This document shows positions 1 to 64,000 of a stretch of DNA of 64,000 nt, piece by piece (position 1 is the first letter of the stretch; each line of letters opens with the position of its first letter). The notes below the pieces were generated by a model. That model made no database searches, was not told where the DNA came from, and worked only from the letters and a program-made list of their open reading frames with translations. Position numbers and translations under genes: made by a program. The stretch spans positions 1 to 64,000 of the forward strand of contig CAXBMO010000031.1 of the NCBI GenBank assembly GCA_963977015.1, in the 5' to 3' direction. Source of the DNA: an uncultured bacterium (GTDB taxonomy: Bacteria; Verrucomicrobiota; Verrucomicrobiia; Verrucomicrobiales; DEV007).

Positions 1-23
1 ACAGGATTCAGGCGTGACTTCGA

Positions 24-323
24 TCCCCGGATTGAAATCCGGGGCTGTTAGCCAGGATGCCTTCAGCATCCTTATGCGATTCGATTGGCGTGAACGAGAC
101 ATGGGGTGAAGCATCGGAGGTTTGGGGACGCAGTTTTGGCGTTTCTTAAATCGCGAAGGGGGCGATTCAGAGGTGGGTTTTCGCCCCGTTCGTGAGGATT
201 TCTCTCAATCGCATTTCCTTTTCTGGTTCTTAAAACACGATGCTGAAAGCATCATGGAAAACAGCCCCGGATTTCAATCCGGGGAATCTCGGTCTCCCCA
301 CGTTTGCGTCCTGAATGGACGCC
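24..323. repeat. Inverted pair of REP-like palindromes (REPIN-like) next to a HUH transposase
   Basis: 24-49 (TCCCCGGATTGAAATCCGGGGCTGTT) is the exact reverse complement of 260-285. Companion hairpins are GATGCCTTCAGCATC (56-70), GATGCTGAAAGCATC (239-253) and GCGTCCTGAATGGACGC (~306-322). Confidence 0.85.
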
Positions 324-336
324 CGAAATCATTCGA

Positions 337-789
337 TCAGTCCCAGACATACCGTTCGTCATAATCGACCTTATAGTTGTTGAGGAACTTTCGATATTCT
401 TCCTGAAACGTGAGCTTTTCGTGATGCTCAGCTTGCTTTTGAATGTAGGACTCAACCAGATTGGTGTCTTTGGGGCTGACGCTGAACCATCCGTATCCGG
501 CCTGCCATTGGAAACGCCCGCCAACCAGCCTCTGCTCGTTGATCCAAGTGGATGACCCACCTTTGAGTTCTTTGACGAAATTGGCGTCAGAGATGTTTTT
601 CGAAGATTTGATCAAGAGGTGAACGTGATCTGGCATCCCGTTGATGGCGATCAAAACGGCGCCATTGTCGATGACGATTCCAGCCATGTAGGAATGGATT
701 CGGGCGCTGACCTCTCCGTTGATCATTGGTTCCCGGTTCTTGGTTGAGAAAACCAAATGGGCGAAGTTGGAATGGAGGGATTGCGCCAT
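337..789 (-). CDS. tnpA: IS200/IS605-family (Y1, HUH) transposase, probably REP-associated
   Basis: HLVFSTKNR, HUH motif DHVHLL, FQWQAGYGWFSVS and catalytic YIQKQ; ATG at 789; no tnpB adjacent. Confidence 0.9.
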   Translation of the reverse strand: MAQSLHSNFAHLVFSTKNREPMINGEVSARIHSYMAGIVIDNGAVLIAINGMPDHVHLLIKSSKNISDANFVKELKGGSSTWINEQRLVGGRFQWQAGYGWFSVSPKDTNLVESYIQKQAEHHEKLTFQEEYRKFLNNYKVDYDERYVWD

Positions 790-845
790 GGATATTGGTT
801 GCTGCAAGGTCGCCAGCAATCTCACAAATTCTCTTTCGCTCGCAA

Positions 846-923
846 CCTATCAGGCCGCATTTACTCGTGCGAAGCTTCCCAGGCGTGATCGCCTGGGCTT
901 TGTACGTTGGGACTTTCAGCCCC
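846..923. repeat. REP-like element upstream of the transposase
   Basis: Palindrome CCCAGGCG-TGAT-CGCCTGGG (878-897) followed by a GGGACTTTCAGCCC hairpin (909-922); same architecture as 24-70. Confidence 0.7.
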
Positions 924-997
924 ATTTTGCCGACCACTTTCATTCCCCTCCCCCCAAAGCCCTTGCCTTGACGCCAAGTTGGGCATCGCGATAGTCG

Positions 998-1807
998 ATG
1001 GCGATGAAGCTTTCGCTCAACTCTTCGACGATTAAGACGACGCCGCTGTTGGAGAAGATCCGCATTGCGGGTGAGGCCGGTTACGAGGGAATCGAGCTGT
1101 GGGTGGTGGAGCTTTACGAGCACGTGGGCCGGGGCGGGGAAATCAGCGACATCGAGAAGGCGCTGGGCGATCACGGTTTAAAAGTGCCGTGCGTGATTGC
1201 GCTGCGTAACTGGGGCGAAACGCGCGGCCGGGAGTATGAGCTGGCGCTGGAGGAGGCGAGACGCCGGATGGAGCTGTCGGCGCGGCTCGGGGCGGAGTTC
1301 ATCGTTTGCACGCCGCCTCTCGAACAACCGGGATTCGACTCCCTGCACGAGGGGTATCGCGATTTGCTGCAAATCGGGCGGGAAGCGGGAACGAAGGCGC
1401 TGCTGGAATACATCAGCGTTTTTCCGAGCCTGAACAATCTGCCCGATGCGGTGACGGTGCTGGATTTGTGTGGCGATCCGGAAGGGGCGCTGGTGATTGA
1501 TGCGTTTCACAATTGGAACAGCCAGTCGTCGCTGGAGGATTTGCGAGCCTTGCCGCTGGAGCGTTTGGCGCACTACCACATTGATGACGCGCATCCGGAG
1601 AAGCCGTTTTTGACGCAGTTGGATTCGGATCGGGTCATGATTGGCGACGGACAGATCGATTTGGGAGCCGAGATCGCGATTTTGAAGGAAAAAGGCTATG
1701 AGGGCTGGGTGAGCCTGGAACTGTTCAACGCAGAATTGTGGGAGCGGGATCCGCTGGAAGTGGCGAAGTTAGGCATGCAGCGTTTGCACGAGCTGTTGGA
1801 TGCGTGA
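998..1807 (+). CDS. Sugar phosphate isomerase/epimerase (xylose isomerase-like TIM barrel)
   Basis: GYEGIELW, LLEY, IDAFH, HYHIDD, GDGQID and GYEGWVSLELF metal-site motifs. Confidence 0.88.
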   Translation: MAMKLSLNSSTIKTTPLLEKIRIAGEAGYEGIELWVVELYEHVGRGGEISDIEKALGDHGLKVPCVIALRNWGETRGREYELALEEARRRMELSARLGAEFIVCTPPLEQPGFDSLHEGYRDLLQIGREAGTKALLEYISVFPSLNNLPDAVTVLDLCGDPEGALVIDAFHNWNSQSSLEDLRALPLERLAHYHIDDAHPEKPFLTQLDSDRVMIGDGQIDLGAEIAILKEKGYEGWVSLELFNAELWERDPLEVAKLGMQRLHELLDA

Positions 1808-1822
1808 AGACTGGGCCTCACG

Positions 1823-2983
1823 ATGAAAACCCTGATCCTTTGTTTCCTGGCGGCATTCGCGAGCGCCGCACTGGCAGTTCCACCTGAGTTTGAGTGGACC
1901 GAGGTCGAAATTGACACGATCGAGATCGGCTATGGCCTGCGACTGACGGATGTCGACGGCGACGGCAAAACGGACATTGTCCTGGCCGACAAATCGACGG
2001 TCCAGTGGTATCGGAATCCCAGCTGGGAAAAGCACGTCATCGCCAAGGATCTGACCGAGCGCGACAACGTCTGCGTGACGGCGCGAGACCTTGATGGCGA
2101 CGGAAAGTGCGAGATCGCGGTGGGCGGCCAGTGGAACTTCAAGGAAACGCTCAAGGATGGCGCGGTGTTTTATCTGGATGCGCCGGAAGATCGCACCCAG
2201 CCGTGGAAGCCGATCAAACTTTACAACGAGCCGAATACGCACCGCATGCATTGGGTGCTCGGGCCCAAGGGCGATTACGCGCTCGTGGTGAAGCCGCTGC
2301 GCGGTCGCGGCAGCATTGAGGGCGTGGGGCCGGGATTGAAGCTGCTCGAATACGTTAAACCGGCGGATCCGGAAACGGAGTGGAAGACGGCGTTGATCAG
2401 CGATTTTCTTCATCTCTCCCACAATTTTCATCCGGTAAACTGGGACGAAGATCCTGAAGAGGAGCTGATCGTGGCCGCGAAGGAAGGGGTTTGGCATTTT
2501 GATCGCGTGGAAGGTGAGTGGGCCGCCACGCAACTGAGCGAGGACTTCGCCGGCGAGATTCGCGATGGGAAGTTGCCCAGTGGACGGCGATTTTACGCAA
2601 CGGTCGAGCCGATGCACGGCACGCGTTCCGCGGTTTACGGGGAACCGGAGGAGGCGGGAGCACTTTGGCCCCAGCTCGCGATTCTGGAAAACGCCTTGAT
2701 CGATGGTCACGCGGTGGCGTGCGCCGATTTTCTTGGCGTTGGTTCGGACCAAATCGTGGTGGGGTGGCGCGCGATGCACCCCAAGGACAATACCGATGGA
2801 CCGGGAATCAAGTTGTTCAGCCCGATGGATGAGCACGGCGAGATTTGGCGCGAAACACAGATTTCCGGAAAAGAAGTCGCCGTGGAAGACATCAAGGCCG
2901 CCGATCTGAATGGCGATGGAAAGGCCGACATTGTGGCGGCGGCTCGCCAAACCAAAAACCTGAAGCTCTTCCTCAGTCGTTAG
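1823..2983 (+). CDS. Secreted FG-GAP/VCBS-repeat beta-propeller protein (aldos-2-ulose dehydratase N-domain-like)
   Basis: Signal peptide; repeated DxDGDGKxD motifs; HRMHW and HGT/HAV histidines. Confidence 0.8.
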   Translation: MKTLILCFLAAFASAALAVPPEFEWTEVEIDTIEIGYGLRLTDVDGDGKTDIVLADKSTVQWYRNPSWEKHVIAKDLTERDNVCVTARDLDGDGKCEIAVGGQWNFKETLKDGAVFYLDAPEDRTQPWKPIKLYNEPNTHRMHWVLGPKGDYALVVKPLRGRGSIEGVGPGLKLLEYVKPADPETEWKTALISDFLHLSHNFHPVNWDEDPEEELIVAAKEGVWHFDRVEGEWAATQLSEDFAGEIRDGKLPSGRRFYATVEPMHGTRSAVYGEPEEAGALWPQLAILENALIDGHAVACADFLGVGSDQIVVGWRAMHPKDNTDGPGIKLFSPMDEHGEIWRETQISGKEVAVEDIKAADLNGDGKADIVAAARQTKNLKLFLSR

Positions 2984-3018
2984 CCTGGACTCTTGCATCT
3001 TCACCACCTCCCAACATT

Positions 3019-4866
3019 CTGAGCACGAACACTGACAACATCATCATCGGGATCGATCTCGGCACGACCAACTCACTGGTTGGCGTGGTCGATTCCGGCT
3101 TCCCCATTCTCCTCGCCGACGATCAAGGCAAACGCATTCTTCCGTCGGCGGTTCACTTTGGAAAGGATGCAGAAGTGATCGTTGGCGAAGCGGCGTTGCG
3201 GATGCAGGCGATGGCGCCGGATCGAACCGTCACTTCCGTGAAGCGGTTCATGGGTCGGCGGCTGGATGAAGTCAGCGCTGATGAGGTTCGGTATCCGCTG
3301 GGGTCCGGAGCGGATGGAATGGTGACGCTCACGATTGGAGATGAGGTCTTCTCCGCTCCCGAAGTGTCGGCCAGAATCCTCGCTCAGCTCAAGAAAACGG
3401 CAGAAACCGCCCTTGAAGCCACCGTATCCCGCGCCGTCATCACGGTTCCGGCTTACTTCAATGATGCGCAACGCAACGCGACCAAGCAGGCTGGCGAAAT
3501 CGCCGGACTCACGGTCGAGCGAATCGTTAACGAACCGACCGCAGCCGCCCTCGCCTACGGACTCGACAAGTTGGACGAGCAATCGCGCGTTGCGGTCTAT
3601 GACCTGGGTGGCGGGACGTTCGACATCTCCATTCTCGAATTGAACCAGGGCGTGTTTCAGGTCATTTCCACGACTGGAGACACGCGACTTGGTGGTGACG
3701 ATATCGACGAGGCGATTGCGAATTGGATTTGGGAAGGTTTGAAGGATAAGGGCGGAAGGAGAAAGGAGGAGGCCGATTCTTCGGTTCGAATCCGGGTTCT
3801 TGAAGCCGCTCGGAAGGCCAAGGAGGATTTGAGCTCGAAGGACGAGGTCGAGATTCAGCTTCCGTTTCTCGAAGGCGCGGAAAGCTTTGCCCAAACTCTG
3901 ACGCGCCCCCAGTTCGAGAAGCTGGTTGCTCCCATTCTCGCGCGGACGCGTCCCCACTGCCTCAAGGCGCTCGCCGATGCCGGAATCGCGAATCCCGCCG
4001 ACGCCCTGGACCAGGTGATTCTCGTGGGTGGCTCGACGCGCATTCCCGCCGTCCACCAACTCGTGGCCGAGGTTTTTGGGCAGGCTCCCAACGTTTCCCA
4101 GAACCCGGACGAGGCCGTCGCGCTTGGCGCCACCATTCAGGCCGGGATCCTCAGCGGAGCTTTGCAGAACATGGTCTTGCTCGACGTCACGCCGCTTTCG
4201 CTCGGCATCGAAACGTTCGGCGGGCTCATGAACGTGATTATCCCGCGCAACACCACCATTCCCGCCAAAGCCGGCGAACTCTTTACCAACGCAGTCGCGA
4301 ATCAGCAGTCCATGCTCATTCGCGTGTTGCAGGGCGAGCGTGAGATGGCGAAGGACAACTGGGAACTCGGCAAGTTCCAGATCGAATTTGAACCGGGAGC
4401 CAAGGGCAGTGCCCGGGTTGGCGTCCAATTCGCGATCGACGAAAACGGCATTCTCAAGATCCTCGCCCGCGACACGCAAACCAACACCGACAAGGTCCTC
4501 GAAATCCAGAGCGCCGCCGTCGATGTCGATGACGAGGAGGTTGAGAAAATGATCAGCGAGTCCGTCGATTTTGCGTTCGACGACATGAATGAACGGATCT
4601 GGACGGAAGCCAAGATGAAGAGCGAGGAACTTCTCCCCGCCGTCGACATGGCGCTCGCGAAAATCGGCGATCAACTCACCGACTCCGAGAAAACGGAGGT
4701 CATCAGCGCTGCCGCAGAGGTGAAATCGGCTCTCGAAACCGAACCTCACGATGTCAACCGGCTCAAGGCGGCAAATCAGCAACTCGACAACGCAACCGAG
4801 CACCTTGCCGCGCTGCTCGTGGAAGCCGCGATGGCGAAGGCGCTCGAAAGTCAGCTGGAAGGCTGA
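3019..4866 (+). CDS. Hsp70-family chaperone (HscA/DnaK-like paralogue); start codon uncertain
   Basis: GIDLGTTNS, TVPAYFND, NEPTAAA, DLGGGTFD, VGGSTRIP and LLDVTPLSLGIET. No in-frame ATG/GTG/TTG between the upstream stop and the motif, so CTG at 3019 is used provisionally. Confidence 0.9.
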   Translation: MSTNTDNIIIGIDLGTTNSLVGVVDSGFPILLADDQGKRILPSAVHFGKDAEVIVGEAALRMQAMAPDRTVTSVKRFMGRRLDEVSADEVRYPLGSGADGMVTLTIGDEVFSAPEVSARILAQLKKTAETALEATVSRAVITVPAYFNDAQRNATKQAGEIAGLTVERIVNEPTAAALAYGLDKLDEQSRVAVYDLGGGTFDISILELNQGVFQVISTTGDTRLGGDDIDEAIANWIWEGLKDKGGRRKEEADSSVRIRVLEAARKAKEDLSSKDEVEIQLPFLEGAESFAQTLTRPQFEKLVAPILARTRPHCLKALADAGIANPADALDQVILVGGSTRIPAVHQLVAEVFGQAPNVSQNPDEAVALGATIQAGILSGALQNMVLLDVTPLSLGIETFGGLMNVIIPRNTTIPAKAGELFTNAVANQQSMLIRVLQGEREMAKDNWELGKFQIEFEPGAKGSARVGVQFAIDENGILKILARDTQTNTDKVLEIQSAAVDVDDEEVEKMISESVDFAFDDMNERIWTEAKMKSEELLPAVDMALAKIGDQLTDSEKTEVISAAAEVKSALETEPHDVNRLKAANQQLDNATEHLAALLVEAAMAKALESQLEG

Positions 4867-4881
4867 GGAGGCGTTTCCGGC

Positions 4882-5538
4882 TTACAACGCGGCCGGTTTC
4901 CCGACGACGTTGAAGCGAATGACAACCTCTTCACGGATGAGGTCATCGGTCTTGCCGGGGTATTCGACTCCGAAGTCCATCCGATTGATGGCGAAGTCGG
5001 CTTTGACGGTCACGGATTTACCGTCGTCTGCAACCTCGACCGTGGCGGGAAAGACAATCGCCTTCTGCACCCCGTGAAAGTCGAGAAGGCCGGAGAGGTT
5101 GTAACCCGCCTCCGTCTTGACGGCTTTGTTGAGAACGAACTTTGAGGTTGGAAACTTCTCAACGTCGAAAAAATCCGGGCTTTTCAGGTGTCCGGTCAGC
5201 TTCTCGTTGTCTGTCCAGGTTGAGGTCATGTCGATTTCAACGACGTGCTCGGCATCTTCGACGAGTTTCTTGTTCTCCACATCGACAACAAAGCTGCCGG
5301 TAAATTTCTCAAAGCCGCCATCGTGCTTGCCGGTCACTTTGGAACCTACAAATTCAAGTTTGGACTCCGGAGTGAGAGTGTAGACCGTGCCTTCGGCCGC
5401 GGCAGAAGCCTCTTCCGAGCTGGAGGGAACGGGATCAGAAACTTCGGCTTTGGCGACATCGTCGGCAGGATTGGGCGAACAGCTGACGAGGGCGAAGCCG
5501 ACAAAGCTGGAAAGGGTGATGCTGAAAAGGGTTTTCAT
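4882..5538 (-). CDS. YceI-family lipoprotein
   Basis: Lipobox LVSC; HxGGF, HLKSPDFFDVEKFP and INRMDFG motifs. Confidence 0.88.
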   Translation of the reverse strand: MKTLFSITLSSFVGFALVSCSPNPADDVAKAEVSDPVPSSSEEASAAAEGTVYTLTPESKLEFVGSKVTGKHDGGFEKFTGSFVVDVENKKLVEDAEHVVEIDMTSTWTDNEKLTGHLKSPDFFDVEKFPTSKFVLNKAVKTEAGYNLSGLLDFHGVQKAIVFPATVEVADDGKSVTVKADFAINRMDFGVEYPGKTDDLIREEVVIRFNVVGKPAAL

Positions 5539-5873
5539 GGGTGGTTGGGACATTTGCAAGACAATCCGTCGTCGCAGACTTCCTGAAACCTACAATTCTA
5601 TTTTCTTTTCTCTCCGCCCATCTCGAGAACGCAGCGAAAGCCGACGTCTTTAACCCGGGTATCCGGCGTGTGTTTCCCACGATAGGACGATTGTAAATCG
5701 CTGGAACCTCCTCGGTTTCATCAAGAAGGAAGTGCCAGGCTTGTCGCCGACCTAGGAATGAGAACTCTTTCGTCAAGAATAGATGCAGCTCGTTTCGCGT
5801 CGCTATTTATCGACATCACAGAGTTTTCCTGTAGGAGTTGCACCGCTAGTGTATTTTGCTCACATAGAACCCG

Positions 5874-6494
5874 ATGTCTGATCCCAAAATTCTTGCCGAT
5901 TCCATCCATCTGCGCCTGGCCGCAGCCAATGGGATGGTGCGCCGTCGTCGAAGCATCAAGCCCGCTGAAATGAGCGATGAACCCGTGGATACTGCGATCC
6001 TGGGCAATATCCTCGAGAACGCGAATTGGGCCCCAACTCACGGAATGACCGAGCCTTGGCGATTCAAAGTCTACGAGGGCGAAGGCCGGGAGAAGCTGGT
6101 CGCCGGGCTCCAGGAGATTTACACGAAAACGACGCCGAAAGAGGAGTTTCGGCAGGACAAACACGACGGGTTTCGCGAAAAGGTCATGGGTGCGCCGGTA
6201 GTGCTCTGCATTTGCATGAAACGCCAGGAAATCGAGAAAATCCCTGAGGTTGAAGAGATTGCAGCGGTTGCCTGCGCCGTGCAAAACATCCATTTAACAG
6301 CATCCGCGATTGGCATGGCGGGTTATTGGTCTTCCCCGGCTCTCGTTTACACCGAGGAAATGCGGAAATTTCTGGGCTTGGGAGACAAGGATCGCTGTCT
6401 GGGGCTATTCTACCTTGGCTGGCCAGCCGACAAGGAAACCTGGCCGGTCGGAAAACGCGGACCGATTCAAGCCAAACTTGAGTGGTTCGAATAG
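5874..6494 (+). CDS. Nitroreductase family protein (YdjA-like)
   Basis: RRSIK, WAPTHGMTEPWRF, AVQNIHL, YWSS. Confidence 0.88.
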   Translation: MSDPKILADSIHLRLAAANGMVRRRRSIKPAEMSDEPVDTAILGNILENANWAPTHGMTEPWRFKVYEGEGREKLVAGLQEIYTKTTPKEEFRQDKHDGFREKVMGAPVVLCICMKRQEIEKIPEVEEIAAVACAVQNIHLTASAIGMAGYWSSPALVYTEEMRKFLGLGDKDRCLGLFYLGWPADKETWPVGKRGPIQAKLEWFE

Positions 6495-6498
6495 AATC

Positions 6499-7077
6499 AT
6501 GGACCCGCTTTTCGCGCTATCAGTCCCCAACTGGCTCCAGGCCTCCGGCAATGTGCTGGCCAATACGGTCTGTTGGATCGTCATTGCGATTGGCTTCATT
6601 TTCACCTTTCTGCCGGTCATTCCAGGCCAGGTCATCATTTTGGGCGGTGCGTTGCTCCATTTTTTCTGGTTGGGGCCGGAAAAAGGGATGAGCTGGACGG
6701 GACTCACCATTATCACCATCATCATGCTCCTTTCCTTCCTGCTCGATTACATGGCGGGAGCGGCTGGAGCCAAGAAGTTCGGCGCCACGAAGTGGGGCGT
6801 TTGGGGGGCGCTTTTGGGAGGCGTGATCGGGATTTTTCTCGGGCCGTTTGGCCTGCTTTTGGGCCCCTTGTTTGGCGCGATTGCCTTTGAATTGCTCGGG
6901 GCAACGGTCGGCGCGATGCAGGGGAAAATGAAGTTCACCAAGCATCACCTGACTTCAGCGACGAAGTCGGGCTATGGAACCCTTCTCGGCACCCTGGCCG
7001 GCGTGCTCTTGAAAGGCGTCGCCGCCGTCATGATGGTCGGGGTCATCTTTCTCGACATTTTGAACAAGTGGTGGTGA
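6499..7077 (+). CDS. DUF456-family membrane protein
   Basis: LPVIPG, GAKKFGATKWGVWGALLGG and GPLFGA pattern; multiple transmembrane segments; ATG at 6499. Confidence 0.8.
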   Translation: MDPLFALSVPNWLQASGNVLANTVCWIVIAIGFIFTFLPVIPGQVIILGGALLHFFWLGPEKGMSWTGLTIITIIMLLSFLLDYMAGAAGAKKFGATKWGVWGALLGGVIGIFLGPFGLLLGPLFGAIAFELLGATVGAMQGKMKFTKHHLTSATKSGYGTLLGTLAGVLLKGVAAVMMVGVIFLDILNKWW

Positions 7078-7130
7078 GTCCGCGCAAAATAGTGGTTGGT
7101 GAGACCGGTTCCCACTGCTAGGCATGTCTC

Positions 7131-8171
7131 ATGGAAATCGTCTCCATTCGAGAGCTGCGACGCCGGGTAACCGAAGCTGCCCAGCGCTTTGAAATTCACG
7201 CACAGGTCAGCTCGCTCGTTTCGAAACTATCGCGCGGGGGAAAACCCTTCTATGAGCTGAACCTGGCCGACGCGGAAGACTCGCTCAAGGTTCGCCTTTG
7301 GGATGATTCCGAGCTTTTCAAGCAGGCAACCGGTCTCTCGACCGGAGCGTTCGTGAGCTTTGGTGGCGAATGGGTTCGGAATGATCCGTTTGGGATCGAA
7401 CCTCGTGGCGGATCGCTGAGCCCGCTCCCGGAAGAACAGAAAGCCGCACTTCTGGAAGGCTCGACCGAGTTGCGAACCAAACAGGCGACCGACTATGCGG
7501 AAATCGAGCAAATGGTCGCCGCGATTCAGGATCCCAGGCTGCGGGGACTTTGCCAGAGTTACCTGGATCAGTTCGGGGATCGCTTTCGCCGAACCGCCGC
7601 CGCCCGCAACTATCATCACGCACGGCGCGGAGGCTTGGTCGAGCACATGGCGCAGATGATGCGCTCCGCCAAGGCCGTTTGCTCCGTCTACACCGAGTTG
7701 AACGAGGATCTGATTCTCGCCGGGGTTCTCTTTCACGACTGCGGAAAACTCTGGGAAAACGCCTATGCGGAAAACGACTTCACCATGCCCTACACCGAGA
7801 TCGGCGAGTTGCTCAGCCACATCCCGATGGGGATGGAAGTAGTGAACAAGCTTTGGCGCGACCTCTTGGAAACGCCGGAAGCCGAATCCTGGACGTCGCT
7901 CCAACCGCCGAGCGATCAGGTGCGACTCCATCTTCTCCATCTCATCGGTTCCCATCATGGCGAGCATGCCTTTGGCGCGCCGGTCTTGCCGAAGACGCCG
8001 GAAGCCGCCGCCCTCCACTACATCGATAACCTGGATGCGAAGCTGGAGATGTTTGCCGAGGGTTACCAGAAAGCTGCGCCCATCACCCGCAACATCTTCG
8101 AACGCGTTCGGCCGCTCCCAGGAAACCTGGTGCGGCCGTTGGCGAAGTTTGATGATGACGCGGACGCCTGA
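7131..8171 (+). CDS. OB-fold + HD-domain 3'-5' exoribonuclease (YhaM/Cbf1-like)
   Basis: AARNYHHA..GGLVEH, HDCGK, SHHG and PKTPEAAALHYIDNLDAK. Confidence 0.88.
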   Translation: MEIVSIRELRRRVTEAAQRFEIHAQVSSLVSKLSRGGKPFYELNLADAEDSLKVRLWDDSELFKQATGLSTGAFVSFGGEWVRNDPFGIEPRGGSLSPLPEEQKAALLEGSTELRTKQATDYAEIEQMVAAIQDPRLRGLCQSYLDQFGDRFRRTAAARNYHHARRGGLVEHMAQMMRSAKAVCSVYTELNEDLILAGVLFHDCGKLWENAYAENDFTMPYTEIGELLSHIPMGMEVVNKLWRDLLETPEAESWTSLQPPSDQVRLHLLHLIGSHHGEHAFGAPVLPKTPEAAALHYIDNLDAKLEMFAEGYQKAAPITRNIFERVRPLPGNLVRPLAKFDDDADA

Positions 8172-8217
8172 TCCCTGGAGCGTTTGATCAGCTCCAGGTT
8201 CACTTCAGCGGCTCTAG

Positions 8218-9279
8218 TTAGCGTGGCGGTTCACGACGATCTTTGCCACCAACGCGATGGTCGATCACTCCATCTCCGTCCCGGTCCTCACCGTAGGGAA
8301 CCGCGCCCTCAAAGTAGATGCCTTCCTGGCGCCCTTTCGCGACATGAGTGCTGTAGGTCTTCTTCTCCGTGCCGGACGCATACGCTTTCCGGGCATTGTC
8401 CAACGCGGCCAGAAGCTCCACGCTTCCCGTTCCAAGTGGCAACTTCTCAATCACCTCCCCTTCCAACCCAAATTCGCCGGGATGGATGAGAAAGAATCCG
8501 GAGTCGGGCGCTGACTTCTCGCCCAACGGCTCCTTCCACTTTCCGGTCGAATCCAAATCGATGTGGAAGCGACCAATGACCGAATCATCATTCGCAACCG
8601 GCTTGAGCGAGCCCCGCTGCTTCGCCAATTCCGCCTCCGTTCCCGCGACGAGCAACAAGACCCGCTGATCGGCCGATGCCACGTTGAGCGCCTGACGAAA
8701 GGTATGAAAATCCTGGACCACATCATCCCCGCTTTCGCCGCGAGGACGATAGGCTGCGGCGATCGAATCCATTTGCTTGACCACACTGCTCACATCGTGC
8801 CCCAACACCTGCTCGGGACCGCGTCCAGAGCGCGTCAGCCATTCCTGGCCGGTGGGATCGAGAATGCAGAATGCGCTGTTTTCGAAGCGACCGTTGAGAA
8901 AACGGCGCACCCATTCCTGGTGGGTCTCACTTTCGTAGGAATCGATGCGGACAGCGACAAACTTGCGGGTGGCGTTGATGAAATCTTTGTTCGAGAACAG
9001 ACCGTTCTGCGTTTTGGTGTAACCCGGTCAGAACACTCCCGAAATGCCGTTGCATTGCGTGGCCGCCGCGACAAACATGATCGGTTTGTTCGAGCGTTGT
9101 GCTTCCGCTTCGGCGGTTTCCCAGGTGGTGTACCAATCAATCCCGGCCTCACCAAGATCCAAGTCTGCTGACCCAAGGTCGGTAGGCCGCGGACCTCCTG
9201 GTCGAGGTCCCTGAGCATGAACGGAGGTCAGGCCAACGAGAGCGAGAACTCCAAGAGTAGTCGTTAAGCTTCGGTGCAT
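8218..9279 (-). CDS. Secreted thioredoxin-like protein, probable selenoprotein (TGA at 9030-9028 = residue 84, 353 aa in total)
   Basis: ORFs 9028-9297 and 8218-8910 share a frame and are joined by open sequence: ...WETAEAEAQRSNKPIMFVAAATQCNGISGVF*PGYTKTQNGLFSNKDFINATRKFVAVRIDSYE... Confidence 0.75.
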
Positions 9280-9351
9280 GGGCGATCCAACCACCAAACC
9301 GAAAATGAGTTTCGGACAAATTGCGACAAGCGCAAAAATTGTCGATTCGGA

Positions 9352-10164
9352 TCAAACTTCGGCGCCCAGATTCTGGTAGTACTTGGCGATCCGGCGACCA
9401 TGCTCATCATACGCGGCCTCAAAGATTTCAGCCGCCTTCTCCGCTCCAACCACCGCCCCCGCCGTCAAGACCTTGGGCGGCTGCCCCGCATCCACCAGGC
9501 GTTGCGCGACCTCGGCTTTAATCGCATTCACCAGCATCGCCCCTCCAATCGTCGATCCGGGAGAAATCGGCGTCTCCAGATTTTCCAGCTTCACCATCGC
9601 ATCGCCAACCGGCGCTCCCGTATCGAGCACCAAGTCCGCAAAATCGCTCAGCTTCTTCCCACTCACATGCTTCGACGTGCTGGCGTCGGAATGGGCGCGA
9701 CTGATCAGCGCGACTACGCGAACACCGCGCTTTTGGAACTCCTCCGCCATCTCGACCGGCACGACGTTGCAACCGCTCGACGAGATCACCAACGCCGAAT
9801 CGCCCTCCTGAAGATCGAAATTCCGCAAGATCCGATTCGCCAATCCTGACACGTTCTCCAGAAACATCGCCTGGCGCTGCCCGTTCGCCCCAACCACCAG
9901 GTTGTGAAACGTCAGCGACAGTTCAACAATCGGGTTAAACCCGGGAAACGATCCATAACGCGGCCACATTTCCTCGACCATGATCCGCGAATGACCGGAA
10001 CCAAAAACGTGAACCATTTGACCGGCGAGGATTGTTTCCGAGAACCAATCGGCAGCGGTGTTGATCGACGATTCCTGGGCTTTGACGGTTTCCAGAATCT
10101 GTCCGCACTTATCGAGATAGTCGGCGGAAGGGCGGAAGGATGAAGGCTGGGGGACGGAAGACAC
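9352..10164 (-). CDS. SIS-domain sugar isomerase-like protein
   Basis: FGSGHS, ISSSGCN and DLVLDTGAPVGDA; in an operon with a ROK kinase. Confidence 0.85.
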   Translation of the reverse strand: MSSVPQPSSFRPSADYLDKCGQILETVKAQESSINTAADWFSETILAGQMVHVFGSGHSRIMVEEMWPRYGSFPGFNPIVELSLTFHNLVVGANGQRQAMFLENVSGLANRILRNFDLQEGDSALVISSSGCNVVPVEMAEEFQKRGVRVVALISRAHSDASTSKHVSGKKLSDFADLVLDTGAPVGDAMVKLENLETPISPGSTIGGAMLVNAIKAEVAQRLVDAGQPPKVLTAGAVVGAEKAAEIFEAAYDEHGRRIAKYYQNLGAEV

Positions 10165-10201
10165 GGTAGTAAGAATGAGAGCGGAAGGATGAAGGATGAA
10201 T
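10124..10201. repeat. GAAGGAT heptamer tract (downstream arm around the four-helix-bundle gene)
   Basis: GAAGGATGAAGGATGAAT at 10184-10201; degenerate copies at 10124-10147. Confidence 0.85.
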
Positions 10202-10579
10202 TTACTGATGGCCAGTCTTTCGGTCTTTGGTTTTCCGAACCATACTCACAAAAATCGCGATGAGTTGATTGGTTTCATCGCGAAGATGTTCGAGTTCATC
10301 AGGCGGAGCAAGCTTCGTCTCACCCAGCAAATCCAGCCAGTAGTCCGATTCATCGAGTTCCTGCAAGGCACCTTCCATCTTGCTGATGAAATCCGCATCT
10401 GACTTCGCCCGACAAGCCTCTCGATATTGGGCACCGGGCGAAGTTCCCGACCGTAACAACTGGCGCCCCAAGACCTGAGCCTCCGTCGACTTCGGTAGAT
10501 TCGAGTAAAGCCGAATCACCTTCAACGCATACCGCTTTGTTCGCCCCCGAAGATCCTGAACTGGTTGCTTGTCATTCAT
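10202..10579 (-). CDS. Four helix bundle protein (23S rRNA IVP / bAvd-like family)
   Basis: DLRGRTKRYAL..I, QLLRSGTSPGAQYREA, DFISKM..ALQELDESDYWL, ETNQLIAIF. Confidence 0.9.
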   Translation of the reverse strand: MNDKQPVQDLRGRTKRYALKVIRLYSNLPKSTEAQVLGRQLLRSGTSPGAQYREACRAKSDADFISKMEGALQELDESDYWLDLLGETKLAPPDELEHLRDETNQLIAIFVSMVRKTKDRKTGHQ

Positions 10580-10606
10580 CCTTCATCCTTCAAATTTCAT
10601 CCTTCC
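10574..10606. repeat. ATCCTTC heptamer tract (upstream arm around the four-helix-bundle gene)
   Basis: ATTCATCCTTCATCCTTC (10574-10591) is the exact reverse complement of 10184-10201; it continues AAATTTC ATCCTTC. Confidence 0.85.
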
Positions 10607-11506
10607 AAAGTGCACCGCGCCATAACACCCGGCCCATTCGCCGAGTTCTGCGGGCTTGATCTTCACTTTGTGATGATTCGGGCGCCACTCGATCTTCGCG
10701 AGTTTGTCCTCGAGCGGCGCGAAGAGTGCGTCACCCGCTTTCGTAATGCCGCCACCGAGAATGATCACTTCGGGATCGAGAACGTTGATCAACCCGGCAA
10801 TGCCAACCGCCAGATGCTTCATCGTTTCGTCCCAATATCCCTGCGCCTCCGCATCACCCGCCAGCATCGCCTCCACCAACGCGCGCGTCGAATCAAAGCG
10901 TCCATTGGTGCGCTTCTCCACCGTGCAATCGCCTACCAAAACTTCCAAACCGCCCGGCGTTCCGCAAATCGTCGGCTCACCATCCGCATCCAGGCTGATG
11001 TGACCGAGGTGTCCGGCGCGACCAATCTGCCCCGTCAGGAGTCGTCCGCCGGAAACAATCGCCCCGCCCACTCCCGTGCCCAGCGTCAGCAGAAAGACCT
11101 CGTCGACACCTCGCGCCGCTCCTTGCCAGACTTCGCCCATCAACGCTGAATGCGCATCATTCAGGACGGCAACGCGCGGCAGCCCCAGAAACGCCGCCCA
11201 ATCCAGATTCTCCAGTCCCTCAAGCCGGTTCGGCAAAAACCGAATGCAAGTGTGTGCCTTGTCCGAAAGCCCGGGCGCGGAAAGCCCGACGACACTCGCC
11301 GTCTCACCCACTTCTTCGTGCAACTCGCGGAGCACCTGACGAACACCAACGGCAAACGCGGGCTCGCCATCGATCGACTCACCATCGCGCGTTGGCCCAG
11401 TCGTTCGCGCCATTTCGGTCCCCAGTTCGAGATCAAACGCCATCGCCTTGATGTTCGTCCCGCCAAGATCAATTCCGATTCCGAGCTTCATTCCCGGAAC
11501 AGACAC
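10583..11506 (-). CDS. ROK-family sugar kinase (glucokinase-like)
   Basis: GIDLGGTNIK, NDAH, LTLGTGVGG, AGHLGH and CGTPGGLE. Confidence 0.9.
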   Translation of the reverse strand: MSVPGMKLGIGIDLGGTNIKAMAFDLELGTEMARTTGPTRDGESIDGEPAFAVGVRQVLRELHEEVGETASVVGLSAPGLSDKAHTCIRFLPNRLEGLENLDWAAFLGLPRVAVLNDAHSALMGEVWQGAARGVDEVFLLTLGTGVGGAIVSGGRLLTGQIGRAGHLGHISLDADGEPTICGTPGGLEVLVGDCTVEKRTNGRFDSTRALVEAMLAGDAEAQGYWDETMKHLAVGIAGLINVLDPEVIILGGGITKAGDALFAPLEDKLAKIEWRPNHHKVKIKPAELGEWAGCYGAVHFGRMKFEG

Positions 11507-11532
11507 CCGCTTGGTTACTCCGCAAGGCGCGG

Positions 11533-11566
11533 TTGACGAAAGGCATCGAAATTCTAGGGTAGCAAC
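11533..11566 (+). promoter_or_regulatory. Sigma70-type promoter, probably giving a leaderless mRNA
   Basis: TTGACG-16 nt-TAGGGT-6 nt-ATG; no Shine-Dalgarno. Confidence 0.6.
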
Positions 11567-12640
11567 ATGCCCCTACCTCACCTTTCACGCCGAGCCTTTG
11601 TCGCCGCCTCGGCCGCAGCCACTCTTCCCGTGGTCCTTCCTGCAGCGGATGCGCCCAAAATCCGCATCGGCCAGATCGGCACCAAACACGCGCACGCCGC
11701 CGGCAAAATGGACTCCATCCGCAAACTCAGCGACCTCTTTGAAGTGGTCGGCATCGTCGAGCCGGATGAAGCGCGCCGCAACGCCGTCGCCAATCACAAA
11801 TCCTACCAAGGCTTGAACTGGATGACCGAGGAAGAGCTTCTTGGAGCGGACGGAGTTGCCGCCATCGCCGTCGAAACCGAAGTCGACGAACTCGTCCCGA
11901 CCGCCCTGCGCTGCATTCGCGTCGGCAAACACATCCACCTCGACAAACCCGCCGGCACCACCCTCGCCGACTGTCGCCAGCTTCACGCCGAAGCCGACCA
12001 ACTCGGACTAACCATTCAAATGGGCTACATGCTCCGCTACAACCCCGCCTTCCAACTCCTCTTCCAAATGGTCCGCGACGGCTGGCTCGGCCGCATCACC
12101 GAGATCACCGCCGCCATGGGCAAAAAGGCCAGCGACAGCCTGCGCAATGAGCTCGCCGCCTACCCCGGTGGCGGCATGTTCGAGCTCGCCTGCCATATTC
12201 TTGACGCTGCGGTCTACGTTCTCGGCAAACCGGAATCCGTCACCCCCTTCCACCTTCGCAGCTATCCCGACAAAGACACGTTTGCCGACAATCAGATGGC
12301 GGTTCTCCAATACCCCGGCGCAATCGCCACGATTCGCTGCAACCACCTCGACCCGTTCGGCTTCCCTCGTCGCCACTTCGAAGTCGTCGGCGAATCCGGT
12401 TTCTTCCGCATCAATCCGCTCGAACCACCAAAAATCCAGCTCGCCCTCGACCAACCGCGCGGCGACTTCAAGAAAGGCATCCAAACCGTCGAAGTCCCCC
12501 GCGCCACCGGTCGCTACGACGAAGAATTCCGCGACCTCGCCAAAATCATTCGCGGCGAGAAGAAGCTGGCGTGGAACTCCACTCACGACATCGCGGTCCA
12601 GGAAACGCTCCTTCGCGCCAGCGGGATGCCGTTGGATTGA
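11567..12640 (+). CDS. Gfo/Idh/MocA oxidoreductase with Tat signal
   Basis: SRRAFV Tat motif; KHIHLDKP, GYMLRYNP, GGMFELACH. Confidence 0.88.
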   Translation: MPLPHLSRRAFVAASAAATLPVVLPAADAPKIRIGQIGTKHAHAAGKMDSIRKLSDLFEVVGIVEPDEARRNAVANHKSYQGLNWMTEEELLGADGVAAIAVETEVDELVPTALRCIRVGKHIHLDKPAGTTLADCRQLHAEADQLGLTIQMGYMLRYNPAFQLLFQMVRDGWLGRITEITAAMGKKASDSLRNELAAYPGGGMFELACHILDAAVYVLGKPESVTPFHLRSYPDKDTFADNQMAVLQYPGAIATIRCNHLDPFGFPRRHFEVVGESGFFRINPLEPPKIQLALDQPRGDFKKGIQTVEVPRATGRYDEEFRDLAKIIRGEKKLAWNSTHDIAVQETLLRASGMPLD

Positions 12641-12646
12641 ACCTTC

Positions 12647-12680
12647 TAGTGTGGTGATAGATTTATCTTTCACCACACTA
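12647..12680. terminator. Hairpin between convergent genes (probable bidirectional terminator)
   Basis: TAGTGTGGTGA ... TCACCACACTA, 11-bp perfect arms plus inner pairing. Confidence 0.65.
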
Positions 12681-12983
12681 AGTGTATTTGCGGTAAAGAC
12701 CGTGGGAAGGGTGCCTACGGTCGTGCCTCAGAATCAGAAACCGTAGGCGCAATTCACTCTCCTCATAAATGATGTGATAAGGAAACGTCCGTAGCGGCGC
12801 TCTTCTCAAATCCTTCCGTCCCTTCACAAAGTGCGTTCCCTTTGGATTCTTCGTGATTCGTTCAACGGCCTGTTCCACGTCAGCGAAAAAACGGTCGCCA
12901 AGATCCTCGCCGCCTTCTTCATCATAGAAGCGAATAGCGGTTTTGATGTCCCTTTGGAAGAGCCGATGAAATACCGTTTTCAC
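12678..12983 (-). CDS. Type II toxin, RelE/ParE family
   Basis: LGDRFFADV, RRAPLRTFPYHIIY, HDRRHP; the GTG start overlaps the antitoxin stop (GTGA). Confidence 0.85.
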   Translation of the reverse strand: MKTVFHRLFQRDIKTAIRFYDEEGGEDLGDRFFADVEQAVERITKNPKGTHFVKGRKDLRRAPLRTFPYHIIYEESELRLRFLILRHDRRHPSHGLYRKYT

Positions 12984-13195
12984 TCGCCACGGCGAATTCC
13001 TGCTTTCACCTCGTCCCAAGAGAGTTCAACACTGGGATCGACATCCATTTCATTTGATCGTCGCACCGCCTCGGTGATTCCCTCGTCCTCCTCATCCAAC
13101 ACCGCAGGAAGAGATCCAAGAAGACTGGCTGCCAGCCGGGCTCGTTCTTCCGGTGGCAACTCCAATGCGCTGGCTTCGATTTCATCGGCCGTCAT
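12980..13195 (-). CDS. Addiction-module antitoxin component
   Basis: ALELPPEERARLA..LL.SL, EAVRR, SWDEVK; directly upstream of the ParE-like toxin. Confidence 0.85.
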   Translation of the reverse strand: MTADEIEASALELPPEERARLAASLLGSLPAVLDEEDEGITEAVRRSNEMDVDPSVELSWDEVKAGIRRGE

Positions 13196-13257
13196 CTTGA
13201 GAGTCTACGGGAATTCATCAGATTCGCACGCTCGAATATTGCGCCCATCCTCCCCAC

Positions 13258-13647
13258 TTACCTTCCGTAAACCTCCTTGGGCTTCTTGAACTGAATCCGC
13301 TTCATCTCCAGGCTGATCCCGGACGGAAGCGTGTGAAGCACCACCGTATCCTTGTCGATCACCTCCAGCCGGTTTCGATCCACCAACGGCACCTTCATGA
13401 TCGGCTCGCTCGACTCCAGAAACTCAATCGTCAAGGCCTCCTTCTCCAGCGTCCACTTGCCGGAGAAGGTCGTCCTCACATCAAACTTCGGCGTAAAATA
13501 CGTTCCCGACATCGTCCCATCCTTCCGAAACGCATACACGGTTACGGTCTGGTGACTGATCGCGAGCCAGTTCCCGGGCAGACTTTCGAACGCACTCGCC
13601 AAGGTTGCCGAAAGGCCAAGGAAGAGGGTGAGGAGCAGGGTTTTCAT
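13258..13647 (-). CDS. Secreted hypothetical protein (lipocalin-like beta fold possible)
   Basis: Signal peptide MKTLLLTLFLG; GNW, FRKDGT and SGKW pattern. Confidence 0.6.
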   Translation of the reverse strand: MKTLLLTLFLGLSATLASAFESLPGNWLAISHQTVTVYAFRKDGTMSGTYFTPKFDVRTTFSGKWTLEKEALTIEFLESSEPIMKVPLVDRNRLEVIDKDTVVLHTLPSGISLEMKRIQFKKPKEVYGR

Positions 13648-13807
13648 GGAAGCTGATCGATGAATGTTCAACCTGAGTGCAATCCGGTGAAGGCACTCCC
13701 GTCAAGGTGAAAACGGTGCGGATGGCATGATCTGGGAGTGCGCTGGCTTCGTCCTTCTCGCATCGTTGCGTCGTCGCGCCGTTGCGTGAATCATTGCCGG
13801 GCTCCCA

Positions 13808-16375
13808 CTACTTCTCGCCCCGCAACACGGCGAGCGGCGGATGATGAGTCACGCCGCGGCTGAGAAGCATGCCGAAGCTGGAACTCAGCAAAGCGGTGGC
13901 GGCAATGGCGAGGAACAGCGGCCAGAGATGCGTGAAGAAGTCGACCTCGAAAACGAAGATGGCGAGCGCCCAGGTGGCGACGAGGGCGAGGATGCCGCCG
14001 GTCAACGCGGCGAAAAGGCCGAGAGTGAAGTATTCGGTGAGGAGAATGGTGCGGATCTGCGCTTTGGAGGCGCCTAACGTGCGCAGCAGAACGCTCTCTT
14101 CGATGCGGTCGCGTTTGCCACTGAGGATCGTTCCCACGAGAATGACGACCCCGGCGCCAACCGTGAAGAGCGACATGAAGCGGATGACGTAACCGATGCG
14201 ATCGACGATCGATTCGACGGTTTGGAGGATGAGGGTCATGTCGAAAACGGTGATATTGGGATACTGGATCGCCATTTCGCGTTGGAGATCGCCGGAGAGC
14301 TGCGAAGTCTCGGCGCGGCTCGTGAGGATGTGAAAGCCGGGAGCGTCGTCGAGCACGCCCATGGGGAAAACGATGAAGAAGTTGAGCCCCATGCGTTCCC
14401 AATCGACTTTGCGCAGGTTCGCGACTTTGAGCTTGAGAGGCAGACCCTGCACGTCCATCTCCAGCTCGTCGCCAATGCCGACCTTGAGGTCTTTGGCCAT
14501 GCCTTCGTCGAGGGAGATCGGCGCGGCGGAATCGAAATCAAAGTCGTCCACGCGGGCAACCCAATCCCCTTCGATCATCGTTTCCGATTCGGCGATCTCA
14601 GGACGGAACGTCGAGCGAAAGTCGCGTCGCACGATCCACCCCGGCACCATGGTGTCCTCGTCTTTCTGGATCTCGGAGATGGACTTGCCTTTGATATGGG
14701 TGAGCCGCATCGGGATCATCGGCGCGGTTTCCACGACCTTCATGTCCAGCGATTTCAGGATGCCTTCCACCCCGGCACGTTGATCGGGCTGAACGTCGAT
14801 GAGGAAGAGGTTGGACTCGTCTTCGGCGCCATTCGTCTCGAACTGGGAGGAGAGCATCTGCTCCGTCGAGATCATCGTCACAATGAGGAAGACGCCCAGA
14901 CCAATCGAGATCAGAAACGGCAGGGTTTGGTTGCGCGGGCGATGGAGGTTGGCGATGCCCTGCCGCAAAGTGTAGCGCAACCGGCCGCGCAGGCGATGCG
15001 CCGCCCGGCTGATCCCTTTGGCGATGAGAGCGAGGATGCCGAGCACCAAGCAGAGGCCGACGACGAAGGCGGCGCCAAGCCAGGGGCGCTCCTGTGGGCT
15101 GAGCGACCAACCGGCGAGCAGGAGCGCGGCGAGGAGGATTCCAAACACGCCCCAGAAGAGAGGATCGCGAAACGTCGGTGAGCTGGTTTGGACACCGGCT
15201 CGCAAGGCAGCGAGGGGCGAAACCCGACGAACCCGAATGAGGGGAAGCAGGGCAAAACTGACGCAGAGAAGTAAGCCAATCGAGACACTCATGAGGATGG
15301 CGCGCCCGGAGGTCGGCGTGTCGAACTCGAAGGGCAACATGCCGGAGAGGAGATTGGGAATAAGCTGCTGAACGGCGACACCAAGACCGGTCCCCACGAG
15401 GCTGCCAAAGATTCCCAGGAGGATTCCCTGGATGAGAAAGATCGCGAAGGCCTGATCCGTGGTGCAGCCGATGCAGCGGAGCGTGGCAACCGTGGCGACA
15501 CGACCCTGCACGTGAACGTGGATCGCGCTGGCGACGCCGATGCCGCCGAGCATGAGCGCCATGAACCCAATCAAGCTGAGAAAGCTGTAAAGATTGTCGA
15601 GCGCCCGGCCGAGGTTCTTCTTCCGCTTTGCGACCGATTCGTACTGCATCCCGGCTTCGGCGAAAAACTCCTTCCGCTCCTTGGTGAGGATCTCCTCGTC
15701 GACATCCACATCCGCATCCATTTGAAAGTAGGTGCGGTAACGCGCCATGCTGCGACTCCCGAGCAATTGGGTCGCAGCAAGCTGGGAAGGCGCGAGATAG
15801 ACCTGGGGCGCGAAGGCGGAAAACGCACTGGGACGTGGCGGCGACTTGACGAGGTATCCGAGGATCGTGGTTTCCAGATCGCCAATCGCGACGGCGTCGC
15901 CGACCTTCGCGCCAAACTGGTCCATCAGGCTTTGCTCGAGAACGACGCCTTCGCCATCGATGGATCCCTGCCAGGCGGAGGCGGGCTCGGTGATGACCCT
16001 GCCGTAAAACGGGAACCCTTCGTCGATCGAACGGATCTGAACGAGACGAACTCCGTCGTTGGCATCGACAAAACGCAGCATCGTCATGAAACTGGTTTCG
16101 TCGATGCGTTGACCCGGGATCTGGTCGAGATGGGCGATGACTTCCTCCGAATAGACGCGCCGCGAGGAGAGCATCAAATCCGCGCCGAGGAGTTCCTTGG
16201 CCTGGACATCGATCGCAGCTTGCAGGTTGTCGCGCAGGGAACCGATCGAAACGAGCGCGGCGATGCCGAAGACGATCGAGAGCGAAAAGAGGAAGAGACG
16301 TTTGCGGTCGCGGCGACTATCGCGCCACGCCATTTTCCACGTCCAACCGGAGATGAGTTCGCGAAGCAGCTTCAT
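13808..16375 (-). CDS. ABC transporter permease, FtsX-like (YbbP-type)
   Basis: AWRDSR, LLGADL, FPFYG, LFLIDVQPDQ; two FtsX-type transmembrane blocks. Confidence 0.9.
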   Translation of the reverse strand: MKLLRELISGWTWKMAWRDSRRDRKRLFLFSLSIVFGIAALVSIGSLRDNLQAAIDVQAKELLGADLMLSSRRVYSEEVIAHLDQIPGQRIDETSFMTMLRFVDANDGVRLVQIRSIDEGFPFYGRVITEPASAWQGSIDGEGVVLEQSLMDQFGAKVGDAVAIGDLETTILGYLVKSPPRPSAFSAFAPQVYLAPSQLAATQLLGSRSMARYRTYFQMDADVDVDEEILTKERKEFFAEAGMQYESVAKRKKNLGRALDNLYSFLSLIGFMALMLGGIGVASAIHVHVQGRVATVATLRCIGCTTDQAFAIFLIQGILLGIFGSLVGTGLGVAVQQLIPNLLSGMLPFEFDTPTSGRAILMSVSIGLLLCVSFALLPLIRVRRVSPLAALRAGVQTSSPTFRDPLFWGVFGILLAALLLAGWSLSPQERPWLGAAFVVGLCLVLGILALIAKGISRAAHRLRGRLRYTLRQGIANLHRPRNQTLPFLISIGLGVFLIVTMISTEQMLSSQFETNGAEDESNLFLIDVQPDQRAGVEGILKSLDMKVVETAPMIPMRLTHIKGKSISEIQKDEDTMVPGWIVRRDFRSTFRPEIAESETMIEGDWVARVDDFDFDSAAPISLDEGMAKDLKVGIGDELEMDVQGLPLKLKVANLRKVDWERMGLNFFIVFPMGVLDDAPGFHILTSRAETSQLSGDLQREMAIQYPNITVFDMTLILQTVESIVDRIGYVIRFMSLFTVGAGVVILVGTILSGKRDRIEESVLLRTLGASKAQIRTILLTEYFTLGLFAALTGGILALVATWALAIFVFEVDFFTHLWPLFLAIAATALLSSSFGMLLSRGVTHHPPLAVLRGEK

Positions 16376-17082
16376 GCGGATTTGGCCGCGTATTCCCGGC
16401 GTTCCGCGATTTTTCCACCGCGCATCCGAATGACCTGCTCGGCCTTCTCGGCAAGAACGGCGTCGTGGGTCACAATGACGAGCGCGGTGCCGGCTTCCTC
16501 ATTGAGTTGGAAGAGCATCTCGACGATGTGCTCGCTGGTTTCGTCATCGAGGTTTCCGGTCGGCTCGTCGGCGAAGAGAATGCGGGGGCGATTGACGAAG
16601 GCGCGGGCAAGGGCGACGCGCTGCTGTTCGCCGCCGGAGAGTTGAACGGGATAATGCGAGAGCCGCTCGCCAAGACCGACGCGTTCGAGAAGTTGGCGGG
16701 CCTGATCCTCATTCGCGCCCTGGCCCGTGAGTTCGAGAGGGACGAGAACGTTTTCGAGGGAGGTGAGGGTCGGGATGAGCTGAAAATTCTGGAAGACGAA
16801 GCCGACCTCCTCGTTTCGCAACGCCGCGCGCTGATCTTCGTTGAGCGTTGCGAGACTTTTCCCATCGAGGAGGACGTCGCCGGAGGTCGGTTCGTCCAAC
16901 CCGGCACAAAGGCCGAGCAACGTCGTTTTGCCGCTCCCCGAAGGACCGACGATGGCGCAGGTGGAGTTTTTCGGGACCGCAAAGTCGATTCCCTCGAGGA
17001 CGGTGAGGTCGAAGGAATCCGGCTTTTTGAAAGTCTTCGTCAGACCGTTCGTCTCAAGGATGTTGCCAAGTTCGGCGTTCAT
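16372..17082 (-). CDS. ABC transporter ATP-binding protein (YbbA-type)
   Basis: GPSGSGKT, LSGGEQQRV, ADEPTGNLD. Confidence 0.92.
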   Translation of the reverse strand: MNAELGNILETNGLTKTFKKPDSFDLTVLEGIDFAVPKNSTCAIVGPSGSGKTTLLGLCAGLDEPTSGDVLLDGKSLATLNEDQRAALRNEEVGFVFQNFQLIPTLTSLENVLVPLELTGQGANEDQARQLLERVGLGERLSHYPVQLSGGEQQRVALARAFVNRPRILFADEPTGNLDDETSEHIVEMLFQLNEEAGTALVIVTHDAVLAEKAEQVIRMRGGKIAERREYAAKSA

Positions 17083-17128
17083 GGTTGTTTTGATACGAAT
17101 CTGACCCCGATCTGCCTCATTTCGTTAC

Positions 17129-17767
17129 ATGAATTGCCGAAAAACCACGATTCTTCTCCTGCTTCTCAGTCTTTTGCCGCTCGCTGCCTCGGCGGAAGAG
17201 AAGCGAATGCTGATTTTGGGTGACAGTCTCACGAAAGGTTACGGCCTCGATCCCGGGGCGGCGTATCCCGCGTTGATTCAGGAGAAGCTGGACGCGGGCG
17301 GCCTCGAGAAATGGCGGGTCTTGAACGCGGGCGTGAGCGGCGACACCACGGCGGGCGGACTGCGGCGCGCCCCGTGGCTGCTGAAGAAACCGGTCGATCT
17401 GCTGATCATCGCGCTGGGCGGAAATGACGGTTTGCGAGGCATTGATCCCGCGGAATCGGAGAAAAACCTCCAGGCGATCATCGATGCGGCGAGGGCGGCA
17501 AATCCCGAAACGGAAATCGTGATTGCCGGGATGCAGATGCCCGACAATATGGGCAAGGACTACGTTTCGCGCTTCAAGACGGTGTTTCCGGCGATCGCGG
17601 AGAAAAACGAGCTTCCGCTGATCCCGTTTTTGCTCGAAGGCGTCGCCGGCGATCCAAATCTGAATCAACCCGACTACATTCATCCCAATGAGGCTGGGCA
17701 GAAAATCATCGCGGAAACGGTTTGGGAGGCGATTGAGCCGTTGATTGTGCGGAGTAATCGGACATAA
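17129..17767 (+). CDS. tesA: Arylesterase / acyl-CoA thioesterase I (SGNH hydrolase)
   Basis: GDSLT, NAGVSGDTT, LGGNDGLRG, DYIHPN; divergent from the ybbAP-like genes, the usual arrangement. Confidence 0.85.
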   Translation: MNCRKTTILLLLLSLLPLAASAEEKRMLILGDSLTKGYGLDPGAAYPALIQEKLDAGGLEKWRVLNAGVSGDTTAGGLRRAPWLLKKPVDLLIIALGGNDGLRGIDPAESEKNLQAIIDAARAANPETEIVIAGMQMPDNMGKDYVSRFKTVFPAIAEKNELPLIPFLLEGVAGDPNLNQPDYIHPNEAGQKIIAETVWEAIEPLIVRSNRT

Positions 17768-17993
17768 CGTTTACGTCCGCGTTGAATCGTGAAGGAATTG
17801 ATAAGGATTTCATTCGAGGGGAGTGGACGAGTACCGTGAGCCAACCTTGTTTTGTCAGGCAATCGGGTGCCTCTCCGATCTTCGGAGCGGACTTACCAAA
17901 ATTCCGATCGATCGATGCACGCACGGACTAACCGCCCGAAGATTTAGCATCTTCCGCGGCGCGGCACCTCAATACCCGTCGTAGAAACAGAAA

Positions 17994-18776
17994 CTACCCA
18001 TCAAATCCGCAATCCTCCAGGTGCCTCTCAGCCTGTGCTCCCAGACTCCAACGGGCGACGGTAAAAAATTTTGGCCAGAGCCCCGCTTCGCTCTTGGTCA
18101 AGAACCGTTTCGTCAGATACTGATAAGTTTGGGCTCGTATGTCACCAGAGTTTCTATGGGTCCGCGCCGTTTTTTTTACCTTGTCAATCGCGCGAATCAC
18201 TACAGCTCGAGCGTCCTTCAACCTGGCACAATTTAGCCCCAACAAGTCAATGGTTGCCTGAGCTCTGCACGAATCAATTTCAGCCGCCTCACAGGCATCT
18301 TTATCGACCTGCATCTCACCGTCGTTGATTCGGTATTTAAAAATTCGCGGAAACGCGGGAATTTCGCTGGGATTCAAGATGCGTTCGTCCAGGACCTCGC
18401 CTCCTTTCTCCGCGTCACAGCTGTAATTCTCAGTAAACGGTTCTCTGACACGGCCTTGGGCAATAGCTTGCGGGCTGGGATATGCCCTACCTCCGCGGCA
18501 ACAAAGCCAGAGGTTATCCCAATCCAAATGCCAGTTGGATACAGAGGAGGAATCCGCCTTGGGATGAAAATGCTCAACGCATTGGTCTCCTGGCTTTTTG
18601 ACGTTGATTTCGCAATAGGCGCAGAGTCCGCCTTGATCGACGTTTAAAATAGCAACAACTTCGTCATAGGCGGATTGGGCCTCGTCCTGAAACTGCTTCC
18701 ACGTCCCTTCGGGGTTGGCGGATCGAAAATCAGCCAGTCCTGACGGCTCTTCGGCGGACTTGGGAACGCGCTTCAT
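17994..18776 (-). CDS. HNH endonuclease (PtuB / retron-effector type)
   Basis: QGGLCAYCE, VEHFHPK, WDNLWLCC, SCDAEK; start overlaps the ATPase stop. Confidence 0.8.
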   Translation of the reverse strand: MKRVPKSAEEPSGLADFRSANPEGTWKQFQDEAQSAYDEVVAILNVDQGGLCAYCEINVKKPGDQCVEHFHPKADSSSVSNWHLDWDNLWLCCRGGRAYPSPQAIAQGRVREPFTENYSCDAEKGGEVLDERILNPSEIPAFPRIFKYRINDGEMQVDKDACEAAEIDSCRAQATIDLLGLNCARLKDARAVVIRAIDKVKKTARTHRNSGDIRAQTYQYLTKRFLTKSEAGLWPKFFTVARWSLGAQAERHLEDCGFDG

Positions 18777-20062
18777 TCTTTGGGCAACGCCTCTTCCCAA
18801 CGGCGATTCTCGATCGCCATTTCCGCATCATCCAAGGCGGGTTCCTCGCCTTGACTCCACTCCTGCAACATTGCCAAGAGCTTTTGAGCTTCGTCCAACT
18901 GGTTATCTGAAATGAGCTGCATCAGTTCCGTGATTTGCTCGGTTTTTCCGATACCTGGCGGTCTGCTATCTACCTTCATGATTCGCTCCAACATGCGAAC
19001 ACTCTCCGCGCCCTGACTGGCCGGAGGAGCATGGCGCACTTTCCCATCTTCCAGGATGCGAATACAACGACTCTCCACAGTGGTTAGCACTTGAGGGCTG
19101 TGCGTGGTCACAATGAACTGAGTATTTGGAAAGGTGCGCTGGAGATCGGCAATTATGGTCTGTTGCCACTTTGGGTGGAGATGCAGATCGACCTCATCCA
19201 CCAGCATGATTGCCTCAGACTCCAAGGGATTGGGAAGCTGTGGATTCGCCTGGGCAAGGCGACGCGCAAAGTCCATAACGAGGGCAAGAATATTTCGATA
19301 GCCATCACTGAGCTGGCTAACCAACCGCTCATTGGGAGGCCCTCCATTGTCTAACCACTGGAGGGCAGGAACTGATGGCGTAGTTGCTGTAAAATAGAAC
19401 GACTGTGCTGGCTCCAAAATGGAAGTGACAGCTTGGCGAACACACTCCAAGGCAACCGAGGGCGCAATTTTTCTTTCAACCTTGAATTTTCGGAGTTCTT
19501 CGATCTCCTTTGCGTTACACCAGTCTATAACATCTTGATAATTTGCTGCGGCGTCGAGTGCGGTATTCCAAACATCTAATCTCAGAAATTCCTGATTCTT
19601 ATCTGTAGCTTGAGGATCCTTGGTGAAGTTTCTCGACGATCGGTAGTAAGCCAGCACTGGAATAACCTCTTTGGAATCTGGGTTCTCGTACAATCGACTC
19701 CTCATGTCGAACATTTGATAGTCGATTTCCATTTCTAAGCGGATTGGTAGATCGTCACTTTCTCGTTCTTTGATGAGTTGGTAAGGTAACACCCAATTCA
19801 TCCCGCCGACCATTTCCAATGCCAAATTCAGTTTCTCTTTCTCTTCAGGAAATCGTATATCCTTTGTAAGGGAAATAACTCCTCGCTGAGTGTCATTTCC
19901 CAAATTGTCGGAGACCGGTAAAAACGCAGCAGCAATCGCATCCAACAACGCGGTTTTCCCTCCCCCGTTTACTGCCACGACCACCGACAAGTCTTTTTCG
20001 AACTCAACAGTTAGATCGTCGAAACAACGAAAATTTTGAATTTGGATGGACTTGAGGCGCAT
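18773..20062 (-). CDS. ABC-type AAA ATPase (PtuA-like)
   Basis: IQNFRCF, Walker A VNGGGKT, LSDGYR, VDEVDLHLHPKWQ, TTHSP. Confidence 0.85.
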   Translation of the reverse strand: MRLKSIQIQNFRCFDDLTVEFEKDLSVVVAVNGGGKTALLDAIAAAFLPVSDNLGNDTQRGVISLTKDIRFPEEKEKLNLALEMVGGMNWVLPYQLIKERESDDLPIRLEMEIDYQMFDMRSRLYENPDSKEVIPVLAYYRSSRNFTKDPQATDKNQEFLRLDVWNTALDAAANYQDVIDWCNAKEIEELRKFKVERKIAPSVALECVRQAVTSILEPAQSFYFTATTPSVPALQWLDNGGPPNERLVSQLSDGYRNILALVMDFARRLAQANPQLPNPLESEAIMLVDEVDLHLHPKWQQTIIADLQRTFPNTQFIVTTHSPQVLTTVESRCIRILEDGKVRHAPPASQGAESVRMLERIMKVDSRPPGIGKTEQITELMQLISDNQLDEAQKLLAMLQEWSQGEEPALDDAEMAIENRRWEEALPKE

Positions 20063-20394
20063 TCTAGATTGTCGATAATCTAAAAGCTTTCCCGGCGGTT
20101 CACAAGCTAACCGGTCAGAAGATTTGACATCTTCTGCTACTTTGCTCCTCCAAAAACCCCGATTTCAAGATGTTAGGGTGGGCTTTATTTCTCATTCAGA
20201 AAGCCCGAATCGCGGTTTGAAGGTTGAAAATGGCGTTCCGCAGGTTTCAAGAGGCGTCTCGGTGATTTCAATTCTCAGGTGCGAGTGTCCGAATTTGGCG
20301 ACAGCTTGTTGAGGGACAGGATTGCATCCATTGGTTGCGCAAGGTGAATTTCGTGTTCGACAATGCCCGCTTCCATCGTGAAACATGAGTTGCG

Positions 20395-21417
20395 ATGGAA
20401 GAACCGAACCTGACCCGCGAACATGATCCCGCTTACGAGGCGGAGAAGGAAACCGTGAAACGCCTGCATCAGGCGCGAGGGCAGATTGAGGCGGAGCTGG
20501 CCAAGGTGATCGTGGGCCAGAAAAAGGTGATCGATGAATTGCTGATTTCGCTGCTGGCGGGTGGGCACTGTCTCATCACCGGCGCGCCGGGGCTGGCGAA
20601 GACGCTGCTGGTGAAGACGCTGGCGGACGTGTTCGATCTCTCGTTTCAGCGGATCCAGTTTACGCCGGATTTGATGCCGGCGGACATTACCGGCACGGAG
20701 ATCATCGAGGAAACCGCCGCGGGTCATCGCGAGATGATCTTTCAGCGCGGACCGATTTTTGCGAACATGATTCTGGCGGATGAGATCAACCGGACGCCAC
20801 CCAAAACGCAGGCCGCCTTGCTCGAAGCAATGCAGGAGCACCAGGTGACGATCGCGGGCGAAAGCATGAAGCTGGAGGAGCCGTTTTTCGTGCTGGCGAC
20901 CCAAAACCCGATCGAGATGGAGGGAACCTACCCGCTTCCCGAGGCGCAGTTGGACCGGTTCATGTTCAACGTGGTGATTGATTATTTGAGCGAAGACGAG
21001 GAGGTCGCCGTGGTGACGCAGACGACGGGAATCGCCAAGGAAGGGCCGAAGCAGCTCTTTACCGGCGCGGACGTAATCGCGTTTCACGATGTGGTTAGGC
21101 GCGTGCCCATTTCCGAGGATGTTGCCAGGGCCGCTGTCCGGCTCGCCGCAGCTTCACGTCCGCATCAGGAGAACACGAGCGATTTCGTGAACGATTGGGT
21201 GGAGTGGGGCGCCGGAACCCGTGCGGCTCAGTTCCTCGTGCTCGGCGGAAAGACCCGCGCCCTGTTGGAGGGACGGGCTCACGTCACCGTGGAGGACATT
21301 CGCGCGCTGGCCAAGCCGGTCCTGCGGCATCGCATTTTGGTCAACTATCGCGCCGAGGCGGAAGGGATGAGCGTCGACAAAGTAATCGATCGATTGATCG
21401 AGTCGGCTTTCTCGTGA
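20395..21417 (+). CDS. MoxR-family AAA+ ATPase
   Basis: GAPGLAKT, RIQFTPDLMPAD, DEINRTPPKTQAALLEAM, ATQNPIE.EGTYPLPEAQLDRF. Confidence 0.93.
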   Translation: MEEPNLTREHDPAYEAEKETVKRLHQARGQIEAELAKVIVGQKKVIDELLISLLAGGHCLITGAPGLAKTLLVKTLADVFDLSFQRIQFTPDLMPADITGTEIIEETAAGHREMIFQRGPIFANMILADEINRTPPKTQAALLEAMQEHQVTIAGESMKLEEPFFVLATQNPIEMEGTYPLPEAQLDRFMFNVVIDYLSEDEEVAVVTQTTGIAKEGPKQLFTGADVIAFHDVVRRVPISEDVARAAVRLAAASRPHQENTSDFVNDWVEWGAGTRAAQFLVLGGKTRALLEGRAHVTVEDIRALAKPVLRHRILVNYRAEAEGMSVDKVIDRLIESAFS

Positions 21418-21432
21418 GCTAGCACGCGAATC

Positions 21433-21931
21433 TGTCTCGCACTTTCAGCGCTCGCTATTGCGGTCATCCTGACCCAGGGCATTGCTCGCCCAAGGCTCGC
21501 ATCCCCTGGGCTACCATGTCTTGGCCTTTCAGGCCTATTTCAGCGAGCCGAATCATAGGTTCGCACCTTCCTGAAGCTCTTGACCTCATCGTCACCAAAT
21601 GCATTCCTCATCGAAAAAGTAGGCCTGTAAGGCCGAAATATGCCAGCCCGGGCCAAAGTGAACCGAAGCGAACGACGGCCCGGGTAACAATGCCCACCAA
21701 ACAAGCGCTGAATGTGCGCGACAGGGCTACCATGTCTTGGCCGGTTTCAGCGAGGCGAGTCATGGGTTCGCACCTTCCTGAAGCTCTTGATCTCATCGTC
21801 ACCAAATTCATTCCTCATCGAAAAAATGGGCCTGCAAGGCCGAAATATGCCAGCCCGGGCCAAAGTGAGCCGAAGCGAACGACGGGTCCGGGTAACAATG
21901 CCCACCAAACAAGCGCTGAAAGTGCGGGACA
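21433..21931. repeat. REP-like cluster containing an imperfect tandem duplication (21508-21723 / 21724-21931)
   Basis: Near-identical ~210-bp units; hairpins GGCCTTTCAGGCC and GCGCTGAAAGTGCG; palindrome CCCGGGCC..GGCCCGGG. Confidence 0.85.
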
Positions 21932-22027
21932 GTAATTAGGCTCCCGCTGGCTCCTGGCAGACATTATCCTGGTCTCGGAATCCTATCGCTTGATTCTCGG
22001 CGTCTTCTCCTCTATTCCTCCTGACAA

Positions 22028-22771
22028 ATGGCCGAAACTACCAAAGCCGATGAAACGTTGTGGCGTGCGCTGAGCGACGATGCTCGCAAATCGCTCGAGT
22101 CCCGCAGCTATGCGAAAAAAGATGTGGCGACCGCGCTCGGCACTTCCGGAGTCGATGCTTCGCAGCTGCTCGACAACTCTGAACTTGGCGATGTCTGGAT
22201 TCCTGGCGTCGAGATTTTCTCGCGACGCGTGTTTCAGCAGCGTCACCGGGGTTATTTCGCGGAGTTCTCCCGCAAAACCGATGGTCGGCTCAACGAAATC
22301 GGGATGTGGCCGCAGCAATGGGCCACCGCGCTCATGTTTGCGAACACGGCCAAGGGGTTTCACATCCATCCGCCGCACATTCCCGAAGGCGAAGAACCGG
22401 CGGCATGGTTCCAGAAGTTGTTTGTGGAGAATCCGGACGATTATTCGGCCCGCCCCTATGACAAGGAGCAATGGGACGCGATGTTCTTCATTCGCGGAAT
22501 CTGCGAGATGTTCCTGATTGACGAGCGCGACGGCATGCCGCGTCGCAAGATGCGTTTCTTCATCGAGGGCGACCAGATGCCGGGCGCAAACAACGTTGGC
22601 GTGGTGATTCCGTCCGGGGTCGCCCATGCGCTCCGCGTCGCCAGTTCCGAAGATCTGATCATGGTTTACGGCACCAGCACGACGTTTGTTCCGGAGTTCG
22701 AAGGCCGCATCGAGAGTGGGGTCGAGCAGGACAACATGCCGGAAGATTGGCGTCGTTATTGGGAGAAATAG
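22028..22771 (+). CDS. RmlC-like cupin (dTDP-4-dehydrorhamnose 3,5-epimerase family)
   Basis: RGYFAE, KGFHIH, VIPSGVAHA. Confidence 0.7.
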   Translation: MAETTKADETLWRALSDDARKSLESRSYAKKDVATALGTSGVDASQLLDNSELGDVWIPGVEIFSRRVFQQRHRGYFAEFSRKTDGRLNEIGMWPQQWATALMFANTAKGFHIHPPHIPEGEEPAAWFQKLFVENPDDYSARPYDKEQWDAMFFIRGICEMFLIDERDGMPRRKMRFFIEGDQMPGANNVGVVIPSGVAHALRVASSEDLIMVYGTSTTFVPEFEGRIESGVEQDNMPEDWRRYWEK

Positions 22772-22843
22772 GCGCTCGGAATCAGAGCTTCAACCGCCGT
22801 AATTGATGACCAGGCAGAGGATAGTCATTGGTCCGCACGATCC

Positions 22844-22958
22844 CAGCCTGAAAGGCTGAAACATGTCAGCCCCGGCCAGAGGGCGAAACGCCCGGCGGGC
22901 CGGGGTAGAAATCGATGATGATGAGGCCTGAAAGGCCGAGACACCGGTTTTCAGCCCC
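22844..22958. repeat. REP-like element of the CTGAAAG-loop family
   Basis: CAGCCTGAAAGGCTG, then AGCCCCGGCC..GGCCGGGG, then GGCCTGAAAGGCC. Confidence 0.75.
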
Positions 22959-22970
22959 TGCTGAGCCCTC

Positions 22971-23492
22971 CTAGTAACAACCCAACTTCCGCAGCAGCTT
23001 CCTCCCTCGCGAACGGATCGCGGCGGATCCGCCGGACATCTGCATCTCGATGATGGTGACCAGCTCCTCCTTCAATTCGGGGTAAGGCAGCACAATCTTC
23101 GTGGCGATTTCCATGCAATGGACCTTGATCGCGACCGCTGAATCCGGGTTCAGCAAATGATCCCGGCAAACGCCAAACAGCTCCCCCTGAAACGGTTCCG
23201 GAATATTCCGCGTGCTCAACACCTTCGCCAAAATGCGATGAACTCCGTTGTGATGCGAGGGACGAGCCAACTCCGAAATCGCGGCTTCAAGGTAAGGCTC
23301 CAGCAGTGCGGGATGCCCGACCATCAAATGATCAATGAGCCAGGCCGCTCTCGGCGAAAGAACCGCGTCCCCGGCGACGACGAGTTGCCAAGCCTCGTCA
23401 AATCGCGCTGGATCATCGCCCATCTCTTCCGCGAGTTGCTCGGTCTCAGCTTTGGGGAGTCGTCTTCGTAGAATGCTTCGAAGATCCTTCAT
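22971..23492 (-). CDS. Hypothetical alpha-helical (HEAT-like) protein
   Basis: RAAWLID, PELKEEL, SAAIRSRGRK; ATG 8 nt after the upstream stop. Confidence 0.7.
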   Translation of the reverse strand: MKDLRSILRRRLPKAETEQLAEEMGDDPARFDEAWQLVVAGDAVLSPRAAWLIDHLMVGHPALLEPYLEAAISELARPSHHNGVHRILAKVLSTRNIPEPFQGELFGVCRDHLLNPDSAVAIKVHCMEIATKIVLPYPELKEELVTIIEMQMSGGSAAIRSRGRKLLRKLGCY

Positions 23493-23499
23493 CGTCACG

Positions 23500-24399
23500 T
23501 TAGAGCGTCTCCTGATACATGCGGAAAATGCCGCTGTGGTCGACCGCTTCCCCGCCCCATTGCTCCACCATCTCCTCCCACAGCTCCACGTTGCGGAAGA
23601 GCATCGGTAGCTCGATTCCCGCTTCTTTGGCGACCTCGCGCGCCTCGCGAACATCCTTCAACTGATAGGCCGCCTTTCCCCCGGGCTCAAAACTCCCCGT
23701 CACCATTCGCTCGCCGTGCTCCGCCAGAATCCGGCTTTCGGCGAACCCACCGCGAATCGCATCGCGCACCTTGCCGGGATCAACTCCCGCCTTCTCCGCC
23801 AGGATCAACGCTTCCGCCACGGCGGCGACGGTAATCCCGACAATCGTCTGATTGGCCAGCTTGCAAATCTGCCCCGAGCCGACGGGCCCCAAGTGCGTGA
23901 TCTGGCGTCCCATCACCTCCAGGATCGGCGTTGCCCGCGCAAAATCTTCCGGCTCACCTCCCGCCATGATCGAAAGCGTCGCCTCTTTCGCACCCACCTC
24001 ACCACCGGAGACCGGCGCGTCGACGTAGCCGCAGCCCTTCTCCCGCAGCCTCCCGGCGACTTCGCGCGTTTTCGCCAGCCCCGTTGTGCTCATGTCAATC
24101 ACCAGCGTTCCCGGCTCAATCGCCTCCGCGAGCCCGCCCTCCCCCAGCATCACGGCATCGACCGCCGGGGTATTCGTCAACATCGTGATGATCACACCGC
24201 CCGGAACCTGTCGCGCCACCTCAGCCGCGGAATCCGCACCTTTCGCACCCTCGCATTTCGCCAGAAACCGCTCCGTTTTCGCGGCACTTCGATTCTGCAC
24301 CACCAGACTCGCCCCGGTCGCGTGAAGATGTTTCGCCATCGGCATCCCCATGACCCCCAGACCGATGAATCCCAGTGAATGATCAATCTTTGCAGCCAT
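23500..24399 (-). CDS. NAD(P)-dependent beta-hydroxyacid dehydrogenase (2-hydroxy-3-oxopropionate reductase-like)
   Basis: GFIGLGVMG, DAPVSGG, GQICKLANQ. Confidence 0.9.
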   Translation of the reverse strand: MAAKIDHSLGFIGLGVMGMPMAKHLHATGASLVVQNRSAAKTERFLAKCEGAKGADSAAEVARQVPGGVIITMLTNTPAVDAVMLGEGGLAEAIEPGTLVIDMSTTGLAKTREVAGRLREKGCGYVDAPVSGGEVGAKEATLSIMAGGEPEDFARATPILEVMGRQITHLGPVGSGQICKLANQTIVGITVAAVAEALILAEKAGVDPGKVRDAIRGGFAESRILAEHGERMVTGSFEPGGKAAYQLKDVREAREVAKEAGIELPMLFRNVELWEEMVEQWGGEAVDHSGIFRMYQETL

Positions 24400-24407
24400 G
24401 ACATTCT

Positions 24408-25322
24408 TTATTGGCTCTGCGATTGCCCTGTCTTGGAAGGCTCCGCTTCCGGCACGGAAAACTCGACGCCGACGGTAAGCCCAACGTAGGCATTGGCCGG
24501 CCCGACAAACTTCCCGCTGATGGGCATGACGCCGCGGGGATGATGGCTGGTTCCCGTCACAATGTGCCGATGACCGCAGGGTTTCCCGCTCGTGGGATCA
24601 AAGCCGCGCCAGCCAACTTTCGGGAAATACACCTCCGCCCAGGCATGGGTGCTGCCCCGCGCCGCCCGCGTTGCGTCACAATCCAGATACCCGCTCGCGA
24701 ACCGGGCCGCAATACCCAGGCAACGCAGGCTCTCCATCATCAGCGTCGCAAAATCCCGGCACGAGCCACTCCCCAGGGCCAAGGTCTCACCTGGAGTTTG
24801 CACCCCCGTCTGCTCTCTGCGTTGATACTCAAACGACTCAAAAATCACTTCGGCCAGGTGAATGGCGAACGCCTCCGCAGTCGGGAACGTTCCCGGCCCG
24901 GGCAGCGTACTCACCCAACGAAGCACAGCGGCATAGTCCTCGTGATACACCGGCGCCAGGTAACCGGCGAGGATGCCCTGCTCCAACTCATCGTAGGTGA
25001 AGGGGTAGGGATCAGCCACGTGACTCAGGTGCGGCGGCGATTGGGGATCGAAGAACCGCCGTACCACGACATCGCTCGATACGAGCAACTCCTTGGCGGA
25101 ATCCGAGAAATGGAGGTAGGCGACCGAGTTCCCAAACACATCGCGCGTCCATGAAAGCGACGCCTTTGGCTCCACCAACAACTTGAGCGACTCGACCCGC
25201 AGGTCATGCCCTTCCCGTGGTCGAAGCACCAGGCGATGCGTCCCGAACGTTACCGGAAACGCGTAGCGATAGCGCGTGCGATGCTGGATCCGCAATAAGT
25301 GACTCTCTCGTTCTTCGCTCAT
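24408..25322 (-). CDS. Transglutaminase-like protein
   Basis: DVFGN, GSCRDFA, HAWAEVY, FDPT (Cys-His-Asp triad). Confidence 0.9.
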   Translation of the reverse strand: MSEERESHLLRIQHRTRYRYAFPVTFGTHRLVLRPREGHDLRVESLKLLVEPKASLSWTRDVFGNSVAYLHFSDSAKELLVSSDVVVRRFFDPQSPPHLSHVADPYPFTYDELEQGILAGYLAPVYHEDYAAVLRWVSTLPGPGTFPTAEAFAIHLAEVIFESFEYQRREQTGVQTPGETLALGSGSCRDFATLMMESLRCLGIAARFASGYLDCDATRAARGSTHAWAEVYFPKVGWRGFDPTSGKPCGHRHIVTGTSHHPRGVMPISGKFVGPANAYVGLTVGVEFSVPEAEPSKTGQSQSQ

Positions 25323-26161
25323 GGTTCCAATAATACAGCCTTCCCTTCAAGCTCATCCCTCCCCATCGGCTGATAGTCTGCCGACGTGCACGACACCTGC
25401 ATCGACTCCAGTTCCATCGAACCAAAAATCGTCGCGGACGACGCATCCGCCGCGTCACGCCCCGTCGCGATCCTCACCAGCCCGTTTGGCGAAGAGAGAC
25501 GCGTCGGGTCAAACACAAACCACTGGTTCCCCACACACGCCTCAAAGCAGGCGTGAAAGTCGGGCGGTTGCAAATCGCAGGCATAGCCGGTGAAATAGCG
25601 CGCGGGAATCGATAGCGCGCGGCACAGGGCAATCGACAGGTGCGCGAAATCGCGGCAAACCCCGGCCCGGTCCGTAATCGTGTCGCTGGCCGACGTCCCC
25701 GCATCGGTCGAGCCCGAAACATAGTCGACATTCTCATACACCCAGTCGGAAATGGCGCTCGCCTGCGCCAGGGGATGATCAATGTGGCCAAAATGCTTCG
25801 ACGCAAACAGCCCCAGCCGGTCAGACTGGCAATAGCGGCTCGGGAAGAGATAACGCAGGGACAAACGCGACAGTTTCGTGATCGGAACGCTGTGAATGTC
25901 GCGAACCAGGCGCGAATCCGGATTCGTCGCCGCCGTCACCTCATAGGTAATCGTCAACCGCGTCAAATCTCCGGTATCGATCCTCACATACCGGTTTTGT
26001 CCCGTCTGGATCGGGAAAAAATCGCACTCCGCCCCCTGCGTCACCGTAAAGTTTTCGTCCGTCAGGGTCTGGTTACCGGTCGATAGCGCATGAAGATTCA
26101 GCAGCATCGTGCTGCGGTAGTTCACCTTGTAGTGAAGGTTGGCTGCAATCTGAAAAGACAT
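25319..26161 (-). CDS. Transglutaminase-like protein
   Basis: PSRYCQSD, GVCRDFAH, DFHACFE, FDPT, GRDAAD. Confidence 0.9.
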   Translation of the reverse strand: MSFQIAANLHYKVNYRSTMLLNLHALSTGNQTLTDENFTVTQGAECDFFPIQTGQNRYVRIDTGDLTRLTITYEVTAATNPDSRLVRDIHSVPITKLSRLSLRYLFPSRYCQSDRLGLFASKHFGHIDHPLAQASAISDWVYENVDYVSGSTDAGTSASDTITDRAGVCRDFAHLSIALCRALSIPARYFTGYACDLQPPDFHACFEACVGNQWFVFDPTRLSSPNGLVRIATGRDAADASSATIFGSMELESMQVSCTSADYQPMGRDELEGKAVLLEP

Positions 26162-26303
26162 CGCCCTATCATCGTTCCTTCCGGAATGGGGTAAAGGTAA
26201 GAATCGAAAACAAACGCAGGGTTCGGAACCCTCAGATTTCAGCCGACTTCAGCCCTCGCTCCCCTTTTGCCTTGCGCCTTTCCGCTCCGCCCCATATTTC
26301 AGA

Positions 26304-26477
26304 ATGGCCAAGACCCTTTGTGACTACGCAAAACGTGACCTGGAGAAATACTCGGAAAAACTCCGGGACGGCGCCGCGCCCGAATACCTCTGCAAAAAAT
26401 GCGCCCGCGTAGCCCACCAAAAGAAGCTACTCTGCAAGGCCACCACCTTCCGCCAACGTTTGGCACCTCGAAACTAA
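26304..26477 (+). CDS. Small four-Cys protein (57 aa), absent from the ORF track
   Basis: MAKTLCDYAKRDLEKYSEKLRDGAAPEYLCKKCARVAHQKKLLCKATTFRQRLAPRN; promoter-like TTGCGC...CATATT immediately upstream. Confidence 0.65.
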   Translation: MAKTLCDYAKRDLEKYSEKLRDGAAPEYLCKKCARVAHQKKLLCKATTFRQRLAPRN

Positions 26478-26899
26478 AAAGCAGGCGCAACAAGCCCCAA
26501 TCAACCAAAAGAAGACCCAGGGGGCGAACGCACGATAGAAAGTCAACACCGCCTCCTGGCCTGCTTGATTGTCAGCTGCGTTTGGGAATCCGCCGAGACG
26601 AAGTTCACCTCGCCAGTAGAAGCCGAAAAGGGCCATGGCGGATGAGCCAGAACAGGATCGTGCAACGCGTGATGACTGTGGCATGGCTGAGCCAACAGGG
26701 AGTGCCATCGATCGAACAAATGTGGATCTCCATTCGCTACCCGGACGGACCCAAGAAAGTGCCGAAAGGCAAGTCCGCTAAAGCATGACGAATCGGAACC
26801 GCCGGCTACGGCCCCGTACGGCCGGTGATGTGGGGGGCTGAAGTTCGAACCTTCAGCCTACCCGATTAGCCCTACCCGATTAGCCCTACCCGATTAGCC
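26468..26899 (-). other. Integron attC site interrupted by a group II intron fragment
   Basis: Joining 26572 to the TAGCC after the intron rebuilds (minus strand) GGCTAAC-AATC-AAGCAGGC ... GCCTGCTT-TTTA-GTT. Confidence 0.7.
26573..26866 (+). mobile_element. 5'-truncated group IIC(-attC) intron: maturase C-terminus plus domains V and VI
   Basis: Peptide SRKGPWRMSQN...WLSQQGVPS ending at 26788; DV GAACCGCCGG-CTACGGCCCCGTAC-GGCCGGTG with CGC triad; DVI GGCTGAAG..CTTCAGCC-TACCCGAT. Confidence 0.85.
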
Positions 26900-26913
26900 C
26901 TACTCCATTTGCC

Positions 26914-27516
26914 CTACTCCATTTGCCGGAACCAATCACGCAATGAAAGCTGAAGGCGTAAAACCTCATCTTCAGCAAGCGGGCTGCAATGAGCAATAGG
27001 ACCGCGAAGCGAATTCAGATTTCCCATGATCCGCTCTACCGCCTTCGTGCTGGTAAGAATCCCTCCAAATAGATCCCAATTGCCGGTGATGATACCAGAA
27101 AGCTCGCCAAAGGTTGTGAAGTCTAGTGGATCGTCCGAGCGAACGGTCATTCCGCTGTCCTTTTCTCGTTTGATCCTTTTCTTCACTTCGCCCTGAAGAT
27201 GTTGGTTTACCCGTGAACCATCCCACCAATTGGCTCCTTCGGTATCTTCCAATGTGTCCGATATTAACTCTCGAATGCTCTTCTCTAGACAGTAAAAAAT
27301 CTGGTAGTGCCTAGCCATCTCGGCGGCTTCCTTCCGCACTGCCCGATCAAACTGTGAGTAGTACTGCTGCTGCTCCTCTGATGTTGAGCCTTCAGTGGTG
27401 TGCCCGAGTTCAATATCCTGCTCCCGCTCAACTCTGACGAGATCCTCGGCGATGAGCTGATTTGTCATCCCGAACACCTTGATTGCTGCTTCCTTTTTGC
27501 TAGTCGAGCTCATCAC
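26914..27516 (-). CDS. Swt1-like HEPN domain protein (cassette-borne)
   Basis: FYCLEKSIRELI, LDFTTFGEL..II..NW..F, HEPN motif RGPIAH. Confidence 0.75.
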   Translation of the reverse strand: MMSSTSKKEAAIKVFGMTNQLIAEDLVRVEREQDIELGHTTEGSTSEEQQQYYSQFDRAVRKEAAEMARHYQIFYCLEKSIRELISDTLEDTEGANWWDGSRVNQHLQGEVKKRIKREKDSGMTVRSDDPLDFTTFGELSGIITGNWDLFGGILTSTKAVERIMGNLNSLRGPIAHCSPLAEDEVLRLQLSLRDWFRQME

Positions 27517-28153
27517 CGTCGAGAAGATTTTCCTTAAGGCTTTTGAATATCGCGTTGAAGACAGATATGTCAGACGTGGCCGGTAGGTTGAGGTTAATCG
27601 TGTATGATAGATTCATGCCGACACGATTTGAAGAGCTTGGGTTGTTTCCGACTTGGCGGTGGGGTTGAGGAAGCGTTATTGGACTCTGAATCGGCGAAGT
27701 CGACTCTTCCGCCGGAGCAGTGGTGCCCTCAAAATCAGCCAACTCCCGCAGATTTTTGTAGGTCCGAAGAATCAGAGATACAACATTCGAATCCGATTCT
27801 TGACCAGTCACTTGGACAACCAATCCCTTGAGTTCAGAGTCATTCAACTCGTGTGCATACTCGTTTGAGTCGTAGAGCGATTTGTACCCGAAGCGGATCG
27901 CCTCAGCGATTGCTGACCCAGCCTCGCTTGGGTTGCGGTAGCGGGTGTAAATGTCTGAGGGAGTTCCATCAGAATTCACAAATCCAATTTTCTTGAGAAA
28001 GGGGACAAGAGCGCGACCGCTTCCGCCCTTCATCGCAAGCTTGGTATTCACGAAATCCCCAGTCACCTTGCCGGGTGTCGCGGCATTGCTAATCTTCTCT
28101 AGGCACGTAGTAATCGTCCCTGGTGCTGCAAGATACGGTAGTGTGTCTGCCAT
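27500..28153 (-). CDS. DUF5343-like protein (cassette-borne)
   Basis: LPY...PG, FLKKIGF..SDGTP..Y, C-terminal LSYTINLNLPATSD..VFNAIFKSLKE; overlaps the HEPN gene. Confidence 0.7.
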   Translation of the reverse strand: MADTLPYLAAPGTITTCLEKISNAATPGKVTGDFVNTKLAMKGGSGRALVPFLKKIGFVNSDGTPSDIYTRYRNPSEAGSAIAEAIRFGYKSLYDSNEYAHELNDSELKGLVVQVTGQESDSNVVSLILRTYKNLRELADFEGTTAPAEESTSPIQSPITLPQPHRQVGNNPSSSNRVGMNLSYTINLNLPATSDISVFNAIFKSLKENLLDGDELD

Positions 28154-28163
28154 AATTTTTTGA

Positions 28164-28291
28164 GGCTAACGTCCAGGAACAGCCGCCGTCACCCGGAAAG
28201 CGCGCTTCGCTCCATTGATAAATTTCTAATTACATTCCGCTTTTCTACACAGATCGCGGGTGAAAGGTCGGCCTGCTTCCTCTTGTTAGGT
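28164..28291 (-). other. Integron attC site
   Basis: Minus strand ACCTAAC (contains the TAA stop)-AAGAG-GAAGCAG ... CTGTTC-CTGGAC-GTTAGCC, with an extrahelical G and an inner TCACCCG/CGGGTGA stem. Confidence 0.85.
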
Positions 28292-28594
28292 GTTTTGTTG
28301 GCCGACTGATTCGACCATATCATCAAAGAAACAACTCACTCGCTTTTTCCACTTTAGTTGTAGTTTTTCGTTTGCCTTCTTGAAGTCGTTGGGAGGGTTT
28401 CCCTTCCCCTTGAATTCTGCGTAAAAAATTTCGACGACAGGTCGATCATCTTCTCCGATTCCACTGATCAGTCTTTTCGCATGCCTTTCCCAACCGGATC
28501 TGGCGTCCAAACTTAAATCCTTCCAATCTACAGTATGGTATCCAAATCCAGCAAAGTGATAGTTCAGTAATTCTCCAATTGTTTTTCTCATCAT
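28286..28594 (-). CDS. Hypothetical cassette protein (102 aa)
   Basis: AT-rich ORF filling the space between two attC sites; stop lies inside R''. Confidence 0.65.
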   Translation of the reverse strand: MMRKTIGELLNYHFAGFGYHTVDWKDLSLDARSGWERHAKRLISGIGEDDRPVVEIFYAEFKGKGNPPNDFKKANEKLQLKWKKRVSCFFDDMVESVGQQNT

Positions 28595-28644
28595 TTAGAT
28601 TGTTAATTCCCCAACTTTCGACTCATTCCCTTTTTATCTTCTTC

Positions 28645-28770
28645 GCCTAATCGTCGAAGTCATCCTACACCTGACCGAGGGCGCGCTCCGAAATCTGGGT
28701 TGATGGATGGATGGTCATGATGCTCTCGACTCGGGGTGGGTCTGGCGTTAGGATCGACGCCTTGTTAGGC
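28645..28770 (-). other. Integron attC site with a 1-nt insertion in R'
   Basis: Minus strand GCCTAAC-AAGGC-GTC(G)ATCC ... GGATGAC-TTCGAC-G(A)TTAGGC. Confidence 0.8.
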
Positions 28771-29427
28771 GCATTCAGCCTCGGGGGACTTCGCCTTGAT
28801 GTTTTCCAGAAGCTGCTCGACACGGGCGACCTGCATTGGCGCTGAATAGACATATTCAAGCACGGCCTGACAAAGTGCGGCCAGAACTGGAACCTCATCG
28901 TCCGTTAGTTCGCCTAAATCTGCGTGCGCTCCGACATTTCGTAGTTGCCGGAGTTTGTGAGCCATGTCGGCTAGATTCTTTGGAATCTCGTTGCGAGTTG
29001 CGAGATCCTCCAATCTCTTATGGAGAATATCGCCATTTGCGTTCCGATCGTCACAGACGGCGTCCAGAACTCGGCCCAGTAAGACTGCGTAGGCGTTCGC
29101 GGAGATAGTGGAAACCTGTTCGGCTGCTCTAAACTCCTTTTCGACACTGGCAGGAAGGCCCTCAACCCCCTTCTTCTCGTTGGGATAAATTACTTTGCCA
29201 TGCCAATCCTCTCGGTCCATTCCGTCATGCCAAAAGCCAGACCGGATAGTTACTTCTCCGCACTTCGGGCAAGACAGTACCTGGTAGATGGTTCCGGATT
29301 CATCCGGAGGGCCATCTTCTCGATAATGCGTTATAGTGTCGGACACAGACCCGATAACACGCATCGCGGCAAAGTTCTGGCACCTTCGACATTCGATTTC
29401 TTCAGAATAGGTCACGCCTTTTGACAT
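28765..29427 (-). CDS. Zn-ribbon + DUF4145 (HEPN-like) protein, cassette-borne
   Basis: CRRC/CPKC; AYAVLLGRVLDAVC; LRNVGAH (RxxxxH). Confidence 0.8.
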   Translation of the reverse strand: MSKGVTYSEEIECRRCQNFAAMRVIGSVSDTITHYREDGPPDESGTIYQVLSCPKCGEVTIRSGFWHDGMDREDWHGKVIYPNEKKGVEGLPASVEKEFRAAEQVSTISANAYAVLLGRVLDAVCDDRNANGDILHKRLEDLATRNEIPKNLADMAHKLRQLRNVGAHADLGELTDDEVPVLAALCQAVLEYVYSAPMQVARVEQLLENIKAKSPEAECA

Positions 29428-29454
29428 AGCTGTGCGGTCTCTCTAGTTTCTTTC

Positions 29455-29520
29455 GCCTAACTGGGGCTATCCTGCATTTCTGCAGGGATATCCTTTTGTA
29501 GTCAACATTCCTGCAGGGAG
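29455..29520 (-). other. Putative attI-like core site at the head of the cassette array
   Basis: GTTAGGC core 28 nt upstream of the first cassette ATG; no attC-type palindrome; repeated TCCCTGCAG motifs upstream. Confidence 0.45.
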
Positions 29521-30212
29521 ATTTGGATATTGAGAGAGGGGTGCGGAGGAGGGGGATGTTGAACTTTCATGACCGGATTTTGCGAATGAGCTGCTACCTG
29601 AAGTGGGAATTCTATTGCGGTGCGAGGCGGTGTCAAGGGTTGGGAGTCGATCCTGGCTGAACTCGCCAAACTGGTGATCAACGGAACATTCCCGGAAATT
29701 ATCCCTGCAGATTTGTCAAAATATCACAGAAACTGTGGTGAGAGGTGGGGTGACCCATACAAAATCCTCCTCCCCTCCCACCTCTCTCCTCCTCACCTAG
29801 ATTTGGCGTAGGGCGCTGTGGGATTTCTCGCAACGGCGCTACGACCGCTACGGGGCGTGGGTTGAGAGATCAAGCCACGCGGAATGATGGCTTTGGAGGC
29901 GTCCGGACATTGGATGGACCGCGCCAGCCCAACGTTGGGGCTTCACGGGTTCGATGATTCCGCTTCAACCGAACGCAGCCTGTCAGATCAGGGCGCTCGA
30001 GGTACTGATTCCGCAATGGGTTTTGAGGGAAAGGCAGGGTTGAGCGACACCCCACCCCTGCGCTCGTTGTCAGTTCCGCAACCAACGCGAAAACGTGGAC
30101 AATTTACGCAAAGTGTCAGGGCAGGTGTGGCGCTTATATTGGTAATGCTGAGAGATGGCTCCTGTCAGCCATCAACGGCAGAAAACCAAAACCTTCATAT
30201 CCCCCCAATTTT

Positions 30213-30671
30213 ATGAAAACATCATTGACGTCATGGGATCCATTTCGTGATCTGGACACCTTTAGTGACCGCCTTTCACGCGCGATGGGAGGTCGAGCTT
30301 GGCCAGGCGACGGAGAAACGGCCCTGGCTCAGGCCGACTGGAATCCCGCCGCTGACATTACCGAGGACGAGCATGAATTCCTCGTAAAAGTGGACCTCCC
30401 CGAGGTGAAGAAAGACGAAGTAAAAGTAATGGTGGAGAATGGTGTCTTGTCCATCTCCGGCGAGCGCAAGTTTGAGCACGAGGAGAAGGACGAGAAAAAG
30501 AAGGTGCACCGGATCGAGCGCAGCTACGGCTCCTACATGCGAAGCTTTCGACTGCCGGAGACGGTGGATGCAGAGGAGCTGAAGGCTGAGTTCAAGGAAG
30601 GTGTCCTTTCCGTCCATTTACCGAAGTGCGAGGAGACCAAGCCTCGTCAGATCGAGGTCAAAGTTCACTAG
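30213..30671 (+). CDS. Hsp20/alpha-crystallin small heat shock protein
   Basis: WDPFRDL, DLPEV, NGVLSISGER, HRIERSYGSYMRSFRLP, GVLSVHLPK. Confidence 0.95.
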   Translation: MKTSLTSWDPFRDLDTFSDRLSRAMGGRAWPGDGETALAQADWNPAADITEDEHEFLVKVDLPEVKKDEVKVMVENGVLSISGERKFEHEEKDEKKKVHRIERSYGSYMRSFRLPETVDAEELKAEFKEGVLSVHLPKCEETKPRQIEVKVH

Positions 30672-30853
30672 GCAGGCGTTTGAAATGATGACGGCCTCGC
30701 AAGTTGCTCCTCATTATCAAACGCGCCCTGGCAGGGCCGCAACCTTTGTTTAGTTGGATGATCCGCAATGGCTCCGGCTCGGTGGTGGGCCGGGCGCCAT
30801 TGCGGTAGTCTTCTCCCCAAATTGGCCGCTTTCCGCTCCGCAAGCATTCGTCC

Positions 30854-32275
30854 TTATTGGGGATGGCCATCAAAAACGTCCAAAGCCCACGCATGATAGC
30901 GGGCCTGTAACGTTTCGACGATGCCGGGGTTCTCCGCAAAGTAGTCCTTCACCTCCGGGTTTTCGTCCGCCAAGTGATGCAGGGAGGTTTTCCTACCCTG
31001 TTTGATCAGCTTCCAGTCTCCTTCGCGCACCGCCCATGCCTCCTTCCATTGAAAGTACAGGACCGGATGAGCCGTCGGAGCCTCGTCCGAGTCAATGACC
31101 GGCTGAAGGCTGCGCCCGTCGAGGCTGACCGCAGGCAGTTCGATTCCACACCATTCCAGGATGCTGGGAAACCAGTCCATGATCGTCACTGCCTGATCCC
31201 TGACGATTCCCTTGGGAAGCCTGGCCGGCCAACTGACGATCGCCGGAACCCGGACACCGCCCTCGAAAAACGTTCCCTTCGCGCCGATCCACTTGCCCGT
31301 ATTCCCGCCTCCGCCATGGGCGCTGTAATAATGGCCGGTCGGGTAGCCGCTCTTGTGATTGTCGAACCGGATTCCCTGGTTGTCTTCCGCCGAGTGCCCG
31401 TTGTCGCTTTGAAAGATCACGATGGTATTCTCCGTCAGATTCAACTCATCCAGCTTCTTCAGGATCATCCCCATATAATAGTCTGTCGTCGTTGTGATGG
31501 CGGCATAGGAACGGCGCGGCATTGGAAGGTGCTTGTATAGCTCGACATGCTCCGGCAGAGCCTGCTCCGGGTAATGGGGAATATTGTACCCAACATAGAG
31601 CAGAAACGGGTTCGCCTGGTTCTTTTCGACAAACTGAAGCGCCCGATCGGTGATGAGCTCGGGAAAGTATTCGCCGTTTTTGAAAACCTCCGTGGTCCCT
31701 TCGTAGAGATCGTGGTAACCCCGGCCGTGGAGGAAGTAATGATTGTAGTTGTCGATGAAGCCGTTGCGAATCCCGAAGAACTCATCGAACCCCTGCTTCG
31801 TGGGGCCGGCATCGCGATGCGAACCGACATGCCATTTGCCAAACAGCCCGGTCGCATATCCAGCCTCCCGGAGCGCCTCGGCAATCGTCACCTCCTCCAG
31901 CGCCATGTTGATTCCGTCCGCCCCCTTCATGCTCCCCTGCGTCCACGAATTGACCCCGGAACGTTGCGGATGCCGGCCCGTCAGCAAAGCGGCCCGGGAG
32001 GGACAGCAGACGGTGTGGGCATACGCCTGCGTAAAACGCACGCCATCCCCGGCCATCCGGTCGATGTTCGGAGTCTTCAGGTCCAGAGAGCCGTAGCAAT
32101 TGGCGTCGAGCGTGCCTTGGTCATCGGTGTAGAGAATCACGACATTGGGCTTTTTCCCGGTCGCTGCTTCAGCTTCCGCTTCCGCTTCAACCGACAAGCA
32201 GGTGAGCAGCAGGGCAGCAACCTTGAGCGCCACTTTATGGGGAGCGCTTGGCGAACCTAGGGTTTTGGAGGCCAT
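30854..32275 (-). CDS. Sulfatase (arylsulfatase A-like)
   Basis: DDQG, CCPSRAALLTG, GKWHVG, SDNG, EGGVRVP; start uncertain. Confidence 0.92.
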   Translation of the reverse strand: MASKTLGSPSAPHKVALKVAALLLTCLSVEAEAEAEAATGKKPNVVILYTDDQGTLDANCYGSLDLKTPNIDRMAGDGVRFTQAYAHTVCCPSRAALLTGRHPQRSGVNSWTQGSMKGADGINMALEEVTIAEALREAGYATGLFGKWHVGSHRDAGPTKQGFDEFFGIRNGFIDNYNHYFLHGRGYHDLYEGTTEVFKNGEYFPELITDRALQFVEKNQANPFLLYVGYNIPHYPEQALPEHVELYKHLPMPRRSYAAITTTTDYYMGMILKKLDELNLTENTIVIFQSDNGHSAEDNQGIRFDNHKSGYPTGHYYSAHGGGGNTGKWIGAKGTFFEGGVRVPAIVSWPARLPKGIVRDQAVTIMDWFPSILEWCGIELPAVSLDGRSLQPVIDSDEAPTAHPVLYFQWKEAWAVREGDWKLIKQGRKTSLHHLADENPEVKDYFAENPGIVETLQARYHAWALDVFDGHPQ

Positions 32276-32333
32276 CCCCCATTTCTTGAGGATCCCGTCT
32301 CGCAGGTCTAGTAGAAAAATCACGCCCCCTTGG

Positions 32334-32537
32334 TGGGGACGGAATTTCTGGGGAGTTTTGTTACGAACCTGGAGATGGGGGCGGAATTTCTGGCGAATTC
32401 CGCTACAACCTGGGGATGGGGACGGAATTTCTGGCGAATTCCGCTACGAACTTGGGATGGGGACGGAATTCTGGCGAGTTCCGCTACGAACTTGGGATGG
32501 GGACGGAATTCTGGCGAATTCCGCTACAACCTGGGGG
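32334..32537 (-). repeat. Five tandem ~40-bp GTAG-type REP units
   Basis: Minus strand GTAG-CGGAATTCGCCAG(A)AATTCCG-TCCCC repeated head to tail with near-identical linkers; the leftmost copy is degenerate. Confidence 0.85.
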
Positions 32538-32584
32538 CGACGGATTTGGTTTACGAATGGCTTGAGCTTGAGTAGAGATTCCTC

Positions 32585-33580
32585 ATGAAAGTCATCATTA
32601 CTGGCGGCGGCGGATTTTTGGGGAACCAGCTGGGGCGCAAGCTCTTGGAACGGGGAACTCTTACCGGGCCGAGCGGGGATCAGGAGCCGATTGAGGAGCT
32701 GGTGCTCTTTGATGTGTTTATTCCCGATGATCGCAGGGCGGGGCTGGATGGAGTGGCGAAGTTCGTGACGGGGGATATCTCGGATCGGGACATTGTGGCG
32801 GGGCTGCTGGACCGGAAGGATGTGAGCGTGTTTCATCTGGCATCGATGGTGAGCGGGGAGTGTGAGGTGGATTTTGATGCCGCGATGGAGGTGAACCTGG
32901 ATGGCGGGCAGTTGCTGCTGGAGGGGCTGCGGAAACTGGAAGGCCAGCCGCGAATCGTGTTCGCGAGCAGTGTGGCGGCGTTTGGCGGGGCGTCGATGCC
33001 GGCGGTGGTCGGCGATACGACGAAGCGTTGCCCACAAACGACGTATGGAATGACGAAGGTGATCTGTGAGCTGTTGATCAACGATTACACGCGCAAGGGG
33101 TTTCTCGATGGGCGCGGGGCGAGGCTTCCCACGGTGATCATCCGCCCGGGCAAGCCGAACACGGCGGCATCGAGCTTTGCGAGCGGGATGTTTCGCGAGC
33201 CGCTGGCGGGTGAGCCCTGCGAGTTGCCGGTGGGCCGGGATCAACGCATGCCGGTGATCGGGTATCGCACGGTTGTGGATTCGTTCATCGCGCTGCATGA
33301 GTTGGAGGGCGGGAAGTTGGATGACGATCGCATTTACACGCTGCCGAGCCATGATTTGACGGTGGCGGAGATGGTGAAGGTGCTGGAGAGCGAGGCAGCG
33401 CGGCTGAATCTGAAGCTGGGCCCGATTGTGGATGCGCCGGATCCCGTGATTCAGGCCATTGTGAAAACGTGGCCGGTGGCGACGGATGGGAGCCGGGGAC
33501 TGGGCGTGGGGCTGCCCGAGGTGGAGCCGCTGGAGCAGATCATTCAGGGTTATCTGGAGGATTTTGGGACAGAGCGGTGA
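32585..33580 (+). CDS. denD: NAD-dependent epimerase/dehydratase, D-erythronate dehydrogenase-like
   Basis: TGGGGFLG, HLASMVSGE, YGMTK, DYTRKGFLDGR, RPGKPNTAASSF.S.MFREPL. Confidence 0.75.
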   Translation: MKVIITGGGGFLGNQLGRKLLERGTLTGPSGDQEPIEELVLFDVFIPDDRRAGLDGVAKFVTGDISDRDIVAGLLDRKDVSVFHLASMVSGECEVDFDAAMEVNLDGGQLLLEGLRKLEGQPRIVFASSVAAFGGASMPAVVGDTTKRCPQTTYGMTKVICELLINDYTRKGFLDGRGARLPTVIIRPGKPNTAASSFASGMFREPLAGEPCELPVGRDQRMPVIGYRTVVDSFIALHELEGGKLDDDRIYTLPSHDLTVAEMVKVLESEAARLNLKLGPIVDAPDPVIQAIVKTWPVATDGSRGLGVGLPEVEPLEQIIQGYLEDFGTER

Positions 33581-33590
33581 GAGCCCGGTA

Positions 33591-33735
33591 TCCAAATCAC
33601 AGATTCCAAATCCCAAACAAACTCCAACTTTCAAATTCCAAACCTCAGAACGGGTTCGGCGCATTGCTCAGGTTGGAACTTGTGATTTGGAATTTGGAAA
33701 TTGTTTGGAATCTGGTGCTTGGGATTTGGAGTTTG
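33591..33735. repeat. Gene-less inverted heptamer-repeat element (AAATYCC / TTGGRAT family)
   Basis: Left arm AAATCAC AGATTCC AAATCCC AAAC AAACTCC AACTTTC AAATTCC; right arm TTGGAAC TTGTGAT TTGGAAT TTGGAAA TTGT TTGGAAT CTGGTGC TTGGGAT TTGGAGT. Confidence 0.85.
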
Positions 33736-33768
33736 CGGTCCCCTTCATACCGTGGTTATTTCGATTCC

Positions 33769-34188
33769 ATGGAAACAACTCTCCAACAAGCTACTACGAT
33801 CGACGAAAAAGCCCGTGAACTGTGCCAATTCGTGCTGGATGACGCCGGTTTCGCCTCTGCCCAGGGCCGCATTGAGCTGTTCATGGAAGATGAGGATGCG
33901 AAAAACGTTTATCGCGCGTGGCAGGAGAAGTCCCAGGAGTTGCATTCCAAGAGTCACCAGGGTCTGCAGCCGACCGAAGGCGATGTGGCCGAGATCGAGA
34001 GCCTGAAGTCTGCGGTGATGAGCAATTCCGTGGCGTTGGATTTTGTCGAGGCGGAGAACGAGATGAATGCGATTTTTGGCTCGGTGACGAAGTTGCTCCA
34101 GAAGACGCTGCAGCTCGGGCGCCTGCCGACCGATGAGGACATGAAGGAAAGCGAATGCTGCAGCAGCGGTGGTTGCGGCTGCGGCTAG
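33769..34188 (+). CDS. YlbF/YmcA-family regulator with a Cys-rich tail
   Basis: KARELC, helical core, NSVALDFVEAE; ends ECCSSGGCGCG. Confidence 0.75.
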   Translation: METTLQQATTIDEKARELCQFVLDDAGFASAQGRIELFMEDEDAKNVYRAWQEKSQELHSKSHQGLQPTEGDVAEIESLKSAVMSNSVALDFVEAENEMNAIFGSVTKLLQKTLQLGRLPTDEDMKESECCSSGGCGCG

Positions 34189-34294
34189 AGCGAAGAAGCG
34201 AGCCGAGAGTCTCGCGATACGCGGCTGAGTCGTCAATTTTCGGGAAGATCCGGGTTGGGATCTGCGTGTATCCTAGCGCAGTAACCTCCTTGCC

Positions 34295-35854
34295 ATGACT
34301 TTCCGAATCCTCCTCTCCGCTCTCGCCCTACTATTTGCCTCCAACGCGCTGGCTGATTGGCCACAATGGCGCGGCCCCACCCGAAACGGAGTGGCCACCA
34401 ACGTGGACCTGCCGGAGACGTGGAGTGACGACTTTAAACCGGCCGTTCTCTGGGAAAGCGAGGAGATTCCGTCCGACCACTATGGCGGCCACGGCAGCGT
34501 GTCGATTGCGGATGGAAAGGTCTTTATGAGCGTGGTTTGGCATCGCGATGAGCCGACGCCGACCCGGACGATCACGAGCCAGGTGATGAGCGACCTGGGC
34601 TATCGCGGCAACGACATGACCGAGGAGCAGATTGCGAAGTTTGAGGAGGCGCGGCTCGGGATGAATCCGCGATTGCGCGGAAATGCGCTGACGGAGTGGG
34701 CCGGGAACTGGGCGGACGAGAATCTGGACGAGAAGCAGCTCCTGAAATACAAGGGCTGGGTGGTGAGCCGGTTTAAGCAGGGAAAAACGGCCATCCCGAT
34801 GGCGGATTTCGCCCTGATGCAACCGGTGCTGAACAAGGAGTTCGCCGGCATTGACGAGTTGCGGGTCTGGGTGGAGGCCCAGGCGTGGAATGATCCCGCA
34901 ACGGCGGAAAAGGTGCTGACGCAGGTGCCCAACACAAAGAAGGCGGCCAACAACGTGGTGATTTGCCTGAGCCTGGAGGAAGGCTCGACGCTTTGGAAGT
35001 TCGAGGTGCCGGGTGCGCCGACCGGCCGGACGTCATCGAGCACCCCGGCCGTGGTGGATGGCACGGTTTATGCCGTTTTGAGCGATGGAGTGTTCGCCGT
35101 AAATGCGGAGACCGGCGAGCAGCGCTGGAAATACGCGATGCCGAAGAAGCGGGCGATCGCGAGTTCGCCACTGGTCGCGGAAGGGCGTGTGCTGGTGCAG
35201 ATTGGCCAGCTGGCAGCGCTGGATGCGGCGACGGGCGAGCTGCTTTGGGAGTGTCGCGACGTTTCCTCGACCAACAGTTCTCCGGCGATCTGGAATGATG
35301 TGGTGATCTGCAATGCGGGTCGCGAACTGATTGGGGTTGATCTGGAAAGTGGCGAGGTGCAGTGGCGCCATCCGGCGGGTGGCGATGCCACGCCCGTGAT
35401 TTCCGGGGATCGCTGCATTGTCGCAAGCAAGGCCGACGGGCAAAGCCTGACCGGGTTCGCGCTATCGCCGGAAGGTGCGCGGCAAATCTGGGCCAAGGGG
35501 TTTCTCGCCCGCCGTTACGGCTCCAGCCCCATCATTCACGATGGCCACGTTTACCATCTGGGGAGCGCGCGCCACATGTGCCTGGATTTGGAGACCGGGG
35601 AAACGCTGTGGGAGGTGGAACGTTCTTCGAACCTTTCGTCACCACTCGTCGCGAACGACAAGCTGCTCGTTTACGAGAACAACGGCGGCTTTCTCGCCAT
35701 GATCGGAGCGCAACCGAAGGAGCACCAGATCCTGGGACGCGTCAAAGTGGGAGCGCTCGGTTGCACGACACCAGCGGTTGTCGGCTCCAAGGCGGTTCTC
35801 AGAACGCGGGACCGGGTGATTTGTTACGACCTGAAGACTTCGAGCGCAGAGTAG
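34295..35854 (+). CDS. PQQ-like beta-propeller (BamB-like) secreted protein
   Basis: ADWPQWRGPTRNG; repeated SSP/TP and G..LW motifs. Confidence 0.85.
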   Translation: MTFRILLSALALLFASNALADWPQWRGPTRNGVATNVDLPETWSDDFKPAVLWESEEIPSDHYGGHGSVSIADGKVFMSVVWHRDEPTPTRTITSQVMSDLGYRGNDMTEEQIAKFEEARLGMNPRLRGNALTEWAGNWADENLDEKQLLKYKGWVVSRFKQGKTAIPMADFALMQPVLNKEFAGIDELRVWVEAQAWNDPATAEKVLTQVPNTKKAANNVVICLSLEEGSTLWKFEVPGAPTGRTSSSTPAVVDGTVYAVLSDGVFAVNAETGEQRWKYAMPKKRAIASSPLVAEGRVLVQIGQLAALDAATGELLWECRDVSSTNSSPAIWNDVVICNAGRELIGVDLESGEVQWRHPAGGDATPVISGDRCIVASKADGQSLTGFALSPEGARQIWAKGFLARRYGSSPIIHDGHVYHLGSARHMCLDLETGETLWEVERSSNLSSPLVANDKLLVYENNGGFLAMIGAQPKEHQILGRVKVGALGCTTPAVVGSKAVLRTRDRVICYDLKTSSAE

Positions 35855-35882
35855 TTCGGTCCACTCTCGCCGGCTTCCGGGA

Positions 35883-36842
35883 TCAGGGCTCCGTCACCGG
35901 ATTTCCGGACACCGGAGGCGCGACCTCTGAAATGGGAGGATAGGTGACTGGCGCACTGGTCGCAGCCGGTTGACCGGGAGCGACCGGCGTTGCCCGGGGT
36001 GGATTGGGAACCTCCGGCATGTTGGTTTGAGGCGCGGGCTGATATTGGCCGGGAACGCCGACTGGCTGGCCTGTCGCATTTGGCTGGTAAGGCTGGAGAT
36101 TCGGATTGGCGGCCGGTGCGGGCTGAGCCGCCCGGGCATTGGTATAGCGCATGAGCTTGTTGACCAATTGTTGCCCGGTCGCGGTCATCCTGGCGCGGTT
36201 TCCAAACAGAACTTCCTGCATGCTCAGCCCGTAGTAGGTGACGTTGTTCTTTTGTGCGGGAATGATCCCGCCTCCTTCGATCGCCACACCTGCAAACAGG
36301 CCGGCTTGATCGGAGTAAACCAGAATCGGAGTCTTGACGGCATCGACGGAAGCTTCTCCTCCCGCGGTGGCCGGTCCCGCGGTCGCGCGAACATCCACTC
36401 CAAACTTCAATCCGCTTTGCCGCAGCATGTTCATGCCCTCGTCCTGCATGATGAGATAGACCGTGTCCGCGTTTTGCGCGCCAATCTGCCAGCCATAGCT
36501 GCCTTCCGCATTCGCGACAAAGGCAGGAGGGCTCCAACGACCGGTCTGGGGATTTTTCACCATGGCGACGCCTCCCCCACCCTGGGCTCCGATGCCGATT
36601 CCGGCCTTGAACTGGTGGACGATGATGATTCCAATTGCGTTCGACAAAACCTGAGATGGAATCCGCGTTTCCGGATTCGCCTGAATCACATCCAAGCGTT
36701 CACCGGCTTTGATGATTTTCGTGTCGAGCTTTTCGGGAGACTTCTTGAACAACTGGGCGTTGGCAGGAACCGGGCTCAGAGCAATCGCGAGACTGAACGT
36801 CAATGCGGCGATTCCGGTGGCTCTTTGGAATTGGGATTTCAT
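35883..36842 (-). CDS. SYLF/Ysc84 lipid-binding domain protein with Pro-rich tail
   Basis: KAGIGIGAQGGGG, WSPPAF, GWQIG, YSDQAGLFAG. Confidence 0.85.
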   Translation of the reverse strand: MKSQFQRATGIAALTFSLAIALSPVPANAQLFKKSPEKLDTKIIKAGERLDVIQANPETRIPSQVLSNAIGIIIVHQFKAGIGIGAQGGGGVAMVKNPQTGRWSPPAFVANAEGSYGWQIGAQNADTVYLIMQDEGMNMLRQSGLKFGVDVRATAGPATAGGEASVDAVKTPILVYSDQAGLFAGVAIEGGGIIPAQKNNVTYYGLSMQEVLFGNRARMTATGQQLVNKLMRYTNARAAQPAPAANPNLQPYQPNATGQPVGVPGQYQPAPQTNMPEVPNPPRATPVAPGQPAATSAPVTYPPISEVAPPVSGNPVTEP

Positions 36843-36916
36843 GGCTTTGTTACTGGGTCAGTAAGGTTAGACGGGGCGGGATGAACACCATTCGGACTCT
36901 AACTTACCCCCCAATT

Positions 36917-38803
36917 TCAAGGAGACGAACGAATTTTTTCGTCAGTCACCCGAACCAACGCTTCACACCAGTGATCCACCTGGATGTCCCGGCTCAAGAG
37001 GCTTGCCGTCACGACGTGAACTCCTGGTTTCATGGCCGTGTCGAGCTTGAGATTCAACGTCGCGCTCCCCTCGTTTCGCCCTTTGATCGTAACCGCATCC
37101 CGCCCCACGACTTCCTCGCCCCGATGAAACGTGACAAAGAACGTGCGATCCTGCTTGGAGTGATTCCGAATCCTGAGATCGAGGTAAACGGTTTCGCCAC
37201 GTCGCGCTTCCGTCCCATAAGGATAAAACCAGGACCACTGCTCATCGACACCGTAGTCCACATGATCCCAGGGCAGCAGCTCCGCGAGAAGCCGGCGGCG
37301 TTCTCGATAGCGATCCTCCAACAAGTTCAACTCCGGTTCGCTGAACCGAAAGCGATGCGGGATGTGCTGGTTCACCAGCCAGGTTGCGGGAGGCATGGAT
37401 CGCACGACCTCCAGACAATGGAGATAGCCGGTGTCGTCCCCCATCAAGTTGCGGTTCATCAGACAGTAGTCATCAATGCCGGAGGGCGAAAAGGAGTCGC
37501 CAATAAAGAACACCGGATCCTCGCCCGGCTTCCCGACCAGGAGCGCTCCATGGTTATACATCTGCCCGGGGAAGAAGAACCCGGTTAGCTCGAACTCCTT
37601 CCAACTCCACTTCTCGTTTTCCTTGATCACGTGCACCTGCTCAACCGCGTTCGGCGAGACTCCCGGCAGGAACCAGTTTCCCGGATTGACGAGGACGTCC
37701 GCCACTTCCGACGTGGCATAAACCGGGCAGCCGAACTGCTTTTGCGCATCTCTGACAAAGGCCGAATGATCGTTGTGAGGATGCGTCACCCAAATGCCAT
37801 CGATCGACGATACCAGCCCTTCCTCCACCAAACGGCTCAACTCGGACAGCGCCTTCTTCCCGCCGACATCCAGGACGAAACCGCTCTTATCTTCCGATAC
37901 CAGGAGCTTGGTTGTTCCCAGATGATGACACCAATCCGGGAGCTCAATATGTTCCGCAAACGGCATCAACTCGACCTTGGCCTTCTCCCCCAGCACCCGG
38001 CGACCTGCGATCGTGAGTCTCTCTTCTCCAAAGTACCAGTTCAGAGCGTTGGTCGACAGATAGTTCTGATAAACGGCCCGCGCCTGCTCGATCGCAAGAT
38101 GCAGATCCACCAACGGCTTCGTCAGGACCGGCCCTCGCAACGGAATGATGAGATCCGGCTTCAGGTTGGCGATTTTGCGAAGGCTGGCAATCCACGGCGC
38201 CAACCTTCCACCATAACCATGATACGAACCAATTTTGGCTTCGGGAATGGCATCCTGGAAACTGTAGAGATCAAAGACCTTCCCGCCTTCCCAGATCAGG
38301 TCCCCGCTGAAAACGATTCGCTTGCCATCCACATCGACAACATACGCGACCATGTCGCGGGTATAGCCGGGAACGCCGATGACCTTGATTTCCAGGCCTT
38401 GCCACTTGATCACAGCTCTGTCTTCGACACCGCGCCCGACCCGCAGCGGCAAAACGGGAAGCTTCGTGACCTGTTGGCCATAGTAGTTGAAACGGCTCTC
38501 CCACCAATCCTCCCAATGCGTTGCCGGTTGAGTCAACAATCCGCTTGAGCTCTTGGGGCTTACCACCTTGGTTTGCGCATTTCCGGCGAACATGGCCAGG
38601 TCACGCCGCACGTGGGTCATCAGCACCATGTCCGCGTCGCAGGCATCGCGAGCGCCATAAACCTGAATCGTTTTCCCGTTCCGCTCCAGCGTTGCCGCAT
38701 TCAGGGCGCCGAACTCAACCTTGAGCCCCTTGGGAAGATCCTGAGCGAGGCAGAACGTAAAACCTGCGGCCCACAAACAGAGAACGAAGCGGAGTTTTCT
38801 CAT
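36917..38803 (-). CDS. Tandem MBL-fold metallo-hydrolase, secreted
   Basis: Degenerate THVRRD domain followed by THPHNDH; FSGD and FIGD motifs. Confidence 0.78.
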   Translation of the reverse strand: MRKLRFVLCLWAAGFTFCLAQDLPKGLKVEFGALNAATLERNGKTIQVYGARDACDADMVLMTHVRRDLAMFAGNAQTKVVSPKSSSGLLTQPATHWEDWWESRFNYYGQQVTKLPVLPLRVGRGVEDRAVIKWQGLEIKVIGVPGYTRDMVAYVVDVDGKRIVFSGDLIWEGGKVFDLYSFQDAIPEAKIGSYHGYGGRLAPWIASLRKIANLKPDLIIPLRGPVLTKPLVDLHLAIEQARAVYQNYLSTNALNWYFGEERLTIAGRRVLGEKAKVELMPFAEHIELPDWCHHLGTTKLLVSEDKSGFVLDVGGKKALSELSRLVEEGLVSSIDGIWVTHPHNDHSAFVRDAQKQFGCPVYATSEVADVLVNPGNWFLPGVSPNAVEQVHVIKENEKWSWKEFELTGFFFPGQMYNHGALLVGKPGEDPVFFIGDSFSPSGIDDYCLMNRNLMGDDTGYLHCLEVVRSMPPATWLVNQHIPHRFRFSEPELNLLEDRYRERRRLLAELLPWDHVDYGVDEQWSWFYPYGTEARRGETVYLDLRIRNHSKQDRTFFVTFHRGEEVVGRDAVTIKGRNEGSATLNLKLDTAMKPGVHVVTASLLSRDIQVDHWCEALVRVTDEKIRSSP

Positions 38804-38824
38804 TCGGAAAACCTAGCGGCTCCA

Positions 38825-39247
38825 TCAGCGCAACTGCAACTCAAACTCGTCGCCCGGAGGCAAATCCCTCGTTTTGGGGAACGAACCGGGGCGCGTCACA
38901 ACCAATAACAAGCGTTTCGCTGAATCTGACAGAAGGCGAAACCCCAAGGATTCGACCTGCGGTGAAAACGCAAAACTCGCGCTCAGATATCCATCGGGAA
39001 GCTCAGTCCCGGTCCGATCGACGACCGGTTCAGCATCCAACGGGTTGTTGCCGATGCGAATCGCAAAATTCTTCTCGAGGTAGGCATCGATTCCCGACCC
39101 GGCGAGGTCCGTTTCATGAATCAACACCTCCACCCATCCGCTCCCTTCCGCTTCGATCCTTACCTCGATGCGATGATAGAGCTCGAAATGTGCATCAGCC
39201 TGGAAGCACACAACGAGAAAGGCGAAGACGGGTAGAATCGGCTTCAC
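38825..39247 (-). CDS. Secreted hypothetical protein
   Basis: Signal-like N-terminus ending ADAH; start uncertain. Confidence 0.55.
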   Translation of the reverse strand: MKPILPVFAFLVVCFQADAHFELYHRIEVRIEAEGSGWVEVLIHETDLAGSGIDAYLEKNFAIRIGNNPLDAEPVVDRTGTELPDGYLSASFAFSPQVESLGFRLLSDSAKRLLLVVTRPGSFPKTRDLPPGDEFELQLR

Positions 39248-39391
39248 AAGGTTAGGGAGCGTTTGAATTCTCAATTCCAACCGACCTGGATTTCCGATGC
39301 CATTTCCCGACAATCGCAGTTTGGCAATGCGTCATGAGGGAAGCCTAGCGAAGGCCCCGAGCCGGACAAGCCTGGAAAACGAACTTCGCGC

Positions 39392-40750
39392 TTGCTGATG
39401 AGTCATTCGAATCGAGCATGCGCCGTGCCGAAACTCTGGGATCCCAATGTACCGTTCGCTCCATCACGATTACCCTTTTTCTACGGCTGGGTAATTGTTC
39501 TTGGCGCGACGATTGGCACCCTTTTCAGCATCCCCGGGCAAACGATGGGGTTCAGCGTTTTTACCGACGTGATGATGCGGGAACTGAACCTGAATCGGAT
39601 CCTCCTCAGCACCGCGTATTGCATTGGCACGGTCGCCAGTGGCCTCACACTGCCCTGGCTCGGAAAAATTTTTGACGCCTGGGGTGCGCGACGCATGGTC
39701 GTGGCCTCATCATTCGCCACGGGGTTGATCCTTTTCTATCTCAGCCAATCGGCTCAGCTCGCTCACTTTCTCTCAAGCCCGTTTGAGGCGGAGATCCACC
39801 CCGCCATTTCCTTTGTCATCATCGGGCTCGGGTTTTACATGATTCGCGTCTCGGCCCAGGGCGTCCTCACCATGAGTTGCCGAAACGCGGTGGGTAAGTG
39901 GTTCGATCGCAAACGCGGGAATGCGATTTCCGCCAGCCAGCTGCTGGTATCGCTGGGCTTCTCTCTCGCGCCCGTCGTCCTGCTATCCATGATCAACCGG
40001 TTTGGATACGACGGCGCCTGGCAAATTCTGGGACTACTGACGCTTTTCGTGATGGTGCCGATTGGCTGGCTGATTATCCGCGACAACCCGGAGGAATGCG
40101 GGCTCGCAATGGACGGAGCCATCGGCGAGCAGGCCCCTTCTTCCAATCTGGACATGGTCATCAAACGCGATTTTTCGCGTTCCGAAGCCCTCCGCACCGT
40201 CTCTTTCTGGTCCTTCAACCTGTCGCTGGCCTGGGTTGGGCTCTTCGTCACCGCCTTCACCTTTCACATTGAATCCATCGGCTCCGATTTTGGCTTCGAC
40301 CGCCAGGCAATCGTTGAGAAATTCTTTCCCATGGCGGTCTGCAGCGTCTCGACCAATCTCATTTTCGGGATGCTGAGTTCGCGAATTCGCATCAAGTGGC
40401 TCCTTCTGACCATGAACCTGGCCAGCGTCTGCGGAGCCATCGGGCTGCTCTTTCTGACTACCCCAACCGGACTTTGGGCTTACATTATTGGGAATGGAAT
40501 GGCGGGCGGCGGGTTTGTCAGCATCGGTGGAATTATCTGGCCACGCTTTTTTGGCCGACGCTGGCTTGGGGCGGTCAGCGGCGCCAGCATGTCGACGATC
40601 GTGATCGCCAGTGGAATCGGCCCCCTCGGTTTCGCGATTTCCAAGCATCTGACCTCCAGCTACGAGCCGGCATTGATCGCCAGCTTCATCATTCCGCTGC
40701 TTCTCGCGATCTCCAGTATCTGGGCCGAAAACCCGCAGCGAAAGGTCTAA
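39392..40750 (+). CDS. MFS transporter
   Basis: FFYGWVIV, PGQT, WFDRKRG, RFFGR; about 12 transmembrane segments; start uncertain. Confidence 0.88.
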   Translation: MLMSHSNRACAVPKLWDPNVPFAPSRLPFFYGWVIVLGATIGTLFSIPGQTMGFSVFTDVMMRELNLNRILLSTAYCIGTVASGLTLPWLGKIFDAWGARRMVVASSFATGLILFYLSQSAQLAHFLSSPFEAEIHPAISFVIIGLGFYMIRVSAQGVLTMSCRNAVGKWFDRKRGNAISASQLLVSLGFSLAPVVLLSMINRFGYDGAWQILGLLTLFVMVPIGWLIIRDNPEECGLAMDGAIGEQAPSSNLDMVIKRDFSRSEALRTVSFWSFNLSLAWVGLFVTAFTFHIESIGSDFGFDRQAIVEKFFPMAVCSVSTNLIFGMLSSRIRIKWLLLTMNLASVCGAIGLLFLTTPTGLWAYIIGNGMAGGGFVSIGGIIWPRFFGRRWLGAVSGASMSTIVIASGIGPLGFAISKHLTSSYEPALIASFIIPLLLAISSIWAENPQRKV

Positions 40751-40952
40751 GGGGGCGTTTAATAATGAGGTCGAGTCGCGCTGCGAGTGATTTTGTCGCC
40801 TGGGAATGATGGCTCGCGGCGGCGATGAGCCTTCTCACAAAGCCCCGAACAGCATTTCCAGTCGGGAAAAGCGCCGCATCTCAAGATCATGCGAAGCCAA
40901 TCTTTAAAAAAGAGGAACAACTTGCGCGTCCGTCATCATTTTTAAACGCTCC

Positions 40953-43469
40953 CTAAGTCAGAATCTCTGAGAAATCGATGATCCCTTTCCGGATCGAATA
41001 GACCACGGTATCAAGCGCGATCTCTTCGGGGTAGGCAAATCGGTCGACCATATTCTGGAGGATCGTCTCAACCTGATCCCGAATGTCATCGGAGCATTCC
41101 TCGAACTTCTTGAGGTTGTTCTGCCGCTGAAAGAACCCATTGCGAAGCTCTTCCGGATTGATGCCCTCAACGGATTTCCGATGAGAAAGCAATGCGGTGT
41201 ATTCGGATGAGAAGCAGTGAAGCAGATTGTCGTTCCTGCTCGTGATGATCGGCTTGTCTTGTCCTGACGTAATCTCCCCGGCTCCATGAAGATCGAGGAA
41301 TTTCTGCGCCATCTCCTTGCGGCACTTCTCCTGATCTCCTCCGGGACGCAAAATCTCACCGACGGAATCGAGAAACTCAAAATCGGGTTGATCCACTTTT
41401 TCTCCCGTGTCCGGATCGATATAGGTATATCGAGGAACAATGACATGGGCAAACGCCTTGTTCTCCAGGGCCTTATCCAACAGCGCATGCTGCAGATACT
41501 TTCGAAGATCGAACTCGATCCTTTCAGGATCGCGATTCACGGTGGCAACGGTGATCTCCTTCTTCAGCGTCGAGTGATAGATTCCCTGGACGACCTTAAT
41601 CAGGCCTTTGTAATCGCCAAAGTCTCCCTCCCCTTCTTCGAGATGCACGTTTCCAATCTCCCGTTCCATCAACTGGTCTGACTGGCGCTTCGGTCCATCC
41701 AATACCAGCCAATGATGCACCTCCGGTCCCTCCTTCATCACTTGTTCCAATTGGCTCAGAAATACCGACACCGTCACTTTTCTACCATCGGAAATTGCGA
41801 TGGTATTCCGCATGATGTTTTGCAGTTGGCGAATCGAGAGGCCAAACTTTCCTTCGTCAGGATATCTCTCCTGGAAGAGCTCCCTCATGAATTCATCGTC
41901 GATGAGTGCGATCTCATCCGTGGCAAACAGCCCGGAATCCTCCAACGAGACCGCATCCCGGTGACGAATCACAAACCCGTTCACAAAGTCTTCGTTGTTG
42001 AGATCGAGCCCCAATCGGGCACATTCGTTTCGAAACGGATGCCAGGGTGGCAATTTCCGAATCGTCCTTACCGGATCTTCCGAACGATTGCTGTAGATAA
42101 AGAGCTTCTGCTCGGGAGTGATCGAGGAGTAGAGATCCTGTTGTTCTTCACTCCAATGCGGCGGGAACTGAGTCCTTGCCGGCGGAAAGAGTCGCGTGAG
42201 AACCGAGTAATAGGCGGCGACCCGGATCAAATTCGGATCAATATCGTACTTCTGGCGAACGTTCGCCATGTCACGATGCAAAATATCCATCTCAGAAATG
42301 GCATCGAGAAGATAGTTCACCGGAACCTTCTCGATTCGATCCAGGAGTTTGCTGGATGTTAGCTGTTCGTCCAATCGACGCATTTCCTCCAAATTCGTCG
42401 TCATCATGACGGTCGCATCCAGCGAGGCCTGCGTGAAATCCAGCGTAATCTTTCCCGACCCCAACAACATCAGGAGGGGTTTGTATTCTTGTTCGTCAGG
42501 ATGAGGTCCATGCCCCCCAAACGCATCATGAATATGCAGCATCCCGCGGTTGGAGGAAAGCAGAGCTCCTTCATACTGATACGTCAGCCGCCCCTGAAGA
42601 TGGTCGTTGAGCAAGCGCATGTCGTGATCATCCAGATTGATCGGCCGGACTCTCACCTGGAGCTGTCGCATATCATCCACGTTCGCGATTCCCTTGCCCC
42701 GTGCGACAGAATACTCCACCTCCTCAACCCGCACATATTCCTCAATCAACTCGAACAACGTCTTGTGCTCGTTCCGTGGGTTTTTCCTCAAAATCTCAAG
42801 GATATCCAGGGAACGCTTGTCCAGAGTCGCGTATTGATAGTAGGAAGGAATGGAAACCCGCTTATCGCTATCCTGCAATTTCGTGACATGATCGAAAATT
42901 TCCTGCCTCGGACGGGATACGGATCCATCATCGTTCTGCAACGTGATTGGAAAGAGCAGGATCGGGTTGGGCATGAGTGAGGAGCGAAGCTCCAACTGCC
43001 GGCCATCCTCATTTCCCAGCCGGAAGAAAAACGTGTACTGCTTCAACGGAGCTTCCTTGGAATACTCCTCAATCGCTTTCGCGATTAAGTCCGCAATATT
43101 GGTCTTCCCTGAAGCGGGAGGTCCGACCAACACAATCCCCCGCTTCGGCCCGGATTCCTTATCGACAGACTCAATCACATCCACAATCCGCTTGATGCAG
43201 AATTCTTGGCCGTATACGGCATTGATTCCGTTCGAAAATTGATCTTGGAAGACTTTGTAGCGCAAACACGGCTCGCCACTTCGAACCACCGCTTCCACGC
43301 CAAAATGCTTGATGGCTTCAAGCATAATTGATGCAGAAGTCTTCAGGACGCTGGTTGGTTCCTCAATAAAACGCTCAACAAACTGTGAGAAGCGCATACT
43401 GCTCCTCCTCTCCGTCCCCAGGAGGCTCTTATAGTCGAAGTGTTCGGTAAAGTTTTTTGGTTCTTCCAT
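40953..43469 (-). CDS. PrkA-family AAA / serine kinase-like protein (second, longer paralogue)
   Basis: Walker A GPPASGKT, SNRGMLH, LLDRIEKVPVNY, GLSIR. Confidence 0.8.
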   Translation of the reverse strand: MEEPKNFTEHFDYKSLLGTERRSSMRFSQFVERFIEEPTSVLKTSASIMLEAIKHFGVEAVVRSGEPCLRYKVFQDQFSNGINAVYGQEFCIKRIVDVIESVDKESGPKRGIVLVGPPASGKTNIADLIAKAIEEYSKEAPLKQYTFFFRLGNEDGRQLELRSSLMPNPILLFPITLQNDDGSVSRPRQEIFDHVTKLQDSDKRVSIPSYYQYATLDKRSLDILEILRKNPRNEHKTLFELIEEYVRVEEVEYSVARGKGIANVDDMRQLQVRVRPINLDDHDMRLLNDHLQGRLTYQYEGALLSSNRGMLHIHDAFGGHGPHPDEQEYKPLLMLLGSGKITLDFTQASLDATVMMTTNLEEMRRLDEQLTSSKLLDRIEKVPVNYLLDAISEMDILHRDMANVRQKYDIDPNLIRVAAYYSVLTRLFPPARTQFPPHWSEEQQDLYSSITPEQKLFIYSNRSEDPVRTIRKLPPWHPFRNECARLGLDLNNEDFVNGFVIRHRDAVSLEDSGLFATDEIALIDDEFMRELFQERYPDEGKFGLSIRQLQNIMRNTIAISDGRKVTVSVFLSQLEQVMKEGPEVHHWLVLDGPKRQSDQLMEREIGNVHLEEGEGDFGDYKGLIKVVQGIYHSTLKKEITVATVNRDPERIEFDLRKYLQHALLDKALENKAFAHVIVPRYTYIDPDTGEKVDQPDFEFLDSVGEILRPGGDQEKCRKEMAQKFLDLHGAGEITSGQDKPIITSRNDNLLHCFSSEYTALLSHRKSVEGINPEELRNGFFQRQNNLKKFEECSDDIRDQVETILQNMVDRFAYPEEIALDTVVYSIRKGIIDFSEILT

Positions 43470-43480
43470 ATAACGAAAAG

Positions 43481-45106
43481 CTAAATTCTAAACGGTTTCT
43501 CACCGCTACGCATACGGTCCGCAACCTCGGCAAAATCGGGTGCCGTCACCGCTTCCTTGCGAAATTTTCCGGCGGAGAGCGTGTAGAGAGAATCCTTGCA
43601 CAACAAGGATACGGCTCCCTTCCAGATCATGTTGATATTCTTCAGGGTTGGTTTGATCCACTTCTTGCGGAGATCCCTGCCATCGTCTCGATGATAGAGA
43701 AGCAAGCCGCCCTCCATGAAATCAACATCAATGAGGTAAATTCGCGGACGATAGAAGTGGGTAAAGAATTCCAGCATCTCTTCTTTGACCGGCTTGGGGT
43801 CAATCCAGACAAACTGGGCATTTTCTTTGGCCACGTCATTGGCGCGGATCCCGAGTTGGGTGGCATAGGCCTTGGGTATTCGATTGAGATGAAATTCCTC
43901 AACAAGGGACTCATTCAAAAACCGCCGGAGAAACTCGTAATCCGTGCAGGTCTTGACGATCTTCTCCATTTCCGTCAACGGATCCGTTCCCTTGGGCCGG
44001 TTCCAAGTCTGTTTCGTCGCCATATCCGTCTCTTCCATGTAGTCCAGACTGACACGGCCCTGACGAAACAACTCTTCAATGTGTTTCCACATATAGAATC
44101 CCAAGTGATACGGGTTCCGTTGAAAATAGGGACGCGGATAGCAGACACCGGCAAAGATCTTGCAGTAATCGATGATTCCAGAGCAGGCTTTTTCAGCGAA
44201 GAGCTCCTTCATGATCTTATGCTCCCAATGCATTGCCCAGCCCTCATTCATGATCTGGGTTCGAATCACGAAATCCTGGGTCGAATTCACGGTGTAGAGG
44301 TAATCCAGAATGGAGCGCTCTCCCCGACTGGTCGGTGCAAACCGGCGCAGAAACCCCATGATGTCCTGGCAGGGAGCCCGCAGCTTGTATCCACGACGAC
44401 TCAACGTCTCCTGGCGCTCTTTCTTGCGCTGCTCTTTCTTTACCAGGATCTCACCGTCATTCGGGCTCTGAAGAATTTCGCTCAACGTATGAGAATACGG
44501 CACCGAAAACATTGGGGCCTTCGGCTTCTCTTCGCCTTCCTGATAGGACTCCCTCAGCACCAAATCCGTATCGACGGAACTCTCCAGATTATACTGCGAG
44601 TTCGGAGAAATCAGCGGCACGAGCGACTCCGCCGCGTTCCAATACGCCTGATAATGCAGTTCCCCCATCTGGGGACGACTTCGATTCACCTGGTTCGTTA
44701 GATGAACCACATATTCGGTACGGTCATCGTTTGAATCCTTCAGGACATTCAACTCGGAAAACTCGCAATGCCCGACCACGTGCGCCATCACACTCGCCTG
44801 CACCATGGGCGAATTCGTTTCATTGAGGTAGGCATAGGACGGTCTGCCCGTCTGGACGACCTCGTAATAGAGTGAGGATTCCTGACCCGACTCAATTCGA
44901 TAGCGCTTGGATACCATATCCTTCCCCTCCCAAATATTGACGGGACTTACGGGGTAGACCCGCTTCAGGAGCAGGGATGCGAACTCCATCGGATCCAAAA
45001 TGAAAAACCGCATTTCGGGCAACGTTCGCCCAAACACGTCGACGGCGTAGTGAAGCACGCGATCTTCGAGCGCCTTCAATTCTGGGTCTGTGTGTATCGC
45101 TCGCAT
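43481..45106 (-). CDS. SpoVR-family protein
   Basis: YEVVQT..PSYAYL, AHVVGH, TQIMNEGWAMHW, NPYHLG. Confidence 0.92.
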   Translation of the reverse strand: MRAIHTDPELKALEDRVLHYAVDVFGRTLPEMRFFILDPMEFASLLLKRVYPVSPVNIWEGKDMVSKRYRIESGQESSLYYEVVQTGRPSYAYLNETNSPMVQASVMAHVVGHCEFSELNVLKDSNDDRTEYVVHLTNQVNRSRPQMGELHYQAYWNAAESLVPLISPNSQYNLESSVDTDLVLRESYQEGEEKPKAPMFSVPYSHTLSEILQSPNDGEILVKKEQRKKERQETLSRRGYKLRAPCQDIMGFLRRFAPTSRGERSILDYLYTVNSTQDFVIRTQIMNEGWAMHWEHKIMKELFAEKACSGIIDYCKIFAGVCYPRPYFQRNPYHLGFYMWKHIEELFRQGRVSLDYMEETDMATKQTWNRPKGTDPLTEMEKIVKTCTDYEFLRRFLNESLVEEFHLNRIPKAYATQLGIRANDVAKENAQFVWIDPKPVKEEMLEFFTHFYRPRIYLIDVDFMEGGLLLYHRDDGRDLRKKWIKPTLKNINMIWKGAVSLLCKDSLYTLSAGKFRKEAVTAPDFAEVADRMRSGEKPFRI

Positions 45107-45113
45107 CGGTAGA

Positions 45114-46169
45114 TTAGCTAAACAGGTCTCTGATTACGTGTTTGATGTCCGAGGAATCGCTCATGGAGGTCAACCTCACGATTGGATCCTCCTCAAACCG
45201 CAACTCCAGTCGTTCGTTGAGTTGGCTGATGCCACTTGGCTTGACCTCCACGATTCCAACCCGGTTGAATATCGGCGCCATCTCTTTGTCGAGAATGGTG
45301 GATATCTCGTCCGCATCTTCCTGAAACACCTCACCGTCTCCAAAATAGAAGCCATAGAAGTTGGTCGCTGCGACATCGTATTCATTACGAGCCACCTGGC
45401 TTACGAGTTCAAAAACGCCACTCGCATACGTACCTCCGGCATTCTTGATGTTGTAAAACTGGTCGGGAAGAACCTCGTGCGCCTCCGAATCATGAACGAA
45501 GAATCGATGCTCCACTTTGTTGGCTCCGTAGTTAAAATCCAACCAGTGTTCAATGAAGTTCACGACCCGCTTCTCCAACTTCAGTCGATCTCCATAGGTT
45601 GAGTAGGAAATATCACCCATATAGAAAACCACCGCTTGAAAACGCGGCTTCTCGATCCGTTCCGGCAGTTTGAATCTCCGATCCCTTCGCCGAATCTGGA
45701 TCGCGTAACGCCTTTCCAGAGGATTGTAAGTCTTCGTCCCAATGCTGGTTTTCAGGGCACGCTTAAACGTGCGCTTCTTATCGAGAATGATCCCGGCGGT
45801 CCCATACGTTTTGAATTCGTAGCTGACTTCCTTGATCCTCCCCTGACCTGTCTTCAGAAGACGAGGCAGCTTCAGCTTTTCCGCGATCAGTTCCATCAAC
45901 AAATCAAACGACACTGAGAAGCTGATTTTCTCAGCGCCCCGTCCCGGGCCCTCGCCGCCTTTGCCTCCACCGCCCTCGCTCTCATCACCATACGTGAAGC
46001 GGGGAGGACTGATATCGTTCATGTCGACGATGATCTCACTGTCCCTCCCACCAAGGGTGGAAAGGTCACCTTCATTGACGATATTATCCAACAACTCCTC
46101 CAGGTGATCATTGACAAAGTCATTGAACACTCCCTCGGATTCCGCTGAATCAATTTTGTCTTCAGTCAT
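45114..46169 (-). CDS. DUF444 (YeaH/YhbH) vWA-like protein
   Basis: Gly-rich GGGGKGGEGPG, KKRTFK, DISYS, HDSEA, GGT. Confidence 0.85.
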   Translation of the reverse strand: MTEDKIDSAESEGVFNDFVNDHLEELLDNIVNEGDLSTLGGRDSEIIVDMNDISPPRFTYGDESEGGGGKGGEGPGRGAEKISFSVSFDLLMELIAEKLKLPRLLKTGQGRIKEVSYEFKTYGTAGIILDKKRTFKRALKTSIGTKTYNPLERRYAIQIRRRDRRFKLPERIEKPRFQAVVFYMGDISYSTYGDRLKLEKRVVNFIEHWLDFNYGANKVEHRFFVHDSEAHEVLPDQFYNIKNAGGTYASGVFELVSQVARNEYDVAATNFYGFYFGDGEVFQEDADEISTILDKEMAPIFNRVGIVEVKPSGISQLNERLELRFEEDPIVRLTSMSDSSDIKHVIRDLFS

Positions 46170-46238
46170 CGTTATGGGATCAACTTAGGTTTGTTGTTAG
46201 GATTCCGGGCATTCTGCCCGAATCCCAAGAGGCGGGCA

Positions 46239-48458
46239 TTAGAGAACGATGCTTGATGCGTTGGCTGTAATCGCCAAGGCCTGGAACGCACACTTCCCAC
46301 AGTAGCCACGCTTCTCCATCAGATAGCGAATCGTGTCGTTCAGCTGTTCCTGCTCTTTCGAGTGCACATTGGCAGCGCTGGTGCCGCTCTTGATCCAGCC
46401 AAGAAGTTTCATGTTCTCGCCAGATTTGAACTCATTCTCAAAGACGTATTTCTTGATCGCACTTTGATAGGAAGGCTCGTCCTCAAGCAGAACCTGGTAA
46501 CTCACGCTGGAGATCGCATCCGAGAGTTCTTTCCGGAAAACGTCCTTCTCCGGAATTCCGAGATACTGTTCGATGCTCTGCATGAACTTCTCATCTGGAT
46601 TCACGTCATTCTGAGTCACCTCATGCTTGACGGTCGTATTGTGAGCATAGGCGCGAACGTGATCCGTATACTTGCGCCACGTCGTCTCGATCACCGAGTC
46701 ATCTCGGAGAATCGCACCATAAACATCACTGGCAATTTGGCCAAAGACCCATTTTTTCGCCTGTGGCAGCACCTTCTCAACATAGTGACTCAACTTGGTC
46801 TTCTCAGAAGCGAACCCGTCCTTCATGTAGTTTTCCATGCGGACATGGAGGTCGAGAGGAGTCACACAGGGATTCTCCATCGCAATCGATCCCAATACGG
46901 ACTGGTCGCCTTCATCCTTCTGCAGTTGCATCAGGTTCGCGACATATTCGCTAATCTGGAAGTGCTCCGTATTCTCAAAGACGTTTTGAACAAATCGGGG
47001 ATCCAGGCCAAAGGTTCCTTCCGACGGCTTCACATATTGGAACTCGTCGATGATCATCTTCGCCATATTGTTATCGACCCCACTATCCGACCTTCCCGCA
47101 TAGATGAGGGCCTTCTGAAGAAGTGAAATATTCGGATTCGCCTTTGACTCATACAGCCTCGACATCACCGCGACGAGACTGAGGATTTCAAGACTGTGCG
47201 GCGCAACGTGGGCGATGTGCTTCCGCTTTTTGTTCCAGTTCCGGGTGTTGTTGGAATAGGTATAGCGATAGATGAACTCTTCTTGCTTAAAATCGACCGA
47301 CAACGGCATTTCAATAAACGTCGTCCGTGAGCGCAAGGCTTCGAACGACGCATTCGCCATGAACATATTGTATTCATGGAAGTTGGTATGACCGATGATG
47401 ATGCCGTTGAACGGAATCGGCGGCTGCCCCTCAGGTTTGAAGAAGCGATCCTGCGTCGCGAAGAGCAACTCATAGAGAAACTTATCCGACAGCTTCAAGA
47501 TTTCGTGGATCTCAACAAAACCGTTCGCTCCCGCGCAAAGCTCACCCTGATAATCGTGAACCAAGGGGTGCGACTCGCTTCCAAAAATCGGCAACCGGCT
47601 GTAGTCCAGATTTCCGACGAGCGATCCAGCCTCCTGACTTTTCTCGTCGCGAGGCGTATAAGAGCCAATTCCCGTTTTGGTTTGGGAATCGTAAATCATT
47701 CGCTTCACCTTCAAGAAGCCGAGCATCTCCTTGAAGCTTAGTCCCCGATCCTTTTGAAACTGATCCAAGACGTATTGCGCATAGGGCGAAATTCTGCCGG
47801 TGATCTGAATATTAAAGTTGTTGTCATAGTGTGGATGCCTTTCGAGGAATCCAGCAATGGCATCTTGATCGATTTGATCGGTCAACTCCTTCGCAAACTG
47901 TTCCCGCAAATCATAAGGGATGACCTGAAGGGGACGCTCGTAGAGCGGTGCCTGTAAATAGTGAATCCCGTCTTCCGTAAACAGCGCCCGGTCCTTGAGG
48001 CGGTCATCAACCGTCGGGAGGAGCAGGGTGTAGGTCTTGCCCTCATTCGATTTCGAATACCGGTTAAGTGCCAACTTGATCGCATCCATGGAGCGCGACT
48101 TGGCGGAACCTGGAGGCCCTAACAGAATCCAAAGTCGTTTGGTCGCCTCAGCTCCGCGGCTGGCGTTGTCGATCTTCTCGACCAGGTTCTCCTTGGCCTT
48201 CTGCGCACCAAAAACCACAAACTTGCCAATCAGTTCTTCCGTTTCGAAGAATTTGTATTGATGAACGACCGGTTTTCCCGTGACAATGGAATGCTCAACG
48301 CCACGCGAAAGCATCATGTCATGAAGAATTTGCGGAGAATCGCGGGTAACCCACGGTTCGGTTCGAACAAGCCCTAAGTATTCATCAAAAGTGAAGATTG
48401 AGTTATCTCCGTTCGAGCTGGGCTGCTCATCAAATAGTTTGGCTAATTTCTGATCCAT
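46239..48458 (-). CDS. prkA: PrkA-family serine kinase / AAA protein
   Basis: GPPGSAKS, DEKSQE..LVG, GELCAGANG, GHTN..E, GYCGKCA. Confidence 0.88.
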   Translation of the reverse strand: MDQKLAKLFDEQPSSNGDNSIFTFDEYLGLVRTEPWVTRDSPQILHDMMLSRGVEHSIVTGKPVVHQYKFFETEELIGKFVVFGAQKAKENLVEKIDNASRGAEATKRLWILLGPPGSAKSRSMDAIKLALNRYSKSNEGKTYTLLLPTVDDRLKDRALFTEDGIHYLQAPLYERPLQVIPYDLREQFAKELTDQIDQDAIAGFLERHPHYDNNFNIQITGRISPYAQYVLDQFQKDRGLSFKEMLGFLKVKRMIYDSQTKTGIGSYTPRDEKSQEAGSLVGNLDYSRLPIFGSESHPLVHDYQGELCAGANGFVEIHEILKLSDKFLYELLFATQDRFFKPEGQPPIPFNGIIIGHTNFHEYNMFMANASFEALRSRTTFIEMPLSVDFKQEEFIYRYTYSNNTRNWNKKRKHIAHVAPHSLEILSLVAVMSRLYESKANPNISLLQKALIYAGRSDSGVDNNMAKMIIDEFQYVKPSEGTFGLDPRFVQNVFENTEHFQISEYVANLMQLQKDEGDQSVLGSIAMENPCVTPLDLHVRMENYMKDGFASEKTKLSHYVEKVLPQAKKWVFGQIASDVYGAILRDDSVIETTWRKYTDHVRAYAHNTTVKHEVTQNDVNPDEKFMQSIEQYLGIPEKDVFRKELSDAISSVSYQVLLEDEPSYQSAIKKYVFENEFKSGENMKLLGWIKSGTSAANVHSKEQEQLNDTIRYLMEKRGYCGKCAFQALAITANASSIVL

Positions 48459-48720
48459 ATAGGGAAGGTTTGGCGTTATTCCTGCCCCTCTCAGGGCAAG
48501 CTGGGGGTTTACTCGCTAAACGACCCTCTTTGGACGTGTTTACACCACACTTCTTCGACCCAAATTAAGGATCAAAAAAAGGTGGTGGAGACACACAGTT
48601 AGGGACTGGATCTTTGTGATGTCTCTACCGTTCGGGGGTCCATTTAGAGTATCCGGCCAATCATTCTTGTCCAAATAAATCGACCCCAATTGGCTCCAAA
48701 CCCCTTCAAAATGTCCGTTT

Positions 48721-50646
48721 TTAGTCTGAAAATGGTGGTTTTTTCTCAAAAATTAGAGAATCTGCGCCAAGAAGTTCGAATTTCCGCCGCACCTTGGTTG
48801 CCCCCGATAACGCGACGATTTGAAGGTGATCAATCGTCGGAACATTGACTAACAATTGTCTCTCAACGTCGTCCCAGTCCAGCCTTTCAGCGAATTTCCA
48901 CCAAGAACCCTGGGAGGCTTTGATCCCCAACACAATCATGGGTGGGGTCTGGAGATGCTCCAGCCGTTTTCGCGCAGCCCAGACTTCCCCAATCCCCTCC
49001 ATTTTTGCGAACGCATCACAAAGTTCGGCCACACGTTCTGCCGAAAGTTGGTGAGCCAAGAGTGAATCGCTTTTCGCGACACCCTCCCGTTCACCTTCCG
49101 CAGCTTTCATCTGATCTGACGCCGCCAGCTTGCGATCGCCCCAAGCCTGGGCCGCCTCAAAATCTCCGCGCTCGCGATTCCAACGCGCAAGAACTTCCGC
49201 CGCAGGAAACCGGTAACTTGGTTCGGCATGAAAAGCGCGCTCAACCAGCACTTCTCCCGAGACATCGCCTTCCTCCAGCATCCAACGCCCCAATCCCAAC
49301 AGCGCTCCCGCGTGCGCCGGATCGCGCTCAAGAACTTCTCGAAACAGAGGAGCAGCCGCGGAGGCCCCTTGCAGCTCGCTTACCAATCGGGCTCGAATCC
49401 AGGCGTCTTCGATCGTGACGGAGCCCGCTTGGTGAAGCCGCTCTTCAATTCGATCAACGGCTCGCTGCTGCCCGAGCGCAAAGTAATGTGACTCCCTCCA
49501 AAGTTCCGCATTCTCCTGTTGCCACCGGATATCCAGTTCCTTCCGAAATTCATCCCGTCCTGTCCCCAAAAGTTGCTCACTCGCACCGTTTACCGGGAAC
49601 TTGAGCATCGATTGAATCGTGGTTGCCTCCGTTGAAACCTGCCCCTCAAGCGCCATCCCCATCGCTGTGAGAGAATCCCGCAAACTTGGATGCGATTCGT
49701 CGGCCTCCGTTGCATCGACCAAACATTTGACGAGAGAACGATGAACCTTGGCTGCGTCGAACGGTTGGGCCAGTTGACGGATGAGCTGCGAAACCGGGTC
49801 GTTCGGGGGTTCTTCATTCGCCACGGTTTGCCGCTGAAGTTCCTCGATGTAGTCGTCCATCACCAGATGATCCAGCATCGACATTCTCGCTTTTCCGGAG
49901 ACGATCGCCTCCCGTCCGTAGTTCTCCATGGCCAAGCGGTCCGCCTCCAGTTCTTCCTGCCGGGCCAGAACATGGAGATGCGCCTTCAACATTGGCCAAT
50001 GCCATCTCGCAAAAGCACCGAGGAGGAGCCGCACAATCAGAAACTCGCTACCTTCTGCGGCTTCGCTCCAACCTTCCCGCAACCTGACAAACCGAACCAG
50101 AAAGCGTCCATGACGGCGGGAAAGGTGCGCGAGTTCATGAGCCAGGATTCCCCGGAACTCCTCCATCGTGACCGCCTCCATAAGGGGAAGTCCCAGCACC
50201 AGTTCATTTCGATACGGCCCAACCCCGCCGATCCTGGAAATCTGTCCAGCTCCCGCATTCATCTCCTCATTCAACCAGACGCGATGAATCTTCCGGATTC
50301 CGAGACGTTTTCGAACTCCGTCAATCTCCTCAAACAACCGGGGACAGGATTTCCAGCGAAGTCGAACCCCATTCAATCCCTCGATCCTGACATTGAATGG
50401 CGCATAGAGCAGAAAGCCGTTGAACAGGAACACCATGCCCACCAACCAGGCGAACGCCTCGCTTTGAACCAGCATGCAACCCCACATCGCGGCGAAAAAC
50501 GCGATCACATACGCCCCCCAGACCAGCGCCAGAAACCACCGGCCCCGATTCGCGATTCGCACCACTTTTCGGAGAAAGACTCTCGGCTCCGCTTCAGCAT
50601 CGGCTTCCAGCTGACGAACAAGACTCGCGTAATCCTGACTCTTCAA
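48721..50646 (-). CDS. M48-family Zn metallopeptidase with C-terminal TPR
   Basis: MNAG, LVLGLPL, HELAH, ELEAD, SHP. Confidence 0.85.
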   Translation of the reverse strand: MKSQDYASLVRQLEADAEAEPRVFLRKVVRIANRGRWFLALVWGAYVIAFFAAMWGCMLVQSEAFAWLVGMVFLFNGFLLYAPFNVRIEGLNGVRLRWKSCPRLFEEIDGVRKRLGIRKIHRVWLNEEMNAGAGQISRIGGVGPYRNELVLGLPLMEAVTMEEFRGILAHELAHLSRRHGRFLVRFVRLREGWSEAAEGSEFLIVRLLLGAFARWHWPMLKAHLHVLARQEELEADRLAMENYGREAIVSGKARMSMLDHLVMDDYIEELQRQTVANEEPPNDPVSQLIRQLAQPFDAAKVHRSLVKCLVDATEADESHPSLRDSLTAMGMALEGQVSTEATTIQSMLKFPVNGASEQLLGTGRDEFRKELDIRWQQENAELWRESHYFALGQQRAVDRIEERLHQAGSVTIEDAWIRARLVSELQGASAAAPLFREVLERDPAHAGALLGLGRWMLEEGDVSGEVLVERAFHAEPSYRFPAAEVLARWNRERGDFEAAQAWGDRKLAASDQMKAAEGEREGVAKSDSLLAHQLSAERVAELCDAFAKMEGIGEVWAARKRLEHLQTPPMIVLGIKASQGSWWKFAERLDWDDVERQLLVNVPTIDHLQIVALSGATKVRRKFELLGADSLIFEKKPPFSD

Positions 50647-50673
50647 AAATTCGGGTTACCCAAGCACGAGGAC

Positions 50674-52563
50674 CTAATTTTTCTTCCCCTTTTTGGTGTA
50701 TTCTTCCAACTCCTTCCCGCGAAGAACCGTCTGATCCGCTAGCACCAGGCTGACTTCACCACGGCTCTTTTCTGCGATAAACGTCAGCTTGTCCATCGCC
50801 TGCGGCACCATCAGGCAGATGGTATTGATCTTGGCGCGACCACTCCTGTTGTTGTGCTTGATCAAGTCGTCCAAGACCTTCTGACCGCCACCGTAGGCGC
50901 CATCCGTCATGAAGAAAATGGTATCCGGCCTCATGTTCATGGCCATGTAGAGCGGCGAACGCCAATCCGTGCCGTAAACCAGCTTGGTTTCCTCCACGTG
51001 CTTGATCGATTTGCGGATGTTGCTGCGGGTGGAGGAAACGTATTCCCCCTTGGGCAATTTGTCGGGATCGCCATCCTCATTTCCGTCCAGCCACCAGTTG
51101 GTCGCGCTTTTGCCGACCCAGCGCCATTCGTCGCGACCTTTCTCGGCCTTCACGGTCATGTCAGAGTTGTTTTTGGCCGCCACCTCCTGGCCATGATACC
51201 AAACCGGCCCCGAGAAAAAGATGCATTGATACTCGATTCCGCCAGGAAGGGCGTTGAGCGACTTGGCCAACTCTTTTCGCATCAGCTTGTCCTTGTCCTG
51301 CGATCGCATTGAGGCCGAATAATCCACCACGAAGACGACCTTCTTCGATGTCGACTTGGATCCGAAAAAGGAAACCATGCCGCCATCTTCGCCCGCATCG
51401 AAACTCATGCTCGCGCCAAACGCGTCGCCCATCCCGATGGGATCAAACGAGATCAGGTCGGTCTGAATATCCGGCATGGAAACGGCGGAAGCTCCCGCAA
51501 CGCTGATCACTTCCATCTGGCTGGAGGCGGATTGCACCGGCTTGCGTTGAACCTGCTTCTGAACCTCCTGAACCTGCATTGTGTCCTGATCGAGCACCTG
51601 CGCTGACGACGCGACAATCTGCGGAGGCGTCTCCTGAGGGAGATTCATGGCCACCAAGCCAAACAACAAACCCAGAACCACGTGCGCGACTAACGCCAAC
51701 ATCACCGCAGACATCTTCTGGTTCTTGTCGCTGGATTTCTCCATCGCCTTGACGATTTGGCCTTCTCCAGCCACCACGATGTGACGCGTTTGATGCAGGT
51801 GATTCTCAAACTCGACGACCTCGGCACCGCCCTGTTCCACGAGATGGGCATGGGCATCAAATGGCTCCGGCGTTACCATGTGCGCCGCCGTTTCCCTCAA
51901 GTCAGGAACCGGCGCAAGGCGACTCACCGGAGGTGCGACATCTGCCTCAACCGCTGGAATCGCAGCCAACGCAGATTCCGTCTCCTCAGGTTCTTCCACC
52001 GGCGCCGCTGCGGGAGCGGGGGCCGGAATCGCCTTCCCCGGGGGTGGCGTCAGTGGTGACGCGATTTGCGCGGGCGGGCTGACGGGCGCAATCTCCGGCT
52101 CGGGTTCGGGAGTGGACAATTGCGCGATGACCTGGTCCGCCTCGGCGGCAGGCTGCGGGATGGTATCACCAAGATCCGCCAGTCTTACCGCCAACACATC
52201 GTCCGCCATTTCGGGCTTCAGGGCGACCGCCGTGTTGTAATGTTCGCGAGCCTTGTCGAGATCCCCTGTCTTGACGAGAACCTTGGCCAAAAGTTGATGG
52301 CCGACAGCTCCGGAAGGTTTCTGCGCAACGAAGGCGCTCAAGATGGGCTCGGCGACTCCGGGTTGACCAGCCTCCGTCGCAAACCTCACCACGTGCTCCA
52401 GCTCAGGTTCCGTGGCCGGAGCGGAAGTCGCCTCGGAAATAACCCGGAGCACTTCCGGAGCCGAGCCCCCCGCTTGCAACTTGTTCAAGAGTTCAAACCG
52501 GACCGTCCAATCATCCGGATTTTCCTGGAGGGCGTTGTAGAGAATCTGTTCGACGGCGTTCAT
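50674..52563 (-). CDS. TPR + Pro/Ala linker + transmembrane + vWA domain protein
   Basis: N-terminal TPR helices; DYSAS MIDAS motif, GTDW, FMTDG. Confidence 0.8.
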   Translation of the reverse strand: MNAVEQILYNALQENPDDWTVRFELLNKLQAGGSAPEVLRVISEATSAPATEPELEHVVRFATEAGQPGVAEPILSAFVAQKPSGAVGHQLLAKVLVKTGDLDKAREHYNTAVALKPEMADDVLAVRLADLGDTIPQPAAEADQVIAQLSTPEPEPEIAPVSPPAQIASPLTPPPGKAIPAPAPAAAPVEEPEETESALAAIPAVEADVAPPVSRLAPVPDLRETAAHMVTPEPFDAHAHLVEQGGAEVVEFENHLHQTRHIVVAGEGQIVKAMEKSSDKNQKMSAVMLALVAHVVLGLLFGLVAMNLPQETPPQIVASSAQVLDQDTMQVQEVQKQVQRKPVQSASSQMEVISVAGASAVSMPDIQTDLISFDPIGMGDAFGASMSFDAGEDGGMVSFFGSKSTSKKVVFVVDYSASMRSQDKDKLMRKELAKSLNALPGGIEYQCIFFSGPVWYHGQEVAAKNNSDMTVKAEKGRDEWRWVGKSATNWWLDGNEDGDPDKLPKGEYVSSTRSNIRKSIKHVEETKLVYGTDWRSPLYMAMNMRPDTIFFMTDGAYGGGQKVLDDLIKHNNRSGRAKINTICLMVPQAMDKLTFIAEKSRGEVSLVLADQTVLRGKELEEYTKKGKKN

Positions 52564-52702
52564 GGATATATTTCGTCGTTTGTACAGACGCTCCAGCGAC
52601 GGTCAATCTTGGAAAACAGCGAATATTTTTCCTGGTTCTCCTTTGTTGATGAAAATCGGCGAGCCCGGGAGTTGACGTCGTCGCTTCGTTGCCTACGTCT
52701 AA

Positions 52703-54232
52703 ATGGTGTTCCGATTTTTTCCTCCCCTCTGCTTTGTGCTGTTCGGTTTGGTGACCGTTTCCTTTGCGCAGAAACCTAACATCCTGCTGATCTACACTGA
52801 CGATCATACTCACCGGGCGGTCAGTTGTTACCCGGAGGCTTGGGACTGGGTCAAGACCCCAAATATTGATGCGTTAGCCGAAAAAGGAGTCCGCTTTCAT
52901 CATGCCACAATCGGAACGTGGTGCATGCCGTCGCGGGCCACGATCCTGACCGGCCGCCTCCAGTTTGGGGTCGAATCGATGAAGATGGATGGCGAGTACC
53001 CCGGCAGCACCTACAACCCCAAGAAGTGCCAATTCTGGCCAAGCACGTTTCGGAAGAATGGCTACACCACCGCCCAGATTGGAAAATGGCACACCGGTGT
53101 CGATTCCGGATACGATCGTGATTGGGATCACCAGGTGGTTTGGAATCGCCCGAAATATCCCGCCAATGCCGGCAACTACTACTACGACCAACAACTCGAA
53201 ATCAACGGCGTCCCGATCAAGGTCCCCGGCTACTCAACGGACAATTACACCAACTGGGCGGTCGACTTCATCAACGGTTCCAATCGCGATGAGAACAAGC
53301 CCTGGTATCTCTGGGTTTGCTACGGCGCGGTTCACGGCCCCTTCACCCCGGCCGAACGCCACCTCAAGGATTACCCGGAAGTGACGGTCCCCATTCCGGC
53401 GGATATCTACCCTCCACGCCCTGGAAAACCGGCCTATGTCAATGCCATGGAAAACTGGATTCCCGGCAAAAACGGCCAACCGGAGCTGAAGGGTGGCTTT
53501 CAGGCGCGAACCGTCGATACGCAGGGCGTTCACGGCAACACGCTCAATGACTGGGTGCGCCAGGTTCATCAAGGCGTCCGCGCGATTGATGAAGGCGTCG
53601 GGAAAATGATCGATGCCTTGACTGCATCCAAACAGCTCCACAACACGCTCGTCGTTTTCACGTCCGATCAGGGAATGGGATGGGGACAGCACGGATTCCG
53701 CCACAAACTCGGCCCCTACGACGCAACGATCCGCAGCCCCCTCATTTTCAGCATGCCGGGAACGCTCCCCGAAGGCAAAGTCTGCATGTCTCCGGTTGGA
53801 GGCCAGGACCTCCCTCCCACATTTTTCTCGTTTGCCGGGATTGATCTGCCTTGGGAAATGCATGGCCAGGATCTGACTCCGCAGCTCAAAAACCCGGCAA
53901 CACCACGCAAGGAGCCTGTCCTCATGGCCCTGACATCCGACCGCTACGGTTCCGCGACCAAGAAGATTCCCGACCCGCAACATCAAATGCTGGCAGGCGT
54001 TCCCTGGTGGGTTTCGCTCACCGAGCAACATTTCAAGTACATCCGCACCCTCACCGAAGGCGAAACCGAGGAGCTCTACGATTTATCCCGCGACCCGGAG
54101 GAACTCGACAACCTTGCGCTCAACGCGCAGTTTCGGGAAAAGCTGCTCGAAATGCGGGGAAAAACGCTGAAGGAGCTGAAACGCACCAAGGCCCCCTTCC
54201 TCGAATCGCTTCCCGCAGTCGCGGCGCCCTGA
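52703..54232 (+). CDS. Sulfatase
   Basis: TDDH, CMPSRATILTG, GKWH, SDQG. Confidence 0.92.
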   Translation: MVFRFFPPLCFVLFGLVTVSFAQKPNILLIYTDDHTHRAVSCYPEAWDWVKTPNIDALAEKGVRFHHATIGTWCMPSRATILTGRLQFGVESMKMDGEYPGSTYNPKKCQFWPSTFRKNGYTTAQIGKWHTGVDSGYDRDWDHQVVWNRPKYPANAGNYYYDQQLEINGVPIKVPGYSTDNYTNWAVDFINGSNRDENKPWYLWVCYGAVHGPFTPAERHLKDYPEVTVPIPADIYPPRPGKPAYVNAMENWIPGKNGQPELKGGFQARTVDTQGVHGNTLNDWVRQVHQGVRAIDEGVGKMIDALTASKQLHNTLVVFTSDQGMGWGQHGFRHKLGPYDATIRSPLIFSMPGTLPEGKVCMSPVGGQDLPPTFFSFAGIDLPWEMHGQDLTPQLKNPATPRKEPVLMALTSDRYGSATKKIPDPQHQMLAGVPWWVSLTEQHFKYIRTLTEGETEELYDLSRDPEELDNLALNAQFREKLLEMRGKTLKELKRTKAPFLESLPAVAAP

Positions 54233-54246
54233 CACAGGGTTCCCGG

Positions 54247-55599
54247 TTACTCTGAGGTGTCGAAGGGAACCGGAGGACGGGGTCCCTCCGGGGTAATCTG
54301 ATCGAAAAGCTCGCTTAACCTGCCTTTCGCAGCCTGCGCGTCAGGATTGGCTTCCTCCGCCAACGGTTCTGCGGGCAACTTCCGGGCATCCCGGAGCGCC
54401 CCACTCTTCCGAAACAATCGCCACGCCCCATCAAAGAGGTTCTCGCCACCCCTGTTTCCACCAATCGCATGATGCACCCAATCGCGGGGAATCCCCGGCT
54501 TCCCATGAATCTGGGAAACAATGCTTCGTCCATCAATCGCCAACGCGTCAGGCAAGTCTGTTGAGGAAAGTTCACAGAAGGTGGGGAACAGATCCACCAC
54601 GTCGATCAGGTCATCACAGCGCCCTCCGGCAGGAACCGCTGCCGGCCCCCAGACAATCAACGGAACATGCGTCCCGGCGTCTCCCAGTTGAAACTTCCCA
54701 CCATTCACGTTTCCGGCCCTTGTATGCCGGGTGTGGCGGCGCTCGTTCGGTTGCCCTGCCTTCGGGTTCTTGAAATCGGTCTCGTGAGTGCCGTTGTCCC
54801 CCATAAAGATCACGTAGGTATTGTCCTTGATCCCCAGATTCTCCACCTCGTCCAGCAATCTCCCGACGAGTTGATCCATGTAGTTGATCATGTTGCCGAG
54901 GCTCGCGTCCCGCCCCAACTTTCGATCGTCCGGAGTGTCGATAATCGGATCATGGGGAAGAAGTTCATTGTGGACGATGAGAAAGGGCTGCTTGGCGGCT
55001 TTCGCCTCCTGCATTTGCTCCACCACATAGTCGGCCAGCACATCGGGGCCAAAGCGCTGAGAGATGTCATCGCGAATCTTGCCATCCTCGTTATACGTGG
55101 GGTTCCAGTGACGCAGCGTCTTCCGGCCTTCACGCCAGATTTGCCACACACACCACGAATCAAACCCCGCATTCCGAATATGATCCGGCCAGACTTCGAG
55201 CGTCGCCAACTGCCACTTCCCGGTGGTGCTGGTGAGATACCCATTCTTTCTCAGTTGCTGAGCAAAAGTGGGAAACCTCTCGAAATTGACCTTCCTGGCC
55301 GTGCCGTGGTGAACCGGAAGTACCCCGTCGTGACCATGGCGCGGCACGTAAAGCCCCGTGTGCAGACTCACTCTTGAAGGCGTACAGACCGGGCTCGTGT
55401 AAGCCCGGGAAAACTGAATCCCCTCCGAAGCCATTCGATTGAGATTCGGCGTCTCAAAATCCAGACCACCATAGGAATTTACGGCCTCATACCCGATATC
55501 ATCGGCAAAAATGAGGAGAATATTGGGACGCTCGGCAGACTCGAGCGTTCCGGCGACAGCCCAACAAAGAGCCATCACGGATAAGATCGGGGTTTTCAT
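54247..55599 (-). CDS. Sulfatase
   Basis: ADDIG, CTPSRVSLHTG, GKWQL, GDNG. Confidence 0.92.
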   Translation of the reverse strand: MKTPILSVMALCWAVAGTLESAERPNILLIFADDIGYEAVNSYGGLDFETPNLNRMASEGIQFSRAYTSPVCTPSRVSLHTGLYVPRHGHDGVLPVHHGTARKVNFERFPTFAQQLRKNGYLTSTTGKWQLATLEVWPDHIRNAGFDSWCVWQIWREGRKTLRHWNPTYNEDGKIRDDISQRFGPDVLADYVVEQMQEAKAAKQPFLIVHNELLPHDPIIDTPDDRKLGRDASLGNMINYMDQLVGRLLDEVENLGIKDNTYVIFMGDNGTHETDFKNPKAGQPNERRHTRHTRAGNVNGGKFQLGDAGTHVPLIVWGPAAVPAGGRCDDLIDVVDLFPTFCELSSTDLPDALAIDGRSIVSQIHGKPGIPRDWVHHAIGGNRGGENLFDGAWRLFRKSGALRDARKLPAEPLAEEANPDAQAAKGRLSELFDQITPEGPRPPVPFDTSE

Positions 55600-55620
55600 C
55601 ACGTTCCGGGTGGACCTGAT

Positions 55621-57435
55621 TTACTTCGTCGGTTTCAGGGCGGGAAGTTGTTCCTCCAAAACCCCCTTTGCTTTCGGCCACGCCAGGTAAGCCTCCACGA
55701 TCATCCAGGCCTCCAACGCCAGGGTCGCAATCCCAATCGTGGTCAGCAGAATATTGCCTTTCGCGATGTAACCATTCTCACCAAACACATTGATGGACAT
55801 CGCATAACCTGGCAGCAACAACATCAACACCGTCGGAATCGCGACAAACCAGATCGGCAGGTTGCGTCGCCACATCCAGAAGGTGATCACCAAAAAGGCG
55901 AGACCACCGAGCAGTTGGTTCGTCGCCCCAAACAAGGGCCAAAGCAACAGGCCGCCTTTCCCGGCGGTTCCCCACTCCCAGGCAGTTCCCGCCACAGGAA
56001 GCGCAGCGATCATCGCCGCAATCGTCACCGCAAAAATAGTCGCGGAATGCTTGTTGGTCAGCGGCTGAAACTTGATCGTCGAGGCAAGTTCCTGGGTCAC
56101 ATAACGCTGAAGCCGGCAGGCCGTATCGAGCGTGGTTGCCGCAAATGACGCGACGAAAACGCCCATCAGCGCAATCGCAAAGCCCGGAGGCATTCCCAGC
56201 GCTTTCAGAAAATTCGCCGCGCCTTCCACGAACGCCCCCACCTTCGCACCGAGCCCGTTTGCCGCATTCCAGGAAGCATAACGCGCCTCATAGGCCGCAC
56301 TTCCGGATAGAAACGTCCCCTCCGCATTGGTCATCCCGAGTCCCAGCCCGGCAACGCAGGCCAGAATCACCAACACCGCCAAAAATCCTTCGGTCAACAT
56401 GGAACCATACCCAACAAACTGCGCATCCGTCTCGCACTTGATCTGCTTGCTTGAGGTCCCGGAGGAAACCAGGCAGTGAAACCCGGAAATCGCGCCACAG
56501 GCAATCGTGATGAAGAGAAAGGGGAAGATGAACGGAGCTCCCTCCGGCGCGAGTCGAACCGCGGGAGCCGCGATCTCCAAAGCCGGTCTTGCCACCGATT
56601 CCCCGGCCGGTGCACCGCCAAACAAAGCCGCCGCAACCAACCCAATCACCACCAGCCCCAGCACACTCAACAGCTGGAGACTGTTGATGTAATCGCGTGG
56701 CTGCAACAAGGTCCAGACCGGCAGAACTGAAGCAACATAGGAGTAAACCAGAAGCACGACCACCCACGTCATGATCGGCCAGGAAGCCAACGTCTGGTTG
56801 AAGCTTCCCAAAAACCCCACATCACCAAACGCCACCGTCAAATACATCACGACGAGGGCAATCAAGGACGGGATCAGCAAATTTGCTCCCTTTCGGTGCA
56901 AGGTCATGCCAATGACCACCGCGAGCGGAATCTGAATCAGGCAGGGAAAAATCGCAGCGGGATATTGCTTGAAGACCGCCGCAATCACCAGCCCGAAAAT
57001 CGCCAACACAATGGTGAGCGCCATGAAAAGAATCGAGAGAAAGAGAACCCTCGTCCGCGGAGCCAGCATTCGCCCTGCGATATCCCCAACCGTCTGCCCC
57101 CGGTTCCGCATCGAAATGACGAGCGCGCCAAAATCGTGCACCGCGCCGATAAAAATGGATCCAAAAAGCACCCAAAGCAGAGCCGGCACCCACCCCCAAA
57201 TTACCGCGACCGCAGGCCCCACAATCGGTCCCGTCCCGGCAATTGACGTAAAATGATGCCCGAAAATCACGCCCTTGTCCGTCGGAACGAAGTCCCGATC
57301 ATCCCGCAACGCCACGCTCGGCACCTGCGCCTTCGTGCTCAGTTTGAAGATCTTATGCCCAAGCCACCTTCCGTAGGTGTTGTAGGCAATGATGTAAAGA
57401 ACGAGGGCTCCGAGGGCGATGGCTAGGGTTTGCAT
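55621..57435 (-). CDS. cstA: Carbon starvation protein A family transporter
   Basis: GHHFTSIAGTGPIVGP, LLQPRDYIN, ITIACGAISGFH, WPLFGATNQLL. Confidence 0.93.
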   Translation of the reverse strand: MQTLAIALGALVLYIIAYNTYGRWLGHKIFKLSTKAQVPSVALRDDRDFVPTDKGVIFGHHFTSIAGTGPIVGPAVAVIWGWVPALLWVLFGSIFIGAVHDFGALVISMRNRGQTVGDIAGRMLAPRTRVLFLSILFMALTIVLAIFGLVIAAVFKQYPAAIFPCLIQIPLAVVIGMTLHRKGANLLIPSLIALVVMYLTVAFGDVGFLGSFNQTLASWPIMTWVVVLLVYSYVASVLPVWTLLQPRDYINSLQLLSVLGLVVIGLVAAALFGGAPAGESVARPALEIAAPAVRLAPEGAPFIFPFLFITIACGAISGFHCLVSSGTSSKQIKCETDAQFVGYGSMLTEGFLAVLVILACVAGLGLGMTNAEGTFLSGSAAYEARYASWNAANGLGAKVGAFVEGAANFLKALGMPPGFAIALMGVFVASFAATTLDTACRLQRYVTQELASTIKFQPLTNKHSATIFAVTIAAMIAALPVAGTAWEWGTAGKGGLLLWPLFGATNQLLGGLAFLVITFWMWRRNLPIWFVAIPTVLMLLLPGYAMSINVFGENGYIAKGNILLTTIGIATLALEAWMIVEAYLAWPKAKGVLEEQLPALKPTK

Positions 57436-57674
57436 GATGAAAGCCGGACGCTAGATCGCCCCACCCGAGGATTCCAGTCGAATTTTTTGGCGTTAGATCG
57501 ACATTTTACCGAAATGCTGACCGGATTTCCTCTGGCGTGAATAAATCGGGAAATGCAGATCTTCTGCGGCACCAGTTGTAGTTGTGAGGTCGCCGCGATC
57601 GAGGATTTGGCGATCGGGAGCTAAGAAGTTGCTGTCGATCAACGTAGCTGCCGCAGTTTGCTAAAGATGGTGAA

Positions 57675-57697
57675 CTGAGGCGGGACGCCTCAGCTAC
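57675..57697 (-). repeat. Single GTAG-type REP downstream of rnr
   Basis: Minus strand GTAG-CTGAGGCG-TCC-CGCCTCAG. Confidence 0.6.
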
Positions 57698-57705
57698 AAT
57701 CAACG

Positions 57706-59937
57706 CTACTTGCGTCGCCGGCGCTTGGCGCCCGCAGCGTTGGCTTTCTTTGCCTTGGGCCAGTTGGAACTCTTGCGCTTGGACTTGCCGGAATCGCGGC
57801 GCGGCGATCGCGAGGATCTGCCGCGCTTGACCTTGGGCCCCTTGTTGACCAGGCGGAAGTCGACCTGTTTTTTGAAGCTATCGACCTTGGCGACTTCAAC
57901 CTCGATCAAATCCCCCAACCGAATGACGCGTTTACTCGCCCGGCCGCGAACTTCGCCCCGCGTGGGCTCAAAGTCGTAGAAGTCATCATCCAACAGGGAA
58001 AGCGGCACCAATCCCCGCATTCCAAGATCGGGAACATCGACGAAGATGCCAAAGTTTCGAACATCCGTAACCAATGCGCTGTATGGCTGCGGGTTCTCTG
58101 CATTGATCTGGGCCTGGAGGTAGGCAAACATCTTGACCGATTTACTGTCGCGCTCAGCATCGGACGAGTTGCGCTCCGTGCCGGAGATGTGATCGGCAAT
58201 GCGGATGAGCGTTTTCTCGTTGCCCGCCTTTTTTTCGAAGAGGCTGCGATGGACGATGAGGTCGGCGTAACGCCGAATGGGTGAGGTGAAATGGGTATAC
58301 CGCTGCTTGGCAAGTCCGTAGTGGCCCAAGGATTGAACGGAGTAGCGTGCCCGCATGAGCGACTTGAGAAAGCCGATTTTGAGAGCGGGACCGATGGGAA
58401 GTTTCCCGAGTCGACCAAGCAGCTTCCGCACTTCTTCCGCCTTCTCGAGATTACCGCATCGAATGTTATGACTAAGCACTTCTTCACGATACTCGACGAG
58501 GCGCTTGCCATCGGGTTCCTCGTGCACGCGGTGAATGGTGGGGCGCTTGAGTTTGAGCAACCGGCCGGCGACGGCTTCATTGGCGAGGAGCATGAATTCC
58601 TCAATGAGTTGGTGCGAGACGTCATTGTCGACTTTCTCGATCTTGAGGACTTTGCCGTGATCGTCGAGGCGAATCTTGGTTTCGGGAAAGTCGAGATCGA
58701 GGGAACCTGCATCAAAGCGCAGCTTGCGAATCCGCTGCGAGAGCTTGCCCGCCATTTGGAGCATGCGCTCGATTTCGGAGGTGGCTTTGCCTTCGAGAAC
58801 GGTTAACGCCTCCTCATAACTGAAGCGCTGCTTGGAATGAATGACGGCAGGGTAACAACGCGAGTTCATGACCTTCCCGTTCTCGTTAATGAGGAATTCG
58901 ACGCACTTGGTGAGGCGATCGACGTGAGGTTTCAGCGAGCAGAGTTCGTTGCTGAGGGCCTCGGGGAGCATGGGAATAACGCGATCGACGAGGTAGGTGG
59001 AATTTCCGCGACTGCGCGCCTCCGCATCGAGAGCGGAGCCAGGCTTCACATAATGGGAAACGTCCGCAATGTGAACCCACAGCTTCCATTGCTTCGACTC
59101 AGTCTGCTTGAGGAAGAAGGCGTCATCAAAGTCCTTCGCGTCCGCCGGATCGATGGTGATAACGTTGTGGGATCGGCAATCGGTGCGCCCTTCGCAGTCC
59201 TTTTCGGAAACCTCGGCGCCATAACCCTTGACCTCCTGCAGCACTTTGGGCGGGAACTTGAGAGGAAGATCGTACTGCCGAAGCACGGCCAACATATCCA
59301 CCCCTTCCTCCGTCGGTGGTCCCAACACTTCGGTAATGGTCCCTTCAGGATTGGTATGACGCGAGAGCCATTCCCCAAGCTGAACGACGACCTTGTCCCC
59401 CACCCTGGCCTCACGCCCAACATCGCGAGCAGGCGGGACATAGATATCGTGCGGCATGCGTGGATCATCCGGCACCACAAAGAGAAACTCCTTGCTGCGT
59501 TGCAACGTTCCCACGATTTGACTGCGCTTTCGCTCGAGCACACGAACAACGCTGCCCTTGTCAGTCTCGCCTACTTTGGCCCGTAAGCCGCGTGGGCGAA
59601 CGTCGCGCCGCACCAGAACATGATCGTCGTGAAGGGCCGTGCCGGTCGCCCGTTCCGGAATCGCAATCTCGCCAAGCCCCGGCTCGTCCGGCATGAGGAA
59701 GCCGCGTCCGGATTGGGTGATTTGGATGCGACCGGGAATCAGGTCTGCTTCATTGGGGAGAATGTAGCGATTCCCCTTGATCCGCGCGACGCGGCCCAGT
59801 TGCTCCAACTCGCGCAATGCTTTCTGCAGCGTCTGCTGTTGGTTGCGCGGCAAACTCAGGCCACGCAGAAGTTCCGGAACATTGGCCGGCACATAGTCTT
59901 TGCGACCCAGGAACTTCAGGATTTTTTCTTCTATCAT
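57706..59937 (-). CDS. rnr: Ribonuclease R
   Basis: TIDPADAKDFDDA, HIADVSHYV, LIEEFMLLAN, HFTSPIRRYADL, S1 domain, basic tail. Confidence 0.93.
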   Translation of the reverse strand: MIEEKILKFLGRKDYVPANVPELLRGLSLPRNQQQTLQKALRELEQLGRVARIKGNRYILPNEADLIPGRIQITQSGRGFLMPDEPGLGEIAIPERATGTALHDDHVLVRRDVRPRGLRAKVGETDKGSVVRVLERKRSQIVGTLQRSKEFLFVVPDDPRMPHDIYVPPARDVGREARVGDKVVVQLGEWLSRHTNPEGTITEVLGPPTEEGVDMLAVLRQYDLPLKFPPKVLQEVKGYGAEVSEKDCEGRTDCRSHNVITIDPADAKDFDDAFFLKQTESKQWKLWVHIADVSHYVKPGSALDAEARSRGNSTYLVDRVIPMLPEALSNELCSLKPHVDRLTKCVEFLINENGKVMNSRCYPAVIHSKQRFSYEEALTVLEGKATSEIERMLQMAGKLSQRIRKLRFDAGSLDLDFPETKIRLDDHGKVLKIEKVDNDVSHQLIEEFMLLANEAVAGRLLKLKRPTIHRVHEEPDGKRLVEYREEVLSHNIRCGNLEKAEEVRKLLGRLGKLPIGPALKIGFLKSLMRARYSVQSLGHYGLAKQRYTHFTSPIRRYADLIVHRSLFEKKAGNEKTLIRIADHISGTERNSSDAERDSKSVKMFAYLQAQINAENPQPYSALVTDVRNFGIFVDVPDLGMRGLVPLSLLDDDFYDFEPTRGEVRGRASKRVIRLGDLIEVEVAKVDSFKKQVDFRLVNKGPKVKRGRSSRSPRRDSGKSKRKSSNWPKAKKANAAGAKRRRRK

Positions 59938-60101
59938 AAATACAAACTTCTTTCAAAACCCCGCCCTACAGCAGCACCAATATGGCCTTCCACTGATTCC
60001 ACAATCCCGAAGTCATGCCACGATGAAACGAAAACGGCATTCGGGATTGCCCTTGGGCGATGTTTGATGCCCCGGGCGGGGTGGGTTAGCAAAGCTGCCG
60101 T

Positions 60102-60223
60102 CTCTGGTCTTGGAATGGAACCAAAGAACGAACGGACTTAGGCATTCATCTTCAGTCAGTTACAACTGAGTCGCATCCCAAAAACCCCACTGAACATCCT
60201 TGAAGTTGACAAATTTGTTGTCA
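60102..60223. mobile_element. Decayed att site, homologous to 63203-63326
   Basis: Collinear similarity including TTGGA.T.GAACCAA.GA.C, AGTTACAACTGA, ACTGAACA and GTTGACAAA.TTGTTGTCA. Confidence 0.75.
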
Positions 60224-60486
60224 GTAGCATTCGCGGCAGGGTTGGCTTTGCTCATTAATCTCCCCACGATCAAATAGCCTCGTTCAGCAGCAAAGGCCAA
60301 TGGAATTACCAATTCACTGATCAAAAGGCCAAGTAATCTCTAGATCGGAGAGACTCGTGAAGAAGGAAAGGACAACTCCCCTGCCCCATCGGACAATCGA
60401 GGTTTCTGCATCGCTGATGATTGCAAACGACAAGCCTGAACGCTGCAATTTGCACACATTTGCCCGCTTTCGGCAAGGAACGCACC

Positions 60487-60502
60487 TGGCACAGAACCTG
60501 CA
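60487..60502 (+). promoter_or_regulatory. Sigma54-like -24/-12 promoter
   Basis: TGGCAC-AGAAC-CTGCA compared with consensus TGGCAC-N5-TTGCW. Confidence 0.5.
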
Positions 60503-60673
60503 CTTTAACCAGCCATGAGCACAAACCCCCAGGAAATCGTCCATCCAATGAACGCGCATTCCGCAGACCGGTTCATGGACTCAATCCAGTTCGACGAAAC
60601 GCTGGAATCGCTGAACGGCGACCATGCCATCGAACGAAATCGCATCTCCAACAAGAACTGAACTGCCACGCTC

Positions 60674-62218
60674 ATGCCCGGTTTTCGCCTCCAATGGCTC
60701 GAAAGCGCAAACAACCGAGTCGCTACCTGGCTGGCGGGGTTTGCGCGGACTTTTCCACGCACCGCCCGATTTGCCGGAATCCTCAGACAACGCCGTCGCC
60801 CCGTTATGATTCTGTTCTTCATCATCCTGCACATCACCGGCTTCATCATGTCGATCCAGGCCGTGATGCAGTCGCGAAGCGAGCAGGGGGCCAGCGCGTG
60901 GGCCATCTCACTCAACACCGTCCCGCTCTTTGCCGTGCCCGCTTGGATTGTTTTTGGTGACAGCGACTTCGACTACGCAGCGGCGCGAACCGCCGGGCTG
61001 GAAAAGGTGCGCCCCATCGCCGAGCGCCTGATCGAAAACCTGGAAAAAGCGGAAGCGTCCACGGCCAGCAATCACCCGACGATGGAGATCCTGGAAAAGG
61101 TGGCTTCCCTACCCACGATGCGGGGAAATCACGCTGATTTGTTGGTCGATGGAAAGAACACCTTCAAATCCATTTTCGATGCAGTCGAACAAGCTCAGAA
61201 CTATGTATTGGTTCAGTTTTTCTCGATCCGGGACGACGGTCTGGGACGCGATTTGCGCGATCTGCTGATTCGCAAGTCCCGCGAGGGAGTCCGCGTTTTC
61301 GTCCTCACCGATGACGTGGGAAGCTGGGGCCTACCGGACTCCTACCTGGCCGAACTGCACGACGCCGGGATCAAGGCTGGCCGTTTTATGGACCAGGAAG
61401 GCGGCGCGACCCGCTTTCAGCTAAACTACCGAAACCACCGGAAGATCGTCGTCATCGATGGCAAAATCGCCTTTCTCGGAGGGCACAACCTGGGAGATGA
61501 ATATCTGGGTAAACATCCCCGCCTCACCCCTTGGCGCGACAGCCACATGCGCCTAACCGGCCCCATCGTCAAAGCAGTGCAAATTCCCTTCGTGGAGGAC
61601 TGGCACTGGTCCACCGGCGACCTCCTGGATGACCTGGACTGGGACATTGGACCAGATGACTTCACCGGCGAAATGGAGGCGATTTGCCTGCCCTCCGGTC
61701 CCGCCGATCCCATCGAAACATGCTCCCTGTTTTTCCTCACCGCGATCAACAACGCCCGGGAGCGTGTCTGGCTCGCCTCTCCCTACTTTGTGCCGGACGA
61801 CAAAATCGTAAACGCCCTCCAGCTCGCTGCGATACGAGGCGTGGACGTTCGGGTGCTCATGCCGTCAATCATTGACAACCAGATGGTCCACTACTCCTCC
61901 TTCTCCTACCTGGAGCCAATGGACCAGGCCGGAGTCAAAACCTACCGCTATTTGGACGGTTTTATGCACCAAAAAGTGGTTCTGATCGACGACGACATTG
62001 CCGCGATCGGCTCGGCGAATCTGGATAACCGCTCATTCCGGCTTAACTTCGAAGTCACTGGAATCGTCCACGACAAAGCCTTCGCTGCGGAGGTGGAAGA
62101 GATGCTGCTCGAAGATCTGAAGAAGTGCGAGCCCGCCACCAAAGAAGATTACCTCGACAAGAATTTCTACTTTCGTCTGAAGGTGAGGCTTGCGCGCCTG
62201 CTCTCTCCAATCCAATAG
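60674..62218 (+). CDS. cls: Cardiolipin synthase
   Basis: Two HKD motifs (NHRKIVVIDG, MHQKVVLIDD), SPYFVPD, GSANLDNRS; start uncertain. Confidence 0.92.
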   Translation: MPGFRLQWLESANNRVATWLAGFARTFPRTARFAGILRQRRRPVMILFFIILHITGFIMSIQAVMQSRSEQGASAWAISLNTVPLFAVPAWIVFGDSDFDYAAARTAGLEKVRPIAERLIENLEKAEASTASNHPTMEILEKVASLPTMRGNHADLLVDGKNTFKSIFDAVEQAQNYVLVQFFSIRDDGLGRDLRDLLIRKSREGVRVFVLTDDVGSWGLPDSYLAELHDAGIKAGRFMDQEGGATRFQLNYRNHRKIVVIDGKIAFLGGHNLGDEYLGKHPRLTPWRDSHMRLTGPIVKAVQIPFVEDWHWSTGDLLDDLDWDIGPDDFTGEMEAICLPSGPADPIETCSLFFLTAINNARERVWLASPYFVPDDKIVNALQLAAIRGVDVRVLMPSIIDNQMVHYSSFSYLEPMDQAGVKTYRYLDGFMHQKVVLIDDDIAAIGSANLDNRSFRLNFEVTGIVHDKAFAAEVEEMLLEDLKKCEPATKEDYLDKNFYFRLKVRLARLLSPIQ

Positions 62219-62228
62219 CCTGGTCGCC

Positions 62229-63128
62229 ATGAAATCCGACTCCAGCCCTTGGCGAAAAATCGTGCTCCGGGCGGTGCTCTTTGTGCTCGGTGGCGTTCTG
62301 GGTTGGATCGTGGATCTGGCGGGAAGACAGGACACGATTTTCAGACCTTCCCGGCTAACAGACGCGGCGGGAAAGATCGGTCCCGAAGTGAACCTGCTGA
62401 CCTGGAACATCCTGCGCGGCAAGGACGAGCGCTGGATGGGTGCGCCCTGGAGTTTGCGCCAACCCAGGTTTGCCGAAGCGCTCCGCGACCGCGATTTCGA
62501 CGTCGTTTGTCTTCAGGAAGCCCTTCCGGATCAAATCCGATTTTTCGAGAGCTTGTTCGTCGACTACCAACGCGTCAGCCGGAGTCGGGACGGGGGCGAG
62601 GACGACGAGCATTGTCCCATTTTCGTGAAAAAGAGCAGGTTTGAAGTCGCGGATTCCGGCACCTTTTGGTTCAGCCCGACCCCGGACGTCCCCGGCCTCG
62701 GGTGGGGCGAACGAGTCCCGCGAATTTGCACTTGGGCCGAGCTTTCCGATCGTCAAACCGGGTTCCGTTTCCGGATTTACAACGTGCATCTTCACCTTCA
62801 TCCGGTCGGCCAAATCCGGGCCGCCAAGTTGCTGGCCGAGCGGATCGAAGTCGTCCAAGTGCCCGTCATTGTTGCCGGTGACTTCAACTCCCCGGCGACG
62901 TGGCGCCCGGTGCGGATCTTGCGCCGAACCGGCCTGCGCGAAGCCGACATTTCCGGCGCACTAACCTACATCATGCGGGACAAATCAGTTCGTCGGCTCG
63001 ACCACATTTTGATCGACAATTCCTGGGATGTTCTGGACGGTGAAATCGTGAAACTCGCCACCCCCGGCGTCGCGCCTTCCGATCATCTGGGGCTCACAGC
63101 GAGGCTGGTGAATGTCGCTGCAGAGTAA
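62229..63128 (+). CDS. Endonuclease/exonuclease/phosphatase family protein
   Basis: TWNI, LQE, AGDFN, LDHI, PSDH. Confidence 0.9.
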   Translation: MKSDSSPWRKIVLRAVLFVLGGVLGWIVDLAGRQDTIFRPSRLTDAAGKIGPEVNLLTWNILRGKDERWMGAPWSLRQPRFAEALRDRDFDVVCLQEALPDQIRFFESLFVDYQRVSRSRDGGEDDEHCPIFVKKSRFEVADSGTFWFSPTPDVPGLGWGERVPRICTWAELSDRQTGFRFRIYNVHLHLHPVGQIRAAKLLAERIEVVQVPVIVAGDFNSPATWRPVRILRRTGLREADISGALTYIMRDKSVRRLDHILIDNSWDVLDGEIVKLATPGVAPSDHLGLTARLVNVAAE

Positions 63129-63199
63129 TCGCTGAGTCAGGATGAAAAATGCCAATTCCCGAAGCTCTAGTGTATCCCCGAATATCCCCGTTATGAAAA

Positions 63200-63240
63200 T
63201 GGCTCCGGATGTTGGATTCGAACCAACGACCTAATGGATT
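63200..63240 (-). tRNA. 3' half of a tRNA (probably Asn); duplicated att core, not a full gene
   Basis: Minus strand AATCCATTAGGTCGTTGGTTCGAATCCAACATCCGGAGCCA: T-arm and CCA end present, 5' half absent. Confidence 0.8.
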
Positions 63241-63344
63241 TTATATGCTCATTATCAATGAGTTACAACTGAAACATCACCGTAGAACACTACTGAACAC
63301 CCTCGGTGTTGACAAAATTGTTGTCAATCTTATTCTTGGTTTGG

Positions 63345-64000
63345 ATGGCTTCAGTTTACAAAAGAAAAGGATCTCCTTATTATCAAGTAGCCTATTTCAC
63401 TAGCGCGGGCGAGAGGAAATACCGCTCCACCGGTCAGAAGACGAAGAATGCCGCCTTGGAAGTGGCAGTTCAATGGGAGAAAGAAGAAAATCGAGCAAGG
63501 GCCGAAAAGCGAAGGCTTCAACCTGAGATTGCTGATGTCATTACGAAAGCAGCTCGGCTTGCCAATGAAGGGCGACTTACAATCGATCGAACAAGAAACT
63601 TTCTCCTTCAGCTTTACGAGCTCTCTTCAGGAGAATCATTTCCCGACTACAGCATTGAGGGATGGTTGGAACACTGGCTAGAAACTCAGCGGCAGCTGGT
63701 CAAAACAAAGAGCATCCAAAGGTATCAAAATTCGATTAGTGACGTGATTAAAGCTTTGGGAAGCAAGGCCACAAAGAGTATCGAACTCTTAACAACGGAA
63801 GATGTTGAAGATGTTCAGACCAATCTGAGCAAATCCAGAAAATCGGAAGAAGGGACAAAGAAAAAAGCCGCCAAAGCCTCTACCCTGAATTATAAGCTTC
63901 AAGACTTCAAGTCTGCAATAACTGCGGCATATGAGCAGGGCCTATTGGACCGCGATGTAGGCAAACCGGTCCGTTACTTGAAGAAAAACGACAGCGAGGT
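63345..64000 (+). CDS. Tyrosine recombinase/integrase, N-terminal part (runs off the window)
   Basis: MASVYKRKGSPYYQVAYFTSAGERKYRSTG...WLEHWLE...RYQNSI...TTEDVE...STLNYKLQDFKSAI..AYEQGLL: arm-binding and core-binding pattern beside an att site; catalytic domain not visible. Confidence 0.75.
   Translation, partial: MASVYKRKGSPYYQVAYFTSAGERKYRSTGQKTKNAALEVAVQWEKEENRARAEKRRLQPEIADVITKAARLANEGRLTIDRTRNFLLQLYELSSGESFPDYSIEGWLEHWLETQRQLVKTKSIQRYQNSISDVIKALGSKATKSIELLTTEDVEDVQTNLSKSRKSEEGTKKKAAKASTLNYKLQDFKSAITAAYEQGLLDRDVGKPVRYLKKNDSE

Follow-up and report, generated by a model that had tools for sequence, protein, structure and literature searches.

The window analysed here, the whole stretch of 64,000 nucleotides, carries a small gene lodged between the two genes of a ROK-SIS operon, and all three genes are on the minus strand. 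The host gene upstream encodes a ROK-family sugar kinase (10583..11506; PF00480, E 7e-45), the one downstream encodes a SIS-domain protein of the PRK02947 type (9352..10164; PF13580, E 1.6e-35; NF002805, 277 bits), and the gene between them (10202..10579) encodes a four-helix-bundle (4HB) protein of 125 residues that is assigned to PF05635/TIGR02436 and characterized by profile, fold and dN/dS. An earlier note, made from the sequence alone, had placed the 4HB gene between these two neighbors with no transposase adjacent, and our reading of the genes bears out its position. A family scan of six neighboring proteins returned an oxidoreductase, ROK, SIS and unknowns, with no transposase family among them; within the inserted segment described below there is no transposase either, the 4HB gene being its only open reading frame.

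PF05635 was named in the 1990s from intervening sequences in rRNA, and to our knowledge the family has no known function to date. The 4HB protein scores 65.2 bits against Pfam PF05635 (cut-off 33.8) and 89 bits against NCBIfam TIGR02436 (cut-off 24), and its AlphaFold2 model (pLDDT 93.3) has helices at residues 10-27, 32-56, 61-87 and 93-123. With this model Foldseek retrieved 2RLD (E 6.6e-7, TM-score 0.79-0.91), 2GSC (E 3.9e-4) and also Avd, 4DWL (E 3.4e-3, TM-score 0.74-0.83); there was no sequence-profile match to Avd at E <= 1. Profiles and Foldseek together thus support the proposal that the protein belongs to the 23S intervening-sequence (IVS) family and has an Avd-like fold. The homologues 2RLD and 2GSC were deposited with five chains each, and a Xanthomonas protein of the PF05635 family is called a homopentamer in the accessible text of the Coxiella IVS paper (PMC4990558). 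Neither PADLOC nor PHROGs gave a match for the 4HB protein. Compared with the copy in the same genus (G003), the gene has a dN/dS of 0.08 at a dS of 0.76, a substitution pattern which shows it to be under purifying selection, and 17 of 18 bases are kept in each of the inner arms that enclose it.

These arms are arrays of heptamers; the 5' array repeats the unit GAAGGAT, the 3' array the complement of this unit. The whole cassette, comprising 5' heptamer arms, the 4HB gene and 3' heptamer arms, measures ~480 nt (10126..10606, minus strand) and was delimited against the empty same-genus site L008, with which homology is last seen at ..GTGCACTTT (10607) and is found again from about TATCTC (10119), the 3' boundary carrying an uncertainty of ~6 nt. 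The outer 5' arm, GGAAGGATGAA (10596..10606), codes for the ROK residues G-R-M-K, and the inner 5' arm, GAAGGATGAAGGATGAAT (10574..10591), holds the ROK stop, an AGGA Shine-Dalgarno-like motif and the 4HB ATG. The inner 3' arm, ATTCATCCTTCATCCTTC (10184..10201), lies immediately 3' of the 4HB stop TAA (10202-10204), and the outer 3' arm, (CAGCC)TTCATCCTTCC (10134..10149), codes for the SIS N-terminal ..PSSF..; the GTG start of SIS (10162-10164) falls between the two. All four arms are read on the minus strand; the inner ones were delineated by the inverted repeat and a shuffle test, the outer 5' arm by inverted repeats and by its pairing with 10134-10144 in MFE and centroid folds, and the outer 3' arm by direct and inverted repeats and the fold.

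A repeat search found again the perfect 18-nt inverted repeat of GAAGGAT heptamers noticed earlier (10184-10201 / 10574-10591), which is extendable to 31 nt at 84% complementarity, together with a second, outer inverted pair (10135-10149 / 10577-10591; 15 nt, 93%). Tandem Repeats Finder reported period-7 arrays at 10184-10200 (2.4 copies, 100% matches) and at 10575-10605 (4.4 copies, 75%), the latter representing the tandem heptamers upstream of the 4HB start. The ROK stop TGA (10585-10583) and the 4HB ATG (10579-10577) do lie inside the 5' arm (...GAAGGA TGA AGG ATG AAT), and the ROK tail GRMKFEG* and the SIS N-terminus ..PSSFRPS.. do stem from heptamer-derived sequence, both as had been claimed; comparison with empty sites identifies the C-terminal 7 codons of ROK plus its stop, and the N-terminal ~13 codons of SIS, as cassette-derived. 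The purine-rich 5' array contains TGA in all reading frames, the AGGA motif and an ATG, and it therefore terminates ROK and initiates the cassette gene. The pyrimidine-rich 3' array is stop-free and is translated as a new SIS N-terminus.

One could perceive such arrays as functionless simple sequence, made by chance or slippage, all the more so since heptamer simple repeats are reported, in the available portion of PMC4692102, to be over-represented in bacteria. However, the 18-mer, allowing up to 2 mismatches, has 2 matches in the window versus 0 in each of 100 dinucleotide-preserving shuffles, and its 14-mer core, GAAGGATGAAGGAT, occurs in exactly 2 copies in the 6,885,723-base genome, these being the two arms. 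Given that the same design recurs at all five paralogues and at 65 of 92 surveyed cassettes (see below), this account is refuted for practical purposes.

Empty and filled ROK-SIS sites

The suggestion that a small element had entered the operon is borne out by empty sites at orthologous loci. SIS loci were fetched from relatives (n = 30), ROK was adjacent in 20 of them, and 17 of these 20 are without the 4HB gene, which supports the view that the cassette is a discrete insert and no part of the ROK-SIS operon. At the empty site of the same-genus genome G002 the ROK stop overlaps the SIS ATG, and it is this native overlap that the cassette has replaced. The cassette thus occupies the exact point where two co-transcribed host genes meet, in the same orientation as both, and its insertion point is a protein-coding junction and not a 23S rRNA helix. 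No target-site duplication is visible there, the flanks ..CACTTT and GCCGAC/TATCTC.. being without a common direct repeat.

The position inside the operon, with both gene ends rewritten, might also suggest that gene and stem form a dedicated regulator or attenuator of this sugar operon. That would be hard to reconcile with the absence of the cassette from 17 of 20 ROK-SIS loci and with the occurrence of the same design between unrelated genes, and we hold this already disfavored reading to be very improbable. In a tree of ROK and SIS, the filled loci of the present genome (G000) and G003 group together (100/100) as sister to the empty G002 (99/98), and a further filled locus, from another genus (G015), falls outside the G000/G003 clade. 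The history of the cassette at this site thus requires that it was gained twice at one and the same point or else lost several times.

Heptamer arms around most family members in the order

The earlier note had wondered whether paralogues carry heptamer flanks as well. Each of the five full-length paralogues in the genome is flanked by complementary arrays, and the unit differs from one paralogue to the next. A strict genome scan for long perfect tracts gave zero inverted pairs at any period, and of 521 genome tracts only those of this cassette form an exact inverted heptamer pair within 800 nt; a relaxed scan for inverted heptamer tracts, by which the suspected enrichment around such genes was confirmed, yielded three pairs, and all three enclose PF05635 genes. 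The design also occurs in unrelated gene settings, namely at DUF1592/DUF1552 and DUF1501/PPC junctions, in the region upstream of a cytidylyltransferase gene, and at a recurrent site where the upstream gene ends in ..LVNKWNDLK, the copies being single and scattered. A gene-less heptamer hairpin is present in the window as well, at 33591-33730.

The design surrounds most family members in the order, as is evident from a survey of 92 PF05635 cassettes (Set A). RNAduplex energies of the 120-nt flanks turned out to be non-discriminating, with a median for mismatched pairs already at -50 kcal/mol, and because of this failure they were replaced by an ungapped complementarity score. This score has a median of 13.5 in the 92 cassettes versus 7 in 550 mismatched flank pairs, and 65 of the 92 exceed the 95th percentile of the mismatched pairs; the 99th percentile is exceeded by 27/92 in the inverted comparison and by 8/92 in the same-strand one. 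A lag of 7 gives the best self-similarity in 57/92 of the 5' flanks and 50/92 of the 3' flanks, as opposed to 6 of 152 control windows located 277-400 nt away and 7 of 92 windows inside the ORF. By the criterion used, 11/92 cassettes in Set A and 5/74 in Set B have no arms. The 5' arm is purine-rich in 64/81 cassettes of Set A and 66/69 of Set B, the stop of the upstream ORF lies inside it in 35/81 (with another 28 within 20 nt before the arm) and 52/69, respectively, and the 3' arm is stop-free in all frames in 28/81 and 37/69. Since in the order-wide set the gap between the end of the 5' arm and the ATG has a median of 22.5 nt, start-codon occlusion is no general feature.

Close relatives of the 4HB protein (58-70% identity), found by searching with this single protein, come from at least eight phylum-level groups and have units of the GA[AG][GT]GAT type. 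Their record titles name Verrucomicrobiota, Acidobacteriota, Chloroflexota, Proteobacteria, Acidimicrobiaceae, KSB1, Thermoguttaceae and Pseudanabaena, and 73 relatives occupy 32 upstream gene contexts. As close relatives carry the design in many phyla and contexts, gene and arms travel together, and the cassette described here represents one copy of a kind that is widespread and apparently mobile. Neighbor strands, assigned from open frames (a crude procedure that left many unclear), were the same in 121 cases and opposite in 24, which is little above usual bacterial co-orientation.

Mobility of this kind brings to mind an element acting at the level of DNA, in which the arrays would be terminal repeats or would form a single-strand or cruciform hairpin for insertion and excision, with the RNA stem as a by-product; recombination of the host, slippage or an enzyme acting in trans would effect the movement. 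The cassette clearly moves, as documented by the 32 contexts, the at least eight phylum-level groups and the filled and empty alleles, its arms lie exactly at the ends of the inserted segment, the same window holds the gene-less hairpin at 33591-33730, and a sense-strand wobble signature is absent (see below). However, no transposase or recombinase is encoded by the cassette or the six scanned neighbors, the junctions show no target-site duplication, and a purely DNA-symmetric role fails to predict the polarity of the arms (a purine-rich 5' arm in 64/81 and 66/69). We therefore regard this reading as unlikely, albeit deserving of attention; it is compatible with the explanation that we prefer, the two not being mutually exclusive.

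Predicted pairing of the arms in RNA and their possible readers

The explanation that we prefer, with a probability of roughly 0.6, is that an acquired, self-contained cassette of ~480 nt is transcribed with the operon and that its inverted heptamer arms pair in the RNA. The predicted stem enclosing the ORF consists of a perfect 18-bp inner helix and an 11-bp outer helix, both kept in MFE and centroid folds, and hence the idea of a stem that loops out the ORF found its counterpart in a two-tier closing stem of the predicted RNA. By its fold energy the whole cassette does not stand out (z = -1.53), with 7 of 100 shuffles folding equally well. Mismatches in the arms of 76 cassettes comprise 90 of the G.U type versus 147 of the A.C type, at an observed ratio of 1.6 against ~1.5 expected from base composition; there is thus no sense-strand excess of G.U, and the spectrum therefore gives no indication that selection has acted on the sense RNA in particular.

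Mechanistically, a promoterless cassette would be transcribed within the host operon, and in the operon RNA the arms would pair as the inner and outer helices with the ORF looped out, thereby drawing the ROK stop close to the SIS start. This stem-enclosed layout would correspond to the design of ORF-bearing 23S rRNA intervening sequences, whose stem is cut by RNase III, and the likely outcome would be that RNase III processes the RNA, that translation of the cassette is controlled, or both. The genome encodes an RNase III (G000:C15:110943-111314). The presumably pentameric, Avd-like 4HB protein would be the probable reader of the heptamer arrays. By analogy, an RNA-level role for the cassette is plausible.

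A further alternative, which we consider doubtful, is that the stem is dispensable and each arm serves as a series of sites to which the presumably pentameric protein of the cassette itself binds, for autoregulation or RNP assembly; complementarity of the arms would then be only apparent, both matching one specificity. This is consistent with the fact that unit type and protein subfamily go together down to about 45% identity, where agreement drops sharply, with units agreeing within 1 mismatch in 42-55% of pairs at >=45% protein identity and in 1.3-4% below 45%. Likewise, about 88% of 75 cassettes from different phyla retain unit positions 1, 2, 6 and 7 of the subfamily, a value inflated by rotation of each unit to the reference, arrays of 5 units are the most frequent in Set B (23/74 5' flanks, 32/74 3' flanks), 2RLD and 2GSC have five chains each, and Avd lies against RNA in the DGR ribonucleoprotein, according to the accessible part of 10.1101/2023.10.23.563531. 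However, direct repeats would serve such a purpose equally, yet the arrays are inverted (same-strand 8/92 vs inverted 27/92), and on single-stranded RNA the arms differ in sequence, such that one protein would be unable to read both. Moreover, co-inheritance alone accounts for much of the link between protein and unit, and no residue covaries with the unit change: no protein column was found to track the change between GAAGGAT and GAGGGAT (19 vs 7 sequences, at least 3 origins), and columns 113 and 116 separate GAATGAT-type units in a single clade only. Permutation of heptamer blocks in the 3' arm, a probe for mirroring of irregular units, gave p <= 0.05 in 21/54 and 9/48 cases, but these values are biased because the arms had been defined by the very alignment under test.

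A broader and quite tentative proposal is that PF05635 proteins at large are ring-shaped, unit-specific readers of heptamer arrays, with gene and arms forming a mobile module at gene junctions throughout bacteria. Five subunits may cover about five 7-nt units, the arms would terminate any upstream frame, and the stem would rejoin the neighboring cistrons. Because Avd positions an RNA duplex for cis-primed cDNA synthesis, it is conceivable by analogy that a reverse transcriptase might be recruited in trans by arms and protein, so that modules spread by way of RNA. If PF05635 modules of this kind existed, their decay or trans-use would account for the surplus of scattered heptamer repeats and hairpins that has long been noted, among them those of Xanthomonas, Nostoc and Beggiatoa and the gene-less one at 33591-33730.

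Relation to known elements

In the portion of the Coxiella study available (PMC4990558, 2016), the 23S rRNA IVS is described as bearing a terminal stem of 28 bp that RNase III cleaves, with GACAGAT heptamers in tandem ahead of the S23p ATG and an ORF that is decaying and untranslated. Like our cassette, it has a PF05635-family ORF inside a long stem of terminal complementary sequences, with heptamers directly upstream of the ATG (GACAGAT there, GAAGGAT here), inserted in sense in a host transcript; it is described as selfish and horizontally acquired. In contrast, it resides in helix 45 of 23S rRNA and not in an mRNA operon such as ROK-SIS, its ORF is decaying whereas the present one is under strong purifying selection (dN/dS 0.08), and its cleavage by RNase III has been shown, whereas that of our cassette is predicted. 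The arms of our cassette, furthermore, double as stop, ribosome-binding site, start and coding sequence of the neighbors, and the same portion of that study does not generalize heptamer arms to the family.

Avd of the diversity-generating retroelements (PDB 4DWL; RNP 8UB7 and related entries) shares the four-helix-bundle fold and, as described in the part of 10.1101/2023.10.23.563531 at hand, forms a barrel-shaped oligomer that contacts structured RNA beside the template. The 4HB gene differs in having no adjoining reverse transcriptase, template repeat or variable repeat; the genome has three RVT_1 matches (C17, C18, C6:343960), which are on other contigs or 34 kb away. Integron cassettes and MITE-like elements are likewise promoterless, small, sense-inserted units with imperfect inverted repeats and no internal transposase. 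Unlike integron cassettes, with their single 3' attC and their array next to an integrase, the present copies have arms on both sides of the ORF and are single and scattered, and they differ from both kinds in that the arms are heptamer arrays and that there is no target-site duplication.

Our search of the openly accessible literature found nothing linking inverted heptamer arrays to PF05635 genes outside the Coxiella IVS, and no earlier description of heptamer-armed PF05635 cassettes as a class. Most members of the family reside in protein-coding operons and have a stereotyped architecture, in which the arms co-evolve between copies, follow a period of 7 nt, show strand polarity and provide the upstream gene with a stop codon. 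This turns an annotation curiosity into a testable class of elements, provides concrete candidate ligands for binding studies, namely (unit)n RNA or DNA, and suggests how a selfish gene with no promoter may live in essential operons without breaking them. For annotators it means that the termini of neighboring genes can be cassette-derived, as is the case here for 7 residues at the end of ROK and ~13 at the beginning of SIS.

Finally, dispersed heptamers have been described as GGGAATC inverted pairs in Xanthomonas and GGGGA(T/C)T in Nostoc (Rehm et al. 2015, PMC4692102) and as TAACTGA in Beggiatoaceae (MacGregor 2015, PMC4679880). In the available text of these two papers they are treated as G-quadruplex or regulatory motifs, and the terms S23, intervening and helix bundle are absent from that text. 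They differ from the PF05635 cassettes, in which each pair encloses a gene and the unit varies between cassettes. As far as this text goes, they resemble them in forming arrays of ~4 units, mostly intergenic among co-oriented genes and often in convergent pairs capable of forming a stem-loop, and the hairpin at 33591-33730 of our window is one such gene-less hairpin.

A heptamer-armed cassette acquired at the ROK-SIS junction

The cassette of about 480 nt lies between a ROK-family kinase gene (10583-11506, minus strand; Pfam PF00480) and a SIS-domain gene (9352-10164, minus strand; PF13580). It carries a gene for a 125-aa four-helix-bundle (4HB) protein (10202-10579, minus strand) that matches PF05635 at 65.2 bits against a cut-off of 33.8 and is assigned by NCBIfam to TIGR02436, "four helix bundle protein". 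The perfect 18-nt inverted repeat described in the earlier note (10184-10201 / 10574-10591) is indeed present in the window; it lengthens to 31 nt at 84% complementarity, a repeat search gave a second, outer inverted pair (10135-10149 / 10577-10591), and Tandem Repeats Finder placed period-7 arrays on both sides of the 4HB gene. With up to two mismatches allowed, the 18-mer has two matches in the window versus none in 100 shuffles, and the whole 6.9-Mb genome has just two copies of its 14-nt core. Read on the minus strand, the junction (...CAC TTT GGA AGG ATG AAA TTT GAA GGA TGA AGG ATG AAT GAC) has the ROK tail GRMKFEG, the TGA stop, an AGGA motif and the 4HB ATG all built of heptamers, so that the ROK stop and the 4HB start do lie inside the repeat and both the ROK tail and the early SIS codons (..PSSFRPS..) are heptamer-derived, as had been proposed. 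The 3' arm starts directly after the 4HB TAA stop, and the SIS GTG start is located between the inner and outer 3' arms.

Relatives do possess empty versions of this site. The SIS protein was searched in 61 genomes (60 relatives and the source genome) and found in 41; ROK adjoins SIS in 20 of 30 fetched SIS loci, and only three of these 20 contain the 4HB gene. The filled loci belong to the source genome, to G003 of the same genus, whose 4HB protein is 89% identical to the window's, and to G015 of another genus, whose protein is 65% identical and whose units are GAAGGAT as in the window. At the empty site of G002, also of the same genus, the ROK stop overlaps the SIS ATG (..DFAQQNHES and stop / MSPSQTYLSKC), and a similar ROK tail, ..FAQ.., is kept at other empty loci, whereas filled loci read HF, then GRMK(F/A)EG and stop. 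The cassette has thus taken the place of about 30 nt of native junction and given both genes new ends. In the ROK+SIS tree, the filled source genome and G003 (100/100) are sister to the empty G002 (99/98), and the filled G015 falls outside this clade, thus necessitating at least two gain or loss events: either two gains at one point, or a single old gain with several losses.

Both gene and arms are under selection. Against the G003 copy, the 4HB gene has a dN/dS of 0.08 at a dS of 0.76, and each inner arm has kept 17 of 18 bases, far above synonymous sites (pS 0.48). The AlphaFold2 model is a confident four-helix bundle (pLDDT 93.3), for which Foldseek ranked 2RLD and 2GSC first, followed by 4DWL (E 3.4e-3, TM-score 0.74-0.83), which is Avd, the accessory protein of diversity-generating retroelements (DGR), and by DGR ribonucleoprotein entries. 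The likeness to Avd suggested earlier therefore holds for the fold but not for the sequence profile, which did not reach Avd at E ≤ 1. Judged by its dN/dS the 4HB gene is functional, and its product is Avd-like in predicted fold.

Gene and arms travel together

The source genome contains six PF05635 matches, and each of the five full-length copies has a short upstream array and a downstream complement, with a different unit in each: GAAGGAT/ATCCTTC in the window copy, and TTAGC-type/GCTAA-type, ACAGGT/ACCTGT, purine GGAGG/CCTCC and (AGCTTGT)8/(ACAAACA)n in its paralogues. Two paralogues sit between DUF1592-family and DUF1552 genes, one between DUF1501 and PPC-domain genes, and one upstream of a cytidylyltransferase gene. 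A genome scan for inverted heptamer tracts, whose enrichment around such genes the earlier note had proposed to test, returned a single exact pair within 800 nt among 521 tracts, namely that of the window cassette, and all three pairs found by a relaxed scan surround PF05635 genes.

PF05635 was found in 100 of 121 genomes of the same order. We surveyed 92 cassettes (Set A), comprising 34 loci already fetched and the next 60 in table order, minus one without a start codon by the rule used and one at a contig end. Complementarity of 5' to 3' flanks scored a median of 13.5 versus 7 for 550 mismatched pairs; 65 of the 92 exceeded the 95th percentile and 27 the 99th percentile of the mismatched pairs, whose upper tail is inflated because related cassettes share units. 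Self-similarity peaked at lag 7 in 57 of the 5' flanks and 50 of the 3' flanks of the 92 cassettes; in windows elsewhere, lag 7 was best in 6 of 152 taken at a distance of 277-400 nt and in 7 of 92 taken within the ORF. Gapped alignment detected arms in 76 of 92 (median 33 aligned nt at 82% identity). Median distances are 3 nt from the ORF stop to the start of the 3' arm and 22.5 nt from the end of the 5' arm to the ATG.

The window's 4HB protein has 288 confirmed relatives in a species-representative genome collection. The best 80 of these 288 are 58-89% identical to it, and their record titles name Verrucomicrobiota, Blastocatellia/Pyrinomonadaceae, Anaerolineales/Chloroflexota, Alphaproteobacteria, Porticoccaceae, Acidimicrobiaceae, KSB1, Thermoguttaceae, Pontiellaceae and Pseudanabaena. 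A usable start codon was present in 76 of the 80 and enough flank in 74 (Set B), 69 of which have arms; an upstream same-strand ORF, found in 73, is spread over 32 distinct contexts, and the units are GAAGGAT (18), GAGGGAT (9), GAATGAT (8) and close variants. Across both sets, units agree within one mismatch in 42-55% of pairs at protein identities of at least 45%, versus 1.3-4% below. In another subfamily (4HB proteins 48-59% identical), cassettes share a conserved site behind a gene ending ..LVNKWNDLK; their units clearly vary from genome to genome, yet every 5' arm matches the 3' arm of its own cassette, and the two arms thus change together.

Arm polarity, stop-codon supply and a possible life in mRNA

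The 5' flanks are rich in purines, and the 3' flanks are rich in C and poor in G; the 5' arm is purine-rich in 64 of 81 cassettes in Set A and 66 of 69 in Set B. In Set A, the upstream same-strand ORF ends within the 5' arm in 35 cassettes of 81, and in 28 more it ends no further than 20 nt before the arm; in Set B it ends within the arm in 52 of 69. No stop codon is present in 28 of 81 (Set A) and 37 of 69 (Set B) 3' arms. All three frames contain a stop in 18 (Set A) and 27 (Set B) 5' arms and in 11 and 1 3' arms. Since 7 is not a multiple of 3, a stop-bearing heptamer closes every reading frame within 21 nt: the GAAGGAT array closes all frames with TGA and also supplies AGGA and ATG, and its complement ATCCTTC leaves every frame open. 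Such polarity would let the cassette occupy a gene junction in any frame. The arms may form a DNA hairpin, which is compatible with residence in mRNA, but polarity is not expected from a role as symmetric DNA only.

We favour the reading that the cassette is an element of the intervening-sequence (IVS) type living in mRNA, given the Coxiella 23S rRNA IVS as precedent and an RNase III gene in the source genome. That IVS, the closest precedent, measures 428 nt and carries an S23p ORF, and its 28-bp terminal stem is cut mid-stem by RNase III; three tandem GACAGAT heptamers, strain-variable in number, precede the ATG, and the 5' cut falls at the first of them (PMC4990558). The window cassette is placed between protein-coding genes and hence misses the defining location of an rRNA IVS; it differs from DGR Avd in being without DGR context, and from integron-type cassettes in not being attC-type. 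It has no transposase, either within it or among the six neighbouring proteins scanned (none adjacent, as already remarked), and no target-site duplication. Dispersed heptamer repeats are described as short arrays and convergent pairs (PMC4692102, PMC4679880), for example GGGAATC pairs in Xanthomonas and GGGGA(T/C)T in Nostoc (PMC4692102) or TAACTGA in Beggiatoaceae (PMC4679880), and neither paper uses the terms S23, intervening or helix bundle. In the main texts of openly accessible literature we found no description of a heptamer-armed PF05635 class, and we rate the window element as a PF05635 cassette of IVS type that has heptamer arms and resides in an mRNA operon.

The cassette would be transcribed from the host operon and its arms would pair in RNA. 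MFE and centroid folds both retain the inner 18-bp and outer 11-bp helices, and these predicted helices bring the ROK stop to the same junction as the SIS start. The stem would serve as a substrate for RNase III, as a means of holding the flanking cistrons functionally adjacent, or as both. Counting against the favoured reading, the arms have no sense-strand wobble excess (90 G.U-type vs 147 A.C-type mismatches, in agreement with base composition) and the fold z-score of the whole cassette is ordinary. The Avd-like protein would probably bind the heptamer arrays, and the arms may be arrays of binding sites, which is likewise compatible with an IVS in mRNA; that no residue-to-base covariation was found between 4HB protein and unit counts against the favoured reading.

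Variant cassettes and other repeats in the window

Some of seven cassettes (L050, L060 and L062 in Set A; L135, L144, L188 and L192 in Set B) have arms 60-90 nt from the ORF, and others have extra arrays of their own unit on both sides, as nested or tandem hairpins; the simple 5'-versus-3' comparison thus underrates such cassettes. Two insertion sites recur in the order (L040, L054, L055, L065 and L038, L039, L041, L046), with upstream genes ending ..LVNKWNDLK at one and ..KMEKPVGST at the other and 4HB proteins 48-72% identical. Two PF05635 genes lie 3-12 kb apart on one contig at G013:C132:9809-12625, G063:C38:110949-121077 and G033:C13:51132-63536. Two close relatives of the window's protein (L146, L155) have an internal stop codon with heptamer flanks retained and are candidate pseudogenes. 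The sixth match in the source genome (G000:C43:25595-25810) covers profile positions 11-82 only and is embedded in an open frame of 285 codons close to the end of a contig; its flanks showed no clear heptamer arms, and this copy is possibly fused or degraded.

Within the window, a gene-less heptamer hairpin at 33591-33730 (arms 33591-33641 / 33680-33730, 51 nt, 75% complementary, 38-nt loop; units ATTCCAA/TTGGAAT), scored by Tandem Repeats Finder as period 7 x 9.4 at 33673-33735, is perhaps related to the cassette arms as a decayed or ORF-less form. At 26857-26917, directly after a short GC hairpin and downstream of an ORF (26399-26788), the 14-nt unit CCTACCCGATTAGC, equal to two heptamers, is repeated in tandem (4.4 copies, 93% matches), with no complement seen within 26700-27060. 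A 40-nt unit repeated five times at 32334-32535 (also scored as 81 nt x 2.5; 87% matches) overlaps long open frames on both strands.
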